Assembly: GCF_001677475.2 (NCBI RefSeq) | Contig: NZ_CP015229.1 | Reading direction: 5' to 3' (one strand) | Length of the DNA stretch: 64,000 nucleotides | DNA from: Escherichia coli | GTDB taxonomy: Bacteria > Pseudomonadota > Gammaproteobacteria > Enterobacterales > Enterobacteriaceae | In this document: one piece after another, positions 1 to 64,000 of the stretch | Layout: each line of letters begins with the position of its first letter | Numbering within the stretch: the stretch's first letter is position 1 | Made by a program: the position numbers and the translations under genes | Notes under the pieces: generated by a model | What the model was told of the DNA's origin: nothing | Seen by the model: the letters and a program-made list of their open reading frames with translations, nothing else | Databases searched by the model: none

Positions 1-1
1 C

Positions 2-280
2 CGTGAATATCGCCGCCGCCAGAAACAACTGAAATCTGCAACTAAAGCAGCCATTAAGGCGCAGAAACAAATGGACGCGCTGGAAGTTGCTGAACTGCTG
101 CCGCAGATAGCCGAACCAGCAGCACCAGAATCAAGGGTTGTTGGTATTTTCCGGCCTGTGGGTAACACAGTACGGGTTAAATATCGCACCCCCGATGATA
201 AATACGAACCCGCTCGTGATGAATATCTGAATCAGTCACTGGATATTCTGGAACAGAAAAGACGTAAAAAAGCCATTTAA
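2..280 (+). CDS. A: Mu-type DDE transposase A, C-terminal fragment (5' end upstream of window)
   Basis: Frame open from window edge to stop at 278-280; C-terminus ...LDILEQKRRKKAI matches the MuA tail as recalled; B-like gene follows. Confidence 0.75.
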   Translation, partial: REYRRRQKQLKSATKAAIKAQKQMDALEVAELLPQIAEPAAPESRVVGIFRPVGNTVRVKYRTPDDKYEPARDEYLNQSLDILEQKRRKKAI

Positions 281-318
281 TTAACGTTTAAACAAAATTT
301 AATTACGAGGTTATTTAG

Positions 319-1278
319 ATGAATATTTCCGATATTCGCGCAGGACTGCGCACGCTTGTAGACAATGGAGAAACCACGCTGACACGCATCGCCAGTGAAT
401 CAGGCGTGGCCCTGAGCACAGTCAGTGGTTTTGTGAATGATAAATATAACGGCAACATGGAATCAGTCGGGCGCACACTGGAACGCTGGCTGGAAAACTA
501 TCACCGCGCAGAAGAACTGCCGGAACCCCCGCGTTTTGTGGAAACTGCAACAGCCCGTCAAATCTGGACAAGTATGCGTTTTGCTAATCTGACCGGAACC
601 ATTGCTGTTATCTGTGGCAATCCAGGAGTGGGTAAAAGCGAAGCAGCCCGTGAATTTTGTCGCACTAATAATAATGTCTGGATGATCACCATCGCGCCAT
701 CCCGTGCCAGTACGCTGGAATGTCTGACTGAACTTGCCGAAGAGTTGGGAATGAATAATGCACCCTGTCGCAAAGGGCCGCTTTCCCGTAATCTGCGTCG
801 CCGCCTGAAAGGGACGCAGGGACTGGTCATTGTTGACGAAGCTGATCACCTTGACACCGAAGCGCTGGAAGAGCTCCGTCTGTTACAGGAGTCCGCCTGT
901 ATTGGTCTGGTTCTGATGGGGAATCACCGTGTTTATTCAAATATGACCGCTAATGGCGACAGAACAATTGAGTTTGCCCGTCTGTTTTCCCGTATTGCAA
1001 AGCGCACAGCAATTAATAAAACCAAAGAAGACGATGTAAACGCAATTGCGGATGCCTGGCAGATTACCGGGAAAAATGAACGGGAATTATTACAGCAGAT
1101 TGCACAAACGCCTGGTGCGCTCCGCATTATGAATCAAACGCTGCGCCTTGCTGTTATGAATGCCTTCGGTAAAGGCGAACGTGTTAATGAGGATTATCTG
1201 CGTGAGGCTTACAAAGAGTTAGACCAGGACGTTGATGTTTCGATGCTGCTGGGTGTGCAAGGGGATGCTGAATCATGA
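319..1278 (+). CDS. B: Mu B-like ATP-dependent target-DNA activator
   Basis: 319 aa; GAGG RBS; Walker A GNPGVGKS and VIVDEADHL; N-terminus [14 protein letters not shown] as in Mu B. Confidence 0.9.
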
Positions 1279-1502
1279 TGTCACGGAATATCAAAATGGC
1301 AACGGAAGTAAAGAGCTGGTTACAGGAGCGCGGCAGCCACGTCAACGAATCCTGGCTGGGCGTGGCCCGCCCGGTGCTTGAAATCACCTGCCCACCACCG
1401 GAGCTTGTCAGGAATGCTGTCAGGATTATGGAGCGTAAATCAGGGGTTGCCCGTTCAGTCTGGACGGCCCGCCTTAATGGTTGCCAGATTATCTGGCGTT
1501 AA
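1275..1502 (+). CDS. small early protein at the kil position (Kil-like by position only)
   Basis: 75 aa ORF; ATG overlaps B stop (ATGATG); position equals Mu kil. Confidence 0.45.
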
Positions 1503-1534
1503 TAACGGCTTATTTATTTGTGAGGAATAACAAA

Positions 1535-1804
1535 ATGGCAAAAGTAATCTTTGAATTTAACCGCATGGAAGATGTTGAGTTTCAGAAAAAAGGAGGTTTC
1601 TTTGTAGGAATGAGTGTGCAACTGGAAGAACAGTCTCCTAAGGAGCAAACCGGACCGCATGACGTGATGGCAGTCATTATCAAGAGCATGGCTCCTGAAA
1701 TTATTGAAAAAGCAACCCAGGAGTTGTTGAAGTCAGCCAGAGAACTTGGGCTGGAAGCCGAAGGCGAGTTATTCCGGTATAACCCGGATGCAGCTAAATA
1801 TTAA
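1535..1804 (+). CDS. hypothetical early-region protein
   Basis: 89 aa from ATG 1535 with GAGGAA RBS. Confidence 0.55.
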   Translation: MAKVIFEFNRMEDVEFQKKGGFFVGMSVQLEEQSPKEQTGPHDVMAVIIKSMAPEIIEKATQELLKSARELGLEAEGELFRYNPDAAKY

Positions 1805-1824
1805 TTCGCAAAGGAACGCTGACA

Positions 1825-2244
1825 ATGAAAGCCAAAATCAGAAACGAAATTCAGGCATTAATTCGGATTAAAGAGCGTAATAGCAATGGTGGAGACTTGC
1901 GCGAATTTATTTGCGCGCGCGAAGTTGAGGGATATGGCGAAAAGACTTACCTGATTGCATTCGACCATTACAGCATTTGTGCGCGTTATTGCGGGGAGGC
2001 GGTATTCCGCGCCATTACGTTTGGCAATGCCTTCAATGTGGATTTATGGGAATACGTCATGGACCGCGAATACATCAGCGCGTCAGACCCGGACGCACGG
2101 GAGCAGTGGAAGAACATCTGGCGCGATTACCGGCAAATGGCGAAAGGCTGGACGCAGGGGACGTATTCTTCCCTTGCCCTGAAAGCGGTTCAGCTATCTG
2201 TGCGGCATATGCTGTCGGCACGATTCGAACTCCCGGTGCACTGA
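1825..2244 (+). CDS. hypothetical early-region protein
   Basis: 139 aa; AAAGGAA RBS before ATG 1825. Confidence 0.55.
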   Translation: MKAKIRNEIQALIRIKERNSNGGDLREFICAREVEGYGEKTYLIAFDHYSICARYCGEAVFRAITFGNAFNVDLWEYVMDREYISASDPDAREQWKNIWRDYRQMAKGWTQGTYSSLALKAVQLSVRHMLSARFELPVH

Positions 2245-2260
2245 TAAGGAGGGCATCATC

Positions 2261-2548
2261 ATGATAATCCCTCGCAAAAGATGGTCACGTGAAGACCGGG
2301 AATTTATCGAAGCCAGTGTCGGGAAAATGACAGTTGAAGAAATGGCGAAAAAACTGAACGTTGCCACAAGCGCCCTGCGGGCACATGCCAGAAGGTACGG
2401 AATATCGTTGTGTGTATACAAAATCAGTGAGCACGACAAATATTTGTGTCGAGAACTTTATAAAGAAGGGGTGGCTATTCATGTCATTGCCCAAAAGATG
2501 GAATTAAGCAATCGGGCTGTATCCAGCGTTGTATACAGTGAATATTAA
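2261..2548 (+). CDS. hypothetical early-region protein, possible HTH
   Basis: 95 aa; strong AAGGAGG RBS. Confidence 0.55.
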   Translation: MIIPRKRWSREDREFIEASVGKMTVEEMAKKLNVATSALRAHARRYGISLCVYKISEHDKYLCRELYKEGVAIHVIAQKMELSNRAVSSVVYSEY

Positions 2549-2568
2549 TTAACAGGAGCTTTATTTAT

Positions 2569-3093
2569 ATGGCTAAACCAGCAAAACGAATCAGGAATGC
2601 CGCAGCAGCTTATGTTCCTCAATCCCGCGATGCCGTGGTGTGTGATATTCGCTGGATTGGTGACCTGCAACGCGAAGCGGTACGACTTGAAACGGAAATG
2701 AATGACGCTATTGCTGAAATTACGGAGAAATACGCCTCACGGATTGCGCCGCTTAAAACCCGTATTGAAACCCTTTCAAAAGGCGTTCAGGGGTGGTGTG
2801 AAGCGAACCGTGACGAACTGACGAACGGCGGCAAGGTGAAGACGGCCAACCTGGTAACCGGTGATGTGTCATGGCGTCAGCGCCCACCATCAGTAAGTAT
2901 TCGCGGTGTGGATGCGGTGATGGAAACGCTGGAGCGTCTTGGCCTGCAACGCTTTATTCGCACGAAACAGGAAATCAACAAGGAAGCGATTTTACTGGAA
3001 CCGAAAGCGGTCGCAGGTGTTGCCGGAATTACAGTTAAATCAGGCATTGAAGATTTTTCTATTATTCCGTTTGAACAGGAAGCCGGTATTTAA
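2569..3093 (+). CDS. gam: Gam host-nuclease inhibitor (DNA end-binding)
   Basis: 174 aa, same length as Mu Gam; MAKPAKRI...IIPFEQEAGI closely matches Mu Gam as recalled. Confidence 0.9.
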   Translation: MAKPAKRIRNAAAAYVPQSRDAVVCDIRWIGDLQREAVRLETEMNDAIAEITEKYASRIAPLKTRIETLSKGVQGWCEANRDELTNGGKVKTANLVTGDVSWRQRPPSVSIRGVDAVMETLERLGLQRFIRTKQEINKEAILLEPKAVAGVAGITVKSGIEDFSIIPFEQEAGI

Positions 3094-3191
3094 TACCACC
3101 ACGAATATTTAATTAGTTCACTTTCTTTTAATTATGGCGCGATGCGTCAGGGGATTGCTCGCGCCTGAATCTGATATACGGGATATAAAAA

Positions 3192-3734
3192 ATGATTAAT
3201 ACAAAAGTTCTGAGCGGCGTCAGCACATTATTACAGGTTTACGGGCGTCTGACCTGCGGCGTACTGGCTGAAAAAATGAAGATGCCACCTTCCTCAATGG
3301 TGTATTTCCTGCGTGATGCGGTTGATGCCGGAGTTCTCACTGAATGCAACGGATTTTATGACGTTCCGCGCCCTCGTCCGACGCCGCCAGTAATACGAAA
3401 CGCAACAACGGAGCACCCCGATGTTGATGATGCTCAATGGTGCGCGTTCCGCCGCTCTTTGCCCTGGCTGGAAGGCAATGCCATTCCGGCACTGGCAAAA
3501 GAATTTGCGACAGGCGTACTGACCTGCGAGTCGGTTTACATCGTTGCTGAAGTGGATGACGATATGTGCAAACAGGGAATGCCCCGTTTTGTGATGGCTT
3601 ATATCGATATCCGGCTGGGTCGTTTTATTTGTGGCTCCAGTGGCTGGAATATCACCGACCACATCCTGCGCTATCTCATTCTTGATTATTCACCAGCTCC
3701 GGCAGCAACACAGGAAGTCAGTGAACATGATTAA
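3192..3734 (+). CDS. hypothetical early-region protein
   Basis: 180 aa ORF; weak RBS. Confidence 0.5.
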   Translation: MINTKVLSGVSTLLQVYGRLTCGVLAEKMKMPPSSMVYFLRDAVDAGVLTECNGFYDVPRPRPTPPVIRNATTEHPDVDDAQWCAFRRSLPWLEGNAIPALAKEFATGVLTCESVYIVAEVDDDMCKQGMPRFVMAYIDIRLGRFICGSSGWNITDHILRYLILDYSPAPAATQEVSEHD

Positions 3735-3909
3735 GTCAACTGGCTTTGTCCTGCTGGTTGGCACCTGCGGGAATGATGCCTGCGATGCCATTCCGGTAAC
3801 GGAAAAAATCTGGCCCACAGAGCAGGCATGTATGCAGGTGATGGAGCGCATACAAAAACGTTATCCCAGTGAAATCTTTTATTGCGAAGAGGTATTACGA
3901 AATGAATAA
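3727..3909 (+). CDS. small hypothetical protein
   Basis: 60 aa from ATG 3727, overlapping previous stop. Confidence 0.4.
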   Translation: MIKSTGFVLLVGTCGNDACDAIPVTEKIWPTEQACMQVMERIQKRYPSEIFYCEEVLRNE

Positions 3910-4228
3910 ACCAGAGAATAAAGAAATGAAATTCACACCAGTTGATATTGATGGCGTCATGGCTAATTTAAAGATGCTGGAACGTATGCACGATATCGTT
4001 AAATATGGTATTGAGCATGACCTCACCGCCAGAGAAGTCCGGAGCATTATTAACCGTGAAATGAACCAGGTGGAAGCTGCCGTGGCGCTACAAAATGAAG
4101 CAGCCCGCGAGGAATACATTCGTCGCAGGCTGGGACTATCAAATAAAGATATTCTTACGGATGCTCAGATGGCTGAGGCTTTTGATATTCATCAGAATCT
4201 TGGTCTAACAAACGGATGGTATCAGTGA
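3902..4228 (+). CDS. hypothetical early-region protein
   Basis: 108 aa from ATG 3902 with GAGG RBS. Confidence 0.5.
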   Translation: MNKPENKEMKFTPVDIDGVMANLKMLERMHDIVKYGIEHDLTAREVRSIINREMNQVEAAVALQNEAAREEYIRRRLGLSNKDILTDAQMAEAFDIHQNLGLTNGWYQ

Positions 4229-4421
4229 TTAGCTGTGATATTTGCAGAATGGGATTATTCGTTGTTCTCAATGCCGGAGCCTCTGCCGCTCCGCTTGCTG
4301 CGGCTTCGAGGATCGTTTTGCCTTCCTCTGCGGTAATCAGCCCCTTTCTGACAAGGAGTATCAGCAACCTTGAAGCAATGACATACCCTGCAACATCATA
4401 AGGCTGTTCACTGTTTTTCAT
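4155..4421 (-). CDS. small convergent ORF in early region (88 aa), unknown function
   Basis: Minus-strand ATG at 4421 with AGGA RBS about 9 nt upstream; opposite to all surrounding Mu genes; overlaps 3' end of 3902..4228. Confidence 0.4.
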   Translation of the reverse strand: MKNSEQPYDVAGYVIASRLLILLVRKGLITAEEGKTILEAAASGAAEAPALRTTNNPILQISQLITDTIRLLDQDSDEYQKPQPSEHP

Positions 4422-4494
4422 AAAAAGTTTCCTCTGTTTAGTGAGTGGATTCTGGCGGTGTTGCCGCACCGCCCCCTTTTCTGGAGGTACGATA

Positions 4495-5046
4495 ATGAAT
4501 CGCACATCCCTGATTAAATTAATTCATGTCGCCCGTCGTGATCTACAACTCGACGATGACACTTACCGCGCCTTTCTGGTGCAGTGCACAGGCAAGACCA
4601 GCTGCCGCGAGCTGTCCGTTGCACAACTGGAACGTGTGCTCGATGCCATGAAAGAGTGCGGTTTTAAAAAGCAGAAAAAACATCCCCGCCGTCGCTTTAA
4701 GGGGCATGTCACACCGCGCGAGAAGATTTATAAAATCTGGCAGCAGATGTTTCAGGATGGCTTTATCGCTGATGGCAGCGATGTCGCGCTGGACAAATAC
4801 GTTGCACGCCTGACGGCCAGACGTAATGGCGGTCAGGGGGTTTCCACGCTGGCCTGGTGTCACGGGGAATCGTTGCAGGTTGTGCTCGAAACGCTCAAGC
4901 AGTGGCACATGCGCTGCATCCGGGAAGCCTTTGCCCGACATGGTGTGCCGTTACCTGCAAGCCCATCCGGGCGGGAACTACGCGGATATGATGCACTGAC
5001 CAGTGCATATGCCCGCGCACGAAACAGCGGGAGAATTGCTGTATGA
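4495..5046 (+). CDS. gemA: GemA-like protein (Mu gp16 family)
   Basis: 183 aa; GGAGG RBS; position before mor. Confidence 0.75.
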   Translation: MNRTSLIKLIHVARRDLQLDDDTYRAFLVQCTGKTSCRELSVAQLERVLDAMKECGFKKQKKHPRRRFKGHVTPREKIYKIWQQMFQDGFIADGSDVALDKYVARLTARRNGGQGVSTLAWCHGESLQVVLETLKQWHMRCIREAFARHGVPLPASPSGRELRGYDALTSAYARARNSGRIAV

Positions 5047-5492
5047 AACAGATGAAAGAGCAGGATTTATTCGAAGACCTTCGGGACGACAGCGTTCTGG
5101 AATATCTTCATGATTACCAGGAAAACACCGCTTATCCGGCGTTACTTTCTGAACTGAACGCACTGCTGCGTAAAGAGCTGGCCCGGATTGGCGCAGACCC
5201 TGCTCATTCCCTTGAGCTGGTTGTGGCGATTTGTCGCCATATCGGCGGGATGCAGGTTTATGTTCCGAGGGGGAATATTCTGGAGAATCTTGTCCGGGAT
5301 ATGCGTATCTGGCGTGATTTTAACGGTCATAATATTCCTGAACTGGTTCAGCGTTACGGGGTGACGTATAAAACCGTCTACAAGGCCATCAAACGGATGC
5401 GACGTCTGGAGCGCAATAAATACCAGCCGGATTTGTTTTACCCCTCCCCGAACCTGCCTCACCCCGTTCGTCGTCCACCACGACGCCCTTAA
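5043..5492 (+). CDS. mor: Mor-like middle operon regulator
   Basis: 149 aa; ATG overlaps gemA stop; ...GGMQVYVPRG...YGVTYKTVYKAIKRMRRL resembles Mu Mor with longer C-terminus. Confidence 0.8.
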   Translation: MKQMKEQDLFEDLRDDSVLEYLHDYQENTAYPALLSELNALLRKELARIGADPAHSLELVVAICRHIGGMQVYVPRGNILENLVRDMRIWRDFNGHNIPELVQRYGVTYKTVYKAIKRMRRLERNKYQPDLFYPSPNLPHPVRRPPRRP

Positions 5493-5498
5493 TCAATG

Positions 5499-5522
5499 AA
5501 GCCGGTAAATCCGGCTTTTTTT
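5499..5522 (+). terminator. rho-independent terminator-like hairpin (AAGCCGG-TAAAT-CCGGCTT plus T7)
   Basis: 7-bp stem, 5-nt loop, run of 7 T; 7 nt after mor stop; identical copy at 13234-13257. Confidence 0.55.
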
Positions 5523-5577
5523 ATGCCTCCGGCACCATGAAGCAGACCACGTTTAAATCTGCTTCACAGGTGCTTTT

Positions 5578-6174
5578 ATGGAAAATCAAAAATTCTCCCC
5601 GGCCTTTGAACATGCGCTGAATTTCATTCTGCGTCCCGATATCGAAGGCGTCTATGCCAATGACCCCACTGACCGTGGCGGTGAAACCAAATACGGCATT
5701 TCTGACCGCCGCGACGGTGTGACTGACGGCAAAACCGATGTCAACGGCGACGGCAAACCGGATACCCGCATCAGGGATTTAACCCGCGAACAGGTTGCTC
5801 AGATTTACTGGCGCGATTACTGGCTGCCTGCCGGATGTGACCAGTGGCCTGATGGCGTGGCGATGTTTGTGTTCGATGCGGCGGTTCAGCATGGCGTTAA
5901 AAAAGCTATCAGGATTTTGCAGGAAGCCGCGGATGTGGATGCTGACGGCATCATCGGCCCCCGTACCCGTAAGGCCGTGAGCCTGTCCACCCCGGACTGG
6001 CTGCTGGCCCGCTGCATTGTCCGTCGTTCCCGCTTTTATGCCGACATCATCAAGTCCAAACCCGCCCAGGGCAAATACCTGAACGGCTGGTTTAACCGCA
6101 TGGAAAAGCTGACCGACGCCTGTCTGGAAATCATCGATACCCCTCCAGGCATCATGTCCGCCACGCGGGGGTGA
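5578..6174 (+). CDS. endolysin, GH108-like N-terminal domain plus peptidoglycan-binding domain
   Basis: 198 aa; motif EGVYANDPTDRGGETKYGIS typical of GH108 muramidases. Confidence 0.8.
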   Translation: MENQKFSPAFEHALNFILRPDIEGVYANDPTDRGGETKYGISDRRDGVTDGKTDVNGDGKPDTRIRDLTREQVAQIYWRDYWLPAGCDQWPDGVAMFVFDAAVQHGVKKAIRILQEAADVDADGIIGPRTRKAVSLSTPDWLLARCIVRRSRFYADIIKSKPAQGKYLNGWFNRMEKLTDACLEIIDTPPGIMSATRG

Positions 6175-6175
6175 T

Positions 6176-6427
6176 ATGGGCAAAGGCTGGGATGCCTCTC
6201 TGAAAGCCGGGCGGCGCGACCGCCTGCGTCAGGAGGTTCTGCACCGCATGGCCGGAGGTCCGCCCCCGAAACCGCTGGACTATACCGGCCATGACGGCAC
6301 ACACGCCAGCTACTACATGCGTGGCTGGAACTCCGTGGATACACGGGACATTTTCTGGCAGTGCCAGAAGTACAGGGAAAAATTCAATGTGGAAAAAGGT
6401 TATGAACAAAATTTTAAAACTGTGTGA
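6176..6427 (+). CDS. hypothetical protein in lysis region
   Basis: 83 aa; ATG 2 nt after endolysin stop. Confidence 0.45.
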   Translation: MGKGWDASLKAGRRDRLRQEVLHRMAGGPPPKPLDYTGHDGTHASYYMRGWNSVDTRDIFWQCQKYREKFNVEKGYEQNFKTV

Positions 6428-6812
6428 CTGGCTGATTTGTTCCCGACTGATGAGAACCCCATGGCCGCTGGCCGGACTGACGCTCTGTATGTTCATCATC
6501 AGCATGTTATGTGGCTGGCGATCGTTCGTGTTGATGTTGTTGTCCTTTGCCGGGGTGGTGTTGTTTTCATACAGCGCAAGCCTCGGGAATGTGCCATTTC
6601 GCCTGCTGCCTGAGGTCCGTTACCGGGCTTTTGGTCGCCACATCATCGTGTGGTCATGGGTGGTCTGGGCGCTGGGATATTTCTGCTGCGTCTTCAGCAC
6701 GCTGATGATGATGTCACCGGCACACCCGGTGTTCTGGCTGTGTGGTGGCGGTTGCGGCGCTCTGCTCTGTCTTCAGCGTTATCTGTATGGAGGTTTCCCG
6801 TGGATCCGTTAA
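6387..6812 (+). CDS. multi-pass membrane protein, possible holin-like
   Basis: 141 aa, several hydrophobic segments, Cys-rich; next to endolysin. Confidence 0.45.
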   Translation: MWKKVMNKILKLCDWLICSRLMRTPWPLAGLTLCMFIISMLCGWRSFVLMLLSFAGVVLFSYSASLGNVPFRLLPEVRYRAFGRHIIVWSWVVWALGYFCCVFSTLMMMSPAHPVFWLCGGGCGALLCLQRYLYGGFPWIR

Positions 6813-7408
6813 CCCTTTCAGGCATCGCCTCCGTTCTGCTGAAAGCCGGGCCGGGGCTGATTCGTTCCGTCGGGCGCTGGTTTGGTGGCGGTACATCTGC
6901 CGCCGCTGACTCGGTGGCCGGTATGGTGGAAAGCGTCCGGGAAAGCCTGCCGGTGGCTGAACAGCAGCGCGTTCTGGAACAGAAGATGGCGATGTTACCA
7001 CCGGAACAACAGATACAACTGGAAACCCTGAAAATTCAGCTGCAACAACTGGAGGTGGAGCGGCAGAAGCTGGTGCTGGCTGACCAGCAGGCCGCACACC
7101 ACGAACAGCAGGAAACCATCCGCAATGGTGACAACGCCACGGACAGCTATGTGCGCCAGACGCGCCCGCTGCTGGCCCGCCTTTCCTGTTACAGCGGTCT
7201 GGCCTATGTGCTGTTGCTCTCCTGCGGCCAGATTGCCGGAGCCGTTGCCGGTGCCAGAGGTATCACGCTGCATATGCCAACACCGGACTGGGATATCACG
7301 CTGATGTTGCTTACCCCTGCGCTGGGCTATCTCGGCGTGCGAACCCTTGACGGCTTTGCCCGTTACAGCAAATCAAGCCGTCACAAAATGTCTGCGGGGC
7401 TGAAATGA
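6800..7408 (+). CDS. coiled-coil membrane protein (lysis or morphogenesis associated)
   Basis: GTG 6800 after GGAGG RBS; coiled coil QQIQLETLKIQLQQLEVERQKL and C-terminal hydrophobic segments; start uncertain. Confidence 0.45.
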   Translation: MDPLTLSGIASVLLKAGPGLIRSVGRWFGGGTSAAADSVAGMVESVRESLPVAEQQRVLEQKMAMLPPEQQIQLETLKIQLQQLEVERQKLVLADQQAAHHEQQETIRNGDNATDSYVRQTRPLLARLSCYSGLAYVLLLSCGQIAGAVAGARGITLHMPTPDWDITLMLLTPALGYLGVRTLDGFARYSKSSRHKMSAGLK

Positions 7409-7632
7409 CCGATGAAATCGACCGCATCAGTGAAGTGGTTCTGAACGAGCGTCAGTGCGTCGTTAAAGCCTGGCAGACGCGGACAAAAGAAGCGCCCCAC
7501 AGTCGGGGCTTCTGCAATGACTGCGGGAACGTTATTCCGGCACAGCGCCTTGCGGCGCTGCCGGATGTGGTGACCTGTATTGACTGCCAGCAGATGCGTG
7601 AGCGCAGGAGGAAGACATGTCCTGGGAAGTGA
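7405..7632 (+). CDS. TraR/DksA-family C4 zinc-finger protein
   Basis: 75 aa; CNDCGN...(17 aa)...CIDCQ. Confidence 0.75.
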   Translation: MTDEIDRISEVVLNERQCVVKAWQTRTKEAPHSRGFCNDCGNVIPAQRLAALPDVVTCIDCQQMRERRRKTCPGK

Positions 7633-7922
7633 TCCGGGCCAACTGGCCCATTTTATGGGCGCTGTTGATGACAGCGATAAATTTGCTTCAGCTGATTCTG
7701 GCAAAGACTTACGTCAAACGCGAAGAGTTTGATTCGCTGCGTTCCCGTGTGTCGGTGATGGAAGGTCTGGTGAATCAGCTCCCCGACCGCAATGAATTTC
7801 ACCGCCTGCAACTGGATATCAGCAACCTGCGGGGCGAAATCCGGGAACTGGGGCCATCCATACGCCAGGTTTCCCGCATCAGTGATTTGTTATTAGAGAA
7901 CGAGTTAAAGGTAAAAAATTAA
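7617..7922 (+). CDS. membrane-anchored coiled-coil protein (DUF2730-like)
   Basis: 101 aa; GGAGG RBS; N-terminal TM then heptad-rich region. Confidence 0.55.
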   Translation: MSWEVIRANWPILWALLMTAINLLQLILAKTYVKREEFDSLRSRVSVMEGLVNQLPDRNEFHRLQLDISNLRGEIRELGPSIRQVSRISDLLLENELKVKN

Positions 7923-8215
7923 TGGCGATGAAAGAGATCCTCACTGAAGACCGTCGTCTGGTGTTGCTGCGTTCCCTGCTGGACTGTGGCGACAGCGCGA
8001 ATGAATCCGTGTTGCAGACCTGCCTTCAGGCTTATGGTCATAAGGTATCCCGTGATGTGGTGCGCACCCAGCTTGCATGGCTTCGCGAGCAGGGGTTGGT
8101 TCGTCTGTCTGATGTGGGCGGCTGTTACGTGGCTGAAATCACCGGCAGCGGCGAGGATGTGGCAAACGGCCTGTCCAGCGTTCCGGGCGTTAAAAAACCC
8201 CGTGCGAGGGGCTGA
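7922..8215 (+). CDS. hypothetical protein, possible winged-helix regulator
   Basis: 97 aa; ATG at previous stop. Confidence 0.5.
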   Translation: MAMKEILTEDRRLVLLRSLLDCGDSANESVLQTCLQAYGHKVSRDVVRTQLAWLREQGLVRLSDVGGCYVAEITGSGEDVANGLSSVPGVKKPRARG

Positions 8216-8217
8216 GC

Positions 8218-8517
8218 ATGGCCCGAAAACTGAAGCCGTTAAGTCGCGGAGAACGGGCCGTCGTGCGGCAACTGGCGTACTGCCTTGTGCTGGCAGATAT
8301 TGAGCAAAACGCCATTGTCCGTGCATACGAACAACAGACCGGAAAGCCCTGGAGCCCGGATGCACCGGACAGCCCCATGAAACGCTTTCTGCGGTCATCA
8401 CCGGCATGTGCGCGGCTGTGGAAGCTGCTGGGTAAGGATATCCGGTCCGTTCGCGAAGAAATATACGCCGGTCTGAAAACACCGGGAACTGAAGACGGGG
8501 GCCGTCGTGAACCGTAA
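8218..8517 (+). CDS. hypothetical protein
   Basis: 99 aa; GAGGGG RBS. Confidence 0.5.
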   Translation: MARKLKPLSRGERAVVRQLAYCLVLADIEQNAIVRAYEQQTGKPWSPDAPDSPMKRFLRSSPACARLWKLLGKDIRSVREEIYAGLKTPGTEDGGRREP

Positions 8518-8654
8518 AAAGAATCCGATAAGTAAAGCGTCCCGTGATGAACTCCGCCGTCTGGCGCACAACCTGACATGGCGGGAAATCCAGAGCGGCG
8601 CGCTGAAATCTGCATACGAAAGTTTACAGCGTAGTGAGCAACAGGAGGGCAAAC

Positions 8655-9236
8655 ATGGAAAATGAACAACGCCCCACCCGTGGCCGTCTTTCCAAAGTGG
8701 ATTTACTCCCGGACAGCATCCGGGAGCAGTTGCATCAGATGCTGCGGGAAAAGCGGCACACGCAGGAAGAAATCCGCGAAGCCATCAACGCCCTGATTGA
8801 CGAACACAACCTGCCGGAAGAGATGCAGTTAAGCCGGACGGGTTTAAACCGTTATGCCAGCCGCATGGAAAAAGTCGGGGCCAAAATCCGCGCCTCCCGC
8901 GAAATGGCCGAAGTCTGGGCGGCAAAGCTGGGTTCCGCGCCAACATCAGACGTCGGCAGGCTGCTGATGGAGTTTGTAAAAACGCTGGCCTTTGAAACGT
9001 CCATGTCGATGGCAGAAGACGACAAACCTGTAGCACCAAAGGCGCTGGGGCAACTGGCGCTGGTTGCCCAGCGTCTGGAAGCGGCAGCCATGACCAGCCA
9101 TAAACGCGAGAAAGCGATCCGCGATGCGTTTGCACAGGAGATGGCTGAGAAAACCGAAGAGCTGGTCAGAACGGGTGGTCTGTCAGGCGGTGCGGCTGAC
9201 ACCATCAAACGAGACATTCTGGGGATTAGCGCATGA
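8655..9236 (+). CDS. terminase small subunit-like protein (Mu gp27 family)
   Basis: 193 aa from ATG 8655 with AGGAGG RBS; directly upstream of large terminase. Confidence 0.7.
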   Translation: MENEQRPTRGRLSKVDLLPDSIREQLHQMLREKRHTQEEIREAINALIDEHNLPEEMQLSRTGLNRYASRMEKVGAKIRASREMAEVWAAKLGSAPTSDVGRLLMEFVKTLAFETSMSMAEDDKPVAPKALGQLALVAQRLEAAAMTSHKREKAIRDAFAQEMAEKTEELVRTGGLSGGAADTIKRDILGISA

Positions 9237-10768
9237 CACAGATGAACACGTTCAGTGAATCCGATGTTCTGCTGCCGTATCAGAAACGCTGGGTGGCGGA
9301 TGATTCAAAACTGAAAATCGCCGAGAAATCACGCCGTACCGGGTTAACCTGGGCGGAAGCGGCAGATGCAGCACTGACCGCATCACTGAAGAAGGAAAAC
9401 GGCGGGCGCGATCACTTTTATATCGGTTCGAATAAGGAGATGGCCCGCGAATTTATCGACGCCGTAGCGATGTGGGCGAAAGCGTTTAATGCGGCAGCGG
9501 AAGAAATCCGCGAGGAAGTGATCACCGACGAAGACATGGACATTCTGACGTTCGTCGTGTACTTCGCCAGCGGTTTTAAGGTCAAGGCGCTGTCCAGCAA
9601 TCCGGGCAACATTCGCGGGATGCAGGGGAATGTCACCATCGACGAAGCGGCGTTTCATGAAAAACTGGATGAGGTACTCAAGGCGGTCACACCACTGACC
9701 ACGTGGGGCGGTAAGGTTCGCCTTATCTCCACCCATGACGGCGTGGACAACCCGTTTAACCAGCTGATTCAGGAGAGCCGCGCAGGCAAAAAAGATTACC
9801 GTATTCACACCATCACGCTGGATGACGCCTGCAGTGACGGGCTGTACCGGCGTATCTGTCAGGTACGCGGCATGGAGTGGTCACCGGAGGCCGAGGCGGA
9901 ATGGAAAGAAGGCCTGCTGCGAAATACCGCCACCCGCGAAGACGCCCTGGAGGAATATTACTGCGTCCCGAAAAACGGCGGCGGCACGTATATCCCCCGC
10001 TCAATGCGTGAACGTGCAGCCCGTGGCACCGGAAAAGTGTTGCGCTTTACCGGCACACCGGAATTTAACGCACTGACGGAAAGCCAGCGCCGGGCAGATA
10101 TCCGGGAATGGCTGGAAACGGTGGTGCGCCCTGAACTGGAAAAACTCCCACAGAACCTGCGCCACTGTCTGGGGGAAGACTTTGCGCGTTCGGGTGACCT
10201 GACTGTGCTGGCCCCGGTGACGGTGAACGACGACACCACCCGCGAGGTGCCGTTCCTGGTTGAGCTTGCCAATGTGCCGTTTAAACAGCAGGAGCAGGTA
10301 CTGTTCTGGCTTTGCGATCGTCTGCCCCGTCGTGACGGCATCAAAATGGATGCGCGGGGGAATGGTCAGTATCTGGCAGAACAGGCGGCGGAGCGGTACG
10401 GCGACGAGGTGGAACAGGTGATGCTGTCCGTGGCGTTTTACCGTGAAAACATGCCCCGTTTCCGTGCGGCGTTTGAAGATGATGAGCTGATCCTTCCGAA
10501 GCATGAAGACGTGATCAATGACCTCGGGGCCATTCAGTTACTGCGTGGCGTTCCCGGCATTGATGATTCACGAACCAGAGGCAGCGACGGTCACAAACGT
10601 CACGGCGACGCCGCTGTGGCCATTTTCCTGGGCTTCCTTGCCAGTAAAGATGACTGCCACCGTTACGAACTGCACCGTCTGAACCGCCCGGCGAAACCGG
10701 AAGAACGCAACGCGCGCCGCCAGCTGAAGCTGACGCGCGGCCTGAAAAATGAGGGAGGTTTACTGTGA
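9233..10768 (+). CDS. terminase large subunit
   Basis: 511 aa; overlapping ATGA start; Walker-like FYIGSNKE and nuclease-like motifs. Confidence 0.85.
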   Translation: MTQMNTFSESDVLLPYQKRWVADDSKLKIAEKSRRTGLTWAEAADAALTASLKKENGGRDHFYIGSNKEMAREFIDAVAMWAKAFNAAAEEIREEVITDEDMDILTFVVYFASGFKVKALSSNPGNIRGMQGNVTIDEAAFHEKLDEVLKAVTPLTTWGGKVRLISTHDGVDNPFNQLIQESRAGKKDYRIHTITLDDACSDGLYRRICQVRGMEWSPEAEAEWKEGLLRNTATREDALEEYYCVPKNGGGTYIPRSMRERAARGTGKVLRFTGTPEFNALTESQRRADIREWLETVVRPELEKLPQNLRHCLGEDFARSGDLTVLAPVTVNDDTTREVPFLVELANVPFKQQEQVLFWLCDRLPRRDGIKMDARGNGQYLAEQAAERYGDEVEQVMLSVAFYRENMPRFRAAFEDDELILPKHEDVINDLGAIQLLRGVPGIDDSRTRGSDGHKRHGDAAVAIFLGFLASKDDCHRYELHRLNRPAKPEERNARRQLKLTRGLKNEGGLL

Positions 10769-12336
10769 ACCAGAAACAACAGGCCGGGGCCGCACGCCGT
10801 CTGCTGAACCCGGCAACCGGTGAGGAAGACACGCTGAAAAAAGAGGCGCTCAACGAAGCACAGGCCCGTCCGCGTCAGGCTGGCGTGCGTCCGGCCTCGC
10901 CGGGCATCAGCATCGCCTCCGGGCTGAATCCCGGCAGGCTGGCAGGCATTCTGCGCAATGCCGCCAACGGTATCACGCGTGATTTTTTTATCCTTGCCGA
11001 AGAGATGGAAGAACGCGATTTGCATTACGCCTCGGTGCTGCGCACCCGCAAGCTGACGGTGGCGGGTATTGAACCGGTGGTGGTGGCTGCCAGTGATGAC
11101 GATGCCGACGTACAGCTGGCGGATGCCATACGTGCGCTGATGGAAGCCCCGCAAATCCCCGAGCTGATGTTTGATTTGCTCGACGGGCTGGGAAAAGGCG
11201 TGGCGGTCTGTGAAATTTTGTGGAACACCCGCAACAACCACTGGGTGCCCCGTGATTATGAGTGGGTTGATCCCCGTTTTCTGAAAGCCGAAAAGCCCAC
11301 TCTGCGCCGGTTCCGCCTGCTGACTGACGATGAACCGGTGGATGGCGTACCGCTGACACCGGGAAAATTCATTGTTCACCAGCCGCGTCTGAAATCCGGT
11401 CTGCCGCTGCGTAACGGTCTGGCCCGTCTGGTGGCTGTGATGTATATGCTGAAATCCTTTACCGTGCGTGACTGGTGGGCATTTGCGGAAAAATTCGGCA
11501 TTCCGGTTACGGTGGGGAAATACGGTCCCAACGCCACGGAGGAGCAAATCCGCGTGCTGATTGATGCGATTGCCTCCATTGCCTCAGATGCCGGGTGTGC
11601 CATTCCGCAGTCCATGCAACTGGAGATGCAGGAAACCGCCAGCCGGAATAACGGCGGCGCGCTGTTCCGTGAAATGGCTGAATGGTGCGATGCGCAAATC
11701 AGTAAAGCCGTACTGGGGCAGACCATGACCACAGATAATGGCAGTTCGCGTTCACAGGCGGACGTGCACAATCAGGTGCGCATGGACATTGTGCGCTGGG
11801 ACGCGCGACAGCTGGCTAACACGCTGAATGAATATCTGGTGCGTCCCTACATCGAGGCCAACTACGGGCCACAGGCGCACTATCCCCGTGTTGTTCTGCG
11901 TATCAGTGAAGCCGAAGATCTGAAGGCGCTGACTGATGCTCTGGTGCCACTGATTGACCGGGGGATGCGGGTTCAGGAATCGGAGCTGCGGGATCGGTTC
12001 GGCCTGGCGGAACCGGACGAAGGGGCTGATGTTCTGCATCCGGTGTCTGCCGGAATGTCAGGTGATATGGCGATGAACCACGAGCGCGTCGCCCTGAACC
12101 GGGAACACCCCGACGAACTGGCACAGATGGTGGATGATGCCCTGCGTGACTGGCAGAAAACCGGCGAGGCGTTCACAAACCCGGTGCTGACACTGGCGCA
12201 GGAATGCGACAGTTTTGATGACTTTCTGAAACGCCTGCCTGAGCTTCAGGAAACGCTGAACGCGGACGACTTTGCCCTGCAACTGGCGGAGGTGTGCTTT
12301 AAGGCCCGTGCGCTGGGAGACACTGGTCATGCGTGA
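10765..12336 (+). CDS. portal protein (Mu gp29 / DUF935 family)
   Basis: 523 aa; GTG start after GAGGGAGG RBS; after terminase. Confidence 0.8.
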   Translation: MNQKQQAGAARRLLNPATGEEDTLKKEALNEAQARPRQAGVRPASPGISIASGLNPGRLAGILRNAANGITRDFFILAEEMEERDLHYASVLRTRKLTVAGIEPVVVAASDDDADVQLADAIRALMEAPQIPELMFDLLDGLGKGVAVCEILWNTRNNHWVPRDYEWVDPRFLKAEKPTLRRFRLLTDDEPVDGVPLTPGKFIVHQPRLKSGLPLRNGLARLVAVMYMLKSFTVRDWWAFAEKFGIPVTVGKYGPNATEEQIRVLIDAIASIASDAGCAIPQSMQLEMQETASRNNGGALFREMAEWCDAQISKAVLGQTMTTDNGSSRSQADVHNQVRMDIVRWDARQLANTLNEYLVRPYIEANYGPQAHYPRVVLRISEAEDLKALTDALVPLIDRGMRVQESELRDRFGLAEPDEGADVLHPVSAGMSGDMAMNHERVALNREHPDELAQMVDDALRDWQKTGEAFTNPVLTLAQECDSFDDFLKRLPELQETLNADDFALQLAEVCFKARALGDTGHA

Positions 12337-13093
12337 AACCCTCATCCCGAAAGAGGCGCTGGCGTGGCTGAAGGCGAAGAAGCTGCGCCCCGGTTTTGAT
12401 TACCGGGATGTGTGGCGGGAAGAACACCGGAACAGCTTCACCGTGGCAAAAATGCTGCAACTGGATTTGTTGTCGGATGTGAAATCCCTTGTGGAAGACG
12501 CCCTGCAAAGCGGGCAGACGTTCAGCGAGTTCCGGGAGATGCTGCAACCGCTGCTGATAAAACGCGGATGGTGGGGCGTACAGGAGATGGATGATCCGCT
12601 GACGGGCGAAAGGCGCACCGTGCAACTGGGCAGCGACCGCCGCCTCCGCACGATTTTTGACACCAACATGCGCACCGCCCGCGCGGCGGGCCAGTGGGAA
12701 CGCATTCAGCGGACAAAGCGGGCCATGCCGTATCTGATTTATGAGCTGGGGCCATCCCGCGAGCACCGGGCGGAGCATGTGAAATGGGCGCGTCTGTGTC
12801 TGCCTGTAGACCACCCGTTCTGGCAGACGCATTTCGCCCCTAACGGCTGGGGCTGCAAATGCACCATCCGTCAGGTCAGCCGTGGTGAGTATGCGCAACT
12901 GGCGGCACAGGGCACCATTCACACCGAAGCGCCGGAAATCAGGACTGTCCGCTGGGTGAACAAACGTACGGGCGAAGAGGAAGAGGTGCCGGAAGGGATT
13001 GATCCGGGCTGGAACTACAATCCCGGTATAAACCGTGAGCAGGAGCTGGCGCGCCAGCTGGCGACAAAACAGGCCCGTTTTGACAGTGAGTAA
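12329..13093 (+). CDS. head morphogenesis protein (Mu F family)
   Basis: 254 aa from ATG 12329; after portal. Confidence 0.8.
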   Translation: MRETLIPKEALAWLKAKKLRPGFDYRDVWREEHRNSFTVAKMLQLDLLSDVKSLVEDALQSGQTFSEFREMLQPLLIKRGWWGVQEMDDPLTGERRTVQLGSDRRLRTIFDTNMRTARAAGQWERIQRTKRAMPYLIYELGPSREHRAEHVKWARLCLPVDHPFWQTHFAPNGWGCKCTIRQVSRGEYAQLAAQGTIHTEAPEIRTVRWVNKRTGEEEEVPEGIDPGWNYNPGINREQELARQLATKQARFDSE

Positions 13094-13115
13094 CCCTCCC
13101 GCCGTAAATCCCCCT

Positions 13116-13141
13116 GAAACGCATCAGAAACGCGTTTTTTA
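13116..13141 (+). terminator. terminator-like hairpin after F
   Basis: GAAACGC...GCGTTTT stem followed by T-run, 23 nt after F stop. Confidence 0.4.
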
Positions 13142-13168
13142 TTCTGATGGCGTGAATGTGCATTCTGA

Positions 13169-13210
13169 CGTTTTTGAAGATGCTGTGGCGTTTTTGAAGG
13201 GGTTTTGAAG
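13169..13210. repeat. three direct repeats of CGTTTTTGAAG-like motif
   Basis: Copies at 13169, 13189, 13202 between F and I. Confidence 0.4.
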
Positions 13211-13231
13211 GGGGTATTTCCCCGTTTTCAG

Positions 13232-13257
13232 TGAAGCCGGTAAATCCGGCTTTTTTT
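13232..13257 (+). terminator. second identical copy of the 26-bp hairpin plus T7 element
   Basis: TGAAGCCGGTAAATCCGGCTTTTTTT identical to 5497-5522; 50 nt upstream of I start. Confidence 0.55.
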
Positions 13258-13306
13258 CTGCCTTCCGCATACTGACCGTCGGTAACCCCAGACGACGGAG
13301 ACTGAC

Positions 13307-14263
13307 ATGCAACCGGAACTGCTGGCGCTGTGTTTTTCCCTGCCAGAACCCATCCCTGAGCTGACACCTGCTCAACTGCCGGAATGGCTCGAACTTGTCC
13401 CTGCGGGTGAGTTCACCGGGCGCGATGGCCGGACGTGGATTAACCGCAATCCGCATGAGGTGGTTGCCCGTTCGTCCGGCATCAAAATTCCGGTGGATAT
13501 TGAACACGCCACCGAAATTAAAGGCCCGCGTGGTGAAGATGCTCCGGCGTATGGCTGGGTGGAAGAACTGCGGGTGACGGACAGCAGCACCATTGAAGGG
13601 CGTGTTGTCTGGAGCGAGTCCGCCCGCTGGATGCTGAGCGAGCGCCGCTACCGCTATTACAGCCCGGCGTTTTTCTTTGACGCGGAAGGCGTAGTGACGC
13701 GCCTGTCCAGCGTCGGGCTGACCAACAAACCTAACCTGGATTTTCCTGCACTGAATACGGAGAAAAACCTGATGACAGTACCTGTGCAAATCACCGGCCT
13801 GCTTGGGCTGGCTGAATCTGCCACGGTGGACGATACCGTGGCCGCCATTAAACAACTTCAGGAGAACGAACAGGTGGCGCTGAACCGCGCACAGACACCT
13901 GATCTGACGAAGTTTGTGCCGGTGGAAACCCACAATCTGGCCCTGAACCGTGCCGAAACCGCAGAACAACGCCTTCAGCAACTTGAAGAGAAGGAAGCAG
14001 AAGCGCTTGTGGATGCGGCCATCGAAGCCGGAAAAGTGGCCCCGGCAAACCGTGACATGTTCCTTGCCACCTGCCGCACGGAAGAAGGCCGCAAACAGTT
14101 TGCGGAGTACACCAGAGGCGCACAGCCGCTGGTGAACAACGACAAGCCCAGCCAGGGCAAGGATAAACCCGCGCAGACACTGACCGACACCGAACTGGCG
14201 ATGTGCCGCAGCATGGGTATTACCGGGGAAGAGTTCCTCGCCGCTAAACCGAAACAGGAGTAA
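13307..14263 (+). CDS. head protease/scaffold protein (Mu I family)
   Basis: 318 aa; GGAG RBS; between F and major head gene. Confidence 0.8.
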   Translation: MQPELLALCFSLPEPIPELTPAQLPEWLELVPAGEFTGRDGRTWINRNPHEVVARSSGIKIPVDIEHATEIKGPRGEDAPAYGWVEELRVTDSSTIEGRVVWSESARWMLSERRYRYYSPAFFFDAEGVVTRLSSVGLTNKPNLDFPALNTEKNLMTVPVQITGLLGLAESATVDDTVAAIKQLQENEQVALNRAQTPDLTKFVPVETHNLALNRAETAEQRLQQLEEKEAEALVDAAIEAGKVAPANRDMFLATCRTEEGRKQFAEYTRGAQPLVNNDKPSQGKDKPAQTLTDTELAMCRSMGITGEEFLAAKPKQE

Positions 14264-14270
14264 GTAACAC

Positions 14271-15176
14271 ATGTCACAGACTATCAGTTCTGAAATCCTT
14301 CATGCACTGACCACCTGCCTGAGCGCCGCCTTTACCCGTGGACTGAGTGGTGTCGAACCGCAGTGGAATCGTATTGCTTCTGAGGTGCCGAGTTCGTCCG
14401 CCTCCAACACCTACGGCTGGATGAAAGATTTACCGGACATCAAAGAATGGGTCGGTGAGCGTCAGCTGGCAACGCTGGACGGTTATGGTTACACCATCAC
14501 CAACAAACTCTGGGAAAGTTCCATTCGCGTTAAGCGCGAACACATTGAAGATGACCAGATAGGTCAGTACAGCATTACCGCCGAACGCTATGGCCGTATG
14601 ACTGCTGTGTTCCCGGACAAGCTGTGTTACGCCCTGTTGTGTGCCGGGTTTAACACCCTGTGCTTTGACGGCCAGAACTTCTTTGATGAAGACCACCCGC
14701 TGGGCGACGGCACCTACAGCAACGTTGTCGGTACACCAGGAACGGACCAGGGCGAACCGTGGTTTCTGATTGATGAGTCGCAGGTGCTGAAACCCATCAT
14801 CTGGCAGACGCGACGCGCCTTTAAATTTGAAGCCCTGGACGATCTGAACAGCGAGCACACCTTCAAGAACCACGAGTTCCTGTACGGCGTGGACGGTCGC
14901 TGTAATGCGGGCTTCGGCTTCTGGCAGACCGCCGTCGGTTCCCGTGCAGCACTGACGGTGGAGAACTACAAAAAAGCCAATGAGTTGCTGCGGGGCATGA
15001 AGGGCACCAACGGTGAGCCGCTGGGCATCCGCCCGACCACCCTTGTGGTGGGGCCGAAAAACCGTGCGGACGCGAAGCTCATTATTGACGCCATGCTGGT
15101 TAACGGCGGCGATTCCAACATCTGGTACAAGGATGTGGAGATCGTGGACAGCCCGTACATCACCACCCCGGCATAA
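14271..15176 (+). CDS. major head subunit (Mu T family)
   Basis: 301 aa; AGGAG RBS; synteny. Confidence 0.85.
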   Translation: MSQTISSEILHALTTCLSAAFTRGLSGVEPQWNRIASEVPSSSASNTYGWMKDLPDIKEWVGERQLATLDGYGYTITNKLWESSIRVKREHIEDDQIGQYSITAERYGRMTAVFPDKLCYALLCAGFNTLCFDGQNFFDEDHPLGDGTYSNVVGTPGTDQGEPWFLIDESQVLKPIIWQTRRAFKFEALDDLNSEHTFKNHEFLYGVDGRCNAGFGFWQTAVGSRAALTVENYKKANELLRGMKGTNGEPLGIRPTTLVVGPKNRADAKLIIDAMLVNGGDSNIWYKDVEIVDSPYITTPA

Positions 15177-15210
15177 CCCGTCATCCGTAATCTGTAACCC
15201 GCAGTTAAAA

Positions 15211-15250
15211 GGCGCTGCGAATGCCCTTTTAACTGCCTTTTAAAAGGCAG
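15211..15250 (+). terminator. hairpin attenuator/terminator after major head gene
   Basis: 11-bp perfect stem CAGTTAAAAGG/CCTTTTAACTG then CTGCCTTTTAAAAGGCAG palindrome. Confidence 0.4.
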
Positions 15251-15254
15251 AGTC

Positions 15255-15566
15255 ATGAGTGAAAAAGCAGGAACCAAAGGCGCGAAAGCCGCAAAGAACA
15301 GCGCTGCACAGGAAAACCCGGCACCGCTGGCAGACGTTATTGTGGCTGACGGTCAGGCGAATGAACCACGTCCGGCTGAAGACCCGGTTGCTGTACAGGG
15401 TGACGCCCCTGTCCGGCTGAACGTCCGGGCCGTGTCTGAAAACGGGTTCTGGCGCTGTGGCCGTTTCTGGTCACATGCCGGTGAGAATGTGGCGGTGATC
15501 GCTGCGGTTGCCACCCGCCTGATGGCAGAGCCGAATCTGATTGTCCGGGAAGCGGAGAAAGGCTGA
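15255..15566 (+). CDS. hypothetical head-associated protein
   Basis: 103 aa; Ala/Pro-rich N-terminus. Confidence 0.55.
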   Translation: MSEKAGTKGAKAAKNSAAQENPAPLADVIVADGQANEPRPAEDPVAVQGDAPVRLNVRAVSENGFWRCGRFWSHAGENVAVIAAVATRLMAEPNLIVREAEKG

Positions 15567-16003
15567 TGGGGTACATCACGCAGGAAGACCTGTTACGCGC
15601 GGACGGCAATCTTGTCTGGAACATGGCGATTAACCGGGAAACCAACGGGCTGGACGAGGACAAAATCCGTCAGGCCATCAGTGATGCCGAAGCGGAAATT
15701 GATTCGTTTCTGTCCCGCCGCTACCAGCTGCCGCTGGGAGTGACGGAAATCCCGCGCCCGCTGCAACGCGTGGCAGTATCGCTGGCGTTTTACTGGTTGT
15801 CAGAGCGTGACAATCAAATCACTGAGCTGATCCAGAAACGCTACGACGACGCCATTAAAACCCTGCGTGAGATGGCGAACGGCACCCGTGACCTGGGTCT
15901 GCCGACGTATGCCACCCCGGCAGAAACCGACCACGGGAAGATCATTGTAGTGGGTGCCAATGCCCGGCTGTTCACCCGTAACAACCTGAAAGGGGTGCTG
16001 TGA
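15566..16003 (+). CDS. head-tail joining protein (Mu gp36-like)
   Basis: 145 aa; ATG overlaps previous stop. Confidence 0.6.
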   Translation: MGYITQEDLLRADGNLVWNMAINRETNGLDEDKIRQAISDAEAEIDSFLSRRYQLPLGVTEIPRPLQRVAVSLAFYWLSERDNQITELIQKRYDDAIKTLREMANGTRDLGLPTYATPAETDHGKIIVVGANARLFTRNNLKGVL

Positions 16004-16545
16004 TGGGGATTTCTGTACAGGTCAGCGGTGACCAGCGTCTGGAGGATATCCGCCGCGCCGTTGAAAAGCTGGCAGATGGTTCATTGCAGGCAGAGCTGCT
16101 GGAAAGCATCGGTGCGGTGGTGGAATCACAGACCCGCCGCCGCATCATCGATGAGAAAACCAGTCCGGGTGGCGAACGCTGGCCGGACTGGTCTGACGGG
16201 TACAAAAAGACCCGCCACGGCAACCAGAGTCTGCTGCGCGGTGAAGGCCATCTGCTGGAGAGTATCCAGTACATCGTGGAAAACCGTGTGGTGCGTATCG
16301 GTTCACCGCTGGATTATGCCCGCATCATGAATGACGGCTTTTCCGGCAGTGTGCCGGTCAGCGCCCACAAACGGCTTATCTCGCAGTGTTTCGGGCGGGC
16401 GCTGAAATATCCGGTCTGGCAGACCGTCGGCGCACATAACCGCATGATGAACATTCCACAACGTGAATTTCTGGGGCTGTCTTCTGCCAACCAGCAGGAG
16501 CTGCAACAGGTTATCAGTCATTTCTGGAAGGAGGTTCTGCCATGA
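16003..16545 (+). CDS. virion morphogenesis protein (Mu G-like)
   Basis: 180 aa from ATG 16003. Confidence 0.6.
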   Translation: MGISVQVSGDQRLEDIRRAVEKLADGSLQAELLESIGAVVESQTRRRIIDEKTSPGGERWPDWSDGYKKTRHGNQSLLRGEGHLLESIQYIVENRVVRIGSPLDYARIMNDGFSGSVPVSAHKRLISQCFGRALKYPVWQTVGAHNRMMNIPQREFLGLSSANQQELQQVISHFWKEVLP

Positions 16546-17153
16546 CAGAACAACGCCCTGAACTGCGCACACCGGGGAGCACCGTTGCGGCCGCAGAGCG
16601 CATTGTGGCCTGGCTGAAAACAGCACTTCAGGGGAAAACCCCTGACCGGGCCGACGTGGTGGAGCGTCACATCGGCCAGTTCAACAGCCCGGAAGAAGTG
16701 AAGCGCTATCTGTCCGGTCGTACCGGCTGTATCCGGGTAGCTGCCCTGCGTGTCCGGGATATCAACCCGCGCGGCGGGCTGTCCGGTCTGGTCACCTGGG
16801 TGGCTTACATCATGGCAACGGATTCGTGGGGGTATTCCCGCGACGTGCGCTGTGAAGTGCTGGCCGAAAAGGTGATCAAACGCCTGCTGTCGTCGGATGC
16901 CACAGCGGGCATGGGGGCTGAACGCATGGCCGCTGATGTGCGGGCAGACAACATTTACTCCGCCAGCCTCGACGGGCTGGGTGTCACCATGTGGGCGGTG
17001 ACGTGGGAGCAGGAATTTCAGCTGGATGAAGAGATTGATCTCGCCGCGCTCCCGGACTTCCTGCGCCTCGGAGCGACGCTGCGCAGCGGTGAACATACTG
17101 AGATTAACGACGTGATCCATGTACGGGGTGACGATGGAACAGAAACTGATTAA
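16542..17153 (+). CDS. tail completion-like protein
   Basis: 203 aa; GGAGG RBS. Confidence 0.6.
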   Translation: MTEQRPELRTPGSTVAAAERIVAWLKTALQGKTPDRADVVERHIGQFNSPEEVKRYLSGRTGCIRVAALRVRDINPRGGLSGLVTWVAYIMATDSWGYSRDVRCEVLAEKVIKRLLSSDATAGMGAERMAADVRADNIYSASLDGLGVTMWAVTWEQEFQLDEEIDLAALPDFLRLGATLRSGEHTEINDVIHVRGDDGTETD

Positions 17154-17337
17154 GCCAGCGCGGGAAAACGTCCGTGTCCGTAAACCGGATGGCGCGCATT
17201 TATCCCCGGAAGGGGAACGTCTCGACGTCGGGGCGTACTGGCGACGTCGTGAAGCCGAGGGGGATGTGGTGATTGCTGATGTTCCGGCAGAAACATCCCT
17301 CCCTGAAACCAAAAATCAGAAACGAAAGAGGAAGTAA
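17134..17337 (+). CDS. small hypothetical protein
   Basis: 67 aa from ATG 17134. Confidence 0.4.
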   Translation: MEQKLIKPARENVRVRKPDGAHLSPEGERLDVGAYWRRREAEGDVVIADVPAETSLPETKNQKRKRK

Positions 17338-17341
17338 ATCT

Positions 17342-18817
17342 ATGTCGCTGGGTTCAATTCCTGATGATATCCGCGTCCCGCTCGTCGTGATCGATATTGA
17401 CAATTCACAGGCGCTGGACAGTGCATCCGCGCAAAGCCGAAAAATTCTGGTCATGGGCCATGCGGTATCGTCCGGCAGCGCAGACGCCCTGTCACTGACC
17501 CGCATCACCAGTGACAGCCAGGCAGAGCAGCTTTATGGCAAAGGGTCTATGCTGGCTGAAATGCTCAAAATACTGCGTCGTGCCAACACGTACACGGAAA
17601 CCTGGGCAATGCCGGTTGCCGCACCTGTTGGCGCTGCCGCAAAAGCCACGCTGACCGTGCTGGGGACAGCAACAGAGGCCGGAACGGTGGCACTACTGAT
17701 TAACGGTGTCTCCGTTCAGGTGGGCGTGAGCGCCGGGGATACCAAAGAAAACATTGCAAAAGCCATTGCTGATGCGGTGACGAAAAAGCCTGCCACGCAG
17801 GTGGCCGCTGCGGTGAAGGATGATGCCACGGATACCGTGGAGCTGACCGTGAACTGGCACGGCGTCACCGGCAACGGTGCCGACGTTCGCCTGAACTACT
17901 ACACCGGTGAAGCCTTCCCGGCAGGTGTGAAGGTGACCGCAACCGCGTTTACCGGCGGCACCGGGACACCGGAAATGGCAGACGCCGTTGCGGCCATCGG
18001 CCCGGAGTGGTTTACCGATATCATCGCCCCGTTCACCGACACGCAAAGCCTGAACACCCTGCGTGATGAACTGCTGAACCGCTGGGGGCCGCTCAGGATG
18101 ATGGAAGCGCAGCTATGGACGGCGTTTCGTGGCACGCACGGCGAGACAGGCACGTTTGGTGAAACCCGCAATGACTGGCTGATTAGCTGTATCGGCACCA
18201 ACCTGTCACCGCATCCGGCGTGGATGTGGGCCGCGTCATACGGCGCAACGGCAGCGTATCACCTTGCCATTGACCCGGCGCGTCCGCTTCAGACGCTGGT
18301 CCTGACCGGCATTCTGCCGCCTGCGCGTAATGTTCGCTGGGATATGCCGGAACGTAACCTGCTGCTGCATGACGGCATTGCCACGCACATGGTGGACGCC
18401 GGGGATAACGTCTGCATAGAGCGTGAAATCACCATGTACCGGGTTAATCAGTACGGTGATGCGGATGTGTCGTACCTGGATGTGCAGTCGCCCGCCACGC
18501 TGGGCCGTATCCGTTACATCATCAAAAACCGTTTCTCGAACCGTTATCCGCGCCACAAGCTGGCGGATGATGACGTGCTGGACTCGCTGGATGCGGGGCA
18601 GCCGGTGATGACGCCGAAGCTGTGCACCGCAGAGCTGCTGGATATCTGCCAGACCGAACTTATCCCGGCAGGCCTTGTGGAGAACTTCAGCGATTACAGG
18701 GACACGCTTCAGGTGACACGCGACAGCAGCGATAAAAACCGCCTGAACTTTATCTGCCACCCGAATCTGGTGAACCAGCTGCGTGTGCTGGCAGGCCTGA
18801 TTCAGTTCAGAGTTTAA
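17342..18817 (+). CDS. contractile tail sheath protein (Mu L family)
   Basis: 491 aa; AGAGGAAG RBS; followed by tube gene. Confidence 0.85.
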   Translation: MSLGSIPDDIRVPLVVIDIDNSQALDSASAQSRKILVMGHAVSSGSADALSLTRITSDSQAEQLYGKGSMLAEMLKILRRANTYTETWAMPVAAPVGAAAKATLTVLGTATEAGTVALLINGVSVQVGVSAGDTKENIAKAIADAVTKKPATQVAAAVKDDATDTVELTVNWHGVTGNGADVRLNYYTGEAFPAGVKVTATAFTGGTGTPEMADAVAAIGPEWFTDIIAPFTDTQSLNTLRDELLNRWGPLRMMEAQLWTAFRGTHGETGTFGETRNDWLISCIGTNLSPHPAWMWAASYGATAAYHLAIDPARPLQTLVLTGILPPARNVRWDMPERNLLLHDGIATHMVDAGDNVCIEREITMYRVNQYGDADVSYLDVQSPATLGRIRYIIKNRFSNRYPRHKLADDDVLDSLDAGQPVMTPKLCTAELLDICQTELIPAGLVENFSDYRDTLQVTRDSSDKNRLNFICHPNLVNQLRVLAGLIQFRV

Positions 18818-18826
18818 GGGGGCCGC

Positions 18827-19183
18827 ATGGCAAAAATTCTTGGCATGGCGACCATTCGCGTGAATGGCCGCGAAATTAAAACCGAGGGGAAATCCACGCT
18901 GAATCCAGGCGGCTTCAGTCGCACCCAGCATATGGGCGGCGGCAAGGTCTGGGGCATCTCCAGCAAGATGGCCTCGCCGTCCATCAAAGTGACCATTGCG
19001 GCGGCTGCGGATATGGACGTGATTGAAATCAGCAGCTGGGAAGACGTCACGGTGATGTTCTACGGCGACAACGGCCTGAACTACATGATGACGGGGTCCG
19101 CCACGGATAACCCGGCGGAGCTGGACGAGGATTCCGGCACCATCAGTGCAAACTTTATCGGTGAAAAATGCGTGAAGGTGTGA
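18827..19183 (+). CDS. tail tube protein (Mu M family)
   Basis: 118 aa; directly after sheath. Confidence 0.8.
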   Translation: MAKILGMATIRVNGREIKTEGKSTLNPGGFSRTQHMGGGKVWGISSKMASPSIKVTIAAAADMDVIEISSWEDVTVMFYGDNGLNYMMTGSATDNPAELDEDSGTISANFIGEKCVKV

Positions 19184-19184
19184 C

Positions 19185-19580
19185 ATGGCCGCGATGGAAT
19201 TTGAACTGAAACACGGGCTTCTGACCGGCAAAGGCACGGCAGATGAAACCCTGCATAAAACCGTGAAGCTGCGCGAACTGACTGCCAGTGATGTGATTGA
19301 TGCGCAACTGGCCGCAGAACGCGTCGTCATGGGCGGGAACGGAAAGGCGGTGGCCTACTGCTCTGAAGTGCTGATGGGGCTGGAGATGATGCGCCGTCAG
19401 GTTGCGGCCATCGGCAGTATTCCCGGCCCGCTGGACATGAAACAGTTGCGAATGCTCCACCCCGCAGACCTTGAGCTTATCAGCACGAAAGCTGCTGCGC
19501 TGGATGACATGCTTGAGGAGGTGGCAACGCGGGGGCGAACTGATGCCGCTGGCGGCGGCACTGATGAACCTGCTGGTTAA
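19185..19580 (+). CDS. tail assembly chaperone-like protein
   Basis: 131 aa between tube and tape measure; overlapping ORF 19471..19680 in +1 frame. Confidence 0.55.
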   Translation: MAAMEFELKHGLLTGKGTADETLHKTVKLRELTASDVIDAQLAAERVVMGGNGKAVAYCSEVLMGLEMMRRQVAAIGSIPGPLDMKQLRMLHPADLELISTKAAALDDMLEEVATRGRTDAAGGGTDEPAG

Positions 19581-19666
19581 CCTGTCTTCGAGATTCAGCA
19601 TTCAGTACCTGGAACAGCTGCCCCTGCGGCAGCTGTTCCGCCTGATAAAGCAACTGGAGAAACAGC

Positions 19667-21514
19667 ATGGCAACAGGTAACCGTCTCAGCACGGAAATCA
19701 TGATCAACCTTGCCGGGAACCTGACCGCCAAAGCCCGGCAGTACGGCGCAAATATGTCGCAGTTCGCCCGGAACCATCAGAAGGCTATGAGCCTTGTCAA
19801 AGCCACAACGGAGGCCGCAGGACGCGGCCTTGATACGCTTGGTAACCGCTACACGGCAATGATAGCCGGGCTTGGCAGTAGTCTTACCATCAAACAGGTT
19901 GCCGATTTTGATGCGCAGATGCGCCGGATGGGTACGGATGCCCAGTTAACCACTGAACAGGTAAAGACGCTTCACGACAAAATCAGGGATGTATCGAACC
20001 AGAAAGATATTCGTATTGATGCTTCTGCGCTTGGTCAGGGGGCCAGCGAACTTCTGGGGAAAACCGGTGATTATCAGTATGTGGTGGACAACCTCCGCAA
20101 CATGGGGTTGATGATGCAGGCGTTCGGTGTTGACGGACAGGTTGCAGCCGGGCTGATGGCCCAGTTCTGGGAAAAAAACGTCCGGGGTGCTGAGGCGGTC
20201 AATAACATGATGGACAGGCTGTATTCGCAGTTCGCAGTGGGGTCTGTTAGCGTTGCCGATGTTGCCCGCGCTGCCCCGAAACTGTTTTCCATCATTCAGG
20301 ATCAGGGACCGGAAGCCATTGCCCAGATGGGGGCATTTGCTCAGGTGTTCGCCAAAAACAAAGGCAGCATTGATGAGACGGTAACCAGTATTCAGGCCAT
20401 GTATGCTTCCCTGTCGGACAAAAAGAACATCGAGTTCCTGAAAAAAAACGGCATTGACGTTTTTGTCAAAGGCACAAAAGACATCAAAAAGCCCTATGAG
20501 CTGATGATGGAAATCCTTAAACGGGCCAAATACGATCCGCTGAAACTTCAGGATGTGTTTGATCTGACCGGAATGCAGGGGATTAAGGCGCTGCTTAACC
20601 CTGAAAACCGGCAACTGATGGAACAAATGATTTACGGCACGATTGAGCTGGGTTCCACGCAAAAGGCCGCACAGACCAATGCCGAAGGCTTTAATGCCGC
20701 AATACAGTCACTGAATAACGAATGGCAACGTTTTGCTGAAGGACAACTGGCAAAACCCGTTCAGGAGCTGGCGGATGCGCTCAACAGCGTGGACCAGCAT
20801 ACCGTCCAGAACTGGTTGCAGGTCGGTAAATATATGGCGATTGCTGTGGGCGGCATTATCGCCATCAGAAAAACGTACCAGTTAGGTAAAACCCTCCACG
20901 ACATCATGAATCCCAAAGGGAAAGGCAAAGGAATACCCGGTGCCATTACTGACGTTTTTGGTTCCGGCGTGATACCTGTTTATGTGGTCAATATGGGCAG
21001 CTTTGGTCCGGGTAAGGACGGTGGTCTGCCGGATCTCCCTGACCTCCCGGAGTTACCGGAAAACTCCGGCGGTTCAGGTAACGGTCGGGGACGTTTTATA
21101 GGGAAAATCCTCGGTCCTGTGCTGGGGGCAATGGCTGTAAAAGAGCGTCTGGAAACACTATACGCCCTGCCGGATGAAACAGACTCACTCACGAAATCTG
21201 TGGCTGCTGACCCCAGCGCCAGCCCGTGGGAGCGCGAGTTCGCGCAACAAAGTCAGGACAACCAGAAAGCGCTCGAGTCCGTCTGGCGTAAGGTAACGGA
21301 CTGGTTCAGTTCGCTGGGTGACAAGAACATTGCTGACCCGCGACCGTGGGCAGGTATGCAGGGCACACAGAATTATCCTTTCCTTCCGCAGCAGTTGCAG
21401 GGGGAAATCCGTGTGGTGGTGGAAGGTGACGCCCGCGTGAAAAGTGTCAGAGTGGATCAACCCGGCGTCAGACTCAGTGCGCAGGCTGGCGTCACCAGCG
21501 TGGAGCAAGGGTAA
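19667..21514 (+). CDS. tail tape measure protein
   Basis: 615 aa, Ala/Gln-rich helical, Gly-rich C-terminal stretch. Confidence 0.8.
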   Translation: MATGNRLSTEIMINLAGNLTAKARQYGANMSQFARNHQKAMSLVKATTEAAGRGLDTLGNRYTAMIAGLGSSLTIKQVADFDAQMRRMGTDAQLTTEQVKTLHDKIRDVSNQKDIRIDASALGQGASELLGKTGDYQYVVDNLRNMGLMMQAFGVDGQVAAGLMAQFWEKNVRGAEAVNNMMDRLYSQFAVGSVSVADVARAAPKLFSIIQDQGPEAIAQMGAFAQVFAKNKGSIDETVTSIQAMYASLSDKKNIEFLKKNGIDVFVKGTKDIKKPYELMMEILKRAKYDPLKLQDVFDLTGMQGIKALLNPENRQLMEQMIYGTIELGSTQKAAQTNAEGFNAAIQSLNNEWQRFAEGQLAKPVQELADALNSVDQHTVQNWLQVGKYMAIAVGGIIAIRKTYQLGKTLHDIMNPKGKGKGIPGAITDVFGSGVIPVYVVNMGSFGPGKDGGLPDLPDLPELPENSGGSGNGRGRFIGKILGPVLGAMAVKERLETLYALPDETDSLTKSVAADPSASPWEREFAQQSQDNQKALESVWRKVTDWFSSLGDKNIADPRPWAGMQGTQNYPFLPQQLQGEIRVVVEGDARVKSVRVDQPGVRLSAQAGVTSVEQG

Positions 21515-22788
21515 TGACAACAAGCAACGGCAAATGGGACGGGCTGCGCGACGCTTCGTTTCGTGGCGTCCCCTTCTTTCTGGTGGATACGGAAGGCACC
21601 GGTGGCCGTCGTGCCATTCCCCGTGCGTATCCCCGGCGTGAAACCGCCTGGACGGATGATAACGGGGCCGTTCCGGGGCAACAGCAGATTAACGCAAAGC
21701 TGTTGGGTAAAAACTTCCAGGATGATTTAAACGCCCTTTTAGATGCACTCAATACCCCCGGCCCCGGTGAGCTTATCCACCCGTGGTTCGGAATACAGAC
21801 CGTACAGGTTGGCAAGGTCACCCATCGCCTCAGCACGGAGGAAGATGGCATTGCATATGTCACCTTTGAAGTGTTTGAGGCAGGCGAGCGCCTGTTCCCG
21901 TCTGCGGCGGATAACACGCAGCAGGAGGTGCTGACGGGTATTGATGCGGTAAAAGCGGCTATTGATGCTGGCGACTGGTTCGGTGTACCTGACGGGCTGG
22001 GTGACATGGCCGACAGCTTTCTGGCCGATATGGAAAACCTTGTGGCTAACCTGCCCACGTTACCGGCAGCACTGAATCAGTGGATGGACAGGCTGAACCA
22101 TTTTAAGGAGATGGCCGGAACCATCATTGCCACGCCGGGGCGTCTGGTCAGTGAGCTGTCCTCGTTCATTAACGGCGTGGTTGATCTGGTGACGGAAGCA
22201 CCCGAAGCACTGGCGGTTTACACGACATTACGCAACCAGTGGGCCGGAGAACGCTCCCGACAGGTTGCCACCGGCGCACTGCCGGAAGATATCACAGTGA
22301 AGCCAGGCAGCGTGGCAGACGGCGAACCTGGCTTTGCTATCGGGCTGTCACCGGATTATCAGCCTGTATCTGACAGCCTGCAAAAGAACATTGACGACTT
22401 CCGCCTGGTGGTTGTGCTGGAAACTCTGCTGGGACAGGCAAATGCCGTGGCCTCGATGACGTTCGATACCAGTGATGCGGCATTATCTGCCGGTGACGTG
22501 CTGGCGGCTGAACTGCATGAGCAGGCGGTGGCAGCAGTGGAAAATAACCAGCGGGCATTGTGGCGAACGCTGCGCGATTTACGGCAGGCCGTGATTACGG
22601 ATGCCCGCGAGCGTGCCGCCCGTCTGCCGGAAACCCGGCAGGTGACGCTGACCACAACCACATCTGCCGCATTGCTGGCATGGCGCGAGCATGGGGATAC
22701 AAGCCGACGGGATGAAATCGTGCAGCGTAACCGCCTGCGCCATCCATCATTCATTCTGCCGACGCAACCTGTGGAGATCACCGACTGA
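21514..22788 (+). CDS. DNA circularisation protein (Mu N family)
   Basis: 424 aa; ATG overlaps tape-measure stop. Confidence 0.75.
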   Translation: MTTSNGKWDGLRDASFRGVPFFLVDTEGTGGRRAIPRAYPRRETAWTDDNGAVPGQQQINAKLLGKNFQDDLNALLDALNTPGPGELIHPWFGIQTVQVGKVTHRLSTEEDGIAYVTFEVFEAGERLFPSAADNTQQEVLTGIDAVKAAIDAGDWFGVPDGLGDMADSFLADMENLVANLPTLPAALNQWMDRLNHFKEMAGTIIATPGRLVSELSSFINGVVDLVTEAPEALAVYTTLRNQWAGERSRQVATGALPEDITVKPGSVADGEPGFAIGLSPDYQPVSDSLQKNIDDFRLVVVLETLLGQANAVASMTFDTSDAALSAGDVLAAELHEQAVAAVENNQRALWRTLRDLRQAVITDARERAARLPETRQVTLTTTTSAALLAWREHGDTSRRDEIVQRNRLRHPSFILPTQPVEITD

Positions 22789-23858
22789 TGGGATCCGTGA
22801 TTCTTACCGTTGACGGTAAACTGTGGGAAGGCTGGACGGAAATGTCCGTCAGCCGTTCCCTGAAGGCGATTGCCGGTGAGTTTGATCTCAGTGTGACAAC
22901 ACGCTGGTCAGCGGCGGCACCGCGCGTGATTCGTGAGGGGCAACCCTGTACGGTCAGGCTGGGTGCGGATACCGTGCTGACGGGGTATATCGATGATTTT
23001 ATTCCCAGCTATGACGCGGACAATGTGGAAATTCGTGTCATGGGGCGCGACAAAACCGGCGACCTGGTGGACTGCTCTGTGGTGCATTCGTCCGGGAAAT
23101 GGAAAGGCGTGCGGCTTGAACAGGTGGCGGCGGATGTCTGCCGCCCGTTCGGAATAACCGTCATCACGGAAACCCCGACCGGGGAGGCGTTTGCGTCCGT
23201 TGTTCTGGAACAGGGTGAAACGGGTTTTGAACTGCTCGACCGGCTGGCAAAACAGCGCGGTGTTCTGCTGACGTCTGACGGAGCGGGTAACCTGATTATC
23301 ACCCGCGCTTCTTCCGTTCGCGCGGGCGTGTCACTGGTGCTGGGAAAAAATATCCTCGCCGCCCGTGGGCGCTTCAGCTGGCGGGAGCGTAACAGTCAGT
23401 ACATCATCAAGGGCACCACCAGTGCCGGTGGCAAACTGTGGGACAGCCAGCCTGCCCCGATGGTGGGCGGTCGCCAGTACATCACCGAAGACCCGGAAAT
23501 TAACCGTTACCGCCCGCGCATTCTGGTCAATGAAGACAGTCTGACCGTGGGCGGTGCCAGCATTCGCGGGGAATGGTACAAAGCCCGGATGCTGGGAGAG
23601 GCCCGCACGACGGAAATCACGGTGGCAGGCTGGCGCGAACAGGGCGACAGCGGTCCGCTGTGGCAGACCAACCGCCTTGTCGATATCGACGACAGCATTC
23701 AGAACCTGAAAACCACCTGGCTGATATCCGGGGTGACCTGGACGGATGGTGCACAGGGGCGGATGACGGTTCTGGCGCTGGTTCCGCCTGAATCACTGGA
23801 TATGCCGGAAATGAAAGCGAAGACGAAGAAAACAAAGGCGGTGGCCACATGGGATTAA
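22788..23858 (+). CDS. baseplate hub / tail protein (Mu P family)
   Basis: 356 aa; overlapping start. Confidence 0.75.
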   Translation: MGSVILTVDGKLWEGWTEMSVSRSLKAIAGEFDLSVTTRWSAAAPRVIREGQPCTVRLGADTVLTGYIDDFIPSYDADNVEIRVMGRDKTGDLVDCSVVHSSGKWKGVRLEQVAADVCRPFGITVITETPTGEAFASVVLEQGETGFELLDRLAKQRGVLLTSDGAGNLIITRASSVRAGVSLVLGKNILAARGRFSWRERNSQYIIKGTTSAGGKLWDSQPAPMVGGRQYITEDPEINRYRPRILVNEDSLTVGGASIRGEWYKARMLGEARTTEITVAGWREQGDSGPLWQTNRLVDIDDSIQNLKTTWLISGVTWTDGAQGRMTVLALVPPESLDMPEMKAKTKKTKAVATWD

Positions 23859-24385
23859 ACGCCATTGCCCGCCGTCTGCGACTGATGGTTGACCGTGCCA
23901 TTGTCCGCATGGTGTCTGACAGTCTGGAGCGGCAGAACCTGCAAATCCAGACGCTGGCAGATGCCACCGACGACGACGTGGAACGCTTCCAGAACTACGG
24001 TTTTACATCCGTGCCGCCGGAAGGTTCTGAAGCCATAGTGCTGGCCGTTAGCGGGCGGCGTGACGGGCTGGTTGCCATCGCGGTGGAGGACAAGCGATGT
24101 CGCCCGAAAGGGCTGTCCCCCGGCGACGTCCGGCTGTATCACCAGGACGGCAAATCACATATCACGTTAAGGAAAGGCGGAATTATTGAAATCACAGGGG
24201 AACAATTAAACGTTTCAGGGAAAACGGTAAATCTCACCGCCGACGAATTACTGGCTATAAATGCAGGAAATATGAAATTCGTCGGTCCCTGTGAGTTTAC
24301 TGAAGATGTCAGAATCAACGGCAAATCTTTCAGCGAACACATTCATAAGGACGGCGACAATGAGAATACATCACCGCCCGTATGA
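23849..24385 (+). CDS. baseplate spike protein (gpV-like)
   Basis: 178 aa. Confidence 0.65.
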   Translation: MGLNAIARRLRLMVDRAIVRMVSDSLERQNLQIQTLADATDDDVERFQNYGFTSVPPEGSEAIVLAVSGRRDGLVAIAVEDKRCRPKGLSPGDVRLYHQDGKSHITLRKGGIIEITGEQLNVSGKTVNLTADELLAINAGNMKFVGPCEFTEDVRINGKSFSEHIHKDGDNENTSPPV

Positions 24386-24834
24386 CGACAGGAATCCGCT
24401 GGAATAACATGCTCTCACGGGGTGACATCACCGTCACCCATAACGGCCTCTCACTGGATGAGGGGCTGGTCACTCAGGTTCTTATCTGCCTTTTCACCGA
24501 TGCCCGTGCTGATGACGATGATGTCATTCCTGATGGTTCCGGCGACCCGCGCGGATGGCCGGGCGACACGTACAGCGATTTTTCGTGGGGTTCCCGCCTG
24601 TGGCTGCTTGAGCGCGAAAAACTGACGGAAGATGTCCGCCTGCGCGTGGAAGACTACGCGCGGTTGTCCATGCAACCGCTGCTGCGGGCCGGTTACGCCC
24701 GTAACGCCACCGTCACGGCCAGAATCATCGTCCCTGACCGTATTGCCTTTCAGGTGGTGTTAACCCGCCCGGACAAAACCACGCTCACAATTGAAATCAC
24801 CCGCCGATGGGAGGCCACCATTAATGCCGTATGA
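24382..24834 (+). CDS. baseplate protein (gpW/gp25-like)
   Basis: 150 aa. Confidence 0.65.
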   Translation: MTTGIRWNNMLSRGDITVTHNGLSLDEGLVTQVLICLFTDARADDDDVIPDGSGDPRGWPGDTYSDFSWGSRLWLLEREKLTEDVRLRVEDYARLSMQPLLRAGYARNATVTARIIVPDRIAFQVVLTRPDKTTLTIEITRRWEATINAV

Positions 24835-25900
24835 AATCCCCACGCTGGGCAAACTGATTGCCGACGGCGAAAAAGATATTGCGTATGAACTCGGCCTGCA
24901 AAAGCTGCCGCCTGTCAGTGTTGAGCAGGCACTGAACGTGTCATTCAGCAGTCAGGTCCGGGATTTATACGACCATCAGAGCTGGATTAAGGACCAGATA
25001 ATTCCGTCCACCGCGTCTGATGATGAAACCATTATCAAAACAGCAACGTATGAAGGGGTTATCCGCAAGCAGGCCACCTTTGCCAGCGGGCCGGTGACCT
25101 TCACCAGTCAGTCCCCCATTCCGGCAGAAACCCGGATGCAGTACGACACGAATCAGGTGTATCAGGTACTCACATCCGGCGAGGTACAGAACGGCGAGGT
25201 CACTGTCATCGTGCAGGCTGAAGAAGCCGGTGTTGCGGGCAATCTTGCTGCCGGTGCCGTGCTGACCCTGCTGTCCCCGTTGCCCGGAACGGGCAGCACA
25301 GGCGCGGTGACTGAAAGTGGCATCACCGGTGGCGCAGATATCGAATCCATCGCAGAGCTGCTGGACCGTCTGCTGTATGTGCGCCGTAATCCCCCGGTAG
25401 GTGGTGCGCTGCATGACTACGTGATATGGGCGCGTGAAGTGCCGGGCGTCAGCCGTGCGTGGGCGTGGGATGCGTGGCACGGCCCCGGCACGGTCGGGCT
25501 GGCATGGCTTTATGATGACCGTGAAGACATTATCCCCACACGGGACGACCTGAAGACCATGGAGCAGTATCTGTTCTGCCACAAACACCCGGCCACCGGC
25601 GTGATGGTGGGCAAACCGGGCGGCATCGAGGTCTGGCCGGTACAGGTCAGGCTGAAGAAAATCGACCTGTCCATCCGTCTGACACCGGACAGCCAGGCGA
25701 ACAGGAACGCCGTCCGGGCAAACCTGACCGCATTACAGAAAACGCTGGCCCCCGGTCAGATGCTGCCGGTGTCCTCGCTGCGCACGGCCATCGGTATGAC
25801 GTCCGGTATCACGGATTACTTTCTTAACATCGGGGAAGACACCACCAGTGATGTGGATGAGCTTATCACCATCGGGGAGGTGACATGGCTCACAGCGTGA
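24824..25900 (+). CDS. baseplate J-like protein
   Basis: 358 aa from ATG 24824 after GGGAGG. Confidence 0.75.
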   Translation: MPYEIPTLGKLIADGEKDIAYELGLQKLPPVSVEQALNVSFSSQVRDLYDHQSWIKDQIIPSTASDDETIIKTATYEGVIRKQATFASGPVTFTSQSPIPAETRMQYDTNQVYQVLTSGEVQNGEVTVIVQAEEAGVAGNLAAGAVLTLLSPLPGTGSTGAVTESGITGGADIESIAELLDRLLYVRRNPPVGGALHDYVIWAREVPGVSRAWAWDAWHGPGTVGLAWLYDDREDIIPTRDDLKTMEQYLFCHKHPATGVMVGKPGGIEVWPVQVRLKKIDLSIRLTPDSQANRNAVRANLTALQKTLAPGQMLPVSSLRTAIGMTSGITDYFLNIGEDTTSDVDELITIGEVTWLTA

Positions 25901-26469
25901 CGGAATGGCTGACCGCACTGCAACAGGTCATGCCACGGGGTAAGGCATGGCCTCGTGATAACGACGCGGATTTAAACCGCTTTTTAAGGGCACTGGCAGA
26001 GCGTTTAACCCGCGTTGAATACGATGCCTCGCGCCTGCATGTGGAGATGCGACCGGAAACCACGCTCCAGCTGCTGCCGGAGTGGGAGCAATATCTGGCG
26101 CTGCCGGAATGCGGAATTGCCGCCACCACAACGGAAGCCCGCCGCCGGGCCGTTGTGGAGAAATACCGCCGCAAAGGCGGGCTGGCAACCTGGCAGATTG
26201 AAGCCGCTGCGGCGGCGCTGGGCTTCACCATTAAGGTGACGGCCGTTCTGCCGCACCACTGCCTGCGTGACTGCATGTACCCGCTGCATCCGGCACGGTA
26301 TCGCTGGCTGCTGAAAGTGGAAGTCCCGGACAACGATGCCGGGCGGTTTACCTGTATTGATGACGTCATGACGCCATTAATCAGCGAACGTACCCGCGAG
26401 CTGGAATGCCTGCTGAAGCATTACCGGCTGGCGGGTACGGAATATGAATATTATTACACCGGAGAATAA
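25885..26469 (+). CDS. tail protein (Mu gp48-like)
   Basis: 194 aa. Confidence 0.65.
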   Translation: MAHSVTEWLTALQQVMPRGKAWPRDNDADLNRFLRALAERLTRVEYDASRLHVEMRPETTLQLLPEWEQYLALPECGIAATTTEARRRAVVEKYRRKGGLATWQIEAAAAALGFTIKVTAVLPHHCLRDCMYPLHPARYRWLLKVEVPDNDAGRFTCIDDVMTPLISERTRELECLLKHYRLAGTEYEYYYTGE

Positions 26470-26472
26470 TTT

Positions 26473-27468
26473 ATGTTTCACGTGGACAATAATACGGGTG
26501 TGCCTGTTATGCCGCCTGTTGCGGCTGAATTAAGCAAAACAACGCTTTATTTCACCGAAGGCGGGAACGGTATTCCACCCACTTATCCAGGACCAGACTG
26601 GTTTAATATTATTCAGTCTGAATTACTGAAAATTCTCGAAGAAGCCGGAATAACGCCGGATAAAGCAGATACCGGTCAGATAATGGCAGCCCTGAAAAAA
26701 CAGTTTATTACGAACAGTGGTTCAGCCGGAGCTATTGCCGGATTAACCGGTGAGAATAATACGTTCCCGTATTTTACCGGCGAAGACACAATGGCATTAA
26801 CGCCGCTCAGTGCGTTTGTGCGCAGTATTCTTGGAAAAAACAGCGGCAGTGAGTTTATTAAAGCAATTGGCCTGTCACCGGACACCCTTTTATCATCAGG
26901 GCGAATAACAGCATTAAGCGGTGGCTCACAGGGAGCAACCGGACTTCAGATGTACGAAGCGTATAACAACGGCTATCCCATTCCATACGGCAATGTGCTG
27001 CATCTGAAGGGGGGGACAGCGTCAGGTGAAGGCGAATTACTGATTGGCTGGAGTGGCACAAGTGGTGCACATGCCCCGGTTTACATCCGCTCAAGACGAG
27101 ACAATGACGAGGCGGAATGGTCTGAATGGGCACAGGTTTTTACCTCAAAAGACAGTTTCAACGCAGCAACTGCTACAAAACTCCAGACAGCCCGCAAGAT
27201 TAATAATGTGGCATTTGATGGCACCAGCGATATCACCATCAGCAGTACCGATTCTGGTGCTGTGCGTGATTTCAGATACACCAGCGAAGTGTTTCACAAT
27301 CCCGGAGGTAACGAAATCACCTGGACGTTTCGCGCGCCCTCAGGTTGCGTTTTGTCAGGTATTTACGTTCAGGAAACGGGAAGAAGTTCTTCGGATAACA
27401 TCGGCGGCGTGTATTACAAACAAACTCAGGTTTATATCAATGGCTCATGGCGCACCGTATCCGGTTAA
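26473..27468 (+). CDS. tail fibre protein (short)
   Basis: 331 aa; GGAG RBS; followed by chaperone-like gene. Confidence 0.7.
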   Translation: MFHVDNNTGVPVMPPVAAELSKTTLYFTEGGNGIPPTYPGPDWFNIIQSELLKILEEAGITPDKADTGQIMAALKKQFITNSGSAGAIAGLTGENNTFPYFTGEDTMALTPLSAFVRSILGKNSGSEFIKAIGLSPDTLLSSGRITALSGGSQGATGLQMYEAYNNGYPIPYGNVLHLKGGTASGEGELLIGWSGTSGAHAPVYIRSRRDNDEAEWSEWAQVFTSKDSFNAATATKLQTARKINNVAFDGTSDITISSTDSGAVRDFRYTSEVFHNPGGNEITWTFRAPSGCVLSGIYVQETGRSSSDNIGGVYYKQTQVYINGSWRTVSG

Positions 27469-27482
27469 TTAAGGAGAAAATA

Positions 27483-28013
27483 ATGGAACTCAGAAACGTC
27501 ACGCGTTATTACCCGGAAGAAATGCCTTATGGTGAAAACATTCAGTATTTCCGCAGTGAAGACGGACAGGATTTTTATGAATCACTGGATAAATTCACGA
27601 AGAAATACAAATTGTGTATTCACCCTGACACAGGCGTGATTTTTTCGATGGCGGAAGATGTGTCCCGTCTTTATCCGGCTGGTTTCACTATTGTGGAAGT
27701 GGACGAACTGCCGGAGGGTTTTGGCATTGAAGCCTGCTGGTATTACCTGGATGGCGAAGTGCTGCCGGTTCCGGTTGATTATTCGCAACTGGCAGAAAAG
27801 CAACGCCAGCGTCTTCTGGCTGAAGCCAGGGACATCACCTCCGACTGGCGAACCGAGCTGGATCTGGGCACCATCAGCGACGATGACAAAGCCCGTCTTA
27901 CGCAGTGGATGGCATATATCAAAGCGGTGAAGGCGCTGGATTTAAGCACCGTTACTGATGAAGCCTCCTTTAATGCCATCAACTGGCCGGAGCGTCCCGA
28001 TGCCGCAGCTTAA
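27483..28013 (+). CDS. tail fibre assembly chaperone
   Basis: 176 aa; AAGGAG RBS. Confidence 0.7.
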   Translation: MELRNVTRYYPEEMPYGENIQYFRSEDGQDFYESLDKFTKKYKLCIHPDTGVIFSMAEDVSRLYPAGFTIVEVDELPEGFGIEACWYYLDGEVLPVPVDYSQLAEKQRQRLLAEARDITSDWRTELDLGTISDDDKARLTQWMAYIKAVKALDLSTVTDEASFNAINWPERPDAAA

Positions 28014-30249
28014 AGGTGTGATTAAAACGCCCACGGGAGAAGCGCTGGGCGGCGCAACCATTACTCTGACCTCCCTGCACAACCGTGCAGGGATCCTGAA
28101 AGGTGTTTTCAGCCACGTAACCACACAGAGCGGGGAGTACGACTTTTCCGTTCAGCCGGGTGTGTACAGCGTTCGCCTGACACAAAGCGAACAGCGCCTT
28201 TCAGAAATCGGTGTCATTCGTGTTTATGAAGATTCACAGGACGGTTCACTGAATGATTTTCTGGGTGCAACCGATATTGACCTGCGCCCGGAAGCCCTGA
28301 AGAAATTCGAAGAACTGGCGCAACAGGCGCAGCAAAGCGCGGAAGAAGCCGGAGAGCACGCGGACGCGGCTGAACAGGCCCGCCAGGATACAGAAACCCT
28401 CGCCGGGGAAATACGGCAGGATGCAGAAGAAATTGCAGGCAATGTGCAGAAAGCTGAAGAGCTTGCCTCTGAAACCAGTCAGAATGCAGCCCGCGCAGAG
28501 CAGGCCGTTAAGGATGCCGACACGATAGTCCGGAAAGCGGTCGATAAACTTGCTGATGCTGCAACGCTGACCGGCGAGGCAAAAGCCAGTGCCAAAGCTG
28601 CCGCACAAAGCGAACAGAATGCGGAAAATCACGCTGATAATGCAGCACAAAGCGCACAGCAGACCGCACAGGATGTGCAGGCAACGGTAACAGCCCGCAG
28701 TGATGCGGAACGTTTTGCGGGTGAGGCAGAAAACAGCGCACAGTCATCAGGCACAGCGCGGGACGAATCAGTCGATGCCGCCGAACGCGCCCGCCTTTAT
28801 CATAATGCCGCATCATCAGCTGCAACCAGCGCGGAAAATGCAGCAAATGCTGCACTCGGGCATGAAAACAGCGCCGCCGAATACGCCCGACAGGCTAAAG
28901 CCAGCCAGGATGCAGGTGCAGACAATGCGCAGGAAGCGAAACAGTACAGGGATGAGGCGCAGCAGATAGTTGATGACCTGAATGCAACAAATGCCTCCAC
29001 GACAGAAAAAGGTCTGGTGCAACTGTGTAGTGATACGGACAACGACAGCGAGGAACTGGCTGCCACGCCAAAGGCTGTCAAAACCGTCATGGACGAGACG
29101 AAAACAAAAGCGCCACTGGACAGCCCGGCCTTCACCGGCACCCCAACCACCCCAACCCCACCGGATGATGCCGCCGGTCTGGAAGCAGCGAACGCAGCGT
29201 TTGTGCGCAAACTGCTTGCTGCGCTGGTTGGCTCATCGCCGGAAGTTCTGGACACCCTGAACGAGCTGGCAGCGGCGCTGGGCAATGACCCGAACTTTGC
29301 GACGACAATCACAAACGCGCTGGCAGGCAAACAACCGCTTAATGACGTCTTAACGGCAATCAGCGCACTGACGCAACGGGCAGATAATCTTCTGTACTTC
29401 AATACAGACGGGAATGCCTCACTGTCTCTGCTGTCAGAGAAGGGCCGCGCATTGCTGGCGCATGACACGGCTGAAGCCATGCGCACGGAGCTTGAGCTGA
29501 GCACGGCTGCGACGATGGAACCCCAGAGTGATATCCGTGACCGCACACCGGGCAGGCTGGCCCTGTCCGGGATGTATGGGTTTGGACAGGCATTCACCAG
29601 CGCCGAAGCTCTGTCATTTAACGGACAGGCTGATTTCGTTATATGGCTGCAGACAGTCACCCCGGGGCGTTATGCGGTCAGTATTGCGGACTCCTCCACG
29701 CTGCTGGTGGGCACCACGAAATTTAACGGTATCATTGATGTGATGTGGTCACCCTCTGATAACGATGGTTCAGACTCAGCGCGTAAATTCAAAACGCTGC
29801 TGTACTACAACCAGTATTACGAGGATGAGCACAGCATACATTGTATGCGTTATCGCTACAGTGGTAACAGCTGGAATGCAACATCAAGCCTTATTGTGTA
29901 TGACGGCAACTCCCTGGCATATCTGATGTCCTCAACCGCCGGTAATGGTCCGTTCTCATATTACCAATACCCGGCCGTCGGTGTGCCGATTATGGCGGTA
30001 TATCAGGGAGAAAGTTTTGGTGAAAATGCTTCTCTGGGACTCGGTGATACTGTGCCGGGTTCCCGTCTTGGTCCTCTGGCCATGAGTGCACAGGTTAGTG
30101 ATACAGGGACATACGCATCCTCACCGCAGGTTGTGATTGGCGGTGCCGGTGAATACAACTTCCCCGGTCGTTACACGGCGCTTTCGGGCCTGGGTAACAA
30201 TTATGGTACTCAGCGTGGCTTTATCGGTCTTTTTGTACGCATTGAGTAA
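28000..30249 (+). CDS. tail fibre protein (long, Ala-rich helical shaft)
   Basis: 750 aa from ATG 28000; long Ala/Glu/Gln-rich region and C-terminal receptor-binding-like region. Confidence 0.8.
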   Translation: MPQLKGVIKTPTGEALGGATITLTSLHNRAGILKGVFSHVTTQSGEYDFSVQPGVYSVRLTQSEQRLSEIGVIRVYEDSQDGSLNDFLGATDIDLRPEALKKFEELAQQAQQSAEEAGEHADAAEQARQDTETLAGEIRQDAEEIAGNVQKAEELASETSQNAARAEQAVKDADTIVRKAVDKLADAATLTGEAKASAKAAAQSEQNAENHADNAAQSAQQTAQDVQATVTARSDAERFAGEAENSAQSSGTARDESVDAAERARLYHNAASSAATSAENAANAALGHENSAAEYARQAKASQDAGADNAQEAKQYRDEAQQIVDDLNATNASTTEKGLVQLCSDTDNDSEELAATPKAVKTVMDETKTKAPLDSPAFTGTPTTPTPPDDAAGLEAANAAFVRKLLAALVGSSPEVLDTLNELAAALGNDPNFATTITNALAGKQPLNDVLTAISALTQRADNLLYFNTDGNASLSLLSEKGRALLAHDTAEAMRTELELSTAATMEPQSDIRDRTPGRLALSGMYGFGQAFTSAEALSFNGQADFVIWLQTVTPGRYAVSIADSSTLLVGTTKFNGIIDVMWSPSDNDGSDSARKFKTLLYYNQYYEDEHSIHCMRYRYSGNSWNATSSLIVYDGNSLAYLMSSTAGNGPFSYYQYPAVGVPIMAVYQGESFGENASLGLGDTVPGSRLGPLAMSAQVSDTGTYASSPQVVIGGAGEYNFPGRYTALSGLGNNYGTQRGFIGLFVRIE

Positions 30250-30263
30250 TGAGGAAATCAGGC

Positions 30264-30839
30264 ATGAAAATCAGAGCGGTGAAAGGTATCAGAAACGCAC
30301 ATTATCTTGAAAATGGTGCGGTTGACTGCGAGGTGTTATTTGAAGGTGAAACGGAGTTCGCCCTGTATACTGCCATACAGGATGATATGGCCCCGACAGG
30401 CCAGCACATCTGGCAGGAGCTGCAAAGCGGGAAATGGGGCGAAATCGCCCCGTTCACCGTCACGCCGGAACTTATTGCAGCGGCAAAGGATGCCAAAAGG
30501 CGGGAAATTGAGGCATGGCGCGACAGTCAGGAAAACGTTGAGTTTATTTTCACGTTTGATGGCCGTCGTTTTGATGGCGGAAAAACCTCGCAGTCACGCC
30601 TTGCCCCCGTGGTTGCAGCAGCGCAGGCCGGACTGCTTCCGGAGGGATTTTTCTGGACTGATGCGGATAATAACAACGTCGTACTGACCAGGGAGAAACT
30701 TATTGCGCTGAACGATGCCATGATGGTGGCCATGGTGGCGGAGGGCTTTAAAATCCACGAACGCCAGCGCGAGATGAAAGAGCAACTTTCCCTGCTGTCC
30801 ACACTGAGCGATATAAGAGCGTTAACGCCCGGTTATTAA
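30264..30839 (+). CDS. tail fibre assembly chaperone (second copy)
   Basis: 191 aa; GAGGAA RBS. Confidence 0.7.
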   Translation: MKIRAVKGIRNAHYLENGAVDCEVLFEGETEFALYTAIQDDMAPTGQHIWQELQSGKWGEIAPFTVTPELIAAAKDAKRREIEAWRDSQENVEFIFTFDGRRFDGGKTSQSRLAPVVAAAQAGLLPEGFFWTDADNNNVVLTREKLIALNDAMMVAMVAEGFKIHERQREMKEQLSLLSTLSDIRALTPGY

Positions 30840-30863
30840 GTCATCATTTTGTATAGTTTATAA

Positions 30864-30887
30864 CGATCGATACAATCGTATCGATCG
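30864..30887. promoter_or_regulatory. palindrome with two GATC sites upstream of com-mom (candidate Dam-sensitive operator)
   Basis: CGATCGATA-CAATCG-TATCGATCG, perfect 9-bp inverted repeat, GATC at 30865 and 30883. Confidence 0.5.
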
Positions 30888-30961
30888 TCAGTTTGCATCA
30901 TCTGTGATTAAATACCCTGGCCCTCAGGGCTATCGTATCTGGTTAATACACAGGTGGGATC

Positions 30962-31147
30962 ATGGATGCTGTTCGTTGTAAAAACTGCAATAAATTGCTG
31001 TTTAAAGGAAGTTTTAAGCATATAGAAATCAAATGCCCTCGTTGTAAACGTTACATTGTCATGTCGAGTGCCCGGGAGCATCCCACGGAGCTGTATTGTG
31101 GGAAAAGAGAAGAAATCACGCATCCTTACAAAACCCTGCGTTATTGA
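30962..31147 (+). CDS. com: Com zinc-finger translational activator of mom
   Basis: 61 aa; [33 protein letters not shown]...THPYKTLRY closely resembles Mu Com. Confidence 0.85.
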
Positions 31148-31793
31148 GTATGAAGGCCGTATTGTCGGCTATGGTTCAAGGGAACTGCGCGTTGAAACCA
31201 TATCCTGCTGGCTGGCCCGCACAATCATTCAGACAAAGCACTATTCCCGCCGTTTTGTGAATAACTCCTGGTTGCATCTGGGGGTATTCAGCGGACGTGA
31301 TCTGGTTGGCGTTCTCCAGTGGGGATACGCCCTTAATCCCAACTCAGGGCGTCGGGTCGTGCTGGAAACGGATAACCGGGGCTATATGGAACTGAACCGC
31401 ATGTGGTTACACGACGACATGCCCCGCAACTCTGAATCACGGGCTATCAGCTACGCACTGAAAACCATCAGGTTACTGTATCCATCAGTGGAGTGGGTTC
31501 AGTCCTTTGCAGACGAACGCTGCGGACGTGCAGGTGTTGTGTATCAGGCATCTAATTTTGATTTTATTGGTAGCCATGAAAGCACGTTCTACGAGCTGGA
31601 CGGCGAGTGGTATCACGAGATAACGATGAACGCGATTAAGCGTGGAGGACAACGAGGCGAGTATTTGCGGGCTAATAAGGAGCGGGCGGTGGTACACAAA
31701 TTTAATCAGTATCGCTACATCAGATTCCTGAACAAGCGCGCAAAAAAGCGACTAAATACTAAGCTATTCAGGATTCAGCCATACCCGAAGTGA
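31098..31793 (+). CDS. mom: Mom DNA adenine modification protein
   Basis: No in-frame ATG near 5' end; GTG 31098 (GGAG 9 nt upstream) gives 231 aa; overlaps com by 50 nt. Confidence 0.8.
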
Positions 31794-31814
31794 TCCCACG
31801 TAATGAATAAAAAA

Positions 31815-31837
31815 GCAGCGGCCAATGCCGCTGTTTT

Positions 31838-31838
<1 letters not shown>
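31815..31838 (+). terminator. rho-independent terminator after mom
   Basis: GCAGCGGC-CAAT-GCCGCTG then TTTT. Confidence 0.55.
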
Positions 31839-32244
<406 letters not shown>

Positions 32245-32356
32245 TTGTCATTTGTTACCGGTCAGTCTACACATTTCAGATGCTGCGTTAAAAAACCCAA
32301 GTACTTCAAGTAGCACATCGTCATCAACACCCAGCCCCAAGATACGGTGATAAAAT

Positions 32357-33390
32357 TCAAGCCTTAAGAGGCTTTGTGTATGTTCGTGTAATCCATCCAG
32401 TAATAAACTCGTCCCCTGATTTAACCTGCACGAAAAGCCATTGGCGATCTTTTTTATCTAAAACAGCCACTATAGTATTTTTGCCAATGCATTCAATCAC
32501 CTCACTATTTATAGAAGGACTGACGTGTAATCTTACGTTCTCACCAGTTATAAAACGAAAACCATTGAGATCTTCCCAACTAATTTCTTTGTTTTCTTTA
32601 ATTAATTGTTGTTTTGATATTGGTTTATCCTCAAACAGAGATATAAAATATGATTCTGCCTTGTGTATTCCCAGCAAGGTTTTCTCTTTTCCGTAATCAA
32701 TAAAAGCACCAAACACAACTTGAGAAAATATAACCATTAGTAACCATTGCAGTGGATAAGGAAGCTCTTTAAATGAATCAACAAACTTTGAGCTAGGTTT
32801 ATTTAATCCTTTATTTTGAACATTACTTTTGGTGTGTGATGTTTCAGTAGCACCTTCAGCATAAGCCTGCGCAATAGATGAAATCCCCTGCTCTATTATT
32901 TGATGTAATGAAGCATTTCTTGTTCTAGCATAGTGATCTAGTACTTTCTTTATGTCTTGGCTTACATCTGTTTTATAACTTGCACTTTGTTGTAATTCTT
33001 TAAGTATCGCTTGCATGTTATTTAAACCAGCTTGCTTATTAAGCACCTCAAGCTGTTTTCGTAATGGCATAGCTATTTCGGCCTGTTTCCTTAGCATTTG
33101 AATATATCTATTTGCGTCATGAGGGAAAAGAGCCTGAGTCTGTTTCTGTAAAATCGCGATATGTTCACGATACTTGCTGCCTATTCCAGCCAAGTTCGGC
33201 ATACTAGCCAATTGTTTTCGAAGAGAGTTACTAATTACAGCTTGTCTATTCAATCTTGTCATATTTTGAAAAGAATGTTTTTCTATTCCTAATTGTTTTT
33301 GCAAGATCGCTACGTGATCTTTGTATGATGGAATGAGCACTGACTGTTTATACAGTAACTTCAACTCATTAGAATTAGTAATTTTTGTCA
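32357..33390 (-). CDS. membrane protein with internal repeats and SH3-like C-terminal domain (sim-region)
   Basis: AT-rich; repeats HVAILQKQ / EHIAILQKQ, one TM, C-terminal beta-rich domain; start uncertain. Confidence 0.45.
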
Positions 33391-33465
33391 TATTATTCCA
33401 TTTATATAATAGAATATTACGCAACCAATGTTTTATTGATTGCGTTAATCTTTAACACAGAAAGA

Positions 33466-33942
33466 TCATTTGCCTCGTTTAATACATCCATCCATTTTGG
33501 CTTGTTGATACAACTTACTTAGCCCAGAAAGAGGGAATGTAGCAATTTTTTCATTATCAACATAAGCATCAATCATATTAGCATTTGAATCTGCTGCATC
33601 TTGCCAAAAGGCATACCACCAAGAATCTCCAACCATTGATCCAAGATTGCTAAAAGGATATTGCTCACCATCTATAGTTAATACTATTTTATTCTTGTCA
33701 GCATTATACTCTTTTTTATTATTCGACGAACTTAGCAACAAGCCTAAACTACCTGCACTATCTGGTGAACCATACATGAATCCCATATCACATAAAAAAC
33801 TTATCTTATCACCATTATGATTATGGATTGTATATTCTCTCCCCCCTCTCTCTTCAATTACATTCCATTGTAGAGGATCAATTTTTGCAAATGTTCCTGC
33901 TGAAACTAACGATACAAATAATAAAAACCATCTCATATTCAT
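33466..33942 (-). CDS. secreted protein with signal peptide (sim-region)
   Basis: 158 aa; N-terminus MNMRWFLLFVSLVSAGTFA; AT-rich. Confidence 0.55.
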   Translation of the reverse strand: MNMRWFLLFVSLVSAGTFAKIDPLQWNVIEERGGREYTIHNHNGDKISFLCDMGFMYGSPDSAGSLGLLLSSSNNKKEYNADKNKIVLTIDGEQYPFSNLGSMVGDSWWYAFWQDAADSNANMIDAYVDNEKIATFPLSGLSKLYQQAKMDGCIKRGK

Positions 33943-33964
33943 TCTTTTCGCTTCTTATCTGTAA

Positions 33965-34315
33965 TTATTCTGCAATATCATTTGCCCATTGCACGGCAGC
34001 AAAATGAGTACCCAAACCACTCAGGAAAGCAATTACCCCCAAAACAATACTTGCTGCTGTTGATTCAAACAAAGTACCAATACTATAGCCAATAGCTCCC
34101 CATACTAAGCTAAATACAATCATCAATGGTATTGCCAGAAATTTTATTCTTAAACTAAAAATCAGTCCAAGAAAAGAACCGCCAAAGGCCCACCATGATT
34201 TAGACATTAAACCTATCAGTATTGACAGAATTCCTATTTCAATAAAGAGAATATTAGATTGCTCTTCATTGAATTTCGCATTTGTTACACCTTTACGAAC
34301 ATGTTCAGATGACAT
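33965..34315 (-). CDS. small multi-pass membrane protein (sim-region)
   Basis: 116 aa; AGGAG RBS; 3 hydrophobic segments. Confidence 0.55.
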   Translation of the reverse strand: MSSEHVRKGVTNAKFNEEQSNILFIEIGILSILIGLMSKSWWAFGGSFLGLIFSLRIKFLAIPLMIVFSLVWGAIGYSIGTLFESTAASIVLGVIAFLSGLGTHFAAVQWANDIAE

Positions 34316-34453
34316 GATTAACTATCTCCTGCCACAGATAAAACGCCTTAAAATAACATTTTGTAGCATAAAGTTTCACCATGCAATGGTCAAAATCTTT
34401 GACCCATATCAATTAAACTCATACATTTTAGTTACCAGGGAAATAATTTACAT

Positions 34454-34470
34454 GGTTACAAGTTGCTCTA
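34454..34470. promoter_or_regulatory. C1 repressor operator-like 17-mer upstream of immI
   Basis: GTTGCTCTAATTATTTT versus P1 consensus ATTGCTCTAATAAATTT. Confidence 0.45.
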
Positions 34471-34654
34471 ATTATTTTATTTTTTTAGCTTCATATGCTA
34501 CATTAACTTGCTTGCGTGCTAATGCATTTTCGGTTTATCCTAAACAGGCATCTTAGTAAAATGGATGCCGGGATTGGAACCCCGGATAATGCAAAAGGCG
34601 ACACAGACGCCAAAAGCGTCTTTTTTTGTGTCATGCCATCGCACAGCCATACGT

Positions 34655-34745
34655 AGCACATAGCTCCGAGATCAATGGTAGTGCTGGCTGGGCTGCCGAA
34701 AGGCAGGCCGGTTCCCTTTTGCGCCGGTAGTTCCAACCCAGTCAG
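34655..34745 (+). ncRNA. c4: c4-like antisense regulatory RNA region of immI (boundaries approximate)
   Basis: Segments complementary to GATTGGAACC / CCATTGAG elements present upstream (34571) and at the icd RBS (34754-34770); position between operator and icd. Confidence 0.4.
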
Positions 34746-34812
34746 TGCTACCGCCATTGAGATTGGAACCTCACGCGGTAGCTCCTTAAATTAGCAAAAG
34801 GAGGCTGCCATT

Positions 34813-35034
34813 GTGGCTACTATCCCTACCCCTACTCATCCTGAATTTATCTGGCGCTTTTACTCCTGCCAAAAACACCACTATCACTTCGTTATCGCAG
34901 CAACAGAAGACGAAGCACGCTCTCAATTGCCTGATGGCCCCTGCATTTTTACTGCCCGTTTTTCAACTAACTCGCGCAATTCACTTAGTTACTGGAACCT
35001 CCCCTTCTCTGCCGACGTTCAGGGGGGTTTATGA
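34813..35034 (+). CDS. icd: Icd-like cell-division interference protein
   Basis: 73 aa; GTG start after AAAGGAGG; stop overlaps ant start. Confidence 0.6.
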   Translation: MATIPTPTHPEFIWRFYSCQKHHYHFVIAATEDEARSQLPDGPCIFTARFSTNSRNSLSYWNLPFSADVQGGL

Positions 35035-36074
35035 AAAAACCTCTCGTCACCCGGAATGAAATAGCCGAAGCGATCGCCCTGCATACTGCCTGTATGCCGA
35101 CACGGGAGATCCCCGGCGCAATTGCCAACTATTTCATGATAACCAAGCGTTTTTATACCCGGATAGATAAGGCTGTGATCAACAGGCTACTGATAGCCGA
35201 GATCAGGGATTATTTGATTGAACAAGGACGTCTACGTTACGCAACAGTGGCAGCAGAAATGAGAAAGGAGGCACATAGAATGACCGGTAATAATTTGAAT
35301 GTTGAAAAACCAGCACCTGTTGCTTCAGCTACGCCAGCACCAGCCGTGAATGTCATCCCCAACACCGGAGACACAATCGACAGCCAAACATTGTTGAAGA
35401 TGGTCAATGAGGCACGCAAGTTATGTGGAGAACCATTGGTTAGAAACAATAAATTCATCGAAAAAATACTCGACGAATTAGAAGGTGAGGACGGTTACAC
35501 AAAAAGTGCAACCGTGCCGCCAGGTGGCGGTACGCCTATGGTTGTCATAACCATGACCTACAAACAAGCCCTGCGAGTTGCCGCGCGCGAGTCAAAAGCG
35601 GTCCGCCGTTCGCTGATCGACAAACTGGAAGAATTGCAGCAGGCAAACTCCCCTGCCCCATCGATCCCCCAAACATTACCAGAAGCTCTACGCCTGGCTG
35701 CCGAGTTGGCAGAACAGAAAATGCAGTTGGAACAACAGCTGGTGGCCGCAGCCCCTAAAGTCGATTTTGCCGACCGGGTATCAGTGGCCAATGGAATCCT
35801 GATCGGGAACTTTGCAAAGGTCGTTGGACTTAAGCAAAACGCCCTTTTCTCATGGTTGCGCCAGAGCGGCATTCTCATGGCTTTTGGTGAGCGCAAAAAC
35901 GTACCGCGCCAGCAATACATTAATGCCGGGTATTTCACGGTGAAAGAAGTGGTGCTGGATGATGAAAATGGCTACCAGATACGGCTGACGCCCCAATTAA
36001 CGGGTAAAGGCCAGCAGTGGTTAACTCGCAAGCTACTTGATGCTGGTTTGTTAAAACCAGTAGCAATAGGTTAA
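35031..36074 (+). CDS. ant: antirepressor Ant (KilAC-type C-terminal domain)
   Basis: 347 aa; C-terminal block AAPKVDFADRVSVANGILIGNFAKVVGLKQN; in-frame internal Met for a shorter form. Confidence 0.75.
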   Translation: MKKPLVTRNEIAEAIALHTACMPTREIPGAIANYFMITKRFYTRIDKAVINRLLIAEIRDYLIEQGRLRYATVAAEMRKEAHRMTGNNLNVEKPAPVASATPAPAVNVIPNTGDTIDSQTLLKMVNEARKLCGEPLVRNNKFIEKILDELEGEDGYTKSATVPPGGGTPMVVITMTYKQALRVAARESKAVRRSLIDKLEELQQANSPAPSIPQTLPEALRLAAELAEQKMQLEQQLVAAAPKVDFADRVSVANGILIGNFAKVVGLKQNALFSWLRQSGILMAFGERKNVPRQQYINAGYFTVKEVVLDDENGYQIRLTPQLTGKGQQWLTRKLLDAGLLKPVAIG

Positions 36075-36085
36075 TAAAAGAAAAA

Positions 36086-36112
36086 AACCTGCCAGCAAAC
36101 TGGCAGGTTTCT
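36086..36112 (+). terminator. terminator after ant
   Basis: AACCTGCCAG-CAAA-CTGGCAGGTT then T-rich. Confidence 0.5.
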
Positions 36113-36152
36113 GAGCAGATCGTCCAACCCGATCTGGATCGAGTTAGAAAAA

Positions 36153-36169
36153 TTTGCTCTAATAAATTT
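36153..36169. promoter_or_regulatory. C1 operator-like 17-mer upstream of kilA-repL
   Basis: TTTGCTCTAATAAATTT, 16/17 to P1 consensus. Confidence 0.55.
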
Positions 36170-36238
36170 CGTTTTATAAGTGCAAATAATCACCATTTCG
36201 AGCTGGTGATTGAAGGTTGATGCAAATTTGGAGAAAAA

Positions 36239-37039
36239 ATGCAACAAACATTCAATGCGGATATGAATATATCAAACCTTCATCAAAATGTCGATCCTTC
36301 AACCACTCTGCCCGTTATTTGTGGTGTTGAAATTACGACCGACCGCGCTGGCCGTTACAACCTTAATGCTCTACACAGAGCGAGCGGACTCGGTGCCCAT
36401 AAAGCGCCAGCTCAATGGCTAAGAACGCTGTCAGCCAAACAGCTCATCGAAGAGCTTGAAAAAGAAACTATGCAGAATTGCATAGTTTCGTTCGAAGGCC
36501 GTGGCGGCGGCACGTTTGCCCATGAATTGCTCGCTGTGGAGTACGCAGGCTGGATTTCTCCCGCGTTTCGGCTGAAGGTAAACCAGACATTTATCGACTA
36601 TCGAGCCGGAAGATTACAACCTGCTATTCCGCAGAGTCTCCCTGAAGCTCTCCGTTTGGCTGCCGACCTGGCAGAGCAAAAGCAACGGCTGGAGCAAAAA
36701 ATGCTTATGGATGCACCTAAAGTCGAATTCGCCGAACGCGTTGCTACCGCCAGCGGGGTTCTAATCGGCAACTATGCCAAAGTGCTCGGCCTGGGCCAAA
36801 ACTATCTCTTCACCTGGTTGCGTGATAACGGAATTCTGATCGCAACCGGTGAACGCAGGAACGTCCCCAAACAAGAATACATATCCCATGGGTATTTCAC
36901 CCTTAAAGAAACCGTGATCGATACAAGCAATGGAAGCAGGATTTCTTTCACGACTCGTATAACCGGCAAAGGTCAGCAGTGGCTGATGAAGCGATTGCTT
37001 GATGCTGGTGTGCTGGTACCTGTCGCGGCAACGCGCTAA
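36239..37039 (+). CDS. kilA: KilA (KilA-N plus KilAC domains)
   Basis: 266 aa; C-terminal half paralogous to Ant C-terminus. Confidence 0.7.
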   Translation: MQQTFNADMNISNLHQNVDPSTTLPVICGVEITTDRAGRYNLNALHRASGLGAHKAPAQWLRTLSAKQLIEELEKETMQNCIVSFEGRGGGTFAHELLAVEYAGWISPAFRLKVNQTFIDYRAGRLQPAIPQSLPEALRLAADLAEQKQRLEQKMLMDAPKVEFAERVATASGVLIGNYAKVLGLGQNYLFTWLRDNGILIATGERRNVPKQEYISHGYFTLKETVIDTSNGSRISFTTRITGKGQQWLMKRLLDAGVLVPVAATR

Positions 37040-37068
37040 CAGACGTAGTAAGAACCACCAGCATTGTA

Positions 37069-37914
37069 ATGCTGGCTAAAGTCACTTTCCTGAGCTGTAT
37101 AACGATGAGCGATTTTACTTTTTCTGGCTATGAATTGGCCTGCTTTGTAACACACTCCGGTCTATCCCGTAGCGCCGGGCATATCCTGTCGCAATGTGCA
37201 AATCTCGCGGCAACAACCAGTGAATACTTCATTCACAAGCCTCACCGCCTGATCGCGGCAGAAACTGGTTATAGCCAATCAACCGTCGTTCGTGCATTCC
37301 GTGAAGCTGTAAACAAAGGAATCCTGTCGGTAGAGATTGTTATCGGCGATCACCGTGAACGCCGCGCTAACCTGTACCGGTTTACACCATCCTTTTTAGC
37401 CTTTGCTCAACAAGCCAAAAATGCGCTAATTGAAAGCAAATTAAAGATCTCTTCAGCCGCAACCAAGGTTAAAGCTGTTCTCGCTAACACATTGGCTTTA
37501 TTTGATTTTTTATCCACACCCCCATGTCAAAATGATACCCCCTCCCCCTGTCAGGATGACGTGGCAATAAAGAATAAGAAGTCACAAATTAAAAAAACAA
37601 AAAGATCAGTTTCCGGCGGTACCGGAACGACCAGCCTCAAAAAACTGACTTCATGGATCGCTGAGGCAAAAGCAAAGGCTGACAATCTGCGGTTATCCAA
37701 AAAACGCGCTCAAAAACATGAGTTCAAGCAGAAAGTAGAGGCGGCAGCGCGGAAATATGCTTACCTGAAGAACAAGCGTTCTCCTGATATTGGCGGGATA
37801 TCAAACTTCGATAATCTGCCGCATTGCATGACGGTAAACGAAGCTCTTAATGAGGTTTTAGCCAAAAATAAAGATAACGAACAATGGGGTATACCGGCAG
37901 GATTCAGAGGTTAA
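37069..37914 (+). CDS. repL: RepL-like lytic replication initiator
   Basis: 281 aa; follows kilA; start uncertain (alternative ATG 37105). Confidence 0.65.
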   Translation: MLAKVTFLSCITMSDFTFSGYELACFVTHSGLSRSAGHILSQCANLAATTSEYFIHKPHRLIAAETGYSQSTVVRAFREAVNKGILSVEIVIGDHRERRANLYRFTPSFLAFAQQAKNALIESKLKISSAATKVKAVLANTLALFDFLSTPPCQNDTPSPCQDDVAIKNKKSQIKKTKRSVSGGTGTTSLKKLTSWIAEAKAKADNLRLSKKRAQKHEFKQKVEAAARKYAYLKNKRSPDIGGISNFDNLPHCMTVNEALNEVLAKNKDNEQWGIPAGFRG

Positions 37915-38082
37915 TGAATTGCTCTAATTAGAACTATACATACTTTCAACACTTCTAGTTTGCCATGAGGCAAACTCATAGGCGTCTTGGTAAGAGGACA
38001 CAGTTGCCAAAACTGGACGTCCCATTATTGCAATTAATAAACAACTAACGGACAATTCTACCTAACAATAAGTGGAGTTAAC

Positions 38083-38787
38083 ATGTTGAACCGAAGAACA
38101 TTTAATGTATTCTGCGATGAATCCTGTCACCTACTAAATGATCATAATAAAGTCATGGTATTGGGTGCGCTTTGGTGTCCAGGCACTATCACAAAAAAAA
38201 TTGCTAGAGACATCAAGGAATTAAAATTAAAACACAATCTAAAACCTGATTTCGAAATCAAGTGGACTAAAGTATCTGCGTCCAAAGTTGAATTTTACTT
38301 AGATGTCGTAGATTACTTCTTCAGCAACCCAGCATTGCGCTTTAGAGGTGTTGTTGTTCCTGATAAAGAGCAACTGGACCATGCTCGATTCCATCAAGAT
38401 CATAATACTTTCTATTATAAGATGTTTTTTTATGTCTTAAAAAACATAATAGAAAGTAACAACACATACAATATCTACCTAGATATAAAAGATACTTTAG
38501 GTATTGAAAAAATTGAGAAATTAAGAGGGGTTCTTCACAATGATCGCTATGATTACAATCATGAGTCGATAAACAGAATTCAACATATACGATCTCATGA
38601 AGTGCAACAATTGCAGCTAACGGATCTTTTCATTGGTGCGTTAGGCTACGTTCATCGAGGAATGAATAGCAACGCGGGAAAAATCCAAGTCATAAACAGG
38701 ATAAAATCACATACAAACAGGGAGTTACTAAAAAGCACTCTTCCAACAGAAAGTAAATTTAATATTTTCGTGTGGGAGGCTCGCTGA
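38083..38787 (+). CDS. DUF3800-like protein with N-terminal DES motif (rlfA position)
   Basis: 234 aa; GGAG RBS; MLNRRTFNVFCDESCHLLND; strongly AT-rich. Confidence 0.65.
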   Translation: MLNRRTFNVFCDESCHLLNDHNKVMVLGALWCPGTITKKIARDIKELKLKHNLKPDFEIKWTKVSASKVEFYLDVVDYFFSNPALRFRGVVVPDKEQLDHARFHQDHNTFYYKMFFYVLKNIIESNNTYNIYLDIKDTLGIEKIEKLRGVLHNDRYDYNHESINRIQHIRSHEVQQLQLTDLFIGALGYVHRGMNSNAGKIQVINRIKSHTNRELLKSTLPTESKFNIFVWEAR

Positions 38788-39251
38788 TGCTTCAAATGCC
38801 AGATTTATTGTACTTCAATGGAAGTTGGCAAGAGTATATAGACGATGTATATGATGTTGTCAGAGAAGATATTTTAATCTCTAATATAACGTTTAAGGGT
38901 CTCCCTGTTCGATTACGTTATTCACCGGAATATGATGGGAAAGAGTTCGGATTTTGGCATTTAGTATCAGAGGGAAAAATAGAAGAAGAACGTATACCCG
39001 ATCTTGAACGGTGCAAACGAATTCGCTGGATCGCGCATATGATAAGGAATTATAACCATTGCGATATATCATGTTGGTCTGAAAGACGAGGACCAACTGA
39101 AGAGTGGGTAATCTGGAATGAGTATGAAAACTACGTTGTTGTGCTATCCGCACGTAGAGACTATTGGCTTCTCAAAACAGCCTATGTTGTAACCTATGAC
39201 AGTAAAATCAGAACACTCAAACAAAGCAGAAAAAGAGCACTTGGGACATAA
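38787..39251 (+). CDS. partner protein of the DUF3800-like gene (rlfB position)
   Basis: 154 aa; ATG overlaps upstream stop (TGATG); GGGAGG RBS. Confidence 0.6.
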   Translation: MLQMPDLLYFNGSWQEYIDDVYDVVREDILISNITFKGLPVRLRYSPEYDGKEFGFWHLVSEGKIEEERIPDLERCKRIRWIAHMIRNYNHCDISCWSERRGPTEEWVIWNEYENYVVVLSARRDYWLLKTAYVVTYDSKIRTLKQSRKRALGT

Positions 39252-39257
39252 AAAGCT

Positions 39258-39289
39258 GAACCCGACACATATTACTATGTATCGGGTTC
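39258..39289. terminator. stem-loop between convergent genes
   Basis: GAACCCGA...TCGGGTTC 8-bp stem, 16-nt loop, no clear T-run. Confidence 0.35.
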
Positions 39290-39416
39290 GATCGCTCTTT
39301 CTACACATGGTAGATGAGTAAGGCAAATCTAACCGATCTACTTTAGCTTTTCAATAGCTAGCTATAACTTTCCGCACATATTCTTCTGATAATTACGGGA
39401 GAGCGGTTGGGTTTTC

Positions 39417-39713
39417 TCATGCTTTTCTGCGCAGAGAAGCACACTTATTCAGCAATAATAAATGCAATTCTTTGTTATCACTAAGTATTTCTACACACCA
39501 ATATCGTAACGTGTTCACTTCAAGTGTAGCCAGCACCTTATGTCGAAAAGCCCCCTCCCCTACACATAACGATGCCTGACATTCTGCTAAGGCACATAAC
39601 CATGTATTGGCATCATAGAGAATCCAATAATGCTCATCTGAAATAGTTATGCATCCAATTATTTCGAATCTTCTTTCTATCGTCTCAGGAGAGTATGAAA
39701 AATCAATTTCCAT
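39417..39713 (-). CDS. hypothetical small protein
   Basis: 98 aa ORF convergent with the AT-rich module. Confidence 0.45.
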   Translation of the reverse strand: MEIDFSYSPETIERRFEIIGCITISDEHYWILYDANTWLCALAECQASLCVGEGAFRHKVLATLEVNTLRYWCVEILSDNKELHLLLLNKCASLRRKA

Positions 39714-39796
39714 AACATGCTCAAAATCTATCTATACCGGCATAATTTAAGCACAAAAAAGCTCCCGTAGGAGCTTTAAAATACAAGGGATGACTT

Positions 39797-40306
39797 TTAA
39801 TCCCACTCAATCCAGTTGTAGACGATACGAAGTGACGGGCGCACAGCAGCATTCACATCTTCGGTACTAAAGTCGATTGCATCACTGTAGATTTTGCAGT
39901 CCAACATTTCAATTGTTGTAGCAGCTTTTGTCACGGCGTTAACCCCGGAAGATTTGGATTCAGGGGTCGCAGCCATCGTGATATCAACATAGTCCTTCGC
40001 CGCAATGCGATCTTTAATGAACTGAAGAATATCGCCTTCGATAGTCTCCACGCACTGGACCTGGATTTCCCCGGAGTTACGGATTGGACCGTGCTGGTTG
40101 AACTTCACACCATTCGGGCCATAGTCCTCCACATCCTCGCGGGTCATTTCAGGGATTTGCGACGTGCGAACCAGTACGCTGATATCTTCATGGCCTGCAA
40201 AAGTGAGCTGGAATTCAGAAGATACCAGTCGTTCGCCTTTGGCCGCGTTGGCAGTATAGCGGCCCTTAATAAATTTACGGTTTCCCTTAGTGTTATTGTG
40301 CCCCAT
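39797..40306 (-). CDS. virion structural protein, tail-tube candidate
   Basis: 169 aa; same operon and strand as sheath. Confidence 0.45.
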   Translation of the reverse strand: MGHNNTKGNRKFIKGRYTANAAKGERLVSSEFQLTFAGHEDISVLVRTSQIPEMTREDVEDYGPNGVKFNQHGPIRNSGEIQVQCVETIEGDILQFIKDRIAAKDYVDITMAATPESKSSGVNAVTKAATTIEMLDCKIYSDAIDFSTEDVNAAVRPSLRIVYNWIEWD

Positions 40307-40317
40307 ATAAAATCCTT

Positions 40318-40899
40318 TTACTGGAACGCCCGAACAATATCGGAGCTGTTATATATCGAAGAACCGGTCAACTGGAGGTTGACGGTGTTTTTCAGGAAAT
40401 ATCCATTACTGTCCCTTGGCGCATCGAGATCAAAACTTAAGTCCTGGATGGCGACATCGGTGATGTTGATCCGGCGACCAATGTTTAGCGTCACGCGCTC
40501 CGGGATTCGACCACCAACATTGGCCGCTTTTAGTTCCGGGCTAATCATGGCTGTCAACGCGGCGATAGCGCCTGAAACTTCAATGAATGGATTGTTCAAA
40601 GCAATGAAAGTTACAGGCAGCGTGAACGTCGGCGGAGTCCCCCCTTCCCAAACCATTAAGCTATTCCAACGGGCAACCGACGTTGTTTCAGTACCTACTT
40701 GCACAAAACCACCCAGAGCACCAGAAACAGATCCCATGGACATACCGGTAAACGGCGCTTCCCAATTCTGGGCCATGTTCATTGCCGCTCCCTGGCTGAT
40801 ATATCCGGTAACCTGGTACTGAGAGTTCGTTAAAGTAACTTTCAGATATGGCGATACACCGTCAGCCTGGCTGTAAACCCCATAAGCTATAGGAGCCAT
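40318..40899 (-). CDS. virion structural protein
   Basis: 193 aa; beta-rich, Gly/Ser/Thr-rich. Confidence 0.5.
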   Translation of the reverse strand: MAPIAYGVYSQADGVSPYLKVTLTNSQYQVTGYISQGAAMNMAQNWEAPFTGMSMGSVSGALGGFVQVGTETTSVARWNSLMVWEGGTPPTFTLPVTFIALNNPFIEVSGAIAALTAMISPELKAANVGGRIPERVTLNIGRRINITDVAIQDLSFDLDAPRDSNGYFLKNTVNLQLTGSSIYNSSDIVRAFQ

Positions 40900-40934
40900 T
40901 CAAGTTAAAGGCCGGAGTTCTCCGGCCTCCTCCT

Positions 40935-41750
40935 TTAGCCAAGGCGCTTACGGCGCAGTTTCATTGACTTTTTGCGGGCAAGTTTTGCCGCGCCGGTCTG
41001 GGCTTTTCGACGAGCTTTTTTCAGCGCCGATTTTTGAGCCGCAGTCAGACGTTTTTTACGCAGGCGTTTACGGATGAGTTTGATCTCACCGTTACGAACA
41101 ACCTTCTTAAATGCTTCAGTCAGCATTTCATCAGAAGTGCCAGCAACAACAAACGCCGCTTCCAGTTCGTCGCGGTCGTCGCTATCTAAACCAGCGATAG
41201 AGGCACCAACATCAGCAGCTGCGTCGTCGTCCTCATCGTCAGCCAGTGCTTCGATCAGGTCATCATCTACACCGCATGCTGCGAGGAAGTCAGCAACATT
41301 TGCCCATGCTTCGTTATAGGCATCGTCCTGTTCTTCTGTAACTTCGGAGTCGTCGTCGTCAGAGATACCAGCGATAGCTTGAACGAAACCATCAAGGGAG
41401 TCGAAAGTCAGATCACCGCTATCAGCCCAGGCGAAAACGGCGTCGGCCGCATCACTCAACGCATTCTGCATAGCACTTCGATTTGCAGCTTCCAGAATCA
41501 TCTGGTGCGCCTGTTCGACGGTCCATTCTTTACCGTCTTTCCCTTCCAGAATTTGCTCAGGAGCCGGGTCAGATGGAACGTTATCGTTAGTCTGTGCCGC
41601 CGGTTCCGGATTATTATTAATAACAGGATCTGTTAGCGGTTCGGCGCTTGCTCGGGCAGACTCCATCAGCTGCACAGGATCAGAGTTCAAAGCGAAACGG
41701 GACAGTCCATTCCCCAAAAATGCCCCGGATTGAAAAAAGTTTTTGCTCAT
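40935..41750 (-). CDS. acidic protein with highly basic C-terminus
   Basis: 271 aa; AGGGA RBS; Asp/Glu-rich centre, C-terminal KRLRKKRL...RRKRLG. Confidence 0.55.
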   Translation of the reverse strand: MSKNFFQSGAFLGNGLSRFALNSDPVQLMESARASAEPLTDPVINNNPEPAAQTNDNVPSDPAPEQILEGKDGKEWTVEQAHQMILEAANRSAMQNALSDAADAVFAWADSGDLTFDSLDGFVQAIAGISDDDDSEVTEEQDDAYNEAWANVADFLAACGVDDDLIEALADDEDDDAAADVGASIAGLDSDDRDELEAAFVVAGTSDEMLTEAFKKVVRNGEIKLIRKRLRKKRLTAAQKSALKKARRKAQTGAAKLARKKSMKLRRKRLG

Positions 41751-41759
41751 TGTATTCCC

Positions 41760-43349
41760 TTACTTAATAAGCAGCGGTACGCCCTGGATACGACGGGCTA
41801 CGCCAGTCGGGCAGCAGGCCCAGACTACTTCCCATTTATCGAATTCCGCCTGCGTAACTTTCAGCACATACGGTTCTGTACCGTCAGCATCAGGATCACG
41901 AGGAGCCACCAGAGCGCCGGAGGCGACAAAGCGATCTAAAAGTTTGGTCATCCCTTTAGTCAGTCCAGACTCAGTAATGCCGTCCGGGTTATGCTTCATC
42001 TGTCGGGCTAACTGGACAAAGAAACGGCTGATTGCGTTCATCAGGGATGGTACGTGCTGGAAATGCAGATAGTTGTCCTGCGTGCAACAAGTTAAAGCAT
42101 CATCGATGATCATCTGGCCCGAAGTACCTACAGATACTTTATTGAGTCGGCCCTTGACCATAGCTTCTTCGTCCGGGGTGTCTTCAGGATACAGCGGCTG
42201 AAGTGATGCACGAGCAATGACGGCACGTTCTTCACCAGCCGGTGAGTAATGCCAACCGCCGACATCGGAGTTTTTCTTAACGCCACGAGCTTTCGCCGCA
42301 TACGCCGCGCCAGACAGACCGAAGACCACACGGGATTGGGTCCATTTGTCTTTGCAGGAGAACGGGAAGTGATAGACAGAACAGCTTACATAATCGGTAC
42401 CAAGTAAACCGGTATCCTCAACAGCTGGTAGTGCTTCTGCGTACGTTAATGTCGGTTTGACATCAAAGAAGCCATCAATCAGGCGATCTGCACAGATTTT
42501 ACCTAATGCGGTGATAGCCGCATTGTCATAGCAGCCCAGGCCAAGAACAGCGGTGTACATGTACGGCGCATTGTTCAGCACTTTCACCGCACGCAGGTAC
42601 GCAGCGGTTGAGATTTTCGACTGATCACCGTTGGTACCACCAGTGAACGCCAACGATTTTTTATTTGTTACTTTCGCCGTCGAAATCAGCTCTTCATTAA
42701 CAACCGCGCGCAGATATTTAGAACGGGCTTCCAGAGCCGTAGGCAGATAACACAAGCGGCCCATGTCATCTTTCGCTTCTTCCGCCAAAGACACAGTGTG
42801 TGTCTCCAGGGTCGTTACCACGCCGAGCGAAGTCGTCTGGGTCAGTTTCAGGAGGAAGCGTTCATTACCTGCGCTGTCCGCTGTTGCCGTTTCGATGGTT
42901 AACTCACGGGTAGGTGAAATACACGGATCACCATCATCAACGTAGATAGCAAAGGCTTCGCCGCTATCAAGTTCAATTTCAGAACCGTATGGCAACGCAC
43001 TGTAAGCCGGTTCGCCTGATTCATCGAACATAATAACCGGGAACTTCGCATCATCCGGAACAGCACGGACAACATAACCAGACGTTTGCTGAATAGCTTC
43101 GTATACATGGCGAATTGGTTCGAACTGTGAGCCGGAAGACGGCTTCAGCGGTTCGCCGAGAACATCTTCGTAATTGGACTCAGTAACCGCAAGAACAGTA
43201 AACGGCTTGCCACGCGCAAATACGCCAATACCAGCCCACAAGCTGCTATTTAATGCAACACCGGTAGATAACGTCGCATCTGCATTGATCGGGCTAACCG
43301 CGACGCCGGATGCATTACCTAATGACTGTTGAATTGAATATTGAGACAT
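41760..43349 (-). CDS. contractile tail sheath protein (P1 gene 22 position)
   Basis: 529 aa; AGGGA RBS; size and position as P1 sheath. Confidence 0.7.
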   Translation of the reverse strand: MSQYSIQQSLGNASGVAVSPINADATLSTGVALNSSLWAGIGVFARGKPFTVLAVTESNYEDVLGEPLKPSSGSQFEPIRHVYEAIQQTSGYVVRAVPDDAKFPVIMFDESGEPAYSALPYGSEIELDSGEAFAIYVDDGDPCISPTRELTIETATADSAGNERFLLKLTQTTSLGVVTTLETHTVSLAEEAKDDMGRLCYLPTALEARSKYLRAVVNEELISTAKVTNKKSLAFTGGTNGDQSKISTAAYLRAVKVLNNAPYMYTAVLGLGCYDNAAITALGKICADRLIDGFFDVKPTLTYAEALPAVEDTGLLGTDYVSCSVYHFPFSCKDKWTQSRVVFGLSGAAYAAKARGVKKNSDVGGWHYSPAGEERAVIARASLQPLYPEDTPDEEAMVKGRLNKVSVGTSGQMIIDDALTCCTQDNYLHFQHVPSLMNAISRFFVQLARQMKHNPDGITESGLTKGMTKLLDRFVASGALVAPRDPDADGTEPYVLKVTQAEFDKWEVVWACCPTGVARRIQGVPLLIK

Positions 43350-43409
43350 AACTTTCCCTGTTATGCGCCCCGCACGGGGGCGCTATGTTAAACGGAGAAC
43401 TTCCCCTGA

Positions 43410-45137
43410 TTACTCAGAGTCACCGGCATCAATCGTGTCGCCGCTTATGAAGTTAAGCCCGCCTTTTTTGGCCATTGTCAGCGTTACACGAGTGAAGTAA
43501 TCAGCGCCGTTGCGTGGGTGCATATCGTTGATAGCCGAACCCCACAGCGTGGTACGGTTGACCAGCGCCGGAGTGGTCGGATGCTGGAACGGGATGGCCG
43601 GGACAGCATCACCAGTCACGAAGCCTGCTTTACCCGGATTTTCATCACGGACGTAGCACAGCACATCCATCGAGCTGAACTGAATGTTCTCTGTCGTTAA
43701 GTTCTTACAAATACCAGCAGGTACTTCGTACACTTTCACGTTACCGAACAGGGTACCGATGTAGTGAACATACGGAGTCTGGATATAGTCTTCGGCTGGC
43801 TGGAAGAAATCCTTCGGCAACTGTTTGAAGAAAGATGCTGCATCAGCACCAGCAAACATCCCCATCGCACCAGAAGATTTAACGCGCTCAATAATGTCGC
43901 GATATACAGTCTGGAATTTGCCACGAATGATGGTTGCCCATACATCAAAGGACTGGTTAACCGGCAGAGCGATGTCAAAGGTGTCGGTCGCAAGAGTGCG
44001 CCAGATCATGATGCGAAGACGCAGCATATCCTGTTCATGAGACAGGTATTCCTTCAGGGTGCGGAACTGTAGGGAACCCAGGTCCAGACCAAATTCACGC
44101 TGTGCTTCATACGCCGCCTGTACCGTGTGCTCAGCCGCGATAACGAACTGGCTTGGGAACAGGGTGTATTTCTTCATTTCGTGGTTGATCAGCGGGATCA
44201 GCTCAGGAGCGGCTTCAATATTGATTTCCGTCTCAATTGCGATCTCAGTGCCTTTATCCGGCGCTTTGGAGAACGACAGGGCAATCTGACCAATGTTGTA
44301 GTTCAGAGAGCAAGTAACAGTGATTTGCTCACCAGCAGCATTAGTAAACGAGTGAAGTAGGCTGCCGGAACCGTTATCAACAACAGACTTAATACGGTTA
44401 ACGTAGATGTTAGTGCGACCTTTTCGGATTGGTACATTCTGGCCTTCGAAGTCTTCCATCTTGAAGGTTGCGGTTTTGCTGGTGCCATCGGAGCTTGCCA
44501 CCAGCACATAGCGGCGGCGTAACTGGCTGTACACACCGACGGATTGCATGTCCAGAACATCACCAGCAGCATAAGAACCAAAAGAGGAACCTGCCACGTT
44601 AAAGACTTCATAGATGTCGGACTGGTCACGCGTAACCGGAATGAAGGTACACGCATCAGCGGTAGCTGCCCCCAACTGAACAGGCAGGATCATCGCGAGG
44701 AATAAAGGCAGACGCATAACACCGTCAGAAACGCTCATCATCTCTGCTGCGACGGATTCCAGCATCGCTTTATTAGTGGCATCCATGCTATTGCGGGTGG
44801 ACTCAATCAGGCAGTTTTCCAGCGTCTGGTGGCAGGAGGCCAGAATTTCCGGACGCGGCATAGATTTATGTGCTGCGGCGTAGTCAGCCAGTGCACTTGC
44901 CCACGCTGTAGCGATTTGAGCGGTGGCATTATCAGAGATACCCGCAAAAATCGGGTCTTTGCGTGCAGCTTCAAGGATAGATGCGGCACGCGCGGCATCA
45001 TCTTTGATGAATTGGTTATCAGTACCGAACTGTGCTGCACTTGCCCAGCCAAGAACGGCTTTAGAGCGTTTTGCGATATCTGCAATACGATTCTGGTATT
45101 CGCGTAAGTTACTCAAGTTACTCTTCCTTAAACACAA
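43410..45137 (-). CDS. major structural protein, capsid candidate (P1 gene 23 position)
   Basis: 575 aa ORF next to par locus; start is TTG, true start uncertain. Confidence 0.55.
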   Translation of the reverse strand: MCLRKSNLSNLREYQNRIADIAKRSKAVLGWASAAQFGTDNQFIKDDAARAASILEAARKDPIFAGISDNATAQIATAWASALADYAAAHKSMPRPEILASCHQTLENCLIESTRNSMDATNKAMLESVAAEMMSVSDGVMRLPLFLAMILPVQLGAATADACTFIPVTRDQSDIYEVFNVAGSSFGSYAAGDVLDMQSVGVYSQLRRRYVLVASSDGTSKTATFKMEDFEGQNVPIRKGRTNIYVNRIKSVVDNGSGSLLHSFTNAAGEQITVTCSLNYNIGQIALSFSKAPDKGTEIAIETEINIEAAPELIPLINHEMKKYTLFPSQFVIAAEHTVQAAYEAQREFGLDLGSLQFRTLKEYLSHEQDMLRLRIMIWRTLATDTFDIALPVNQSFDVWATIIRGKFQTVYRDIIERVKSSGAMGMFAGADAASFFKQLPKDFFQPAEDYIQTPYVHYIGTLFGNVKVYEVPAGICKNLTTENIQFSSMDVLCYVRDENPGKAGFVTGDAVPAIPFQHPTTPALVNRTTLWGSAINDMHPRNGADYFTRVTLTMAKKGGLNFISGDTIDAGDSE

Positions 45138-45189
45138 GGCACTTGTGTGAATCCCTTTTCGGAAGAGATTTTATTGAAAGTCACTTGTT

Positions 45190-45345
45190 GACTTTCTCGC
45201 GAAAAGTAATTTTTTAAATTTTTTATGCGGGGAAGTGGACGGTGAAAGCAGGCGTTAAATCGTGGGAATTTCAGTCTGAAATTTTTCTAAAAAATATATT
45301 TAAATCATAATGTTATCAATGAAATTGGCGCAGGACATTTTAGGC
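45190..45345. other. parS: parS-like centromere region
   Basis: AT-rich region downstream of parB with ATTTCAG/CTGAAAT heptamers and TGGCGC box; boundaries approximate. Confidence 0.4.
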
Positions 45346-45381
45346 AGGGGAGGAGGCTAAAACCACCTCCCACCAGCGGGA

Positions 45382-46347
45382 TTATTCCCCAGCAGACATT
45401 TTCCCAATGATTTTTTTTATTGCTTCGTCAATTTCAGTTTGCACTTCAGACGGGAGTCTGGAGAACTCGTAGGCGACTACCCGTTTTTTCGGATCGGACT
45501 TCTTTCTGGCGTATTGACGACGGTCAGAGAAGTCTCGCAGCTTCTCAATCACCACAGATTTAACCGGCGCGGGCTTCAGGCTTTTGCTTTCCGCTTTGAA
45601 GATAGCCAGTATCTTCGATTTATCCTCTTTCGCGCCCTCAGTCTCTGCAATTCGTTCGCGCACCGTATCAACCAGCTCTTCAATCGGCACGCTTTTAGCG
45701 TTAGCATCCTCGGCGATCTGGAGCAGTAACTGGTAATCTGGCAGGGCGAGATCGCTGGCAACAGGGAAGACAGCAATCATCTCATCCGGCACCGCGGCAG
45801 CCTGGAAAGCTCGCGTCACTTTAGCCTTTGAGATGTTCTCAGCTCGGGCGATCTCTTCTTTGGTCATATTCTTACCGTACATAACCTCGAAGCGTTTACC
45901 CAGCTCGCGCAGAGTGTGTTCGCGGGCTGTCTGGATATCAATGGCCAGCTGGCGGGCATCTGCCAGGCTGATCTCATCTTTCGTCACCAGAATCTCAAAT
46001 TTCGTTTCATTGAAGATACACGCAGCGCGGCGACGTGATCCGTCCAATACCTCAATGCGCTCCCCAACCATACGACCGATAGCCGGGAAGAACTGTTGCA
46101 ATTTAATGGTGCGGGAAATATCGCTTACCGACTCAGGGGTGAGCAGAGACTGATCGCGGCCGTTAACTGCCGGGTCAACGAACGTGCGCGACTCAATCTC
46201 ACCACTCAGCACAACGGTAAGCAAAAATTTAGCCTGGCGGCCAGATTTTAGGGTAAAGGTTTTGGTGCCTTCACTGCCTTCAAGCATGCGAGCAAACTCG
46301 GAGCTATTCTTGCCCAGCACTCGTCCACGGGAAACTATTTTTTTCAT
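45382..46347 (-). CDS. parB: partition protein ParB
   Basis: 321 aa; ParB/Spo0J-like; overlaps parA stop. Confidence 0.8.
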   Translation of the reverse strand: MKKIVSRGRVLGKNSSEFARMLEGSEGTKTFTLKSGRQAKFLLTVVLSGEIESRTFVDPAVNGRDQSLLTPESVSDISRTIKLQQFFPAIGRMVGERIEVLDGSRRRAACIFNETKFEILVTKDEISLADARQLAIDIQTAREHTLRELGKRFEVMYGKNMTKEEIARAENISKAKVTRAFQAAAVPDEMIAVFPVASDLALPDYQLLLQIAEDANAKSVPIEELVDTVRERIAETEGAKEDKSKILAIFKAESKSLKPAPVKSVVIEKLRDFSDRRQYARKKSDPKKRVVAYEFSRLPSEVQTEIDEAIKKIIGKMSAGE

Positions 46348-47555
46348 GCCGCCTCACCCCTAACAAACTCAATTCGATCAAACACAGCCTTAGTGAAACG
46401 CTCGGCCTCGGTTCGTGCCTTCTTCAGCGCCTCTGCACTGCCTGGATACGATTGCGGGTTGGCACTGATTACGGTGTCGAAAGACTCGCCGCATCGCTCA
46501 AAGCCATCCAGACGAGGCAGAGAAGAGTCCAGAATGTTGCTGGCGTAAACCTCACGCGCAAGGCTGTGTGATGTCTCGTGATCGCGCTTGCCGGTCATCT
46601 TCGACATAAAACCAATGCTGGCGCTCAAACGCGGTTCTACGCCTTCCTCCTCCAGTTGCTCCAGCATTTCTGGCAGACGGGTGAGATATTTCAGTGTTGA
46701 GTGGAAGTCAACCTGGGCTGGTGGGGTAGGGGTAAGCAGCAAATCGCTGGCCGCCAGACCGTTGAGCAGGAACGGATCCAGGTGTGGACCGGTATCAATA
46801 AAGATAAAGTCATAATCATCCGCAACACGATCAATGATATTGCGTCGAAGGATTTCGTACTGATTTTGTCCGGGAAGATGCTCTTCAACCAGCTCTTTCC
46901 ATTGGCTGGCAACAAAGCCATCGTCGATAGAGGCTGGAATCACGTCTACGCCAGGAACGATGGTCGGACGAATCACCTCTTTGCGTAGCGTCTCCGCGTC
47001 CAGGTCGTTCAGCATCGCCTGCGCGGCGGTTTCCAGGATGGAACCAATACTGTGAGTATGGTCGAGGAACATTGTGCTGGATGCCTGAGGGTCAAGGTCA
47101 ATTACCAGAATGCGCAGATCGTGACGCAGTAAATCCTGATGCACACGCAGAGCGTGCGCCAACGTAACTGTGGAAACCGTTTTGGATACGCCACCCTTCA
47201 GGTTTACGACAAAAATAACGTAAGGCGATTTGTGAATGTCGCGATATTTGGGGATCTTACGGTGGGCATAGATATCAATGACGTTCTGGATGGTCAGCGC
47301 GTACTGTTCAACGTTACCGACCTGTTTCTTGTTGAACTGGTACCCATCATCTTCCATCTCTTTGATGGCCTGCTCCACAATGCGGCGGCTCAGCTTCGGC
47401 AACTTTGCCACAGCGTTACGAGTGAACGTCTGATAATACTCGGTCTGATTGAACTCTTTGCGCTGATCTTCAATATCCTGACTCATGGCCTTAAGTAATG
47501 CGCTTGCACGAAGAGCTATGGTGCCAACACCGCCGTAATCGCGTTTCATCATCAT
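46344..47555 (-). CDS. parA: partition ATPase ParA (type Ia, N-terminal extension)
   Basis: 403 aa; deviant Walker A NLKGGVSKT; architecture as P1 ParA but sequence divergent. Confidence 0.85.
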   Translation of the reverse strand: MMMKRDYGGVGTIALRASALLKAMSQDIEDQRKEFNQTEYYQTFTRNAVAKLPKLSRRIVEQAIKEMEDDGYQFNKKQVGNVEQYALTIQNVIDIYAHRKIPKYRDIHKSPYVIFVVNLKGGVSKTVSTVTLAHALRVHQDLLRHDLRILVIDLDPQASSTMFLDHTHSIGSILETAAQAMLNDLDAETLRKEVIRPTIVPGVDVIPASIDDGFVASQWKELVEEHLPGQNQYEILRRNIIDRVADDYDFIFIDTGPHLDPFLLNGLAASDLLLTPTPPAQVDFHSTLKYLTRLPEMLEQLEEEGVEPRLSASIGFMSKMTGKRDHETSHSLAREVYASNILDSSLPRLDGFERCGESFDTVISANPQSYPGSAEALKKARTEAERFTKAVFDRIEFVRGEAA

Positions 47556-47659
47556 CTCCTTATCATTTCGTATGAGTGAATTGTACGTTTGATTCTGCTA
47601 CGTGCAACTTTTTTTGATTCGTGCGTCAATTATTGCACGTAAAGAAATGGCGATGAGGC

Positions 47660-47952
47660 TATTAGATGTGTGCTGGAGGGATGATGCAGGACCAGAATGT
47701 GCGATAGAGGGAAGTCGCATTGAATTATGTGCTGTGGAGGGATCGCTGGTATCAAATATGTGTGCTGGAGGGAAAGGCAGAGAATTACATGTGCACTGGA
47801 GGGAAAAACGGATGGACAGATGTGTGCTGGAGGGAAAGTCTGGGCAAACTGCGGGGCGTCCCCCTCCAGCGCACATCAAAAACAGGAAATTGGACAAGCC
47901 TTCCCGTCAGCACACATTTTTTTAATGCAGCTTCCCTCCAGCACACACTTAT
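47660..47952. repeat. incA-like iteron array downstream of repA
   Basis: About 8-9 copies of GATGTGTGCTGGAGGGAAA-type 19-mers in both orientations. Confidence 0.7.
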
Positions 47953-48809
47953 TCGGGAAGTTTCAGCTTTGGATTGCGAGAATGGACGATTACAAAACTT
48001 TCCCGGCCTTTCTTCTCAATTGAACAGTCGAGATAGCCGATTGTTTTAAGCTGTTCTATCGCTTTCTTAATGATACGGTTTTGCTCGCCAACAGCTGACT
48101 GCAAAGCCAAGCGCTCACGGATTCGCGCGAACGATAGGGGCAACGGGTTCTGCGGAAGGCTTTCGATGAAAGTGTAAATGGCTTGTGCAGCTTCTTTCTT
48201 CGGAAGGGCACGCAAGGCGTGGTGTTGCAACAGAACGCGATAATCAAGCTGGAACAGCTCCCACAGCTTCGAATCAGCCTCCAGCTCTATCAGATCAAGG
48301 TCAGCATCAAAACGCCCGACCTTCAGCAGACCAGTCTGATAGCCGCCTTTAGCATCTTTTCCGCGCTTAAAGGCGATACCCTTGTTACGCAAGCGACCAA
48401 GTGATTCATGAATGGTTAAACGCAGTTTCGCATCCAGACGTTTTGAGGGGAAACCACAGGCTTTAGCGAATTCCTGAAACGATAACTGGATGGTGTTTGA
48501 GGACAAGCCGTATTTGCTGAACGCGTAGATGACACCGATCCACGTTTTGAAATCAGTATCCATATCGAGTCGAGGACCAGTGATTTTAATATCATCGTAA
48601 CCCTCGGCTTTAGCTATCTCCAGCTGGGAAAACGCTTTGGTGGCATCAATCTCTTTACTTTCTCCTTTGCTCTTTGATGGCTTCGGCACGAATACCCCCA
48701 AGCGCATCAACGCTACAGGCTGCACAGTGTTGTTTGAATTAACTGTTAGTTCTTTTGCCTTACTTTCAATGTCTGCGTAAAGAATATCGGAGATAAATGA
48801 TTGATTCAT
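47949..48809 (-). CDS. repA: plasmid replication initiator RepA
   Basis: 286 aa; flanked by iteron arrays; matches P1 RepA as recalled. Confidence 0.85.
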   Translation of the reverse strand: MNQSFISDILYADIESKAKELTVNSNNTVQPVALMRLGVFVPKPSKSKGESKEIDATKAFSQLEIAKAEGYDDIKITGPRLDMDTDFKTWIGVIYAFSKYGLSSNTIQLSFQEFAKACGFPSKRLDAKLRLTIHESLGRLRNKGIAFKRGKDAKGGYQTGLLKVGRFDADLDLIELEADSKLWELFQLDYRVLLQHHALRALPKKEAAQAIYTFIESLPQNPLPLSFARIRERLALQSAVGEQNRIIKKAIEQLKTIGYLDCSIEKKGRESFVIVHSRNPKLKLPE

Positions 48810-48865
48810 ATTACTTTTTCCGAATTATGTGGATAGTTTTTATTAGTGGTGATAACTACCCAGGC

Positions 48866-48972
48866 TTTCCCGTCAGCACACATCCTATATCCCGCCAGCA
48901 CACATTAGCAACCCGTCAGCACACATTTTTATCCCTCCAGCACACATCGTTTTCCCTCCAGCACACATCGCG
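48866..48972. repeat. incC-like iterons (5 direct copies) within origin
   Basis: CCCKYCAGCACACAT repeated 5 times at 21-22 bp spacing. Confidence 0.7.
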
Positions 48973-48999
48973 ATACACTTCTAAGCCAGACGTGACGCG

Positions 49000-49090
49000 G
49001 CCTGCAACGATCAGGGATCTATATGGATCTAATTGGGATCTGTATGGACCTAATTATTGGATCTACCCAGTGGATAATGTGGATAAGTGA
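49000..49090. other. oriR-like plasmid origin core: five GATC sites plus tandem DnaA boxes
   Basis: GATC at 49009, 49016, 49026, 49037, 49060; TGTGGATAA at 49078-49086 with a second box adjacent. Confidence 0.6.
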
Positions 49091-49113
49091 AAAACCGGCC
49101 AACATAGCCGGTT
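49086..49113 (-). terminator. rho-independent terminator of minus-strand operon
   Basis: AACCGGC-CAACATA-GCCGGTT with T-run on minus strand. Confidence 0.45.
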
Positions 49114-49126
49114 GGAAGGAAGGGTA

Positions 49127-49519
49127 TTATTCTACGCTTTCGATAAGAAGACCATGTTCATAACATTTAAGCTCATCGCCTTCGTACAGGAATTGGTATC
49201 CAATACCACCATTTTCATGGACATTAGGGAATAACTCATAACTCACTGAAGAGCAAATCACACCAATGCAACGATCAACGCCTTCTCGTTCTTCAGTGCT
49301 GAAAAAATCCTCTTCGGTAAGAACATGAGTACATTGCTCATCAGCATAGGTCGGAAATACATGCTCGATGCAATCCGGGTGTTTTAAACCAAGCTGATCG
49401 GCAAGCTCGAAAGCATGACGGTATTGTTCAGATCCTGGCTTGCCAACAGTGATGTGCTCAATTTTGTAGATTGAAGTCGCTTTGTTGATAGTTTGCTTTA
49501 CTGTTACTTTATCAGACAT
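49127..49519 (-). CDS. hypothetical protein
   Basis: 130 aa ORF. Confidence 0.55.
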   Translation of the reverse strand: MSDKVTVKQTINKATSIYKIEHITVGKPGSEQYRHAFELADQLGLKHPDCIEHVFPTYADEQCTHVLTEEDFFSTEEREGVDRCIGVICSSVSYELFPNVHENGGIGYQFLYEGDELKCYEHGLLIESVE

Positions 49520-49530
49520 AAAAATCCCTT

Positions 49531-49782
49531 TTAGTTACCGCTGATAGCGCGGTTGTAATCATTAACGTTGCGATTCTTCCTGTTAATCCCCATCAGCATC
49601 GTTTCTGTATCGAGGATATACGCTGGCAGATCATCAAAATATTCACTGCTAAACTCTGGCATTCTGCACATAAATGCACTTTTGGGGGCAGGGTGGTTAA
49701 CCTTTGTCGGCGTCGGCGTTAAATTCGCTGATCGACTCCCGGAGCAACCGCTGAGTGTCAGCAGGAATGCGCTGGCGAACAT
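49531..49782 (-). CDS. putative lipoprotein
   Basis: ATG 49782; MFASAFLLTLSGC with lipobox LSGC. Confidence 0.5.
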   Translation of the reverse strand: MFASAFLLTLSGCSGSRSANLTPTPTKVNHPAPKSAFMCRMPEFSSEYFDDLPAYILDTETMLMGINRKNRNVNDYNRAISGN

Positions 49783-50119
49783 TACCCGCCGCAACCAGTT
49801 GTTTCTGAACTTCAGCTTTTCGTTCCATTTGCCTGTCAGCATATTTGGCTTGTTCTGATTCATTTTTCACTTCCTGGCTGTGAAAATGTTGCTCTGCTTT
49901 GTTCATCGTCTCAATGGTCTGGTTAAGATCCATTATTGACTTATCACGTTCCTTAACAGCCTGATCAAGACTGCCAATTTTCTCCATGGCTTGCTTTAGC
50001 TGATGACGTTCCCATGCAAACCCAGCACCAACAAGTGCGCAAATCAGAACAAGAACACCAGTAGCAGCAAGTTTCTCCTTCAAAGACAAAGCTGTTTTTA
50101 ACGTAGAAAAGAATGACAT
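49697..50119 (-). CDS. membrane-anchored coiled-coil protein
   Basis: ATG 50119 after AGGAGGA RBS; TM then helical region; overlaps lipoprotein gene out of frame. Confidence 0.55.
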   Translation of the reverse strand: MSFFSTLKTALSLKEKLAATGVLVLICALVGAGFAWERHQLKQAMEKIGSLDQAVKERDKSIMDLNQTIETMNKAEQHFHSQEVKNESEQAKYADRQMERKAEVQKQLVAAGNVRQRIPADTQRLLRESISEFNADADKG

Positions 50120-50418
50120 GTCTTCCTCCTGAAGAAAAATTATCAATGAAGTCCTTTGTTACTGTGCCGCTTTGTTTAATTCATCAAGAACAGAATCAGG
50201 AACCAAAGCGGCGACTGCGCTGGCTGTGCTGGTCTTATTTGCTGATGCTTCCGCAAGCGCGGTACCAATAGCATGGCCATAAGCAGTTATGGCTATGCTG
50301 GCGCTTTCCTTCGCCCGTTCATACTGCTGTTGCAATGCAACAGTGGGCGCTGTTGTTTGGTTGAAAACTCCCCCAAACTGTTCAGTTGCTACTTTCAGAG
50401 CTTCAATTTGCTTTTCTG

Positions 50419-50946
50419 TTAGTGCTGGTGGGGGAATGGCAGTGCCGCCGCCTGAACCAGTGCCTGACGAGCTTTCAGAGCCAGTGTTAAGGGTCTGGTT
50501 AATCTCCCCATAGCAGCGACTAAACTTGATGTATTAAGCGCGTTTACAGCGTCCTCAAGCGATTTAGTAATAGTCACATCACCAATGGCAATAGAGATTG
50601 GCAGTTCTGAAACTTCTCGCTCATTAGCACGGCAGTAAACATCCCAACCAATATCGAGTTGAAGCAGCATTGACAGATCTGCATAACCAGCCAACAGGTC
50701 CGCGTGCTTAGTTGCCAGTTCTCCAATGTTCGTTAAGCCGGTTGTGGTTGTTCTGATCGTTGAAACATAGCTGGTAATAGTGTCAGGATAGACAATTGTA
50801 TCCAAAATTAATCCGGTCAATTCTTCTGCAAGCTGTTTTGCCGTGTTAGCACTGCTTCGTGCCGATGTTATGGCACCTGGTGTTTTCATCCCACCGGCTG
50901 CGGCCAATTTTTTATATGCGGATAATTGGTAGTCTTTTTCCAGCAT
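50419..50946 (-). CDS. hypothetical protein, possibly frameshifted with downstream open frame to 50159
   Basis: 175 aa ORF; the -1 frame stays open about 124 further codons with no start codon. Confidence 0.45.
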   Translation of the reverse strand: MLEKDYQLSAYKKLAAAGGMKTPGAITSARSSANTAKQLAEELTGLILDTIVYPDTITSYVSTIRTTTTGLTNIGELATKHADLLAGYADLSMLLQLDIGWDVYCRANEREVSELPISIAIGDVTITKSLEDAVNALNTSSLVAAMGRLTRPLTLALKARQALVQAAALPFPHQH

Positions 50947-50954
50947 GATATCTC

Positions 50955-51239
50955 CTAACTTACCTGAACCAGGCCGTCACCTGACGCTACGGTAGAGCCG
51001 CATGAAACAGGGTCACCAACGCATACGATCCCTTTACCATTGACGGTAAACCATGCCCTGGTTGATATAGCTTGCCCACCGTGCGTACTGTTTCCATCGG
51101 TATGCTGTGCATATTGCTTACCATCAACTAACACTTCGACTCCGTTGACTTTAAGTAGTGGTTCACTCTCTACAGGAGGCCTGGATGGGAATCCTCCGTG
51201 CCCCGAACAAATGCTGTCTTTTGTTGCAATACTTGCCAC
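50955..51239 (-). CDS. PAAR-like small protein
   Basis: 94 aa; Gly/His/Cys-rich with ...VCVGDPVSCGSTVASGDGLVQV resembling PAAR repeats. Confidence 0.6.
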   Translation of the reverse strand: MASIATKDSICSGHGGFPSRPPVESEPLLKVNGVEVLVDGKQYAQHTDGNSTHGGQAISTRAWFTVNGKGIVCVGDPVSCGSTVASGDGLVQVS

Positions 51240-51319
51240 GTAATCACCAATTATTTGCTCTGGTTTTCGTTATTTTAACCTATGTTACTTGTGGTCTACA
51301 TAGCGTTCACTATTGCATA

Positions 51320-51336
51320 ATTGCTCTAATGAATAT
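51320..51336. promoter_or_regulatory. C1 operator-like 17-mer in divergent promoter region
   Basis: ATTGCTCTAATGAATAT, 15/17 to consensus. Confidence 0.45.
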
Positions 51337-51407
51337 TGTTTTTTATGTAGTATTTTCGGTACCATTCAGCCATCGCCCTTCAATGGGCATTTGTTTGGAG
51401 TCGTCAG

Positions 51408-51692
51408 ATGCAGATGGAGCTAATAAGCCGCAAGGAGTTCGATAGCCGTGTAACCAGCGGTGAACTCGACAACTTGCAGGCTATCAAGGTGAAAGAAGGC
51501 TTTTGCCTCATTGGGAATCAGAGCGGAACAAATCGCGTTTTTATGCTTCGCCGTACGGATTTGAAGCCATTTGTCTGGAAGAACGAAATTGGTCCCAGCT
51601 CATACGCTCAAACGAGGGGGTGCCACAACTTGGCCTTTTTCTACAAAGACGAGCTTTCTGTGGTTGATATTCAAGGGTTACAACATGTTTAA
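51408..51692 (+). CDS. hypothetical protein
   Basis: 94 aa ORF upstream of RdgC-like gene. Confidence 0.45.
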
Positions 51693-52590
51693 GCACTGGA
51701 AAAACATTACTATTTATAAACTTTCTCGTGAGGCGGATCTGACCGACTTAGAAGATAAAAAGAAAATGATCCTTTTCACGCCATGCGGTAGTCAGGATAT
51801 GGCCAAGTTCGGTTTTGTATCGCCATTTGGTGATAATTCCGAAGTTATCGCTATGCATGGAAATGGTTTTATCCTTGTTGAAGCAAAGCGCGAAACAAAA
51901 ATTCTTCCCCCGCCGGTTATCCAGCGAGCTATTCAAGAAAAAATTGAAAAACTTGAGCAAGAACAAGCGCGTAAACTGAAGAAAACAGAGAAGGATTCCC
52001 TGAAAGACGAAGTTCTGCATTCTCTTCTGCCACGGGCTTTTTCAAAGTTTTCTGTTATCCAGGCGATCTACGATGGTTCAACTAAACGTATCTATATCAA
52101 TGCCAGCGCGCGGCAGGCAGAGGATATGCTCGCACTTATGCGTAAGTCTCTGGGTTCTCTTCCTGTTGTTCCCCTAAGTGTTGAAAATCCCATTGAATTA
52201 ACGCTGACCGACTGGGTACGTGATGGTAGTGCTCCACAGGGATTTCAAATGGGGGATGCGGCAGAACTTAAGGCAGTGCTTGAGGATGGCGGTATTGCCC
52301 GAGTGAAAAAGCAGGATTTGGGAAGCGATGAAATTTCCACACACCTGGAAGCTGGCAAGCTCGTCACTAAGTTGGCACTCGACTGGCAGAACCGCATTAA
52401 ATTTACACTGGACCATAACTTCAGCCTTACCAGCGTCAAATTTGCGGATGAATTGCTTGAGCAGAACTCTGATATTGATAGTGAAGATGTTGCGCAGCGA
52501 CTGGACGCAGATTTCTTCCTGTTGACCAGTGAAATTTCGTGCCTGGTTGATGCTCTGGTAAATGCCCTTGGCGGAGAGGCTAAGCAGTGA
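51685..52590 (+). CDS. RdgC-like recombination-associated protein (hrdC position)
   Basis: 301 aa from ATG 51685; N-terminus [15 protein letters not shown] like RdgC MLWFKNLMVYRL. Confidence 0.7.
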
Positions 52591-55500
52591 AAGAGCTGTG
52601 CTATGGATCTGTTTGCAGTGGAATTGAAGCCGCGAGTATTGCCTGGGAACCGTTGGGTATGCGTCCGGCGTGGTTTGCTGAAATCGAGCCTTTTCCATCT
52701 GCCGTTCTTGCGCTCCGCTGGCCCCATGTCGCCAACCTTGGCGACATGACAAAACTTGCCAAAAAAGTCTTGGCTGGGGAAATCGAATCCCCTGACGTGC
52801 TCGTCGGGGGAACACCATGTTTTACCGCGGGGCATATGGTTCTTTGTAAAAATGGTTATAAACCAATAGAAGATGTTTGCCCTGGCGATTACGTAGTCAG
52901 TCATCTCGGGCGGTTACAACAAGTAAAAAGAGTTGGTTCAAAAATAGCTAATACGGGGTTACTTAATGCCGTTGGGCAGCCTTTAGGTATAAGAACAACC
53001 AATGACCATCCCTTCCTGGCTGTTCGGTGGAAAGCCCAAAACACCCGGAAAAATGGCACATATTTTAAGAGAGAGTTGTTGTCTGAACCGGAATGGCGAG
53101 CAGCATGTGATATGCCGGGATATCAATGGTGCGCTCTAACTAATTTCAATATTGCATCTCCAGATATTTGTTCTCGGTTCTTGTCTGAAGAACAGGCTAT
53201 GTATCTTGCGGGCGCTTATGTTGGCGATGGATATATTAGGAGATGGAGAGGTAAATCTAAGAAGGCGGTTGTTTTTGGCATAAATTGCCAGAAATTGAGA
53301 AAGTTTCATTGCCGCATACCAGAAAACATATTTTCCGTGGCAAGCGAAATCCGAGGGAGCATCAAAGTAACCTTGAATGATACGTGTTATGCCAATTGGC
53401 TTAATGAACATTTTGGCGAGTTAAGCCATGCTAAGCGTATCCCTGCATGGGTGATGTCGCATCCATTGCGTCATGTGTTTTTACAAGGCTATCTTGATAC
53501 TGATGGGACACCAAGTGGTAAAGCGGGATTTAGAATTAATAGTGTTAGTCCTGCGCTTGCTTGGGGCGTTGCGGGGTTGTCACAGACTTGTGGTTATGTT
53601 TCTTCGGTCAGCTTTATTGAAGTTGAGCCCAAAAAAGTGATCGAGGATCGCGTGGTAAATCAACGGAATTATTATCAGGTAACAATCTGCCCGCAGAAAT
53701 TGTCACGTAAATCAAGATTGGCTCATGGAATGCTTTTACGAACAGTCAAAGAGTTTAAATCGGTAGGCCTAGATACTGTATACAACATAGAAGTCGAAGG
53801 TGATCATTCCTATATCCTCAATGGTGCGGTGGTCCATAACTGTCAGGCATTCAGTATCGCGGGCTTACGTGGTGGGCTTGATGATGAACGCGGCGCGCTA
53901 ACTTTGAAGTATGTGGAGCTTGCAAATGCAATTGACGACAAACGGTCTGAGTCCTTCCTCAAACCGACAGTTATCGTCTGGGAAAATGTCCCAGGAGTCC
54001 TGTCATCGGCAGATAACGCCTTCGGATGTTTCCTTGCCGGATTGGCTGGAGAAGATGCGCCATTTGAACCAGGTGATCGACCTGAATCAGGAAAAAGTAA
54101 CGCGTTCTGGCGGTGGGATGGCAAAACCGGTTGCCATGCTCCAAAGTGGCCGCAGTGTGGTTGTATTTATGGACCGCAGCGAAAGGTGGCCTGGAGAATC
54201 CTTGATGCCCAATACTTCGGAGTGGCACAACGACGCCGACGCGTGTTTGTTGTCGCAAGTGCTCGAACAGACCTCGATCCCGCAACGGTACTTTTTGAGT
54301 TCGAAGGCGTGCGCCGGAATATTGCGCCGAGCCGAAAAAAGAAGGAAATCGCTTCCGCCATTATTGCAAATGGCGCTGCAATCAGTGGCGAAAGCCTAAA
54401 TCCATGCCTACACGCTGACATGCCACCCGGTATGAAATCGACGAAAGCCGTAAACGCTTTCAGGATGGCGGCATTTGGGGAATATATTGACGATGAAACC
54501 GCATCGACAGTAAAGGCAAGAGATTTTAAAGATGCCACTGACCTTGCCGTTTTTAGCAGCACAGGAGCAGGTTTTTGGTCAGAAGGGCATGGTACATTGC
54601 GGGCACGTGAGCAAGAAAGCCATGAGCATCTTGTTACATTGGCTTTTCCTGAGCGTATGAGCGGTACACAACATGCTGCAACTAAGAATACTTCACCATC
54701 TCTAATGGCTAAAAATCCAACAGCTGTTTGCTATGAAGTAAGAAACGCAGAAGTAGCTGTCCGCCGTCTTACCCCTGTCGAATGTGAAAGGCTGCAAGGT
54801 TTTCCTGATGGGCATACGTTGATCCCGACGGAAAAGCGTAAAAAAGTTAATTCAGATGAACTGGCATATCTTCGCAATCACTATCCAGATTTAAGCGAAG
54901 AAGAGGCCGCGATGCTTGCAGCTGACGGACCGCGTTACAAAGCGATCGGCAATAGTATGGCAATACCAGTAATGCGCTGGATTGGCGATCGGATTACTAA
55001 GGCCGTATGTCGGCAGAAAGAAGGAAGTGAAACAAAAGAGCGAAAAGTTAAACCAGCGGCAGAATTCGAACGGTCCATATTCAAATGGGCTGGTGGAAAA
55101 TTTGGTGTTCTGGAACAAATCTTTCGCTATTTGCCAGAAGGGAAGCGCCTGATTGAACCTTTCGTTGGTGGCGGAGCTGTCTTCATGAATGCCGGATACC
55201 AGGAAAATCTGCTAAATGATGTGAATGCTGACCTGATTAACTTTTACAAGACTCTGCAACGCGAGGCGCATTCACTTATCACTCTGGCACATCGTTTCTT
55301 CCAGGACTACAACACACAGGAAGGATACCTGGCAGTACGGAATGCGTTTAACAAACAAGTCTATGATGATTTACATCGCGCAGCGGCGTTTTTGTTCCTG
55401 AACCGACATTGTTTTAACGGATTGACGCGTTACAACCAGGCCGGTGAGTTCAATGTCGGTTACGGGAAGTATAAAACTCCGTATTTCCCATTACAGGAGA

Positions 55501-55844
55501 TGGAAGCCTTCCTCGGTGCGGAAGGGCGGTCTGAGTTTGTATGCGGTGATTTTGCAGCGGTGATTGAAGCTGCCGGAGAAGGAGATGTCATCTTTTGCGA
55601 TCCGCCGTATGAACCGCTTCCAAATACAGAGGGATTCACGAACTATTCCGGTCATGACTTTAAGTTTGAAGAGCAAAAACGCCTGGTGTCTCTGTTGACG
55701 GATGCTCATCGTCGAGGTGCAAAGGTTCTCATTACTAACAGTGGCGCGCCAAACATCAGAGAGCTTTATCATGACAGTGGCTTCAGAGTGGAACCTCTTT
55801 TTGCCAGACGTTCTGTGTCTTGTAAGGGGACACTCGAGGTGTAG
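52587..55844 (+). CDS. bifunctional DNA methyltransferase: C5-cytosine domain (interrupted by intein) fused to Dam-like N6-adenine domain
   Basis: 1085 aa; C5 motifs GGTP/CQAFS, ENV, QRRRR, RLQGFP, GNS; Dam motifs [10 protein letters not shown] and DPPY. Confidence 0.8.
52818..53840 (+). other. intein with LAGLIDADG homing-endonuclease domain inside the methyltransferase
   Basis: 341 aa from CFTAGHMV to GAVVHN followed by +1 Cys; TTNDH block; [11 protein letters not shown] and [11 protein letters not shown]. Confidence 0.7.
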
Positions 55845-55863
55845 CTCATGACGTTTTGGGTAT

Positions 55864-55880
55864 ATTGCTCTAATAAATTT
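55864..55880. promoter_or_regulatory. C1 operator 17-mer, perfect consensus, upstream of tRNA-tci-ban operon
   Basis: ATTGCTCTAATAAATTT. Confidence 0.55.
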
Positions 55881-56053
55881 ATTAGTGTAATATCGCCTCA
55901 ATGAATCGTGATTTATAGAGCGATTTAGCTGTTAGCCGCGACAGGCGCGGCGGTAAGCATGGCTGGGCCTAGTCCTCCCAGACAAACCACCGAGTTGCCA
56001 GGTTGACCATGCGCCTAAGTGGCAACGCCGAAGTGCGTTACGAGCTTCCAGTT

Positions 56054-56080
56054 TGCCCATCTTCGGGTGGGCGTTTTTTT
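56054..56080 (+). terminator. terminator-like hairpin in operon leader
   Basis: GCCCATC-TTCG-GGTGGGC then T7. Confidence 0.4.
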
Positions 56081-56545
56081 CAGGGTTTTCGTCATAGTTA
56101 GCGACTTTGCGGCGGTTTAGAAACTGACCATTAAAGTAAATGCAAACGATGATCTGATGATGGTAGCGGCCTAAGAAGCCAGATGCCACGGGGTATGAGT
56201 CGTCCCCCGTCAAAAAATCGACCGCAGAGTGTCCCCGTCTGTGTATTAGGGAACGGGGAGGCACAACAGGTAAGGGCGCTGGTGTGATTAACCAGATGAA
56301 CGAGAAGGGGCCATCTGTTGGTCAGCGTCCTTTCCTGTTGCGTTTTCTTTTCAGCGTAACAGCGGTGCTTAACAGCACTTTGGGTACAGTTCCACGAATT
56401 TACGGGTATATCCCGTCATGCTGAAGGCGCTAATCACGCTGGAAGCCAGGGTTGTGCATCCCCTGTTACCGAATTGCAGCCAGGGCGCGGTGCGCCGAAA
56501 AGCATACGGAGGTGGAAGCCCTCGCCGGAGACGTACCCGGCAAGT

Positions 56546-56621
56546 GATGGTGTAGCTCAGCGGTTAGAGCGGTTGACTGTTAATCAACGGGTCGATGGTT
56601 CAAATCCATCCACCATCGCCA
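56546..56621 (+). tRNA. tRNA-Asn (anticodon GTT)
   Basis: Cloverleaf folded by hand; anticodon loop CTGTTAA; T-loop GGTTCAAATCC; encoded CCA. Confidence 0.85.
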
Positions 56622-56623
56622 AT

Positions 56624-56699
56624 GCCGGTTTAGCTCAGTTGGTAGAGCGCCTGCCTTGTAAGCAGGATGTCAGCGGTTCGAGTCCGTTAATCGGCACCA
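56624..56699 (+). tRNA. tRNA-Thr (anticodon TGT)
   Basis: Cloverleaf folded by hand; anticodon loop CTTGTAA; T-loop GGTTCGAGTCC; encoded CCA. Confidence 0.85.
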
Positions 56700-57626
56700 G
56701 CACAACAGGTAAGGGTATTTTGCGACGTCGGAGATCGCCGAGCTTGGCAGAGGGTTCGAATCCCTACGAAGTACCCTTACCGTTGTGATGAATGCGCAGG
56801 CTGATGCGCGAAAGACATTGCAGCTATTGCGGAAAAGAGCTGTTCGGCGGGGCAATTAAACGCCCGTGAGAGTCTGAAATAACCGCAAGCCGGAGATCAG
56901 CACCGGTCATCACAACACAACAGGTAAGGGCATTCTCCCTTATGGGGCTTGGCTTAAATGCATCGAGTGCTCTTACCGTTGTGATGAAGTGCAGCTCTTT
57001 GAAGCAACCAGAAGATAAGCATCTGGCTTCACAACATAAACCGCAGGAACGACCAATAAACGGTAGTCCGTATGGAGAACACCCCGTTGAGGAAGAGGCC
57101 TGGCCGGAACCGTAACCGGCACTACAACGTTGAGAACACTGGCGTAACGGGGTCATATCCCAATCTACGAATAAATGTTGCGTTGCAGCGTGACAACCAG
57201 TGTTCTCAACATTGTGGTGAATGCACAGGCTGATGTGCCGCAACTACAGTAGTGCGCGCTTTGCGGGGCTTGCTACAACCCTGTGTCGGAGTTCAGCACC
57301 GACCATCACAGTTTGATTCTCTGGCATGAGCATAACGCTGAAATAAGTCCAGTCTGGTGCGGCCCGATCACCCGCCGTTAGCTCCACGAAACGGAGCACG
57401 TAACAGGTAAGAGCATTCTCCTGTAACGGGTTCATATCCCAATCTACAGGTCCACCAGGAATGCTCTTTCCGTTGCGGTGAATGCGGCTAAGCGCACGCG
57501 GGGAAATGGTTATATCTGTCCATTATTTCTCCTTATTTCCCCGTCCACGGTGGATAACCAGCCAAAGGACACCGGGAGGCACCCGGCACCGCAACCTTAT
57601 TTCCCAACCAGTAATGAGGTTAATAA

Positions 57627-58052
57627 ATGCTCGGTATTCTCAAAAAGAAATTCCGCAAAGCGGCTGGCGGAGTCAAGAAGATGGAAAACCGTGATGCGGT
57701 GGAAGCGACTGTCTGGGGCGCATATTCCATTGCATACTCTGACGGCACCTGCGATGCGAAAGAAATTGCAGTATTGGAAAAAACCATTGCAGCACTTCCT
57801 GCCTTTGCGCCGTTCTCCGGTGAAATTGCCCAGATGAGCGCCAATATTCGCGCTCAATATGAAGCCTCGCCGCGCCGAGCGAATGCCCAGGCTTTACGTG
57901 AACTGGCTGACGTGTCTGGAACTAATGATGCGGTAGATGTTCTGTGCCTATGCATTGATATTGCTGACCAGGATGGCATTGGGGCAGAAGAGCAGGAGCA
58001 ATTGAAGAAAATTGCCCAGGCTCTTCAATTGCCACTGGAACAGTATATCTGA
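57627..58052 (+). CDS. TerB-like domain protein (tciA position)
   Basis: 141 aa; GAGG RBS; helical, acidic. Confidence 0.65.
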   Translation: MLGILKKKFRKAAGGVKKMENRDAVEATVWGAYSIAYSDGTCDAKEIAVLEKTIAALPAFAPFSGEIAQMSANIRAQYEASPRRANAQALRELADVSGTNDAVDVLCLCIDIADQDGIGAEEQEQLKKIAQALQLPLEQYI

Positions 58053-58216
58053 TGGTTATAAAAGCACGTCTAATTCTGGCTTTGGTTTTTCTCGTGCTAT
58101 CTGTGCTGGTGGATTTCACCAGCACAATCCTGTCGGTTTTATCCGACGGGGCGTTGGTAGCAGTAGCTGTAACATTGGTATGGCCGATATTTAAACCAGC
58201 CTCGAAGGATCAGTGA
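58052..58216 (+). CDS. small hydrophobic membrane peptide
   Basis: 54 aa; ATG overlaps previous stop; two hydrophobic helices. Confidence 0.45.
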   Translation: MVIKARLILALVFLVLSVLVDFTSTILSVLSDGALVAVAVTLVWPIFKPASKDQ

Positions 58217-58323
58217 TGAGCTTCTGGGATTTTGCAGATAAGTATCCAATTGTTCTCATTATCATTGTTGCCATAGTTGTAGGCGGTATTGTTAGCGCCA
58301 TTGAAGCACTTAGGAAACAGTAA
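58216..58323 (+). CDS. small hydrophobic membrane peptide
   Basis: 35 aa; ATG overlaps previous stop (TGATG); one TM. Confidence 0.4.
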   Translation: MSFWDFADKYPIVLIIIVAIVVGGIVSAIEALRKQ

Positions 58324-58326
58324 TCC

Positions 58327-58402
58327 GGCCCTTTAGCTCAGTGGTTAGAGCTGGCGACTCATAATCGCACGGTCACCGGTTCAAGTCCGGTAGGGGCCAC
58401 CA
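58327..58402 (+). tRNA. tRNA with CAT anticodon (Met or lysidine-dependent Ile)
   Basis: Cloverleaf folded by hand; anticodon loop CTCATAA; T-loop GGTTCAAGTCC; encoded CCA. Confidence 0.8.
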
Positions 58403-58687
58403 TATTTGGTTGTAACACGGCGTCTGGCACATGCGTCGTTAGCGGTCTGGTAACGTTAAAGGGGTTACCTTTTCCCCTAGCTCAGGCAACAAACCAGGTA
58501 GCCGAAATGTGCAAGTCACCGTTGGAGGGATAGCGGATACAGGGACTCACCATCCTGGCGATTCGGTGTGACAGCCGGGAAGAGTCCGGCGCATTAATCC
58601 TGATTTTCTGGTGATGACTCATATCGTTAGGAGTGATTTGAGTATGCCGATTATATCTGACATTCAGCACGCCTGGGTGGAGTGCTA

Positions 58688-60052
58688 ATGTCTGCATCCC
58701 CTCTTGAATCCATGCCAAATTCCCTTAGTGCAGAACAAGCTGTACTTGGTGGCTTAATGCTTGATAACTGCCGCTGGGATGAAGTTGCAGATCGTATAGT
58801 TGCTGATGATTTTTATACCAGTGCTCATCGTGAAATTTTCAGTGAGATGGAGAGGTTATTAAGTCATGGCAAACCGATTGATTTGATAACACTTGCTGAA
58901 GCACTTGAACAGAACGGTAAATTAGAACGCGCCGGTGGTTTTGCGTACCTTGCGGAGATGTCAAAGAACACGCCCAGCGCGGCAAATATTTGTGCTTATG
59001 CGGATATCGTTCGTGAACGCGCGGTTGTTCGTGAAATGATTTCCGTCGCAAATGAAATAGCTGAAGCTGGATATGCGCAGGATGGCAGGGGCAGCAATGA
59101 ATTGCTGGATATGGCCGAGCGCCGCGTTTTTGAAATAGCTGAAAAACGACAAAAGAGCGGTAGTGGTCCAAAAGATATCGCCAGCATTCTCGATGCAACG
59201 GTATCTCGCATAGAAGAGTTGTTTCAGCGACCGCATGATGGTGTAACGGGGCTTGATACCGGATTTACCGATCTCAATAAGAAGACGGCAGGACTTCAGG
59301 CGTCCGATCTCATTATTGTCGCCGCCCGCCCATCGATGGGGAAGACTACGTTTGCGATGAATCTCGTCGAAAATGCCGCAGTCCGTAACGATAAGCCCGT
59401 ATTGGTTTTTAGCCTTGAGATGCCGAGCCACCAGCTGATGATGCGCTCACTGGCTTCTCTTGCACGCGTTGATCAGACTCGTATTCGAACAGGGCAACTT
59501 AACGACGAGGATTGGGCGCGGGTTTCTGGCGCAATGGGGATTCTGTTGGACAAGCAGAATATTTTTATTGATGACTCAAGCGCCCTGACACCTACAGAGC
59601 TTCGTTCCCGCGCTCGTCGTGTTTATAAAGAAAATGGTGGTTTGAGCATGATTATGATCGACTACCTGCAACTTATGCGCGTCCCCGAGCTGCAAGATAA
59701 CCGAACGCTGGAAATTGCCGAGATTTCTCGCTCACTGAAGGCTTTGGCGAAGGAATTACAAGTACCGGTGGTGGCATTGTCACAACTTAATCGATCGCTT
59801 GAACAGCGTGCGGACAAACGACCGGTAAATTCAGATTTACGTGAATCAGGAGCAATTGAGCAGGACGCAGACCTGATCATGTTTCTGTATCGTGACGAAG
59901 TTTATCACCCGGATAGCGAAATGAAGGGCATTGCCGAGGTAATTATCGGTAAGCAACGAAATGGCCCAATTGGCACGGTGAGATTGGCTTTTAACGGCCA
60001 ATACTCACGGTTTGATAACTATGCCGGTGCTGACTGGCAAGAGGATTATTAA
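58688..60052 (+). CDS. ban: DnaB-like replicative helicase Ban
   Basis: 455 aa from ATG 58688; Walker A GKT, DnaB-family C-terminal motifs. Confidence 0.85.
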   Translation: MSASPLESMPNSLSAEQAVLGGLMLDNCRWDEVADRIVADDFYTSAHREIFSEMERLLSHGKPIDLITLAEALEQNGKLERAGGFAYLAEMSKNTPSAANICAYADIVRERAVVREMISVANEIAEAGYAQDGRGSNELLDMAERRVFEIAEKRQKSGSGPKDIASILDATVSRIEELFQRPHDGVTGLDTGFTDLNKKTAGLQASDLIIVAARPSMGKTTFAMNLVENAAVRNDKPVLVFSLEMPSHQLMMRSLASLARVDQTRIRTGQLNDEDWARVSGAMGILLDKQNIFIDDSSALTPTELRSRARRVYKENGGLSMIMIDYLQLMRVPELQDNRTLEIAEISRSLKALAKELQVPVVALSQLNRSLEQRADKRPVNSDLRESGAIEQDADLIMFLYRDEVYHPDSEMKGIAEVIIGKQRNGPIGTVRLAFNGQYSRFDNYAGADWQEDY

Positions 60053-60075
60053 TGCAATGGAATGAGGAAAAGCCG

Positions 60076-61050
60076 ATGAACATCCTGATCATTGGGCGAA
60101 AATTTGAAGCTATCAGTGATGTGAAAACATATACGGAAATGTGGGCTTATAACCTGGCCTGCGCCTTTAGTGAGGCAGGGGTAACATTGCAATACCATCG
60201 TCCATATTCCCCCAGCGTCGAAAGCCCGGAGGATTATGTTGAAGCTGTGTTGACCGCTGCGACCTCGTGTTCTGCGAAAGCCATTTTAGCGCCAGGATTG
60301 CGGTATTTTACTACGGTGCCCAGGGAAATAGGCGTGCAACTGCGTCGTCGATTCACTGGATGGGTAGCCCAGGTATACGACGGTTCTATGCTGGATTCGG
60401 CACCAGTCGATATTACTTTTACTGTCCGCGATGATACCTGGCGGTACCTGGATAATCCCGGCAGGTTAGAGCGTCATAATCGCTTTAACAAACATGTTGG
60501 ATGGGCAGCGAATCAGGATCTGTTCCATCTGGAAACCAAAACAGACGATGTTCTGCGTATTTTTGTAGACCACGCTGCATTTGATGTTAGTGGTTTTGAT
60601 CACTCCTTAAGTATCCTTATGAACCTTCAGCGTCTGACCGTTCCGTATGAGGCCAGAACGTTGACTGATGACGGATTGGTTACCATTGATCCGGGGAATA
60701 TTTCGGTAATTCCATACAGACGGACGCCGGTGCCAGCAACCGAATTTGCAGCTGAATTGCGTAAGAGTGACGTTTTTATCGTTACGCATCCCGAAAGCCT
60801 TGGATTAACTGTTCTTGAGGCGGCAATGTGCGGGGCGTTGGTATTAACGCCTCCCGATTGCCTTCCGCCAGATCGCCTGGCTTTGGTGAACCATATGGTT
60901 ATCAAGTCGCGGATTGATTGGGATGAGGTTATTGCTCGCGTTGATCGCGTGAAAAATGCTGAAAAGGTCCAGTGTCACACCTGGTCGGCAATTGCGGAAA
61001 AGATGCTTGAGACGTTTATCACGCAGAAACCGTCGTGCGGTAACGGATAA
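60076..61050 (+). CDS. glycosyltransferase-like protein (GT-B C-terminal domain), downstream of ban
   Basis: 324 aa from ATG 60076 with GAGGAA RBS (alternative ATG 60052); motif HPESLGLTVLEAAMCGALVLTPP. Confidence 0.55.
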   Translation: MNILIIGRKFEAISDVKTYTEMWAYNLACAFSEAGVTLQYHRPYSPSVESPEDYVEAVLTAATSCSAKAILAPGLRYFTTVPREIGVQLRRRFTGWVAQVYDGSMLDSAPVDITFTVRDDTWRYLDNPGRLERHNRFNKHVGWAANQDLFHLETKTDDVLRIFVDHAAFDVSGFDHSLSILMNLQRLTVPYEARTLTDDGLVTIDPGNISVIPYRRTPVPATEFAAELRKSDVFIVTHPESLGLTVLEAAMCGALVLTPPDCLPPDRLALVNHMVIKSRIDWDEVIARVDRVKNAEKVQCHTWSAIAEKMLETFITQKPSCGNG

Positions 61051-61071
61051 AAATTGAACCCATTATAAAAG

Positions 61072-61095
61072 AAAAGCCCGATCGCCGGGCTTTTC
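61072..61095. terminator. bidirectional rho-independent terminator
   Basis: AAAAGCCCG-ATCGC-CGGGCTTTT between convergent genes. Confidence 0.5.

Positions 61096-64000
<2,905 letters not shown>

What the first reader, a model, noticed from the sequence alone, without database searches (positions are those of the whole stretch)
56262..57500. Family of repeated structured RNA-like elements around the phage tRNA cluster
At least four copies of a module starting ACAACAGGTAAGGG (56262, 56704, 56928, 57400) form long imperfect stems with a downstream complementary arm, enclosing variable inserts, some with T-arm-like GGGTTCATATCCC or GAGGGTTCGAATCCCT. Several end in a shared tail GTTGTGRTGAATGCRCAGGCTGATG. 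The only ORFs across this region are overlapping, Cys-rich and look spurious. The elements lie in the leader and spacers of the operator-controlled tRNA-tci-ban operon, so they could be processing substrates (tRNA-like), small RNAs or degenerate tRNAs.
Basis: seen in the sequence. Interest (0 to 1): 0.5.

Follow-up and report, generated by a model that had tools for sequence, protein, structure and literature searches.

The report
Phage array of tRNA-like RNA scaffolds
The stretch after the phage P1 tRNA genes is not protein-coding. It is a chain of folded RNA modules (long clamp hairpins alternating with tRNA-shaped scaffolds carrying variable inserts) that also occurs unannotated in lambda-type late-operon leaders and many other enterobacterial phages.

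Summary
The window is a P1-like phage. Between the C1-controlled Pban promoter and tciA lie five "type-1" clamp hairpins: a ~20-bp helix, ACAACAGGUAAGRGCAUUG / CAGUGCUCUUWCCGUUGU, around a variable insert.

Type-2 units have tRNA topology: an acceptor-like closing helix, a short linker, a D-position hairpin, a variable centre, and a T-position hairpin that abuts the 3' strand. The elbow is made either by a covarying loop-loop kiss or, in relatives, by a true D-arm plus T-arm.

The last unit is a sub-threshold match to Rfam STnc100, which one preprint groups with the Northern-verified PasD sRNAs.

The same modules, with hypervariable inserts, occur in lambda-type late leaders, Stx, P22-like, Sasha-like and Ackermannviridae phages. 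P1 relatives differ by whole-module indels, with extra tRNAs at module junctions. The antisense ORFs plp and upl are not conserved.

Most likely these are natural tRNA-scaffolded small RNAs, cut from the tRNA-ban transcript by tRNA-processing enzymes. Processing and cargo function are inferred, not shown.

In passing: a tmRNA-like 10-codon tag template (ANDDLMMVAA) lies just upstream.

The parts
55848..55893 (+). Pban promoters and the divalent C1 operator Oban. This is the start of the operon that carries everything below.
   Evidence: Mapped from the P1 RefSeq annotation (locus 2499-2544, window = locus + 53349). The window is 99.4% identical to P1-family phages.
55988..56080 (+). 'dicF-like region' of the P1 annotation, ending in a strong intrinsic terminator (56054-56080).
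   Evidence: Annotation and terminator scan. The layout promoter - short RNA - terminator - modules parallels PR'-6S-tR' in lambda-like loci.
56086..56260 (+). tmRNA-message-like module. It has a 5' hairpin, the A-rich AAAGUAAAU, a 10-codon tag frame at 56142-56171 (ANDDLMMVAA), the stop TAA at 56172-56174, an H-type pseudoknot and a terminal hairpin.
   Evidence: This is a side finding, but it sits in the same array and directly abuts module A.
56262..56342 (+). Type-1 clamp hairpin A.
   Evidence: (z -4.74; -37.9 kcal/mol on + against -32.2 on -).
56343..56545 (+). Structured spacer of unknown type. It ends in the hairpin GCCGGAGACGUACCCGGC just before tRNA-Asn. Part of it is homologous to a segment upstream of a type-1 module in L071.
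56546..56699 (+). tRNA-Asn(GUU) at 56546-56621 and tRNA-Thr(UGU) at 56624-56699.
   Evidence: ARAGORN; Rfam tRNA 74.5 and 72.9 bits.
56701..56787 (+). Type-1 clamp hairpin B. It starts 2 nt after the tRNA-Thr CCA. Its cargo contains a canonical T-arm, AGGGUUCGAAUCCCU (56751-56765).
   Evidence: (z -3.63). Homologous B-type cargo occurs in Enterobacter phage BUCT554.
56782..56916 (+). Type-2 tRNA-like unit X1. Closing helix GUUGUGAUG/CAUCACAAC, linker AAU, hairpin 1 GCGCA-GGCUGA-UGCGC, a 72-nt centre, and hairpin 2 GCCGG-AGAUCAGCA-CCGGU abutting the 3' strand. Loops kiss through GCUGAU/AUCAGC.
   Evidence: It is 97-99% identical over 137 nt in lambdoid and Stx phages and in phage IME207.
56916..56983 (+). 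Type-1 clamp hairpin C. The same cargo occurs right after tR' in lambdoid prophages L040, L093 and L112.
   Evidence: (z -6.16).
56978..57035 (+). Type-2 unit X2, a short 58-nt form. Closing helix GUUGUGA/UCACAAC; hairpin 2 CCAGA-AGAUAAGCA-UCUGG abuts the 3' strand.
   Evidence: Homologues occur in Sashavirus, L087 and Ro157c2. Weak by energy alone (z -0.70).
57036..57121 (+). Spacer ending in the hairpin GCCGG-AACCGUAA-CCGGC (57103-57120). This recurrent module end precedes type-1 arms in several phages.
57122..57217 (+). Type-1 clamp hairpin D. Its arms have diverged with compensatory changes. The cargo carries the motif AC-GGGG-UCAUAU-CCC-AAUC (57149-57161).
   Evidence: I1: 23-nt arms, 91% complementary; z -8.32.
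57211..57312 (+). Type-2 tRNA-like unit X3. Hairpin 1 GCACA-GGCUGA-UGUGC is compensatory relative to X1. Hairpin 2 is GUCGG-AGUUCAGCA-CCGAC.
57313..57398 (+). Spacer with the hairpin GCUCCACGAAACGGAGC. It is shared with Klebsiella and Cronobacter prophages.
57399..57477 (+). Type-1 clamp hairpin E. Its cargo is CCUGUA-AC-GGG-UUCAUAU-CCC-AAUC-UACAGG.
   Evidence: (z -6.41).
57472..57595 (+). Type-2 unit X4, a relative of STnc100. It lies directly upstream of tciA (ATG at 57627).
   Evidence: Rfam RF02076, 39.2 bits, E = 3.6e-6, below the gathering score of 47. The closing helix and two hairpins appear in the MFE. Variants listed.
56670..57435 (-). The plp and upl ORFs of the P1 annotation (window ORFs 56824..57243 and 57244..57435). 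They are probably not genes.
   Evidence: The ORFs are interrupted, truncated or replaced in Ro157c2, P7, SJ46 and this window, and they are not annotated in P7 or D6.

Best explanation
The 1.3 kb around the P1 tRNA-Asn/Thr genes is a co-transcribed array of non-coding RNA modules on the + strand. Two kinds alternate.

(1) Type-1 clamps. Each is a ~20-bp helix, conserved in sequence, with a bulged A. It holds a freely exchangeable cargo of 39-207 nt.

(2) Type-2 units with tRNA topology. Each has a 7-9-bp acceptor-like closing helix, a 2-3-nt linker, and a hairpin at the D-arm position. A variable domain sits where the anticodon arm would be. A hairpin at the T-arm position stacks directly on the closing helix. 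The two hairpin loops are joined either by Watson-Crick kissing or, in a sister subfamily, by a real D-loop and T-loop.

Shown here: the folds, their covariation, the strand, the non-coding status, the cassette-like turnover, the wide distribution, and the sub-threshold match of unit X4 to STnc100.

Inferred: the tRNA-like units act as natural 'tRNA scaffolds'. RNase P would cut at the 5' edge of the closing helix, which is the junction with the preceding clamp. RNase E and exonucleases would trim the 3' side, as they do for the neighbouring tRNAs. The clamps would either be RNase III substrates or protect the new ends.

The products would be discrete, nuclease-resistant small RNAs. Their variable domains would act in trans as base-pairing sRNAs (like PasD) or as protein decoys (T-arm mimics) once Pban is derepressed.
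For: Repeats and folds:
- The repeats are real and non-random.
- All five clamps fold with z between -3.6 and -8.3, and more stably on + than on -.

Clamp helix:
- 90% of cells are paired and 15 of 20 pairs show double-sided changes; 0 of 500 shuffles reach these values.
- Many pairs are G-U, which is compatible only with the + strand.
- In an unbiased check, 67 sites with the 5'-arm motif, among the ~125 found across the fetched loci (120 of them from the viral-contig scan), had the complementary 3' arm within 260 nt.
- The cargo between the arms is hypervariable.

Type-2 structure:
- 94.6% of cells are paired, and 9 pairs show compensatory change across four helices, including the kiss.
- Extra kiss covariants are P7 ACUGA/UCAGU, D6 G-U, and L145 GUCGA/UCGAC.
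- Hairpin 1 GCUCAAUGGCGAGC (D-like) goes with a GUUCGAYUC T-arm in 7 of 8 listed units. The eighth looks like a mis-called closure. GGCUGA-type units instead carry a complementary loop 2, usually UCAGC.
- The MFE of the L037 unit is a cloverleaf with D, long central, variable and T arms.
- About a third of the units are followed directly by CCA.

Links to known RNAs:
- X4 matches Rfam STnc100. A K751 copy exceeds the gathering score.
- PasD, which one preprint groups with STnc100, gives discrete Hfq-stabilised bands on Northern blots (PMC8550237; bioRxiv 10.64898/2026.05.13.724894).

Genomic context:
- tRNA genes sit at module junctions, always on the same strand.
- There is no promoter-like site inside the array and only one terminator upstream.
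- plp and upl are not conserved.

From my own knowledge: P1 C4 RNA is a known RNase P substrate, and engineered tRNA scaffolds stabilise cargo RNAs in E. coli.
Against: - No transcript or cleavage data for P1 were available, so processing by RNase P, E or III is pure inference.
- The four window units lack a 3' CCA.
- The closing helix plus hairpin 2 is 14 bp rather than 12.
- X1-X3 do not hit STnc100, tRNA or any other Rfam model. X4 is below the gathering score.
- X2 and X3 are not significant by folding energy alone (z -0.7 and -0.8).
- The covariation alignments were assembled with criteria that demanded complementarity, or by eye, so the statistics are inflated.
- The near-invariant sequence of the clamp arms is not explained by structure alone. 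It hints at an unknown sequence-specific partner, or at a role at the DNA level.
- The outer 5 bp of each clamp (ACAAC/GUUGU) compete with the closing helix of the next unit, so the two folds cannot both be complete.
Confidence: 0.55

Rival explanations
1. The modules act only in cis. They would be RNA 'punctuation' that insulates folding units, blocks exonucleases or 5'-end-dependent RNase E after the tRNAs are excised, and tunes expression of tciABC and ban. No trans-acting small RNA would be released.
For: Clamps start 2 nt after a tRNA CCA, or right after terminator U-tracts. X4 lies 31 nt upstream of the tciA start. The modules sit in long operon leaders in P1 and in lambda-type loci. There are no internal promoters or terminators.
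Against: A purely cis role does not explain the hypervariable cargo, the tRNA-like elbow maintained in two alternative ways, or recurrent T-arm cargo. Per the cited preprint and Rfam, the related PasD and STnc100 are treated as stand-alone sRNAs. PasD gives Hfq-dependent bands (PMC8550237), and the STnc100 model ends in a terminator-like 3' hairpin.
Confidence: 0.2
2. The cargo RNAs are anti-host or anti-defence decoys. T-arm and tRNA-shaped mimics would titrate or misdirect tRNA-recognising host factors, such as anticodon nucleases, tRNA-targeting defence systems or modification enzymes. This would explain the rapid cargo turnover.
For: Thirty-four T-arm hairpins with invariant G-UUCGAxx-C loops and covarying stems lie outside ARAGORN-called tRNA genes, many inside or next to modules. 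Cargo is hypervariable between conserved arms. Modules are co-located and co-oriented with phage tRNAs in 22% of cases against 5% for random positions. They are present in virulent as well as temperate phages.
Against: There is no direct evidence for any target. Many cargos have no tRNA-like feature. The D and E cargo loop is not a canonical T-loop. This is a hypothesis about cargo function and is compatible with the best explanation rather than exclusive of it.
Confidence: 0.15
3. The elements work at the DNA level. The conserved inverted arms would be recombination linkers or MITE-like terminal repeats that shuffle cassettes, tRNA genes included, between phages. Any RNA structure would be a by-product.
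For: P1-family genomes differ by whole-module indels whose ends fall in the repeated arms. P1 lacks 56800-56965, P7 lacks 56720-56901, and SJ46 joins D to E. The arm sequence is nearly invariant across unrelated phage families. The same cargo is found inside a type-1 clamp in P7 and inside a type-2 helix in lambda-like loci.
Against: Stability is strand-asymmetric, and G-U pairs would be A-C mismatches on the other strand. Compensatory changes occur in internal hairpins and in a loop-loop kiss, which have no meaning in DNA. No transposase or target-site duplications were seen. Homologous recombination at repeats would happen anyway and does not exclude an RNA function.
Confidence: 0.1
4. The elements are decaying remnants of tRNA genes with no present function.
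For: There are T-arm sequences in B and in relatives. Type-2 units have cloverleaf-like topology. Real tRNA genes (Ser, Tyr, Gly) occupy equivalent positions in relatives.
Against: No anticodon arm is present and no tRNA model hit appears even at E < 5. Identity is 97-99% across distant phages and helices covary. These are signatures of selection, not decay. An evolutionary origin from tRNAs remains possible.
Confidence: 0.05
5. The region encodes the proteins Plp (putative lipoprotein) and Upl on the minus strand, as annotated in P1.
For: ORFs of 139 and 63 codons exist in the window. They are annotated in P1, RCS47 and JL22.
Against: Plp starts with TTG, is Cys-rich, and runs antisense into tRNA-Thr. 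Ro157c2 has an in-frame stop and a split. P7 and SJ46 lack the N- or C-terminal parts, and SJ46 lacks upl. The C-terminal 33 residues are replaced in this window by a cassette insertion. Neither ORF is annotated in P7 or D6. No consensus promoter was found on the minus strand.
Confidence: 0.03

Closest known systems
STnc100 (Rfam RF02076) and the PasD1/PasD2 prophage sRNAs
   Same: The core architecture matches: a closing helix (ca)UGGUGAAU...GGCACCA(ug), a 5' hairpin after GAAU, and a 3' hairpin CCGGGAGGCACCCGG abutting the closing strand. Both have a prophage or phage origin and sit in late or accessory leaders. X4 aligns to model positions 31-147.
   Different: X4 scores 39 bits against a gathering score of 47. 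X1-X3 give no hit. The P1 copies have no promoter or terminator of their own and are embedded in a tRNA operon. Neither the tRNA-like interpretation nor the obligatory upstream clamp is described in the papers I could read.
Engineered tRNA scaffolds for recombinant RNA (Ponchon and Dardel; from my own knowledge)
   Same: A cargo RNA replaces the anticodon arm. The acceptor, D and T elements are kept so that tRNA-processing enzymes can excise and stabilise the chimera.
   Different: That system is artificial and uses a real tRNA body. Here the body is a diverged mimic, in most copies with a Watson-Crick kiss in place of the D/T-loop contact. Processing is untested.
C4 antisense RNA of P1/P7 (Rfam RF01695) and the stable RNAs of the T4 tRNA cluster (from my own knowledge)
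   Same: These are phage small RNAs matured from longer transcripts by RNase P because they mimic a tRNA acceptor/T minihelix. The T4 species 1 and 2 RNAs are co-transcribed with tRNAs.
   Different: There is no sequence or model similarity. C4 was detected only in a lambdoid locus, elsewhere. C4 has a defined antisense target, whereas these modules have variable cargo.
Bacterial Y RNA YrlA (Rfam RF02553)
   Same: It is a modular RNA that combines a long protein-binding stem with a tRNA-like domain containing a T-arm. It is found in phages as well as bacteria.
   Different: The only YrlA hit in the window (25.6 bits, gathering score 69) is an artefact spanning the two real tRNAs. The stem sequence and connectivity differ. 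No Ro/Rsr gene is known in P1.
tmRNA (for the neighbouring 56086-56260 module)
   Same: It has a 10-codon frame that starts at GCA without a start codon. The frame encodes AN(D/E)....A(A/V)A and a stop, and resembles the E. coli tag ANDENYALAA. It is preceded by an A-rich stretch and followed by a covarying H-type pseudoknot.
   Different: No tRNA-like domain, G3:U70 or CCA could be assigned. ARAGORN is negative and Rfam scores are 24-26 bits against a gathering score of 47. Some copies begin directly at a promoter about 70 nt upstream of the frame.

Membership tests
Rfam STnc100 (RF02076) | Covariance-model score at or above the curated gathering score (47 bits) | tested here: not met
   X4 (57474-57593) scores 39.2 bits, E = 3.6e-6, over model positions 31-147 only. 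X1-X3 give no hit at E < 5. A homologous unit in Klebsiella phage K751 scores 48.8 bits over the full length.
Rfam STnc100 (RF02076) | Closing helix, plus a 5' hairpin after GGUGAAU, plus a 3' hairpin abutting the closing 3' strand | tested here: met
   Present in X1, X3 and X4 in the MFE folds. Supported by compensatory changes in 20 variants.
tRNA | Cloverleaf with an anticodon arm, detected by ARAGORN or Rfam RF00005 | tested here: not met
   Only the three annotated tRNAs are found. No module is hit even at E < 5.
tRNA-like structure (functional mimic) | Acceptor-like helix coaxial with a T-position hairpin, and an elbow formed by contact between the D- and T-position loops | tested here: met
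   Hairpin 2 abuts the closing strand with 0 nt between them. The loop-loop kiss covaries. A sister subfamily uses a D-arm-like hairpin with GG plus a canonical T-arm, and folds as a cloverleaf. The three-dimensional shape itself is not testable here.
tRNA-like structure (functional mimic) | Recognition and cleavage by RNase P; 3' CCA end | not testable with these tools
   About a third of the units in other phages are followed by CCA. The four units in this window are not. No cleavage data were available.
Y RNA / YrlA (RF02553) | Model score of at least 69 bits and an Rsr/Ro-binding stem | tested here: not met
   25.6 bits, spanning the two genuine tRNAs and not the modules.
tmRNA (for module 56086-56260) | Tag-encoding frame with a resume codon and a C-terminal AA degron, followed by a pseudoknot | tested here: met
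   The frame is always 10 codons and has synonymous variation in at least 115 viral contigs. The pseudoknot covaries: CCGA/UCGG, CCAG/CUGG, CCAA/UUGG, and GUCG/CGAC in P1.
tmRNA (for module 56086-56260) | tRNA-like domain with an alanine identity pair and CCA; detection by ARAGORN or Rfam | tested here: not met
   ARAGORN is negative. Rfam tmRNA_permuted scores 24.1-26.3 bits against a gathering score of 47. No acceptor/T pair with G3:U70 was seen in the flanks.
Protein-coding genes plp/upl | Reading frame conserved among relatives | tested here: not met
   The frames carry a stop, splits, truncations and a replaced C-terminus.
MITE / transposable inverted-repeat element | Terminal inverted repeats that act symmetrically in DNA, with target-site duplication | tested here: inconclusive
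   Inverted arms are present. However, stability is strand-asymmetric and G-U pairs favour an RNA role. Target-site duplications were not examined systematically.
RNase III processing stem | About 20 bp of nearly continuous duplex that is cleaved by RNase III | not testable with these tools
   The length criterion is met: 20 bp with one bulged A and a frequent U-U mismatch. Cleavage is unknown.

The most novel reading that the evidence does not exclude
Enterobacterial phages of many families, including lambda-type phages and P1, may carry a modular RNA 'display' system. In it, conserved clamp hairpins and natural tRNA scaffolds present rapidly exchanged cargo RNAs. The cargos include T-arm mimics, a hammerhead-like ribozyme core and sRNA seeds. 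In the same arrays there is a tmRNA-like tag template without a tRNA domain. These RNAs would be released by the host tRNA-maturation machinery. The system would be an RNA-level accessory arsenal aimed at host translation, RNA surveillance or defence.
Probability: 0.3. Interest if true: 0.85.

Novelty: new variant of a known kind. Interest (0 to 1): 0.64.

Why it matters
P1 and lambda are among the best-studied genomes in biology. Even so, about 900 bp of P1 is annotated as two doubtful proteins, and the homologous lambda-type late-leader segments examined here carry no annotation.

Recognising a shared, modular family of RNAs would have several consequences:
- It would correct the plp and upl annotations.
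- It would give a structural rationale (a tRNA scaffold) for the origin, stability and spread of prophage sRNAs such as PasD and STnc100, which are linked to virulence regulation in EPEC and EHEC.
- It would explain why phage tRNA genes are embedded in long 'non-coding' tracts.
- It would provide natural, evolution-tested RNA scaffolds for expressing cargo RNAs.
- It would open a testable question about what the hypervariable cargos do. These include a phage-borne tmRNA-like degradation-tag template.

Tried and rejected
- **Y RNA (YrlA).** The only hit is an artefact across the two real tRNAs.
- **GOLLD, ROOL, HEARO and other large phage RNAs.** No Rfam hit at E < 5.
- **Hammerhead in the window.** CUGAUGCGCGAAAG has no stem II and gives no Rfam hit. 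A complete hammerhead-like core exists only as cargo in other loci (L125, L041, L150) and scores just 22 bits.
- **Integron attC sites.** The R''/R' consensus RYYYAAC/GTTRRRY is not matched (by inspection).
- **Similarity of GGUAAGRG to the RNase P RNA J11/12-J12/13 region.** Too short. The context differs (loop there, helix here), so I treated it as chance.
- **HK022 put RNA as the identity of the trnI-ban spacer module.** The sequence is not given in the paper text, and HK022 was not among the listed BLAST hits. Unresolved.
- **P22 sncRNAs.** The reported sequences do not contain the module motifs.
- **Searching for a tRNA-like domain to go with the tag module.** Nothing convincing was found. 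The weak tmRNA hit in L037 (20 bits) is the T-arm end of a type-2 unit.
- **The Lobocka et al. 2004 P1 genome paper.** Not in the held library.
- **First crude scans for type-2 units and for the clamp core**. They gave many false closures or none, and were replaced by stricter ones.
- **Literature searches**. None turned up a description of the clamp family, the tRNA-like reading or the tag module.
Full report
**Identity and context**

The window is a P1-family phage-plasmid. The stretch 55850-57650 is 99.4% identical to Escherichia phage JL22 and 99.4-99.5% identical to RCS47 and P1 isolates.

Mapping the P1 RefSeq annotation gives this order:
- dmt, ending at 55844;
- the Pban promoters and the C1 operator Oban (55848-55893);
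- a 'dicF-like region' (55988-56089) ending in a strong intrinsic terminator (56054-56080);
- tRNA-Asn (56546-56621) and tRNA-Thr (56624-56699);
- about 930 nt that P1 annotates as the minus-strand ORFs plp and upl;
- tciA, tciB and tciC (from 57627);
- tRNA-Ile(CAU), called tRNA-Met by ARAGORN (58327-58402);
- ban (from 58682).

No consensus promoter on either strand, and no further terminator, lies inside 55900-58700.

**Check of the observation**

ACAACAGGTAAGGG occurs at 56263, 56702 and 56917. Chance expectation is 0.3, and 0 of 100 shuffles reach three matches. A variant, GTAACAGGTAAGAG, is at 57400. A more diverged copy is at 57122.

Each copy has a complementary arm 26-54 nt downstream. 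The five hairpins fold with z-scores of -4.7, -3.6, -6.2, -8.3 and -6.4. Every one is 5-10 kcal/mol more stable on the + strand than on the - strand.

The tail GTTGTGRTGAATGCRCAGGCTGATG is at 56782 and 57211, against a chance expectation of 0. Partial copies are at 56978 and 57472.

**Two module types, not one**

Reading relatives showed that the 'stem' and the 'tail' are separate units that alternate.

*Type-1* is a clamp. It is a ~20-bp helix, ACAACAGGUAAGRGCAUUG / CAGUGCUCUUWCCGUUGU, with a bulged A and often a U-U mismatch.
- I scanned viral contigs for the 5' arm alone. Counting all loci held at that point, 67 of about 125 matches had the complementary 3' arm within 260 nt.
- The sequence between the arms ranged from 39 to 207 nt and was essentially unrelated from one phage to the next.
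- In a hand-assembled set of 26 diverse clamps, 90% of cells pair and 15 of 20 pairs show changes on both sides. No shuffle out of 500 reaches these values.
- That set was chosen by eye for complementarity, so the figures are upper bounds.
- The many G-U pairs (for example 15 U-G at one position) fit only the + strand.

It consists of:
- a closing helix, GUUGUGGUG...CACCACAAC;
- a 3-nt linker, AAU;
- hairpin 1;
- a centre of very variable length (whole units run from 58 to 218 nt);
- hairpin 2, which abuts the closing 3' strand with no intervening base.

In 20 variants, 94.6% of cells pair and 9 pairs carry compensatory changes. The selection criteria again required a closing helix.

The loops of hairpins 1 and 2 are complementary (GGCUGA with UCAGC). 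That kiss covaries: P7 has ACUGA/UCAGU, D6 has the G-U intermediate, and L145 has GUCGA/UCGAC.

**Why I call type-2 tRNA-like**

The order of elements is the tRNA order. It runs: closing strand, 2-3 nt, hairpin, variable domain, hairpin stacked on the closing helix.

A sister subfamily replaces the kissing loops with a D-arm-like hairpin, GCUC-AAUGGC-GAGC, which has the GG dinucleotide. It also carries a canonical T-arm, NNNNG-UUCGAYU-CNNNN, whose stem covaries while the loop stays fixed.
- The D-like hairpin goes with a T-arm in 7 of 8 listed units. The eighth looks like a mis-called closure.
- GGCUGA-type units instead carry a complementary loop 2, usually UCAGC.
- So the elbow is made in two interchangeable ways.

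The MFE of one such unit (L037) is a cloverleaf with D, long central, variable and T arms. Roughly a third of units in other phages are followed directly by CCA. The four units in this window are not.

**Link to known RNAs**

X4 (57472-57595) matches Rfam STnc100 at 39.2 bits, E = 3.6e-6. That is below the gathering score of 47, and only the core positions 31-147 align. A homologous unit in Klebsiella phage K751 scores 48.8 bits over the full length.

STnc100 is a prophage sRNA of unknown function found next to stx2 (PMC12370729). A 2026 preprint argues that it shares ancestry with PasD (bioRxiv 10.64898/2026.05.13.724894).

PasD1 and PasD2 give discrete, Hfq-stabilised Northern bands and have RIL-seq targets in EPEC (PMC8550237). 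Relatives of the type-2 unit therefore do accumulate as small RNAs.

X1-X3 hit no Rfam family. No module hits tRNA, YrlA, tmRNA or any large phage RNA.

**Distribution**

The 137-nt unit X1 is 97-99% identical in lambdoid and Stx phages. There it lies in an unannotated ~780-nt gap just downstream of cI. It is also present in phage IME207, upstream of two tRNAs.

A more sensitive search found pieces of the 931-nt region in 117 phage records from Escherichia, Klebsiella, Salmonella, Cronobacter and Enterobacter. These include P22-like, Sasha-like and Ackermannviridae phages, and the matches lie almost always under 'no feature'.

In lambda-like prophages the pair clamp plus type-2 follows directly after PR'-6S-tR' (L012, L037, L093, L112, L125). 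The sequence of L012 is, from my memory of the lambda sequence, that of the late leader between tR' and S. It is present and unannotated in DE3 lysogens.

K751 has a stretch of more than 3 kb with no annotated gene that is packed with such clamps and units.

Thirteen of 59 distinct clamps have a tRNA gene within 300 nt, always on the same strand. The figure for random positions in the same loci is 5%. The association with tRNAs is real but is not a defining feature.

**Cassette behaviour**

P1-family genomes differ by whole modules, and the junctions fall in the repeated arms:
- P1 lacks 56800-56965 (X1 plus the 5' part of C).
- P7 lacks 56720-56901.
- SJ46 joins D to E.
- P7 and D6 carry tRNA-Ser between a type-2 unit and the next clamp.
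- Ro157c2 has tRNA-Tyr between Asn and Thr.

The cargo inside P7's third clamp is the interior of the lambda-type type-2 unit. Cargo therefore moves between the two scaffold types.

Cargos seen elsewhere include T-arm hairpins. Thirty-four of these lie outside ARAGORN-called tRNAs, many inside modules. Another cargo is a complete hammerhead-like core in L125, L041 and L150, which scores only 22 bits.

The D and E cargo motif, AC-GGG-YUCAUAW-CCC-AAUC, has a covarying flanking helix. Its loop has U, not A, at position 58, so it is not a canonical T-loop.

**Coding test**

P1 Plp starts at TTG, is Cys-rich, and ends antisense inside tRNA-Thr.
- In Ro157c2 the frame has a stop and is split.
- P7 and SJ46 lack parts of it, and SJ46 lacks upl.
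- In this window the C-terminal 33 residues are replaced as a result of the extra cassette.
- The annotators of P7 and D6 did not call either ORF.

I conclude that plp and upl are antisense artefacts of structured RNA.

**Mechanism**

Shown here: strand-specific, conserved and covarying folds; tRNA topology of the type-2 units; non-coding status; modular turnover.

Inferred: the units act as natural tRNA scaffolds. RNase P would cut at the 5' edge of the closing helix, which coincides with the 3' end of the preceding clamp. The 3' side would be matured as for the neighbouring tRNAs. The clamps would be RNase III substrates or end-protecting hairpins. The released RNAs would act through their variable domains.

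Precedents from my own knowledge:
- P1 C4 RNA is matured by RNase P.
- The T4 tRNA cluster encodes two stable non-tRNA RNAs.
- Engineered tRNA scaffolds stabilise cargo RNAs in E. coli.
- The ban operon is known to be driven from the distant repressor-controlled promoter.

Open problems:
- The arms are conserved in sequence, not only in structure.
- The outer ACAAC/GUUGU pairs of a clamp compete with the next closing helix, which may indicate a switch.
- The P1 units lack CCA.
- There are no expression data for P1.

**Side finding**

Immediately upstream, at 56086-56260, lies a module with a 10-codon frame: GCA AAC GAT GAT CTG ATG ATG GTA GCG GCC TAA, encoding ANDDLMMVAA.
- In about 115 matches the frame is exactly 10 codons, AN(D/E)....A(A/V)A followed by a stop. 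The final Ala codons show synonymous changes.
- The few exceptions are chance hits inside long ORFs.
- In the lambdoid consensus the frame has no in-frame start codon and has an in-frame TAG eight codons upstream.
- A downstream H-type pseudoknot covaries in four ways, and a terminal hairpin keeps its loop, GGUGUGAUUAAUAAU, while its stem covaries.
- The tag resembles the E. coli tmRNA tag ANDENYALAA.

No tRNA-like domain could be assigned. ARAGORN is negative, Rfam scores are 24-26 bits, and some copies start right after a promoter. I found no description of this module in the held literature.

Noticed in passing
window 56086-56260 (tag frame 56142-56171, stop 56172-56174): A tmRNA-message-like module encoding ANDDLMMVAA*. 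Homologues occur in at least 115 viral contigs from lambdoid phages, IME207-like siphoviruses and Ackermannviridae. They always have 10 codons, AN[DE]....A[AV]A plus a stop, with synonymous variation, a covarying pseudoknot and a conserved terminal loop GGUGUGAUUAAUAAU. No tRNA-like domain was found, and ARAGORN and Rfam are negative. This is possibly the most novel item in the window.
   Followed up: partly
window 58403-58590 (trnI-ban spacer); L004 2690-2900; upstream parts of L053, L061, L071 and L096: Another shared non-coding module (..GGCACAUGCGUCG.UAGCGGUCYGG...GGUAGCCGGAAUGUGCAAG..CACCAUCGUGGCG..GACACCUCGGAAGAGACGAGGA). It is about 80% identical in Stx, cdtI and mEp460 phages, and in several loci it sits right after a promoter. 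I suspected an HK022 put-like antiterminator RNA but could not verify this.
   Followed up: partly
window 55893-56080: The layout Pban, then a ~180-nt 'dicF-like' RNA, then a strong terminator, then the module array mirrors PR'-6S RNA-tR'-modules of lambda-like phages. Read-through or antitermination must occur for the tRNAs, tci and ban to be expressed. The mechanism in P1 is not evident from the sequence.
   Followed up: no
L007 (Klebsiella phage K751) 960-4030: A tract of more than 3 kb without annotated genes in an Ackermannviridae phage. It is filled with covarying clamp hairpins, a full STnc100 hit (3497-3711) and the tag module. It also holds a tRNA-like gene with acceptor, D and T arms but a 3-nt 'anticodon' loop (about 1640-1697), which ARAGORN does not call.
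   Followed up: partly
L125 2189-2240; also L041 and L150: The cargo of a clamp contains all the core nucleotides of a type I hammerhead ribozyme (GCGCGC-CUGACGAG-stem II-CGAAAC-GCAUUAGC-GUC|GCGCG). The Rfam Hammerhead_3 score is only 22 bits, so this rests on manual reading.
   Followed up: partly
L012 1700-2400 (lambda-like PR'-tR'-S leader); DE3 lysogens: The lambda-type late-operon leader carries a clamp plus a type-2 unit directly after tR'. Homologous places in complete E. coli genomes, including DE3 lysogens (partial, 30% of the query), have no annotated feature.
   Followed up: partly
window 57149-57161 and 57428-57440; L003/L004, L011, L077, L087: A small conserved cargo motif, AC-GGG-YUCAUAW-CCC-AAUC, inside a helix that covaries (CCUGUA/UACAGG, CCGGACG/CAUCCGG, GCGUG/CAUGC). 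It looks like a T-arm but lacks the A58 equivalent. Its function is unknown.
   Followed up: partly
window 58403-58681 versus 55850-57650: The window is mosaic. The tRNA-module region is closest to JL22 (99.4-99.8%). The trnI-ban spacer is 99.6% identical to RCS47 but only 92.9% to JL22 and P1. This implies a recombination junction between them.
   Followed up: no
L096 1448-1500 and L006 2270-2318: Weak DicF-like hits (22-24 bits; gathering score 48) follow the clamp/type-2 pair in P22-like loci. The matched sequence is UUGGCGGUGGCAGUU...ACCACCGCCC plus a U-tract. DicF-type terminator sRNAs therefore seem to be further members of the same arrays.
   Followed up: no

Follow-up and report, generated by a model that had tools for sequence, protein, structure and literature searches.

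The cassette and its setting in the ban operon

The DNA analysed, referred to here as the window, is a 64,000-nucleotide stretch of Escherichia coli contig NZ_CP015229.1. It carries three short genes in series, preceded by a C1 repressor operator, a leader segment and tRNA genes, and followed by a further tRNA gene and the helicase gene ban (Table 1). Between 56400 and 58800, the DNA shares 98% identity with phages JL22 and P1, in both of which tciA, tciB and tciC are annotated. The cassette is tciA-tciB-tciC of a P1-type phage-plasmid, already known and annotated since 2004. TciA is identical to its P1 counterpart, and TciB differs from it at 2 of 54 residues. TciC is of the SJ46 type: it is 100% identical to TciC of Salmonella phage SJ46 and 74% identical to that of P1, differing at 9 of 35 residues. 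In P1 (AF234172 / NC_005856; Lobocka et al. 2004), the ban operon holds these genes in the same position, and flanking tRNAs, plp, upl and ban match; P1 differs in its TciC allele and in a plp without the insertion of about 173 bp (56793–56965) that makes plp longer in the window.

Table 1. Features of the tciABC locus, with positions in the window
Feature	Position	Strand	Description and basis
Oban (formerly Op72), bivalent C1 repressor operator	~55864-55891	+	overlaps ban promoters; tciABC transcription unit starts here
dicF-like leader segment	55989-56090	+	coordinates transferred from P1 annotation 'dicF-like region'
tRNA-Asn (GUU)	56546-56621	+	ARAGORN; Rfam tRNA 74.5 bits
tRNA-Thr (UGU)	56624-56699	+	ARAGORN; Rfam tRNA 72.9 bits; left conserved flank of variable slot
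plp (putative lipoprotein)	56824-57243	-	ORF; plp annotated in P1, JL22 and RCS47
upl	57244-57435	-	ORF; phrog_14500, E 8e-49; P1 annotation
tciA	57627-58052	+	141 aa, ATG start; predicted cytoplasmic TerB-family protein
tciB	58052-58216	+	54 aa, ATG start; predicted DUF3927 membrane protein
tciC	58216-58323	+	35 aa from ATG; predicted single-pass membrane peptide
CAU-anticodon tRNA	58327-58402	+	ARAGORN Met(CAU); right conserved flank of variable slot
ban (DnaB-type replicative helicase)	58688-60052	+	ORF; P1 and JL22 annotation; downstream gene, same operon

A sequence-only reading of the locus had described a TerB-like protein coupled to two hydrophobic peptides, and its open reading frames and junctions are borne out. 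Both the tciA/tciB and the tciB/tciC junction read TGATG, so that each stop codon overlaps the next start by one base; a mechanical list of open reading frames begins tciC instead at a GTG at 58213, giving 36 residues. Good Shine-Dalgarno sequences precede tciA (GAGG, 7 nt 5′ of the ATG) and tciC (AAGGA, 6 nt 5′ of the ATG). No good one precedes tciB, which is consistent with coupled re-initiation. The same reading had placed the trio between tRNA-Thr and the CAU tRNA, rightly, though the minus-strand genes plp and upl, which it did not mention, lie there too; plp is antisense to the ban-operon transcript. In the P1 record, the CAU tRNA is trnI, a tRNA-Ile2 that is 89% identical to E. coli ileX, and the gene in the window shares 86% identity with the CAU tRNA in the lambdoid tRNA arrays found upstream of TerB gene pairs.

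The location within the ban operon, also proposed from sequence alone, is correct, since a C1 operator lies upstream and ban downstream. The DNA shows the operator sequence ATTGCTCTAATAAATTT together with its inverted partner, at the position of the Obanab/P1ban/P2ban features of AF234172 in an alignment of 99.6% identity. A terminator-like hairpin (56054–56073) followed by a T run closes the dicF-like leader, in which the Rfam DicF model found no match at E ≤ 0.1. In the P7 record, the C1 operator controls the tRNAs as well. The P1 annotation has no promoter for tciA itself, and its predicted promoters P1upl and P2upl overlap the tciA start. A simple sigma-70 scan of 55700–58800 found no promoter; it also missed the known ban promoters, and thus gives no information on an internal tciA promoter.

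Published work on P1 shows the three genes to be dispensable. In a genome-wide CRISPRi screen, tciA, tciB and tciC were each non-essential and their knock-down left plaque formation unchanged (PMC10695390). Among P1-like phage-plasmids, tciABC is one of eight highly variable regions and is missing in nearly half of subgroup 1 (PMC9603915). Mass spectrometry of purified P1 virion or lysate preparations detected two TciA peptides (PMC9024508), which indicates that TciA is made in lytic growth. The resistance functions in the P1 annotation are assigned 'by homology' to TerB. The sequence-only reading called the tci phenotypes loosely defined, and we concur: the literature that we found on these genes contains no functional test beyond non-essentiality and reports no phenotype.

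Protein families of TciA, TciB and TciC

TciA scores 28.4 bits with the Pfam TerB family model (PF05099 / COG3793; E = 2e-6), above the cut-off of 24.4, and matches the phage family phrog_632 with E = 7e-62. As a single sequence searched against PDB sequences it gave only insignificant matches to EF-hand proteins, so a family profile was required to reach a TerB of known structure. Such a profile, of 99 TciA relatives drawn from 1.8 billion representative proteins, hit Klebsiella pneumoniae TerB (2JXU) with E = 1.6e-26 over positions 9–143. By profile comparison, TciA is a full-length TerB homologue. Its AlphaFold2 model is confident (pLDDT 89.5) and consists of six helices, an all-helical fold in the same fold class as TerB. 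A duplicated acidic motif, (A/S)-D-G-x5-E, occurs in TciA as D39-G40-E46 and D116-G117-E122, and is invariant or nearly so in family alignments; it would correspond to the site proposed in TerB proteins to bind a metal or small ligand. Residues 1–19 are strongly basic (pI 11.4) and the remaining body is acidic (pI 4.2). The basic N-terminus has a conserved pattern, M-F-G-x-F-K-K-K, and is modelled with low confidence.

TciB matches Pfam DUF3927 (PF13064) with 101.3 bits against a cut-off of 25, its residues 2–54 aligning with positions 1–53 of the 53-position profile, and matches phrog_1470 ('TciB-like') with E = 2.5e-22. Third codon positions account for 12 of the 16 variable sites in tciB among P1-type haplotypes, and dN/dS is 0.25–0.36 between P1, P7 and D6, with dS up to 1.1. 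Judged by its family match and codon pattern, tciB is a real coding gene. Two hydrophobic segments are found in TciB and one in TciC, both peptides being very hydrophobic. The conserved residues of TciB are R6, D21-F22-T23, S28, D32-G33, L35 and P45. Both ends are enriched in lysine and arginine (means of 1.9 and 1.7) around an acidic centre, from which an N-in/C-in topology is predicted: TciB would be a hairpin with both ends in the cytoplasm. An AlphaFold2 model of a TciA–TciB fusion (20-residue linker, paired alignment of 21 sequences) gave no confident interface (pTM 0.55). In it, TciB had pLDDT values of 48–64 and was drawn as a single long helix, and the N-terminus of TciA again had low confidence.

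TciC matches phrog_23152 (E = 2e-26) and, at the loci examined, is confined to the P1/P7/D6 lineage; a tblastn search of phages returned the identical SJ46 allele as the sole match. Its open reading frame is intact at 26 of 26 P1-type loci, where two main alleles predominate. In D6, tciB is followed directly by an unannotated reading frame for a divergent homologue, MDFWTYIDKNPGWSLLFLLVIVYGVEQVAKNLRRRK, which shares the N-terminal F-W-x-x-x-D-K-x-P, one transmembrane segment and a basic tail. The variable sites of tciC fall evenly on the three codon positions (5:6:7), and its alleles differ with a dN/dS of 0.64, so that tciC has weak support as a gene. TciC is plausibly a small single-pass membrane peptide that is constrained in composition alone. 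Taken over the trio, the family matches of TciA, TciB and TciC and the codon-position bias of tciB exceed chance.

Genomic contexts of the TerB–DUF3927 pair

A TciB-like open reading frame lay 3′ of the TciA relative at all 98 loci retrieved. At the 94 where the junction could be placed, its start, counted from the end of the TerB stop codon, stood at −4 (60 loci), −1 (31), 0 (2) or −8 (1), the −4 junctions reading GTGA and the −1 junctions TGATG or TAATG. Coupling of this kind is the pattern of complex subunits, not of an independently regulated toxin. The pairing is kept in metagenomic TciA relatives of 30–39% identity, in which the small reading frame is often missed by gene callers; constancy at this distance supports contact between the two proteins, and from it we infer that TciA and TciB form a two-subunit membrane complex. 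Several phage records already carry TerB or 'TciB-like' annotations (Pollock gp27-28, FSL SP-058, ChrisDB gp6-7, LIET2 gp75-74 and TciB of phage 434). They share the two-gene architecture, with stop and start overlapping or abutting, and the copies in Pollock, FSL SP-058 and LIET2 have the DUF3927 core V-D-F-T ... S-x-L-x-D-G ... W-P. These annotated pairs have no tciC equivalent, their TerB proteins are 29–45% identical to TciA or P7 TerB and, unlike the P1-type window, some reside in strictly lytic genomes. A DUF3927-like reading frame likewise follows the TerB gene of phages LIET2 (Pantoea) and ZY21 (Pseudomonas).

In lambdoid prophages, the pair occupies the interval between the Q antiterminator and holin genes, usually just 3′ of tRNA arrays. 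This position immediately upstream of the holin–endolysin cassette, together with the strong hydrophobicity of TciB and TciC and the truncation or frameshift of some prophage tciB copies (loci L048 and L056), could suggest a toxin or lysis-timing device, in which TciB and/or TciC would damage the membrane as a toxin, holin or antiholin-like protein and TciA would be regulator or antidote. We regard such a device as very improbable. The slot between Q and S is a general site for morons and is the one context in which the pair adjoins a holin gene; the lambdoid loci already hold two holin-family genes, and in P1, in contigs of about 105 kb, and in N4-like and jumbo phages the pair lies away from lysis genes. 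Neither holin nor type I toxin families match the peptides, the local operon has no endolysin, and knock-down had no plaque phenotype (PMC10695390). In place of a toxin's independence, TciB is coupled to an upstream 141-residue protein, which limits it to TciA-like amounts. The sequence-only reading, which had taken small membrane peptides as typical toxins or exclusion factors, is not supported on this point: TciB is a constant partner of TerB, the pair occurs in lytic phages, TciC is restricted to one lineage and lacks a codon-position signature of selection, and none of TciA, TciB, TciC, Plp and Upl had a PADLOC-DB v2 match at E ≤ 1. NCBIfam had no match for these five local proteins either.

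Among the N4-like Schitoviridae, which are strictly lytic, the pair is present in Pollock and FSL SP-058, for example, and the authors of the Pollock genome remarked on TciA in a lytic phage as unexplained. Its occurrence there, and that of TerB with a small hydrophobic reading frame in jumbo Erwinia phages, argue against a role purely in lysogenic conversion or addiction. A lysogen that gains resistance to tellurite or colicins, or inhibits other phages, is what the gene names imply; names and TerB homology date from the 2004 P1 annotation, and TerB is listed as 'phage defence' cargo in prophage genome papers (PMC7371120). Some Rahnella-type prophages would suit this explanation, as their pair is oriented like cI and placed on the immunity region's repressor side. 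It is nonetheless improbable. Strictly lytic carriers are common, the cassette in P1 lies downstream of the ban promoter, which C1 represses, and has none annotated of its own, and resistance in ter operons is not determined by TerB alone (PMC12054061), the local operon having neither TerC nor TerD. C1 repression, the lytic carriers and the constant coupling to TciA thus leave both the lysogenic-conversion and the toxin readings a poor fit.

A further context is provided by the contigs of about 105 kb, from E. coli and from metagenomes, whose length is that of phage-plasmids. We take them to be putative SSU5/pHCM2-type phage-plasmids, with which the size range agrees. There a Tad2-like gene lies some 800 bp 5′ of the pair, and genes encoding Dam and RNase T-like proteins are close by, a neighbourhood resembling an accessory or anti-defence region. 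This brings in counter-defence: TciA as a sponge for a ligand or metal, or TciA–TciB as a membrane guard, might neutralise an immune signal or a depolarising abortive-infection effector. In strictly lytic carriers, protection of the current infection would outweigh that of a lysogen; TerB and TerD, by one description, bind ligands and sense a nucleoside-like signal (PMC7824862); and P1-like elements differ greatly in this slot, a trait common in counter-defence loci (PMC9603915). Set against these points, the proteins have no homology to known anti-defence proteins, a soluble sponge needs no obligatory membrane partner, and no host system is known as the target of a TerB protein. CRISPRi produced no plating defect on the laboratory host, which may itself lack the relevant defence. 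On balance, counter-defence seems to us unlikely.

Relatives of TciA occur in 128 phage records, from hosts in Vibrio, Escherichia, Erwinia, Klebsiella, Pseudomonas and Salmonella, and we inspected the neighbours of eight of the more distant ones. In the jumbo Erwinia phage ChrisDB, the gene is followed by a 59-residue hydrophobic 'TciB-like' reading frame in which only the W-P-L-I-K end of the motif remains, the two being flanked by tRNA-Trp/Cys and tRNA-Tyr/Gln. A survey of jumbo phages had classed the Erwinia TerB as 'standalone' and suggested a role against superinfecting phages (Iyer et al., PMC7824862). The TerB gene of Pseudomonas phages AF and Holyagarpour is followed by a gene for another kind of single-transmembrane protein, not DUF3927, and PMBT3 and Vibrio phage D517 have no small membrane reading frame downstream of the TerB relative. 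Usually, though not always, phage TerB genes of the TciA family adjoin a gene for a membrane protein.

In the Vibrio N4-like phage BUCT194, the gene order is TerB, TerC/Alx and TciA-like TerB. These consecutive genes bear on a role in metal homeostasis, by which TerB and the acidic hairpin would buffer or move Zn, Mn or Ca at the inner membrane in the manner of TerC/Alx. The conserved acidic dyads of TciA and the two conserved in-membrane aspartates of TciB would fit such a role, as would the placement of the pair beside genes for nucleotide metabolism and replication, both in N4-like phages and within the ban operon; zinc and manganese induce the ter operon, and terC contributes to Zn/Mn resistance (PMC12054061). 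K. pneumoniae TerC, however, does not behave as a Zn/Mn efflux protein (PMC12054061), ion transport by a 50-residue hairpin is without support, and no metal-regulatory element is evident upstream. We consider metal homeostasis quite unlikely.

Within the P1 family, for which the sequence-only reading had proposed conservation as a check, tciC is intact at the 26 P1-type loci. In RCS47 and MH422554, a single 275-residue SPFH/Band_7 membrane protein replaces tciABC between upl and the CAU tRNA. P7 and D6 have a TerB allele only about 31% identical to TciA, yet their TciB is 62–83% identical to that of the window. Similarity of their DNA to the window is lost from around 57501 up to 58082, roughly ten codons inside tciB, which shows that alleles were exchanged by recombination within the cassette. 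The regions upstream of TerB genes in five genomic contexts gave no alignment and no conserved promoter or leader; the mobile unit therefore starts approximately at the TerB ribosome-binding site. A tRNA gene lies within 1.5 kb at 65 of 110 TerB-like loci, in at least five arrangements, a count to which we attach no statistic as the loci are non-independent. On the simplest reading, tRNA genes mark shared accessory hot spots and give conserved flanks for the exchange of cassettes.

A proposed TerB–membrane partner module

In terZABCDE(F) operons, such as that of the IncHI2 plasmid R478 or that encoding the K. pneumoniae TerB (2JXU), a terB-type gene directly precedes a gene for a membrane protein, as it does in tci. 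The partner in those operons is the multi-pass TerC, whereas in tci it is a DUF3927 hairpin of about 50 residues with no similarity to TerC. No TerD, TerZ, TerA, TerE or TerC is present in the local operon, which holds tRNAs, plp, upl, ban and dbn. A complex of TerC with TerB is regarded as the core of Ter systems (PMC12054061), and a role in superinfection competition has been proposed for phage Ter genes (PMC7824862).

By analogy with these systems, we tentatively propose, while putting the chance below even, that tciABC is a minimal phage-borne module of TerB and a membrane partner that renders the inner membrane of the infected cell refractory to membrane insults. TciA would be the cytoplasmic TerB-fold component, with its acidic DG-x5-E motifs as a putative metal or small-ligand site. 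TciB, made by coupled translation, would hold TciA at the inner membrane through a hairpin whose ends are cytoplasmic and whose two conserved aspartates lie near the periplasmic turn, and TciC would be a third, single-pass peptide added in phages of the P1 lineage. The three genes would be co-transcribed with the tRNAs and ban from the ban promoter; as this is C1-repressed and no promoter of their own is annotated, their products should be made after induction or infection and not in the quiescent prophage. The complex may then alter the inner membrane during phage growth in a way analogous to TerB–TerC. Candidate insults that it could resist are DNA entry by superinfecting phages, pore-forming colicins and suicide responses that collapse the membrane.

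T4 Imm, P22 SieA and HK97 gp15 are small, early-expressed membrane proteins that exclude superinfecting phages. Like the predicted tci membrane peptides, they are tiny inner-membrane proteins, dispensable for plaque formation and encoded at variable accessory positions; they differ in having no sequence or family kinship to tci and no TerB-type cytoplasmic partner. The Phi and PacB phenotypes of the Ter system concern the same target compartment as these superinfection-exclusion proteins. An exclusion or anti-phage role of tci is possible by this analogy with the Ter system, and a phenotype of exclusion of, or protection from, superinfecting phages or colicins might be expected on the same grounds.

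P1 already carries a superimmunity locus, sim, which we count against an exclusion module. Also counted against the module are the unchanged plaque formation under CRISPRi, the silence of PADLOC, the fusion model without an interface and the exceptions PMBT3 and D517. The divergent TerB of P7 and D6 beside a similar TciB is hard to square with a highly specific interface; this mismatch of alleles could be reconciled if the interface were the conserved N-terminal motif. Resistance is not conferred by TerB on its own in ter operons, for which TerC–TerD has been reported as the minimal unit (PMC12054061). We count in favour of the module the SPFH/Band_7 membrane protein in the same slot of other P1-like genomes and, where DUF3927 is absent, the presence of another membrane protein beside some TerB relatives. 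To these we add the constant pairing, the charge distribution of both proteins and the signs of use in the lytic cycle, namely the strictly lytic carriers, the C1 operator upstream and the TciA peptides in P1 preparations.

A broader form of the membrane module, which we regard as doubtful, would make the TerB–DUF3927 pair a widespread, unrecognised two-subunit device that is shared by temperate and strictly lytic phages and protects the inner membrane. Such a device would be exchanged as a cassette, often beside tRNAs, and would exclude rival phages and colicins or block abortive infection that collapses the membrane. If the device were real, it would give a TerB protein its first defined molecular role and account for the 'standalone TerB' genes of lytic and jumbo phages. 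Likewise, a phenotype in exclusion, anti-suicide or metal handling would inform the unexplained Ter systems of pathogenic enterobacteria and explain one of the eight variable regions of the resistance-spreading P1-like phage-plasmids.

Three findings of the comparison may be stated here for the first time: the constant pairing of TerB with DUF3927 across unrelated types of phage, the restriction of TciC to one lineage and the SPFH alternative in the slot. We see them as modest refinements that make the question testable, not as a discovery. The comparison narrows that question to a 141-residue TerB protein and a hairpin of about 50 residues with two conserved aspartates, a small unit that is present in tractable phages: P1, lambdoid phages and the N4-like phage Pollock.

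Content of the tciABC slot and its counterpart in phage D6

The variable segment between upl and the CAU tRNA, which holds tciABC in the window, is filled in the P1-like genomes RCS47 and MH422554 by a single SPFH/Band_7 protein in place of the three genes. The name of this protein varies among records, being given as either 'serine protease' or 'SPFH domain protein', and a comparison with PADLOC returned no match for it. In phage D6, the tciA-like and tciB-like genes are accompanied by two unannotated features, a homologue of tciC and a CAU tRNA.

Features at the tciABC slot, in the surrounding window and in comparison loci
Feature	Source	Position	Strand	Remarks
SPFH/Band_7 membrane-scaffold protein	L103 (RCS47)	1946-2773		275 aa
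SPFH/Band_7 membrane-scaffold protein	L104 (MH422554)	1750-2577		275 aa
tciC homologue	L018 (phage D6)	3216-3326		36 aa; unannotated; directly overlaps tciB stop
CAU tRNA	Phage D6	about 287 nt past end of TerB (tciA-like) gene		unannotated
TerB, TerC/Alx membrane protein, TciA-like TerB, 83-aa soluble protein (consecutive)	L107 (Vibrio phage BUCT194, N4-like)	1-1877		
Tad2-like gene	L007-L009 (~105-kb phage-plasmid-sized contigs)	3908-4219		anti-Thoeris sponge family
STnc100-like match (Rfam sRNA family)	Window, upl-tciA intergenic region	57474-57593	+	
Insertion relative to P1, ~173 bp	Window, inside 3′ part of plp	56793-56965		
Intein in Dmt	Window	about 52815-53810		Hint and LAGLIDADG homing-endonuclease domains

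Neighbours of TerB genes in other phages and prophages

The row of genes in BUCT194 means that TerB and TerC are both carried by one phage. On the phage-plasmid-sized contigs, some 800 bp separate the Tad2-like gene from the TerB-DUF3927 pair downstream of it, and the surroundings also include Dam methylase and RNase T-like genes, a neighbourhood that suggests an accessory or anti-defence island. In three IMG/VR lambdoid prophage loci (L048, L049 and L056), tciB is truncated or frameshifted and the TerB gene upstream is intact, indicating that the partner gene decays occasionally in prophages.

Transfer RNA genes recur beside TerB-like genes, with one at most 1.5 kb away in 65 of 110 loci, a count drawn from phylogenetically non-independent loci. 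Such adjacency was seen in L003-L006, in many IMG/VR loci and in the jumbo Erwinia phage ChrisDB (L105), where Trp/Cys and Tyr/Gln tRNAs flank the TerB pair. In lambdoid prophages, Met(CAU)-Arg-Arg tRNA arrays lie 170 nt upstream of the TerB-like gene, the position of the stx genes in Stx phages.

Segments with lambdoid counterparts near tciA and an intein in Dmt

The STnc100-like match upstream of tciA spans model positions 31-147 of 206 and scores 39 bits (E 2.5e-6), below the gathering score of 47. In the lambdoid locus L004, a full copy (110 bits) lies in the interval from Q to the TerB pair. The match in the window may represent either a leader RNA with a function or a remnant of late-region DNA of lambdoid origin.

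The insertion within plp is bordered by a direct repeat of ~23 bp, and ~137 bp of it is 98% identical to lambdoid and Stx phage sequences. Among 5426 complete E. coli genomes, about 1000 carry this segment, in most cases on the chromosome. The insertion could represent a small mobile or repetitive element.

Dmt, the bifunctional methyltransferase (52587-55844), measures 1085 aa, versus 754 aa in P1. Its intein interrupts catalytic motif IV of the C5-methylase half, between GGTP and CQAFS, and itself runs CFTAGH...VVHN. The same insert is present in OP279344, RCS47 and vB_EcoM-Ro157c2YLVW, whose records carry no intein annotation.

Follow-up and report, generated by a model that had tools for sequence, protein, structure and literature searches.

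Dbn of phage P1 as a candidate member of a recurring set of four predicted phage glycosyltransferases

Phage-borne glycosyltransferases are known that act on the virion, on the host's surface, or on phage DNA. Mycobacteriophages such as Che8 and Rita glycosylate their virions with several phage-encoded glycosyltransferases, which act in the lytic cycle and are dispensable for forming plaques (Freeman et al. 2023). Seroconversion systems of the gtrABC type change a surface glycan that serves as a phage receptor. These are expressed from the prophage, they act in the periplasm together with membrane partners, and they are encoded next to int and att. The alpha- and beta-glucosyltransferases of T4, as well as the arabinosyl-5-hydroxycytosine transferases of other phages, are GT-B enzymes that are expressed in lytic growth. 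In the known cases of phage DNA glycosylation, the sugar is transferred onto an existing hydroxyl (on 5-hmC, 5-hmU, or 5-hoC), which arises from a phage homolog of thymidylate synthase (PMC13326640). Finally, the MptE-like enzyme WaaZ adds Kdo III to the inner core of the LPS of E. coli, and this switch is accompanied by truncation of the outer core (PMC6358824). We compared these systems to dbn and its neighbors in a P1-type element, using the 64-kb stretch of DNA that we analyzed (the window; Table 1).

A sequence-only reading of this locus described a glycosyltransferase-like protein at the position where P1 has dbn. The slot is right, and the ORF is dbn itself. It matches PHROG 2518 from end to end (E = 1e-238), and its nucleotide sequence is 97.3% identical to P1 dbn (AF234172, 72659-73657) and 98.7% identical to the copies in RCS47 and SJ46. 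The protein is 96.9% identical to P1 Dbn (ten amino acid differences). P1 Dbn (AAQ14048, "downstream of ban"), P7 Glt, and RCS47 p0075 are all the same gene, with 96-99% protein identity, in the same slot between ban and gene 5 and in the same operon with a C1 operator, tRNAs, and tci genes. The P1-type backbone in the window differs from P1 in that it has a Mu-like prophage upstream.

We also confirmed the surroundings that had been described. The gene lies directly downstream of the Ban helicase (the ATG of dbn overlaps the stop codon of ban, as TAATG), and the C1-controlled tRNA-tci-ban operon is present, with its bivalent C1 operator, tRNAs, and tci genes. The operator combines a perfect ATTGCTCTAATAAATTT with an overlapping inverted copy that has 2 mismatches. 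Across the window, there are 6 matches to the C1 operator, versus 0.16 expected. The terminator between dbn and gene 5 has a predicted folding energy of -18.9 kcal/mol on the + strand (z = -5.3) and -18.7 kcal/mol on the - strand, with U-runs on both sides.

Table 1. Features of the dbn locus. Positions are those of the window.
Feature	Position	Strand	Remarks
Bivalent C1 repressor operator (P1 Obanab/Op72)	55864..55891	.	Heads the tRNA-tci-ban-dbn operon; P1 annotation
tRNA-Asn and tRNA-Thr of the operon	56546..56699	+	
tciA (TerB-like) and tciB (DUF3927)	57627..58216	+	
tRNA with anticodon CAT (P1 trnI, ileX-like)	58327..58402	+	
ban, DnaB-type replicative helicase	58688..60052	+	Upstream gene in the same operon as dbn; Pfam DnaB_C, E = 1e-107
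dbn ORF	60052..61050	+	332 codons plus stop, as annotated in P1; PHROG 2518; identity to P1, RCS47, and SJ46
Dbn conserved core, 324 aa	60076..61050	+	Starts at Met9 (MNILIIG), preceded by GAGGAAAAGCCG
N-terminal Rossmann-like domain, ~residues 9-145	60076..60486	+	Presumed acceptor-binding half; AF2 secondary structure
C-terminal Rossmann-like domain, ~residues 146-324	60487..61023	+	Presumed nucleotide-sugar-binding half; AF2 model
Asp-His pair D173-H174	60568..60573	+	Invariant in 94 family members, family-specific (D165/H166 in 324-aa numbering)
HPESLGLTVLEAAMCGALVLTPP, residues 246-268, with EX7E	60787..60855	+	E248 at 60793-60795; E256 at 60817-60819
Bidirectional intrinsic terminator hairpin	61069..61097	.	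Between the convergent genes dbn and 5
gene 5 (baseplate)	61096..61728	-	Convergent neighbor of dbn; marks the end of the operon

That dbn resembles glycosyltransferases was already known, from public annotation dating back to 2004: the gene is labelled "possible glycosyltransferase" in GenBank, "Glt" in P7, and "GT family 4" in RefSeq. The literature that we searched reports no function for Dbn and no link from Dbn to pmgO, pmgP, or pmgQ (discussed below). None of the PADLOC defense models matched, and the NCBIfam models gave only noise against Dbn, with no model matching.

The AF2 model of Dbn is confident, and it has the GT-B arrangement, in which a cleft separates two Rossmann-like alpha/beta domains. 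The segment that had been quoted as a GT-B signature is real and contains an EX7E motif. Of the two glutamates, E256 does not vary among 94 relatives of Dbn and E248 is kept in at least 90% of them, and the segment aligns with WaaG's own EX7E. The sequence likeness between Dbn and the CAZy GT4 enzymes (PimA, MshA, BshA, sucrose-phosphate synthase, WaaG, and WaaB) is limited to this segment. Dbn is also smaller (~320 versus 350-400 amino acids), and, judging from its sequence, it appears to lack the usual glycine-rich loop in the N-terminal domain (after strand 1, it reads IIGRKFEAISD, with no GG). In GT4 enzymes, a basic residue (Arg or Lys) after the first strand of the C-terminal domain binds the diphosphate. 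In Dbn, this strand ends in the Asp-His pair in place of G-R/K. Residues 229-315 score 25.0 bits against Glycos_transf_1 in Pfam, under the gathering cutoff of 26.4, and just 25 of the 94 relatives match this model at E ≤ 0.01. The proposed likeness to glycosyltransferases holds for the predicted fold and the conserved EX7E, but not for the Pfam score.

The nearest solved structures to Dbn are sucrose-phosphate synthase, GlgM, BshA, MshA, and tetrahydrobiopterin glucosyltransferase; WaaB and WaaG are also among its structural neighbors. Sequence-based searches for solved structures gave nothing meaningful from the single sequence, while the family profile found generic Rossmann domains (KtrA) and, marginally, PimA. 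By sequence, the N-terminal domain matches generic Rossmann domains (KtrA) only. We also considered E. coli WaaS, the rhamnose partner of WaaZ, as a relative of Dbn, and rejected it (hhalign probability 0.2%; blastp E = 1.4).

The low Pfam score, along with a stop at codon 31 in the P7 reference sequence and the lack of a laboratory phenotype when dbn is deleted or knocked down, might suggest that Dbn is an inactive relic: a decayed glycosyltransferase that is retained only by its linkage to ban. We think that there is very little chance of this. dN/dS for dbn is 0.12-0.20 (four P1-type alleles were compared), the reading frame is uninterrupted in every one of the 81 natural P1-type loci that we sampled, the catalytic-site motif is not only intact but also invariant across the family, and the fold is confidently predicted. 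The ORF is a genuine gene and not a chance reading frame. (We set aside phi456 and JK004 as natural P1-type phages without dbn. The former is an IS-deleted derivative and the latter is rearranged, so the slot is uninformative in both.)

The sequence-only reading had also suggested that Dbn modifies DNA as protection against restriction. On this account, Dbn would act like the T4 glucosyltransferases and attach a sugar to a base in the DNA of P1, and Dbn does resemble the DNA-modifying enzymes in its fold and in its lytic expression. Those systems, however, need a hydroxylated pyrimidine that is provided by a homolog of thymidylate synthase. When we compared E. coli ThyA to the ORFs of the window and to P1 regions 1-47.5, 67.7-78.7, and 78.6-94.8 kb with phmmer, we found no hits with E ≤ 10, although a very divergent homolog could escape such a search. 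DNA glycosyltransferases rank well below GT4 enzymes in the structural comparison, and relatives of Dbn are found in polysaccharide loci (see below). P1 DNA is routinely sequenced and cut with restriction enzymes, and we know of no report of a bulky modification. In addition, P1 with dbn deleted forms normal plaques and does not differ from its parent in its response to restriction by EcoA, EcoB, and EcoK; these tests covered type I systems only, with Dar present (PMC9024508, Table S3). Given the apparent lack of a thymidylate-synthase-like enzyme and the results for the deletions, DNA glycosylation is very probably not the role of Dbn. Overall, the sequence-only reading is partly supported, and it adds nothing new: the gene and its annotation were known, and the deletion that it proposed had already been made, with no plaque or restriction phenotype.

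Besides dbn, P1 contains two MptE-like (WaaZ/sialyltransferase-like) genes, pmgO and pmgP, and a GT8-like gene with a DxD motif, pmgQ. In P1, these lie ~6 kb downstream of dbn and in a different operon, with tail genes in between. The corresponding genes are expected at ~67-70 kb, past the end of the window, and no ORF within its 64 kb is MptE-like. They are carried by RCS47 and SJ46, which are the closest relatives, and by L018, whose Dbn is identical to the one in the window. We had considered that Dbn might be the sole glycosyltransferase of P1-type phages, and we rejected this, as PmgO and PmgP match MptE-like proteins and this was confirmed independently. PmgO- and PmgP-type proteins are homologous to WaaZ (hhalign 96.7%) and to the MptE-like proteins that are encoded beside Dbn-like genes in bacteria. 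WaaZ and the other MptE-like proteins (DUF115, or Maf/sialyltransferase-like) are kin of PmgO and PmgP rather than of Dbn. At 180-220 amino acids, the phage versions are shorter, and they score under the Pfam cutoff. For twenty years, three of the four P1 genes have carried the label "putative morphogenetic". The set appears not to have been treated as a unit before, and its product appears not to have been searched for.

Dbn-like genes are nearly always accompanied by MptE-like genes. All 22 phage records with Dbn also carry PmgP- and PmgQ-like genes, and the counts for the four types are nested (73 records with PmgO, 32 with PmgQ, 27 with PmgP, and 22 with Dbn). The four types co-occur in P1-type phages and in L004/L010, L009, L011, and EP_H11/IME392, and CM1/RAS14, which are phages of Stenotrophomonas, have remote copies. 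Because dbn and pmgO-Q are ~6 kb apart and in different operons, their co-occurrence within P1-type phages could reflect a shared backbone. Independent support is limited to some four phage lineages besides P1 and to a few bacterial contigs. In EP_H11, IME392, L009, L011, and the bacterial clusters, Dbn-like genes adjoin MptE-like and PmgQ-type genes. (We rejected the neighbors of ~316-320 amino acids in the bacterial clusters as paralogs of Dbn.)

The separate operons in P1 would also fit with Dbn being a stand-alone enzyme that acts on a small soluble acceptor, such as a metabolite, a thiol precursor, or a sugar phosphate, independently of PmgO, PmgP, and PmgQ. The nearest solved structures are of enzymes with small acceptors. 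But in GT4, the acceptor is not identifiable from the ranking of folds, and the adjacency of the genes outside of P1 and the consistent presence of PmgP and PmgQ types alongside Dbn in phage records both speak against an independent enzyme. We consider this explanation to be unlikely. The co-occurrence suggests that Dbn is probably one of four glycosyltransferases.

We propose that Dbn is an active, soluble, cytoplasmic glycosyltransferase, and that it is one of four predicted glycosyltransferases with which P1 builds a glycan during lytic growth. We assign this a probability of roughly 0.5. We base it on the fold, the conservation of the motif, purifying selection, co-occurrence, and the homology of the partners, and from these we infer the activity, the donor, the order of action, and the acceptor. 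Given its GT-B fold and an EX7E motif that is typical of retaining GT4 enzymes, Dbn would transfer a sugar from a host-made nucleotide sugar to the growing glycan. PmgO and PmgP, as MptE-like proteins, belong to a group of transferases whose donors are CMP-activated ulosonic acids (Kdo, for example), and they may prime the glycan. Dbn would then add a late, distal residue, as the nested distribution suggests. We did not detect any genes for the synthesis of sugar nucleotides in the phage, so the donor sugars would come from host pools. All four genes are behind C1-repressed or late promoters, which implies that the glycan would be made in lytic growth.

As for the acceptor, we favor a virion protein, which is plausible at somewhat less than even odds, over LPS or another envelope glycolipid, which is possible but doubtful. 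More tentatively, we suggest that the set, which is conserved in P1 and in no fewer than four further lineages of phages, might build a short glycan that contains a Kdo-type ulosonic acid, on a virion protein or on the LPS core. A putative virion glycan of P1 would resemble the mycobacteriophage systems, although their enzyme families, hosts, and gene positions are unlike those of P1. The paper on the virion proteome of P1 does not mention glycosylation (0 occurrences of "glycos").

The alternative is that Dbn, together with PmgO, PmgP, and PmgQ, alters the LPS core or another lipid-linked glycan at the cytoplasmic face of the host's inner membrane. This could mask or remove the LPS-core glucose receptor, which might spare progeny from binding to debris or might exclude other phages. 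P1 uses the terminal glucose of the LPS outer core as the receptor for its S fiber (bioRxiv 10.1101/2022.07.24.501295), and the founding relative of the MptE-like partners is WaaZ, which adds its third Kdo alongside outer-core truncation, as described above. Furthermore, the MptE-like, GT8-like, and GT4-like types in P1 are the families that build the enterobacterial core (WaaZ; WaaO and WaaJ; and WaaG and WaaB, which are also structural neighbors of Dbn). Some divergent relatives of Dbn lie in a locus for an exported polysaccharide, with an ABC transporter, Poly_export, and other glycosyltransferase genes (Colwellia L006), and others adjoin genes for GT92, acetyltransferases, and methyltransferases. 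The relatives in exported-polysaccharide loci favor a lipid-linked glycan over a protein. On the other hand, in other phages the partner genes travel among head, late, and structural genes. The C1-repressed or late promoters are unlike those of the classical seroconversion genes, which are expressed from the prophage, and the annotation of P1 lists no membrane partner, flippase or other, that resembles GtrA or GtrB. Dbn is predicted to be soluble, with no membrane segment, and reports of adsorption or LPS phenotypes are absent. We therefore consider modification of the envelope to be a possible but less than likely explanation.

If the glycan is on the virion, P1 would be the first of the classical enterobacterial model phages with a system for virion glycosylation, and the glycan would affect immune recognition and the engineering of P1-based vectors. 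If it is on LPS, the phage would destroy its own receptor, which would be a new way for an LPS-binding phage to protect its progeny. In-frame deletions of dbn, pmgO, pmgP, and pmgQ are already available in P1CMclr100 (Gonzales et al. 2022), so the choice between virion and LPS is directly testable. P1 is the standard transducing phage, and it apparently has four glycosyltransferases, a combination that is found again in phages unrelated to it.

The annotated start of dbn is probably not the native one. Distant homologs of Dbn all begin at the second Met (position 60076), and 10 of the 81 P1-type loci differ from the others upstream of it, with unrelated sequence as far as an AAGGAG Shine-Dalgarno that directly precedes this Met. 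This suggests that the native protein has 324 amino acids. The site of the predicted P2dbn promoter of P1 is kept at 59415-59442. We do not take it as evidence that dbn is expressed in lysogens, as promoter-like sites around it are no more common than in shuffled sequences (1 found versus 3.8 expected). For ban, the mechanically called ORF starts at a GTG at 58682. A scan of genome contigs for peptide patterns yielded just a single P1-type element and, from Acidimicrobiia, a single remote match.

The ORF that the sequence-only reading described, just downstream of a DnaB-type helicase (Pfam DnaB_C, E = 1e-107) whose stop codon its ATG overlaps, is present, and residues 246–268 are the peptide HPESLGLTVLEAAMCGALVLTPP. 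It is 97.3% identical at the DNA level to dbn from phage P1 (AF234172, 72659-73657) and 98.7% identical to dbn from phages RCS47 and SJ46, and its product differs from P1's Dbn at ten amino acids. The ORF is dbn itself, beyond a mere match in position. P1's GenBank entry describes dbn as "function unknown, possible glycosyltransferase"; in P7, the gene is named glt ("putative glycosyltransferase"); RCS47 has "putative glycosyltransferase, Dbn"; and RefSeq has "glycosyltransferase family 4 protein". So, the core idea that Dbn is a glycosyltransferase has been in public annotations for two decades: it is right and already known. Taken alone, dbn is an ordinary gene. The part that deserves follow-up is its link to pmgO, pmgP, and pmgQ, which lie beyond the end of the window; we found no description of this link in the searchable literature.

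The proposed setting, a C1-controlled tRNA-tci-ban operon, also holds: the C1 operator is followed by tRNA-Asn, tRNA-Thr, tciA (TerB-like), tciB, a tRNA with a CAT anticodon, ban, and dbn. The hairpin after dbn is flanked by U-runs on both sides, and the convergent baseplate gene 5 lies beyond it. Right after tRNA-Thr, in the plp region (~56800-56965), the window has ~170-195 more bases than P1; the alignment to P1 is interrupted there and then resumes. In some P1-type elements (L088, 5122-5949; RCS47, L003, 421-1248), tciA/tciB are replaced by a 275-amino-acid protein with a lipoprotein-type signal (MKKTLISAAIILGSLCLTGC...), annotated in RCS47 as a putative serine protease, so the ban operon is variable in its accessory genes.

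Features of the dbn locus and of the P1 region with its predicted partners
Feature	Position	Strand	Details
Bivalent C1 operator	55864-55891		one half-site matches the consensus perfectly
dbn ORF	ATG at 60052, stop ending at 61050	+	332 codons
Terminator-like hairpin, dbn / gene 5 boundary	61069-61097	both	-18.9 kcal/mol, z -5.3
pmgO-pmgP-pmgQ region	P1 AF234172 79592-82150 (L103 993-3551)		outside the window

dbn is a real, maintained gene. Dbn matches PHROG 2518 (function unknown) from end to end (E = 1e-238), the frame is open in all 81 of the P1-type loci that we retrieved, and dN/dS is 0.12–0.20 among the alleles from the window, P1, P7, and RCS47. In the P7 reference (L002, AF503408, ~3091-3093), and there alone, codon 31 is a stop (W31*), which is why P7's Glt is annotated as shorter. 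The conserved start is probably the second Met (MNILIIG..., at 60076), where all of the distant homologs begin. Also, 10 of the 81 loci have a 100-amino-acid ORF inserted between ban and dbn, and their sequence 5' of the second Met is unrelated, as far as the AAGGAG Shine-Dalgarno. In these loci (L088-L097; the inserted ORF is at 7702-8004 in L088 and belongs to PHROG 12809, of unknown function), dbn begins at the second Met, with the AAGGAG ribosome-binding site in front.

As judged by sequence, the case that Dbn is a glycosyltransferase is marginal: Glycos_transf_1 from Pfam scores 25.0 bits (the cut-off is 26.4) and covers residues 229–315 only, and searches of NCBIfam, PADLOC, and PDB sequences gave no useful match. 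When 1.84 billion representatives were searched with a profile, only 375 relatives were found, nearly all of them full-length (~300–340 amino acids). Across 94 of these (21–59% identity), D173, H174, E256, and G261 are invariant and E248 is conserved in at least 90%, which places the EX7E motif at the core of the family; the Asp-His pair (D173-H174) is a family-specific feature alongside it. The only part of E. coli WaaG to which the family profile aligns is WaaG's EX7E segment, and Glycos_transf_1 touches just 25 of the 94 relatives. The predicted fold and the conserved motif bear out the proposed likeness to glycosyltransferases: Dbn appears to be a GT-B enzyme of the GT4 type, from a small clade whose divergence puts it out of reach of current family models.

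The divergent relatives of Dbn show no linkage to a helicase. In bacterial contigs, the Dbn-like gene comes after an MptE-like/WaaZ_KDO_III gene (e.g., L005, L012/13, L098, and Colwellia L006-8), with ABC-transporter, Poly_export, and GT1 genes also present at the Colwellia locus. Fusions occur too: one relative seems to join a weak MptE-like region to a Dbn-like domain, and in others the fusion partner is a methyltransferase or a hydrolase. In the capsule-type locus of the Colwellia metagenome contigs (L006, 7698-8702; L007 and L008 likewise), a frameshift or decay to a pseudogene has left the Dbn-like gene split over two frames, and this split is common to several independent assemblies. Other phages (lambdoid L009; L011; the Citrobacter phage-plasmid type, L004/L010; and EP_H11/IME392) have a compact cassette of a Dbn-like gene, two weakly MptE-like genes, and a ~210-236-amino-acid protein that PHROG 1962 labels "glycosyltransferase". 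The annotation of EP_H11 (OP688485) lacks the PmgP homolog at 42813-43415, and that of phiNP (OR565852) lacks the PmgO homolog at 23737-24282.

There is no MptE-like ORF within the window. We rejected the idea that Dbn is a solo enzyme in P1-type phages, as the MptE-like pmgO and pmgP were found outside the window, ~6 kb past dbn and ~3 kb past the window's end. A profile of the MptE-like neighbors matches both pmgO (E = 2e-32) and pmgP (E = 3e-35), whose best Pfam match is MptE-like (E = 6e-5 and 3e-4, respectively, under the cut-off). With hhalign, the phage MptE-like group matches the bacterial group, including E. coli WaaZ, over 180 columns (96.7% probability, E = 4e-10). WaaZ is a Kdo transferase that puts the third Kdo onto the inner core of LPS (PMC6358824). 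PmgO also matches a PHROG labeled "alpha-2,3-sialyltransferase" (E = 4e-74), a label that RefSeq copied; the existing label for pmgO and pmgP is "putative morphogenetic". Many unrelated phages carry PmgO-type "sialyltransferase-like" genes, among them the Pseudomonas D3/PMG1/PAJU2 group, Caulobacter phiCbK-like phages, Klebsiella jumbo phages, and a Tetraselmis virus; these genes often adjoin head genes or are labeled "structural protein".

P1's copy of the fourth cassette member is pmgQ (E = 4e-68). In the PmgQ family, DxD is invariant and FHGxPRP stands near the C-terminus. The family profile matches only GT8 enzymes in PDB (Skp1 alpha-galactosyltransferase, E = 4.5e-4; glycogenin, ~0.01; and LgtC), and it aligns with the DxD region of WaaJ. 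We have moderate confidence that PmgQ is GT8-like, which gives P1 four predicted glycosyltransferases. A Ser/Thr phosphatase gene (ppp) lies between pmgP and pmgQ in P1, which is not so in Cronobacter phage JK004.

Among 50,697 phage records, 22 have Dbn-like genes, and all 22 have both PmgP-like and PmgQ-like genes. The distribution is nested (PmgP-like, 27 records; PmgQ-like, 32; PmgO-like, 73), with Dbn the rarest member and never unaccompanied. Also, both MptE-like ORFs are found 5.9 kb past dbn in 65 of the 68 P1-type loci with sufficient flanking sequence, including L018, which carries a Dbn identical to that of the window. The other three (L066, L079, and L082) lack one or both, which may reflect either natural loss or faulty assembly. 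We propose that Dbn, PmgO, PmgP, and PmgQ form a four-enzyme glycosylation set; from the nesting, Dbn would add a late residue.

As to the acceptor, the evidence is split: some of it points to a virion protein, some to an envelope glycolipid. We lean slightly towards a virion protein (probability of roughly 0.4): each of the four genes is either C1-repressed or late; in phage D3, a PmgO-type gene (L106, 5855-6388) has the major head protein on one side and the head-tail adaptor on the other; phiNP has the cassette between its lysis and terminase genes, and in L009 it immediately precedes terminase; and mycobacteriophages have dispensable glycosyltransferases that decorate capsids. The paper on P1's virion proteome does not mention glycosylation, a silence which means only that it was not looked for. 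An envelope glycolipid is a slightly less likely acceptor: the bacterial relatives of Dbn lie in exported-polysaccharide loci, the three enzyme families of the set are those that build the enterobacterial LPS core, and the core's terminal glucose is P1's adsorption site. Of the two targets suggested in the sequence-only reading, the host surface is possible, while modification of DNA (anti-restriction) is not supported.

The window holds more than P1-type sequence: its first half, up to ~31919, is a Mu-like prophage, whose left end falls outside the window, and P1-type sequence runs from 31920 onward. The first 5,000 nucleotides (1-5000) are ~82% identical to the transposase B, gam, and gemA region of SfMu/D108, and 30972-31818 is ~89% identical to com/mom of Mu. 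At the junction (31919/31920), position 31920 corresponds to P1 46293, within pmgC, a gene known from experiment to be required for virion assembly. So, the P1-type element probably carries a Mu-like insertion that disables it as a phage; alternatively, the contig may be chimeric. Through com and a Mom-like DNA modification gene (30972-31818), the Mu-like element brings a known DNA-modifying function into the window, one that is unrelated to dbn.
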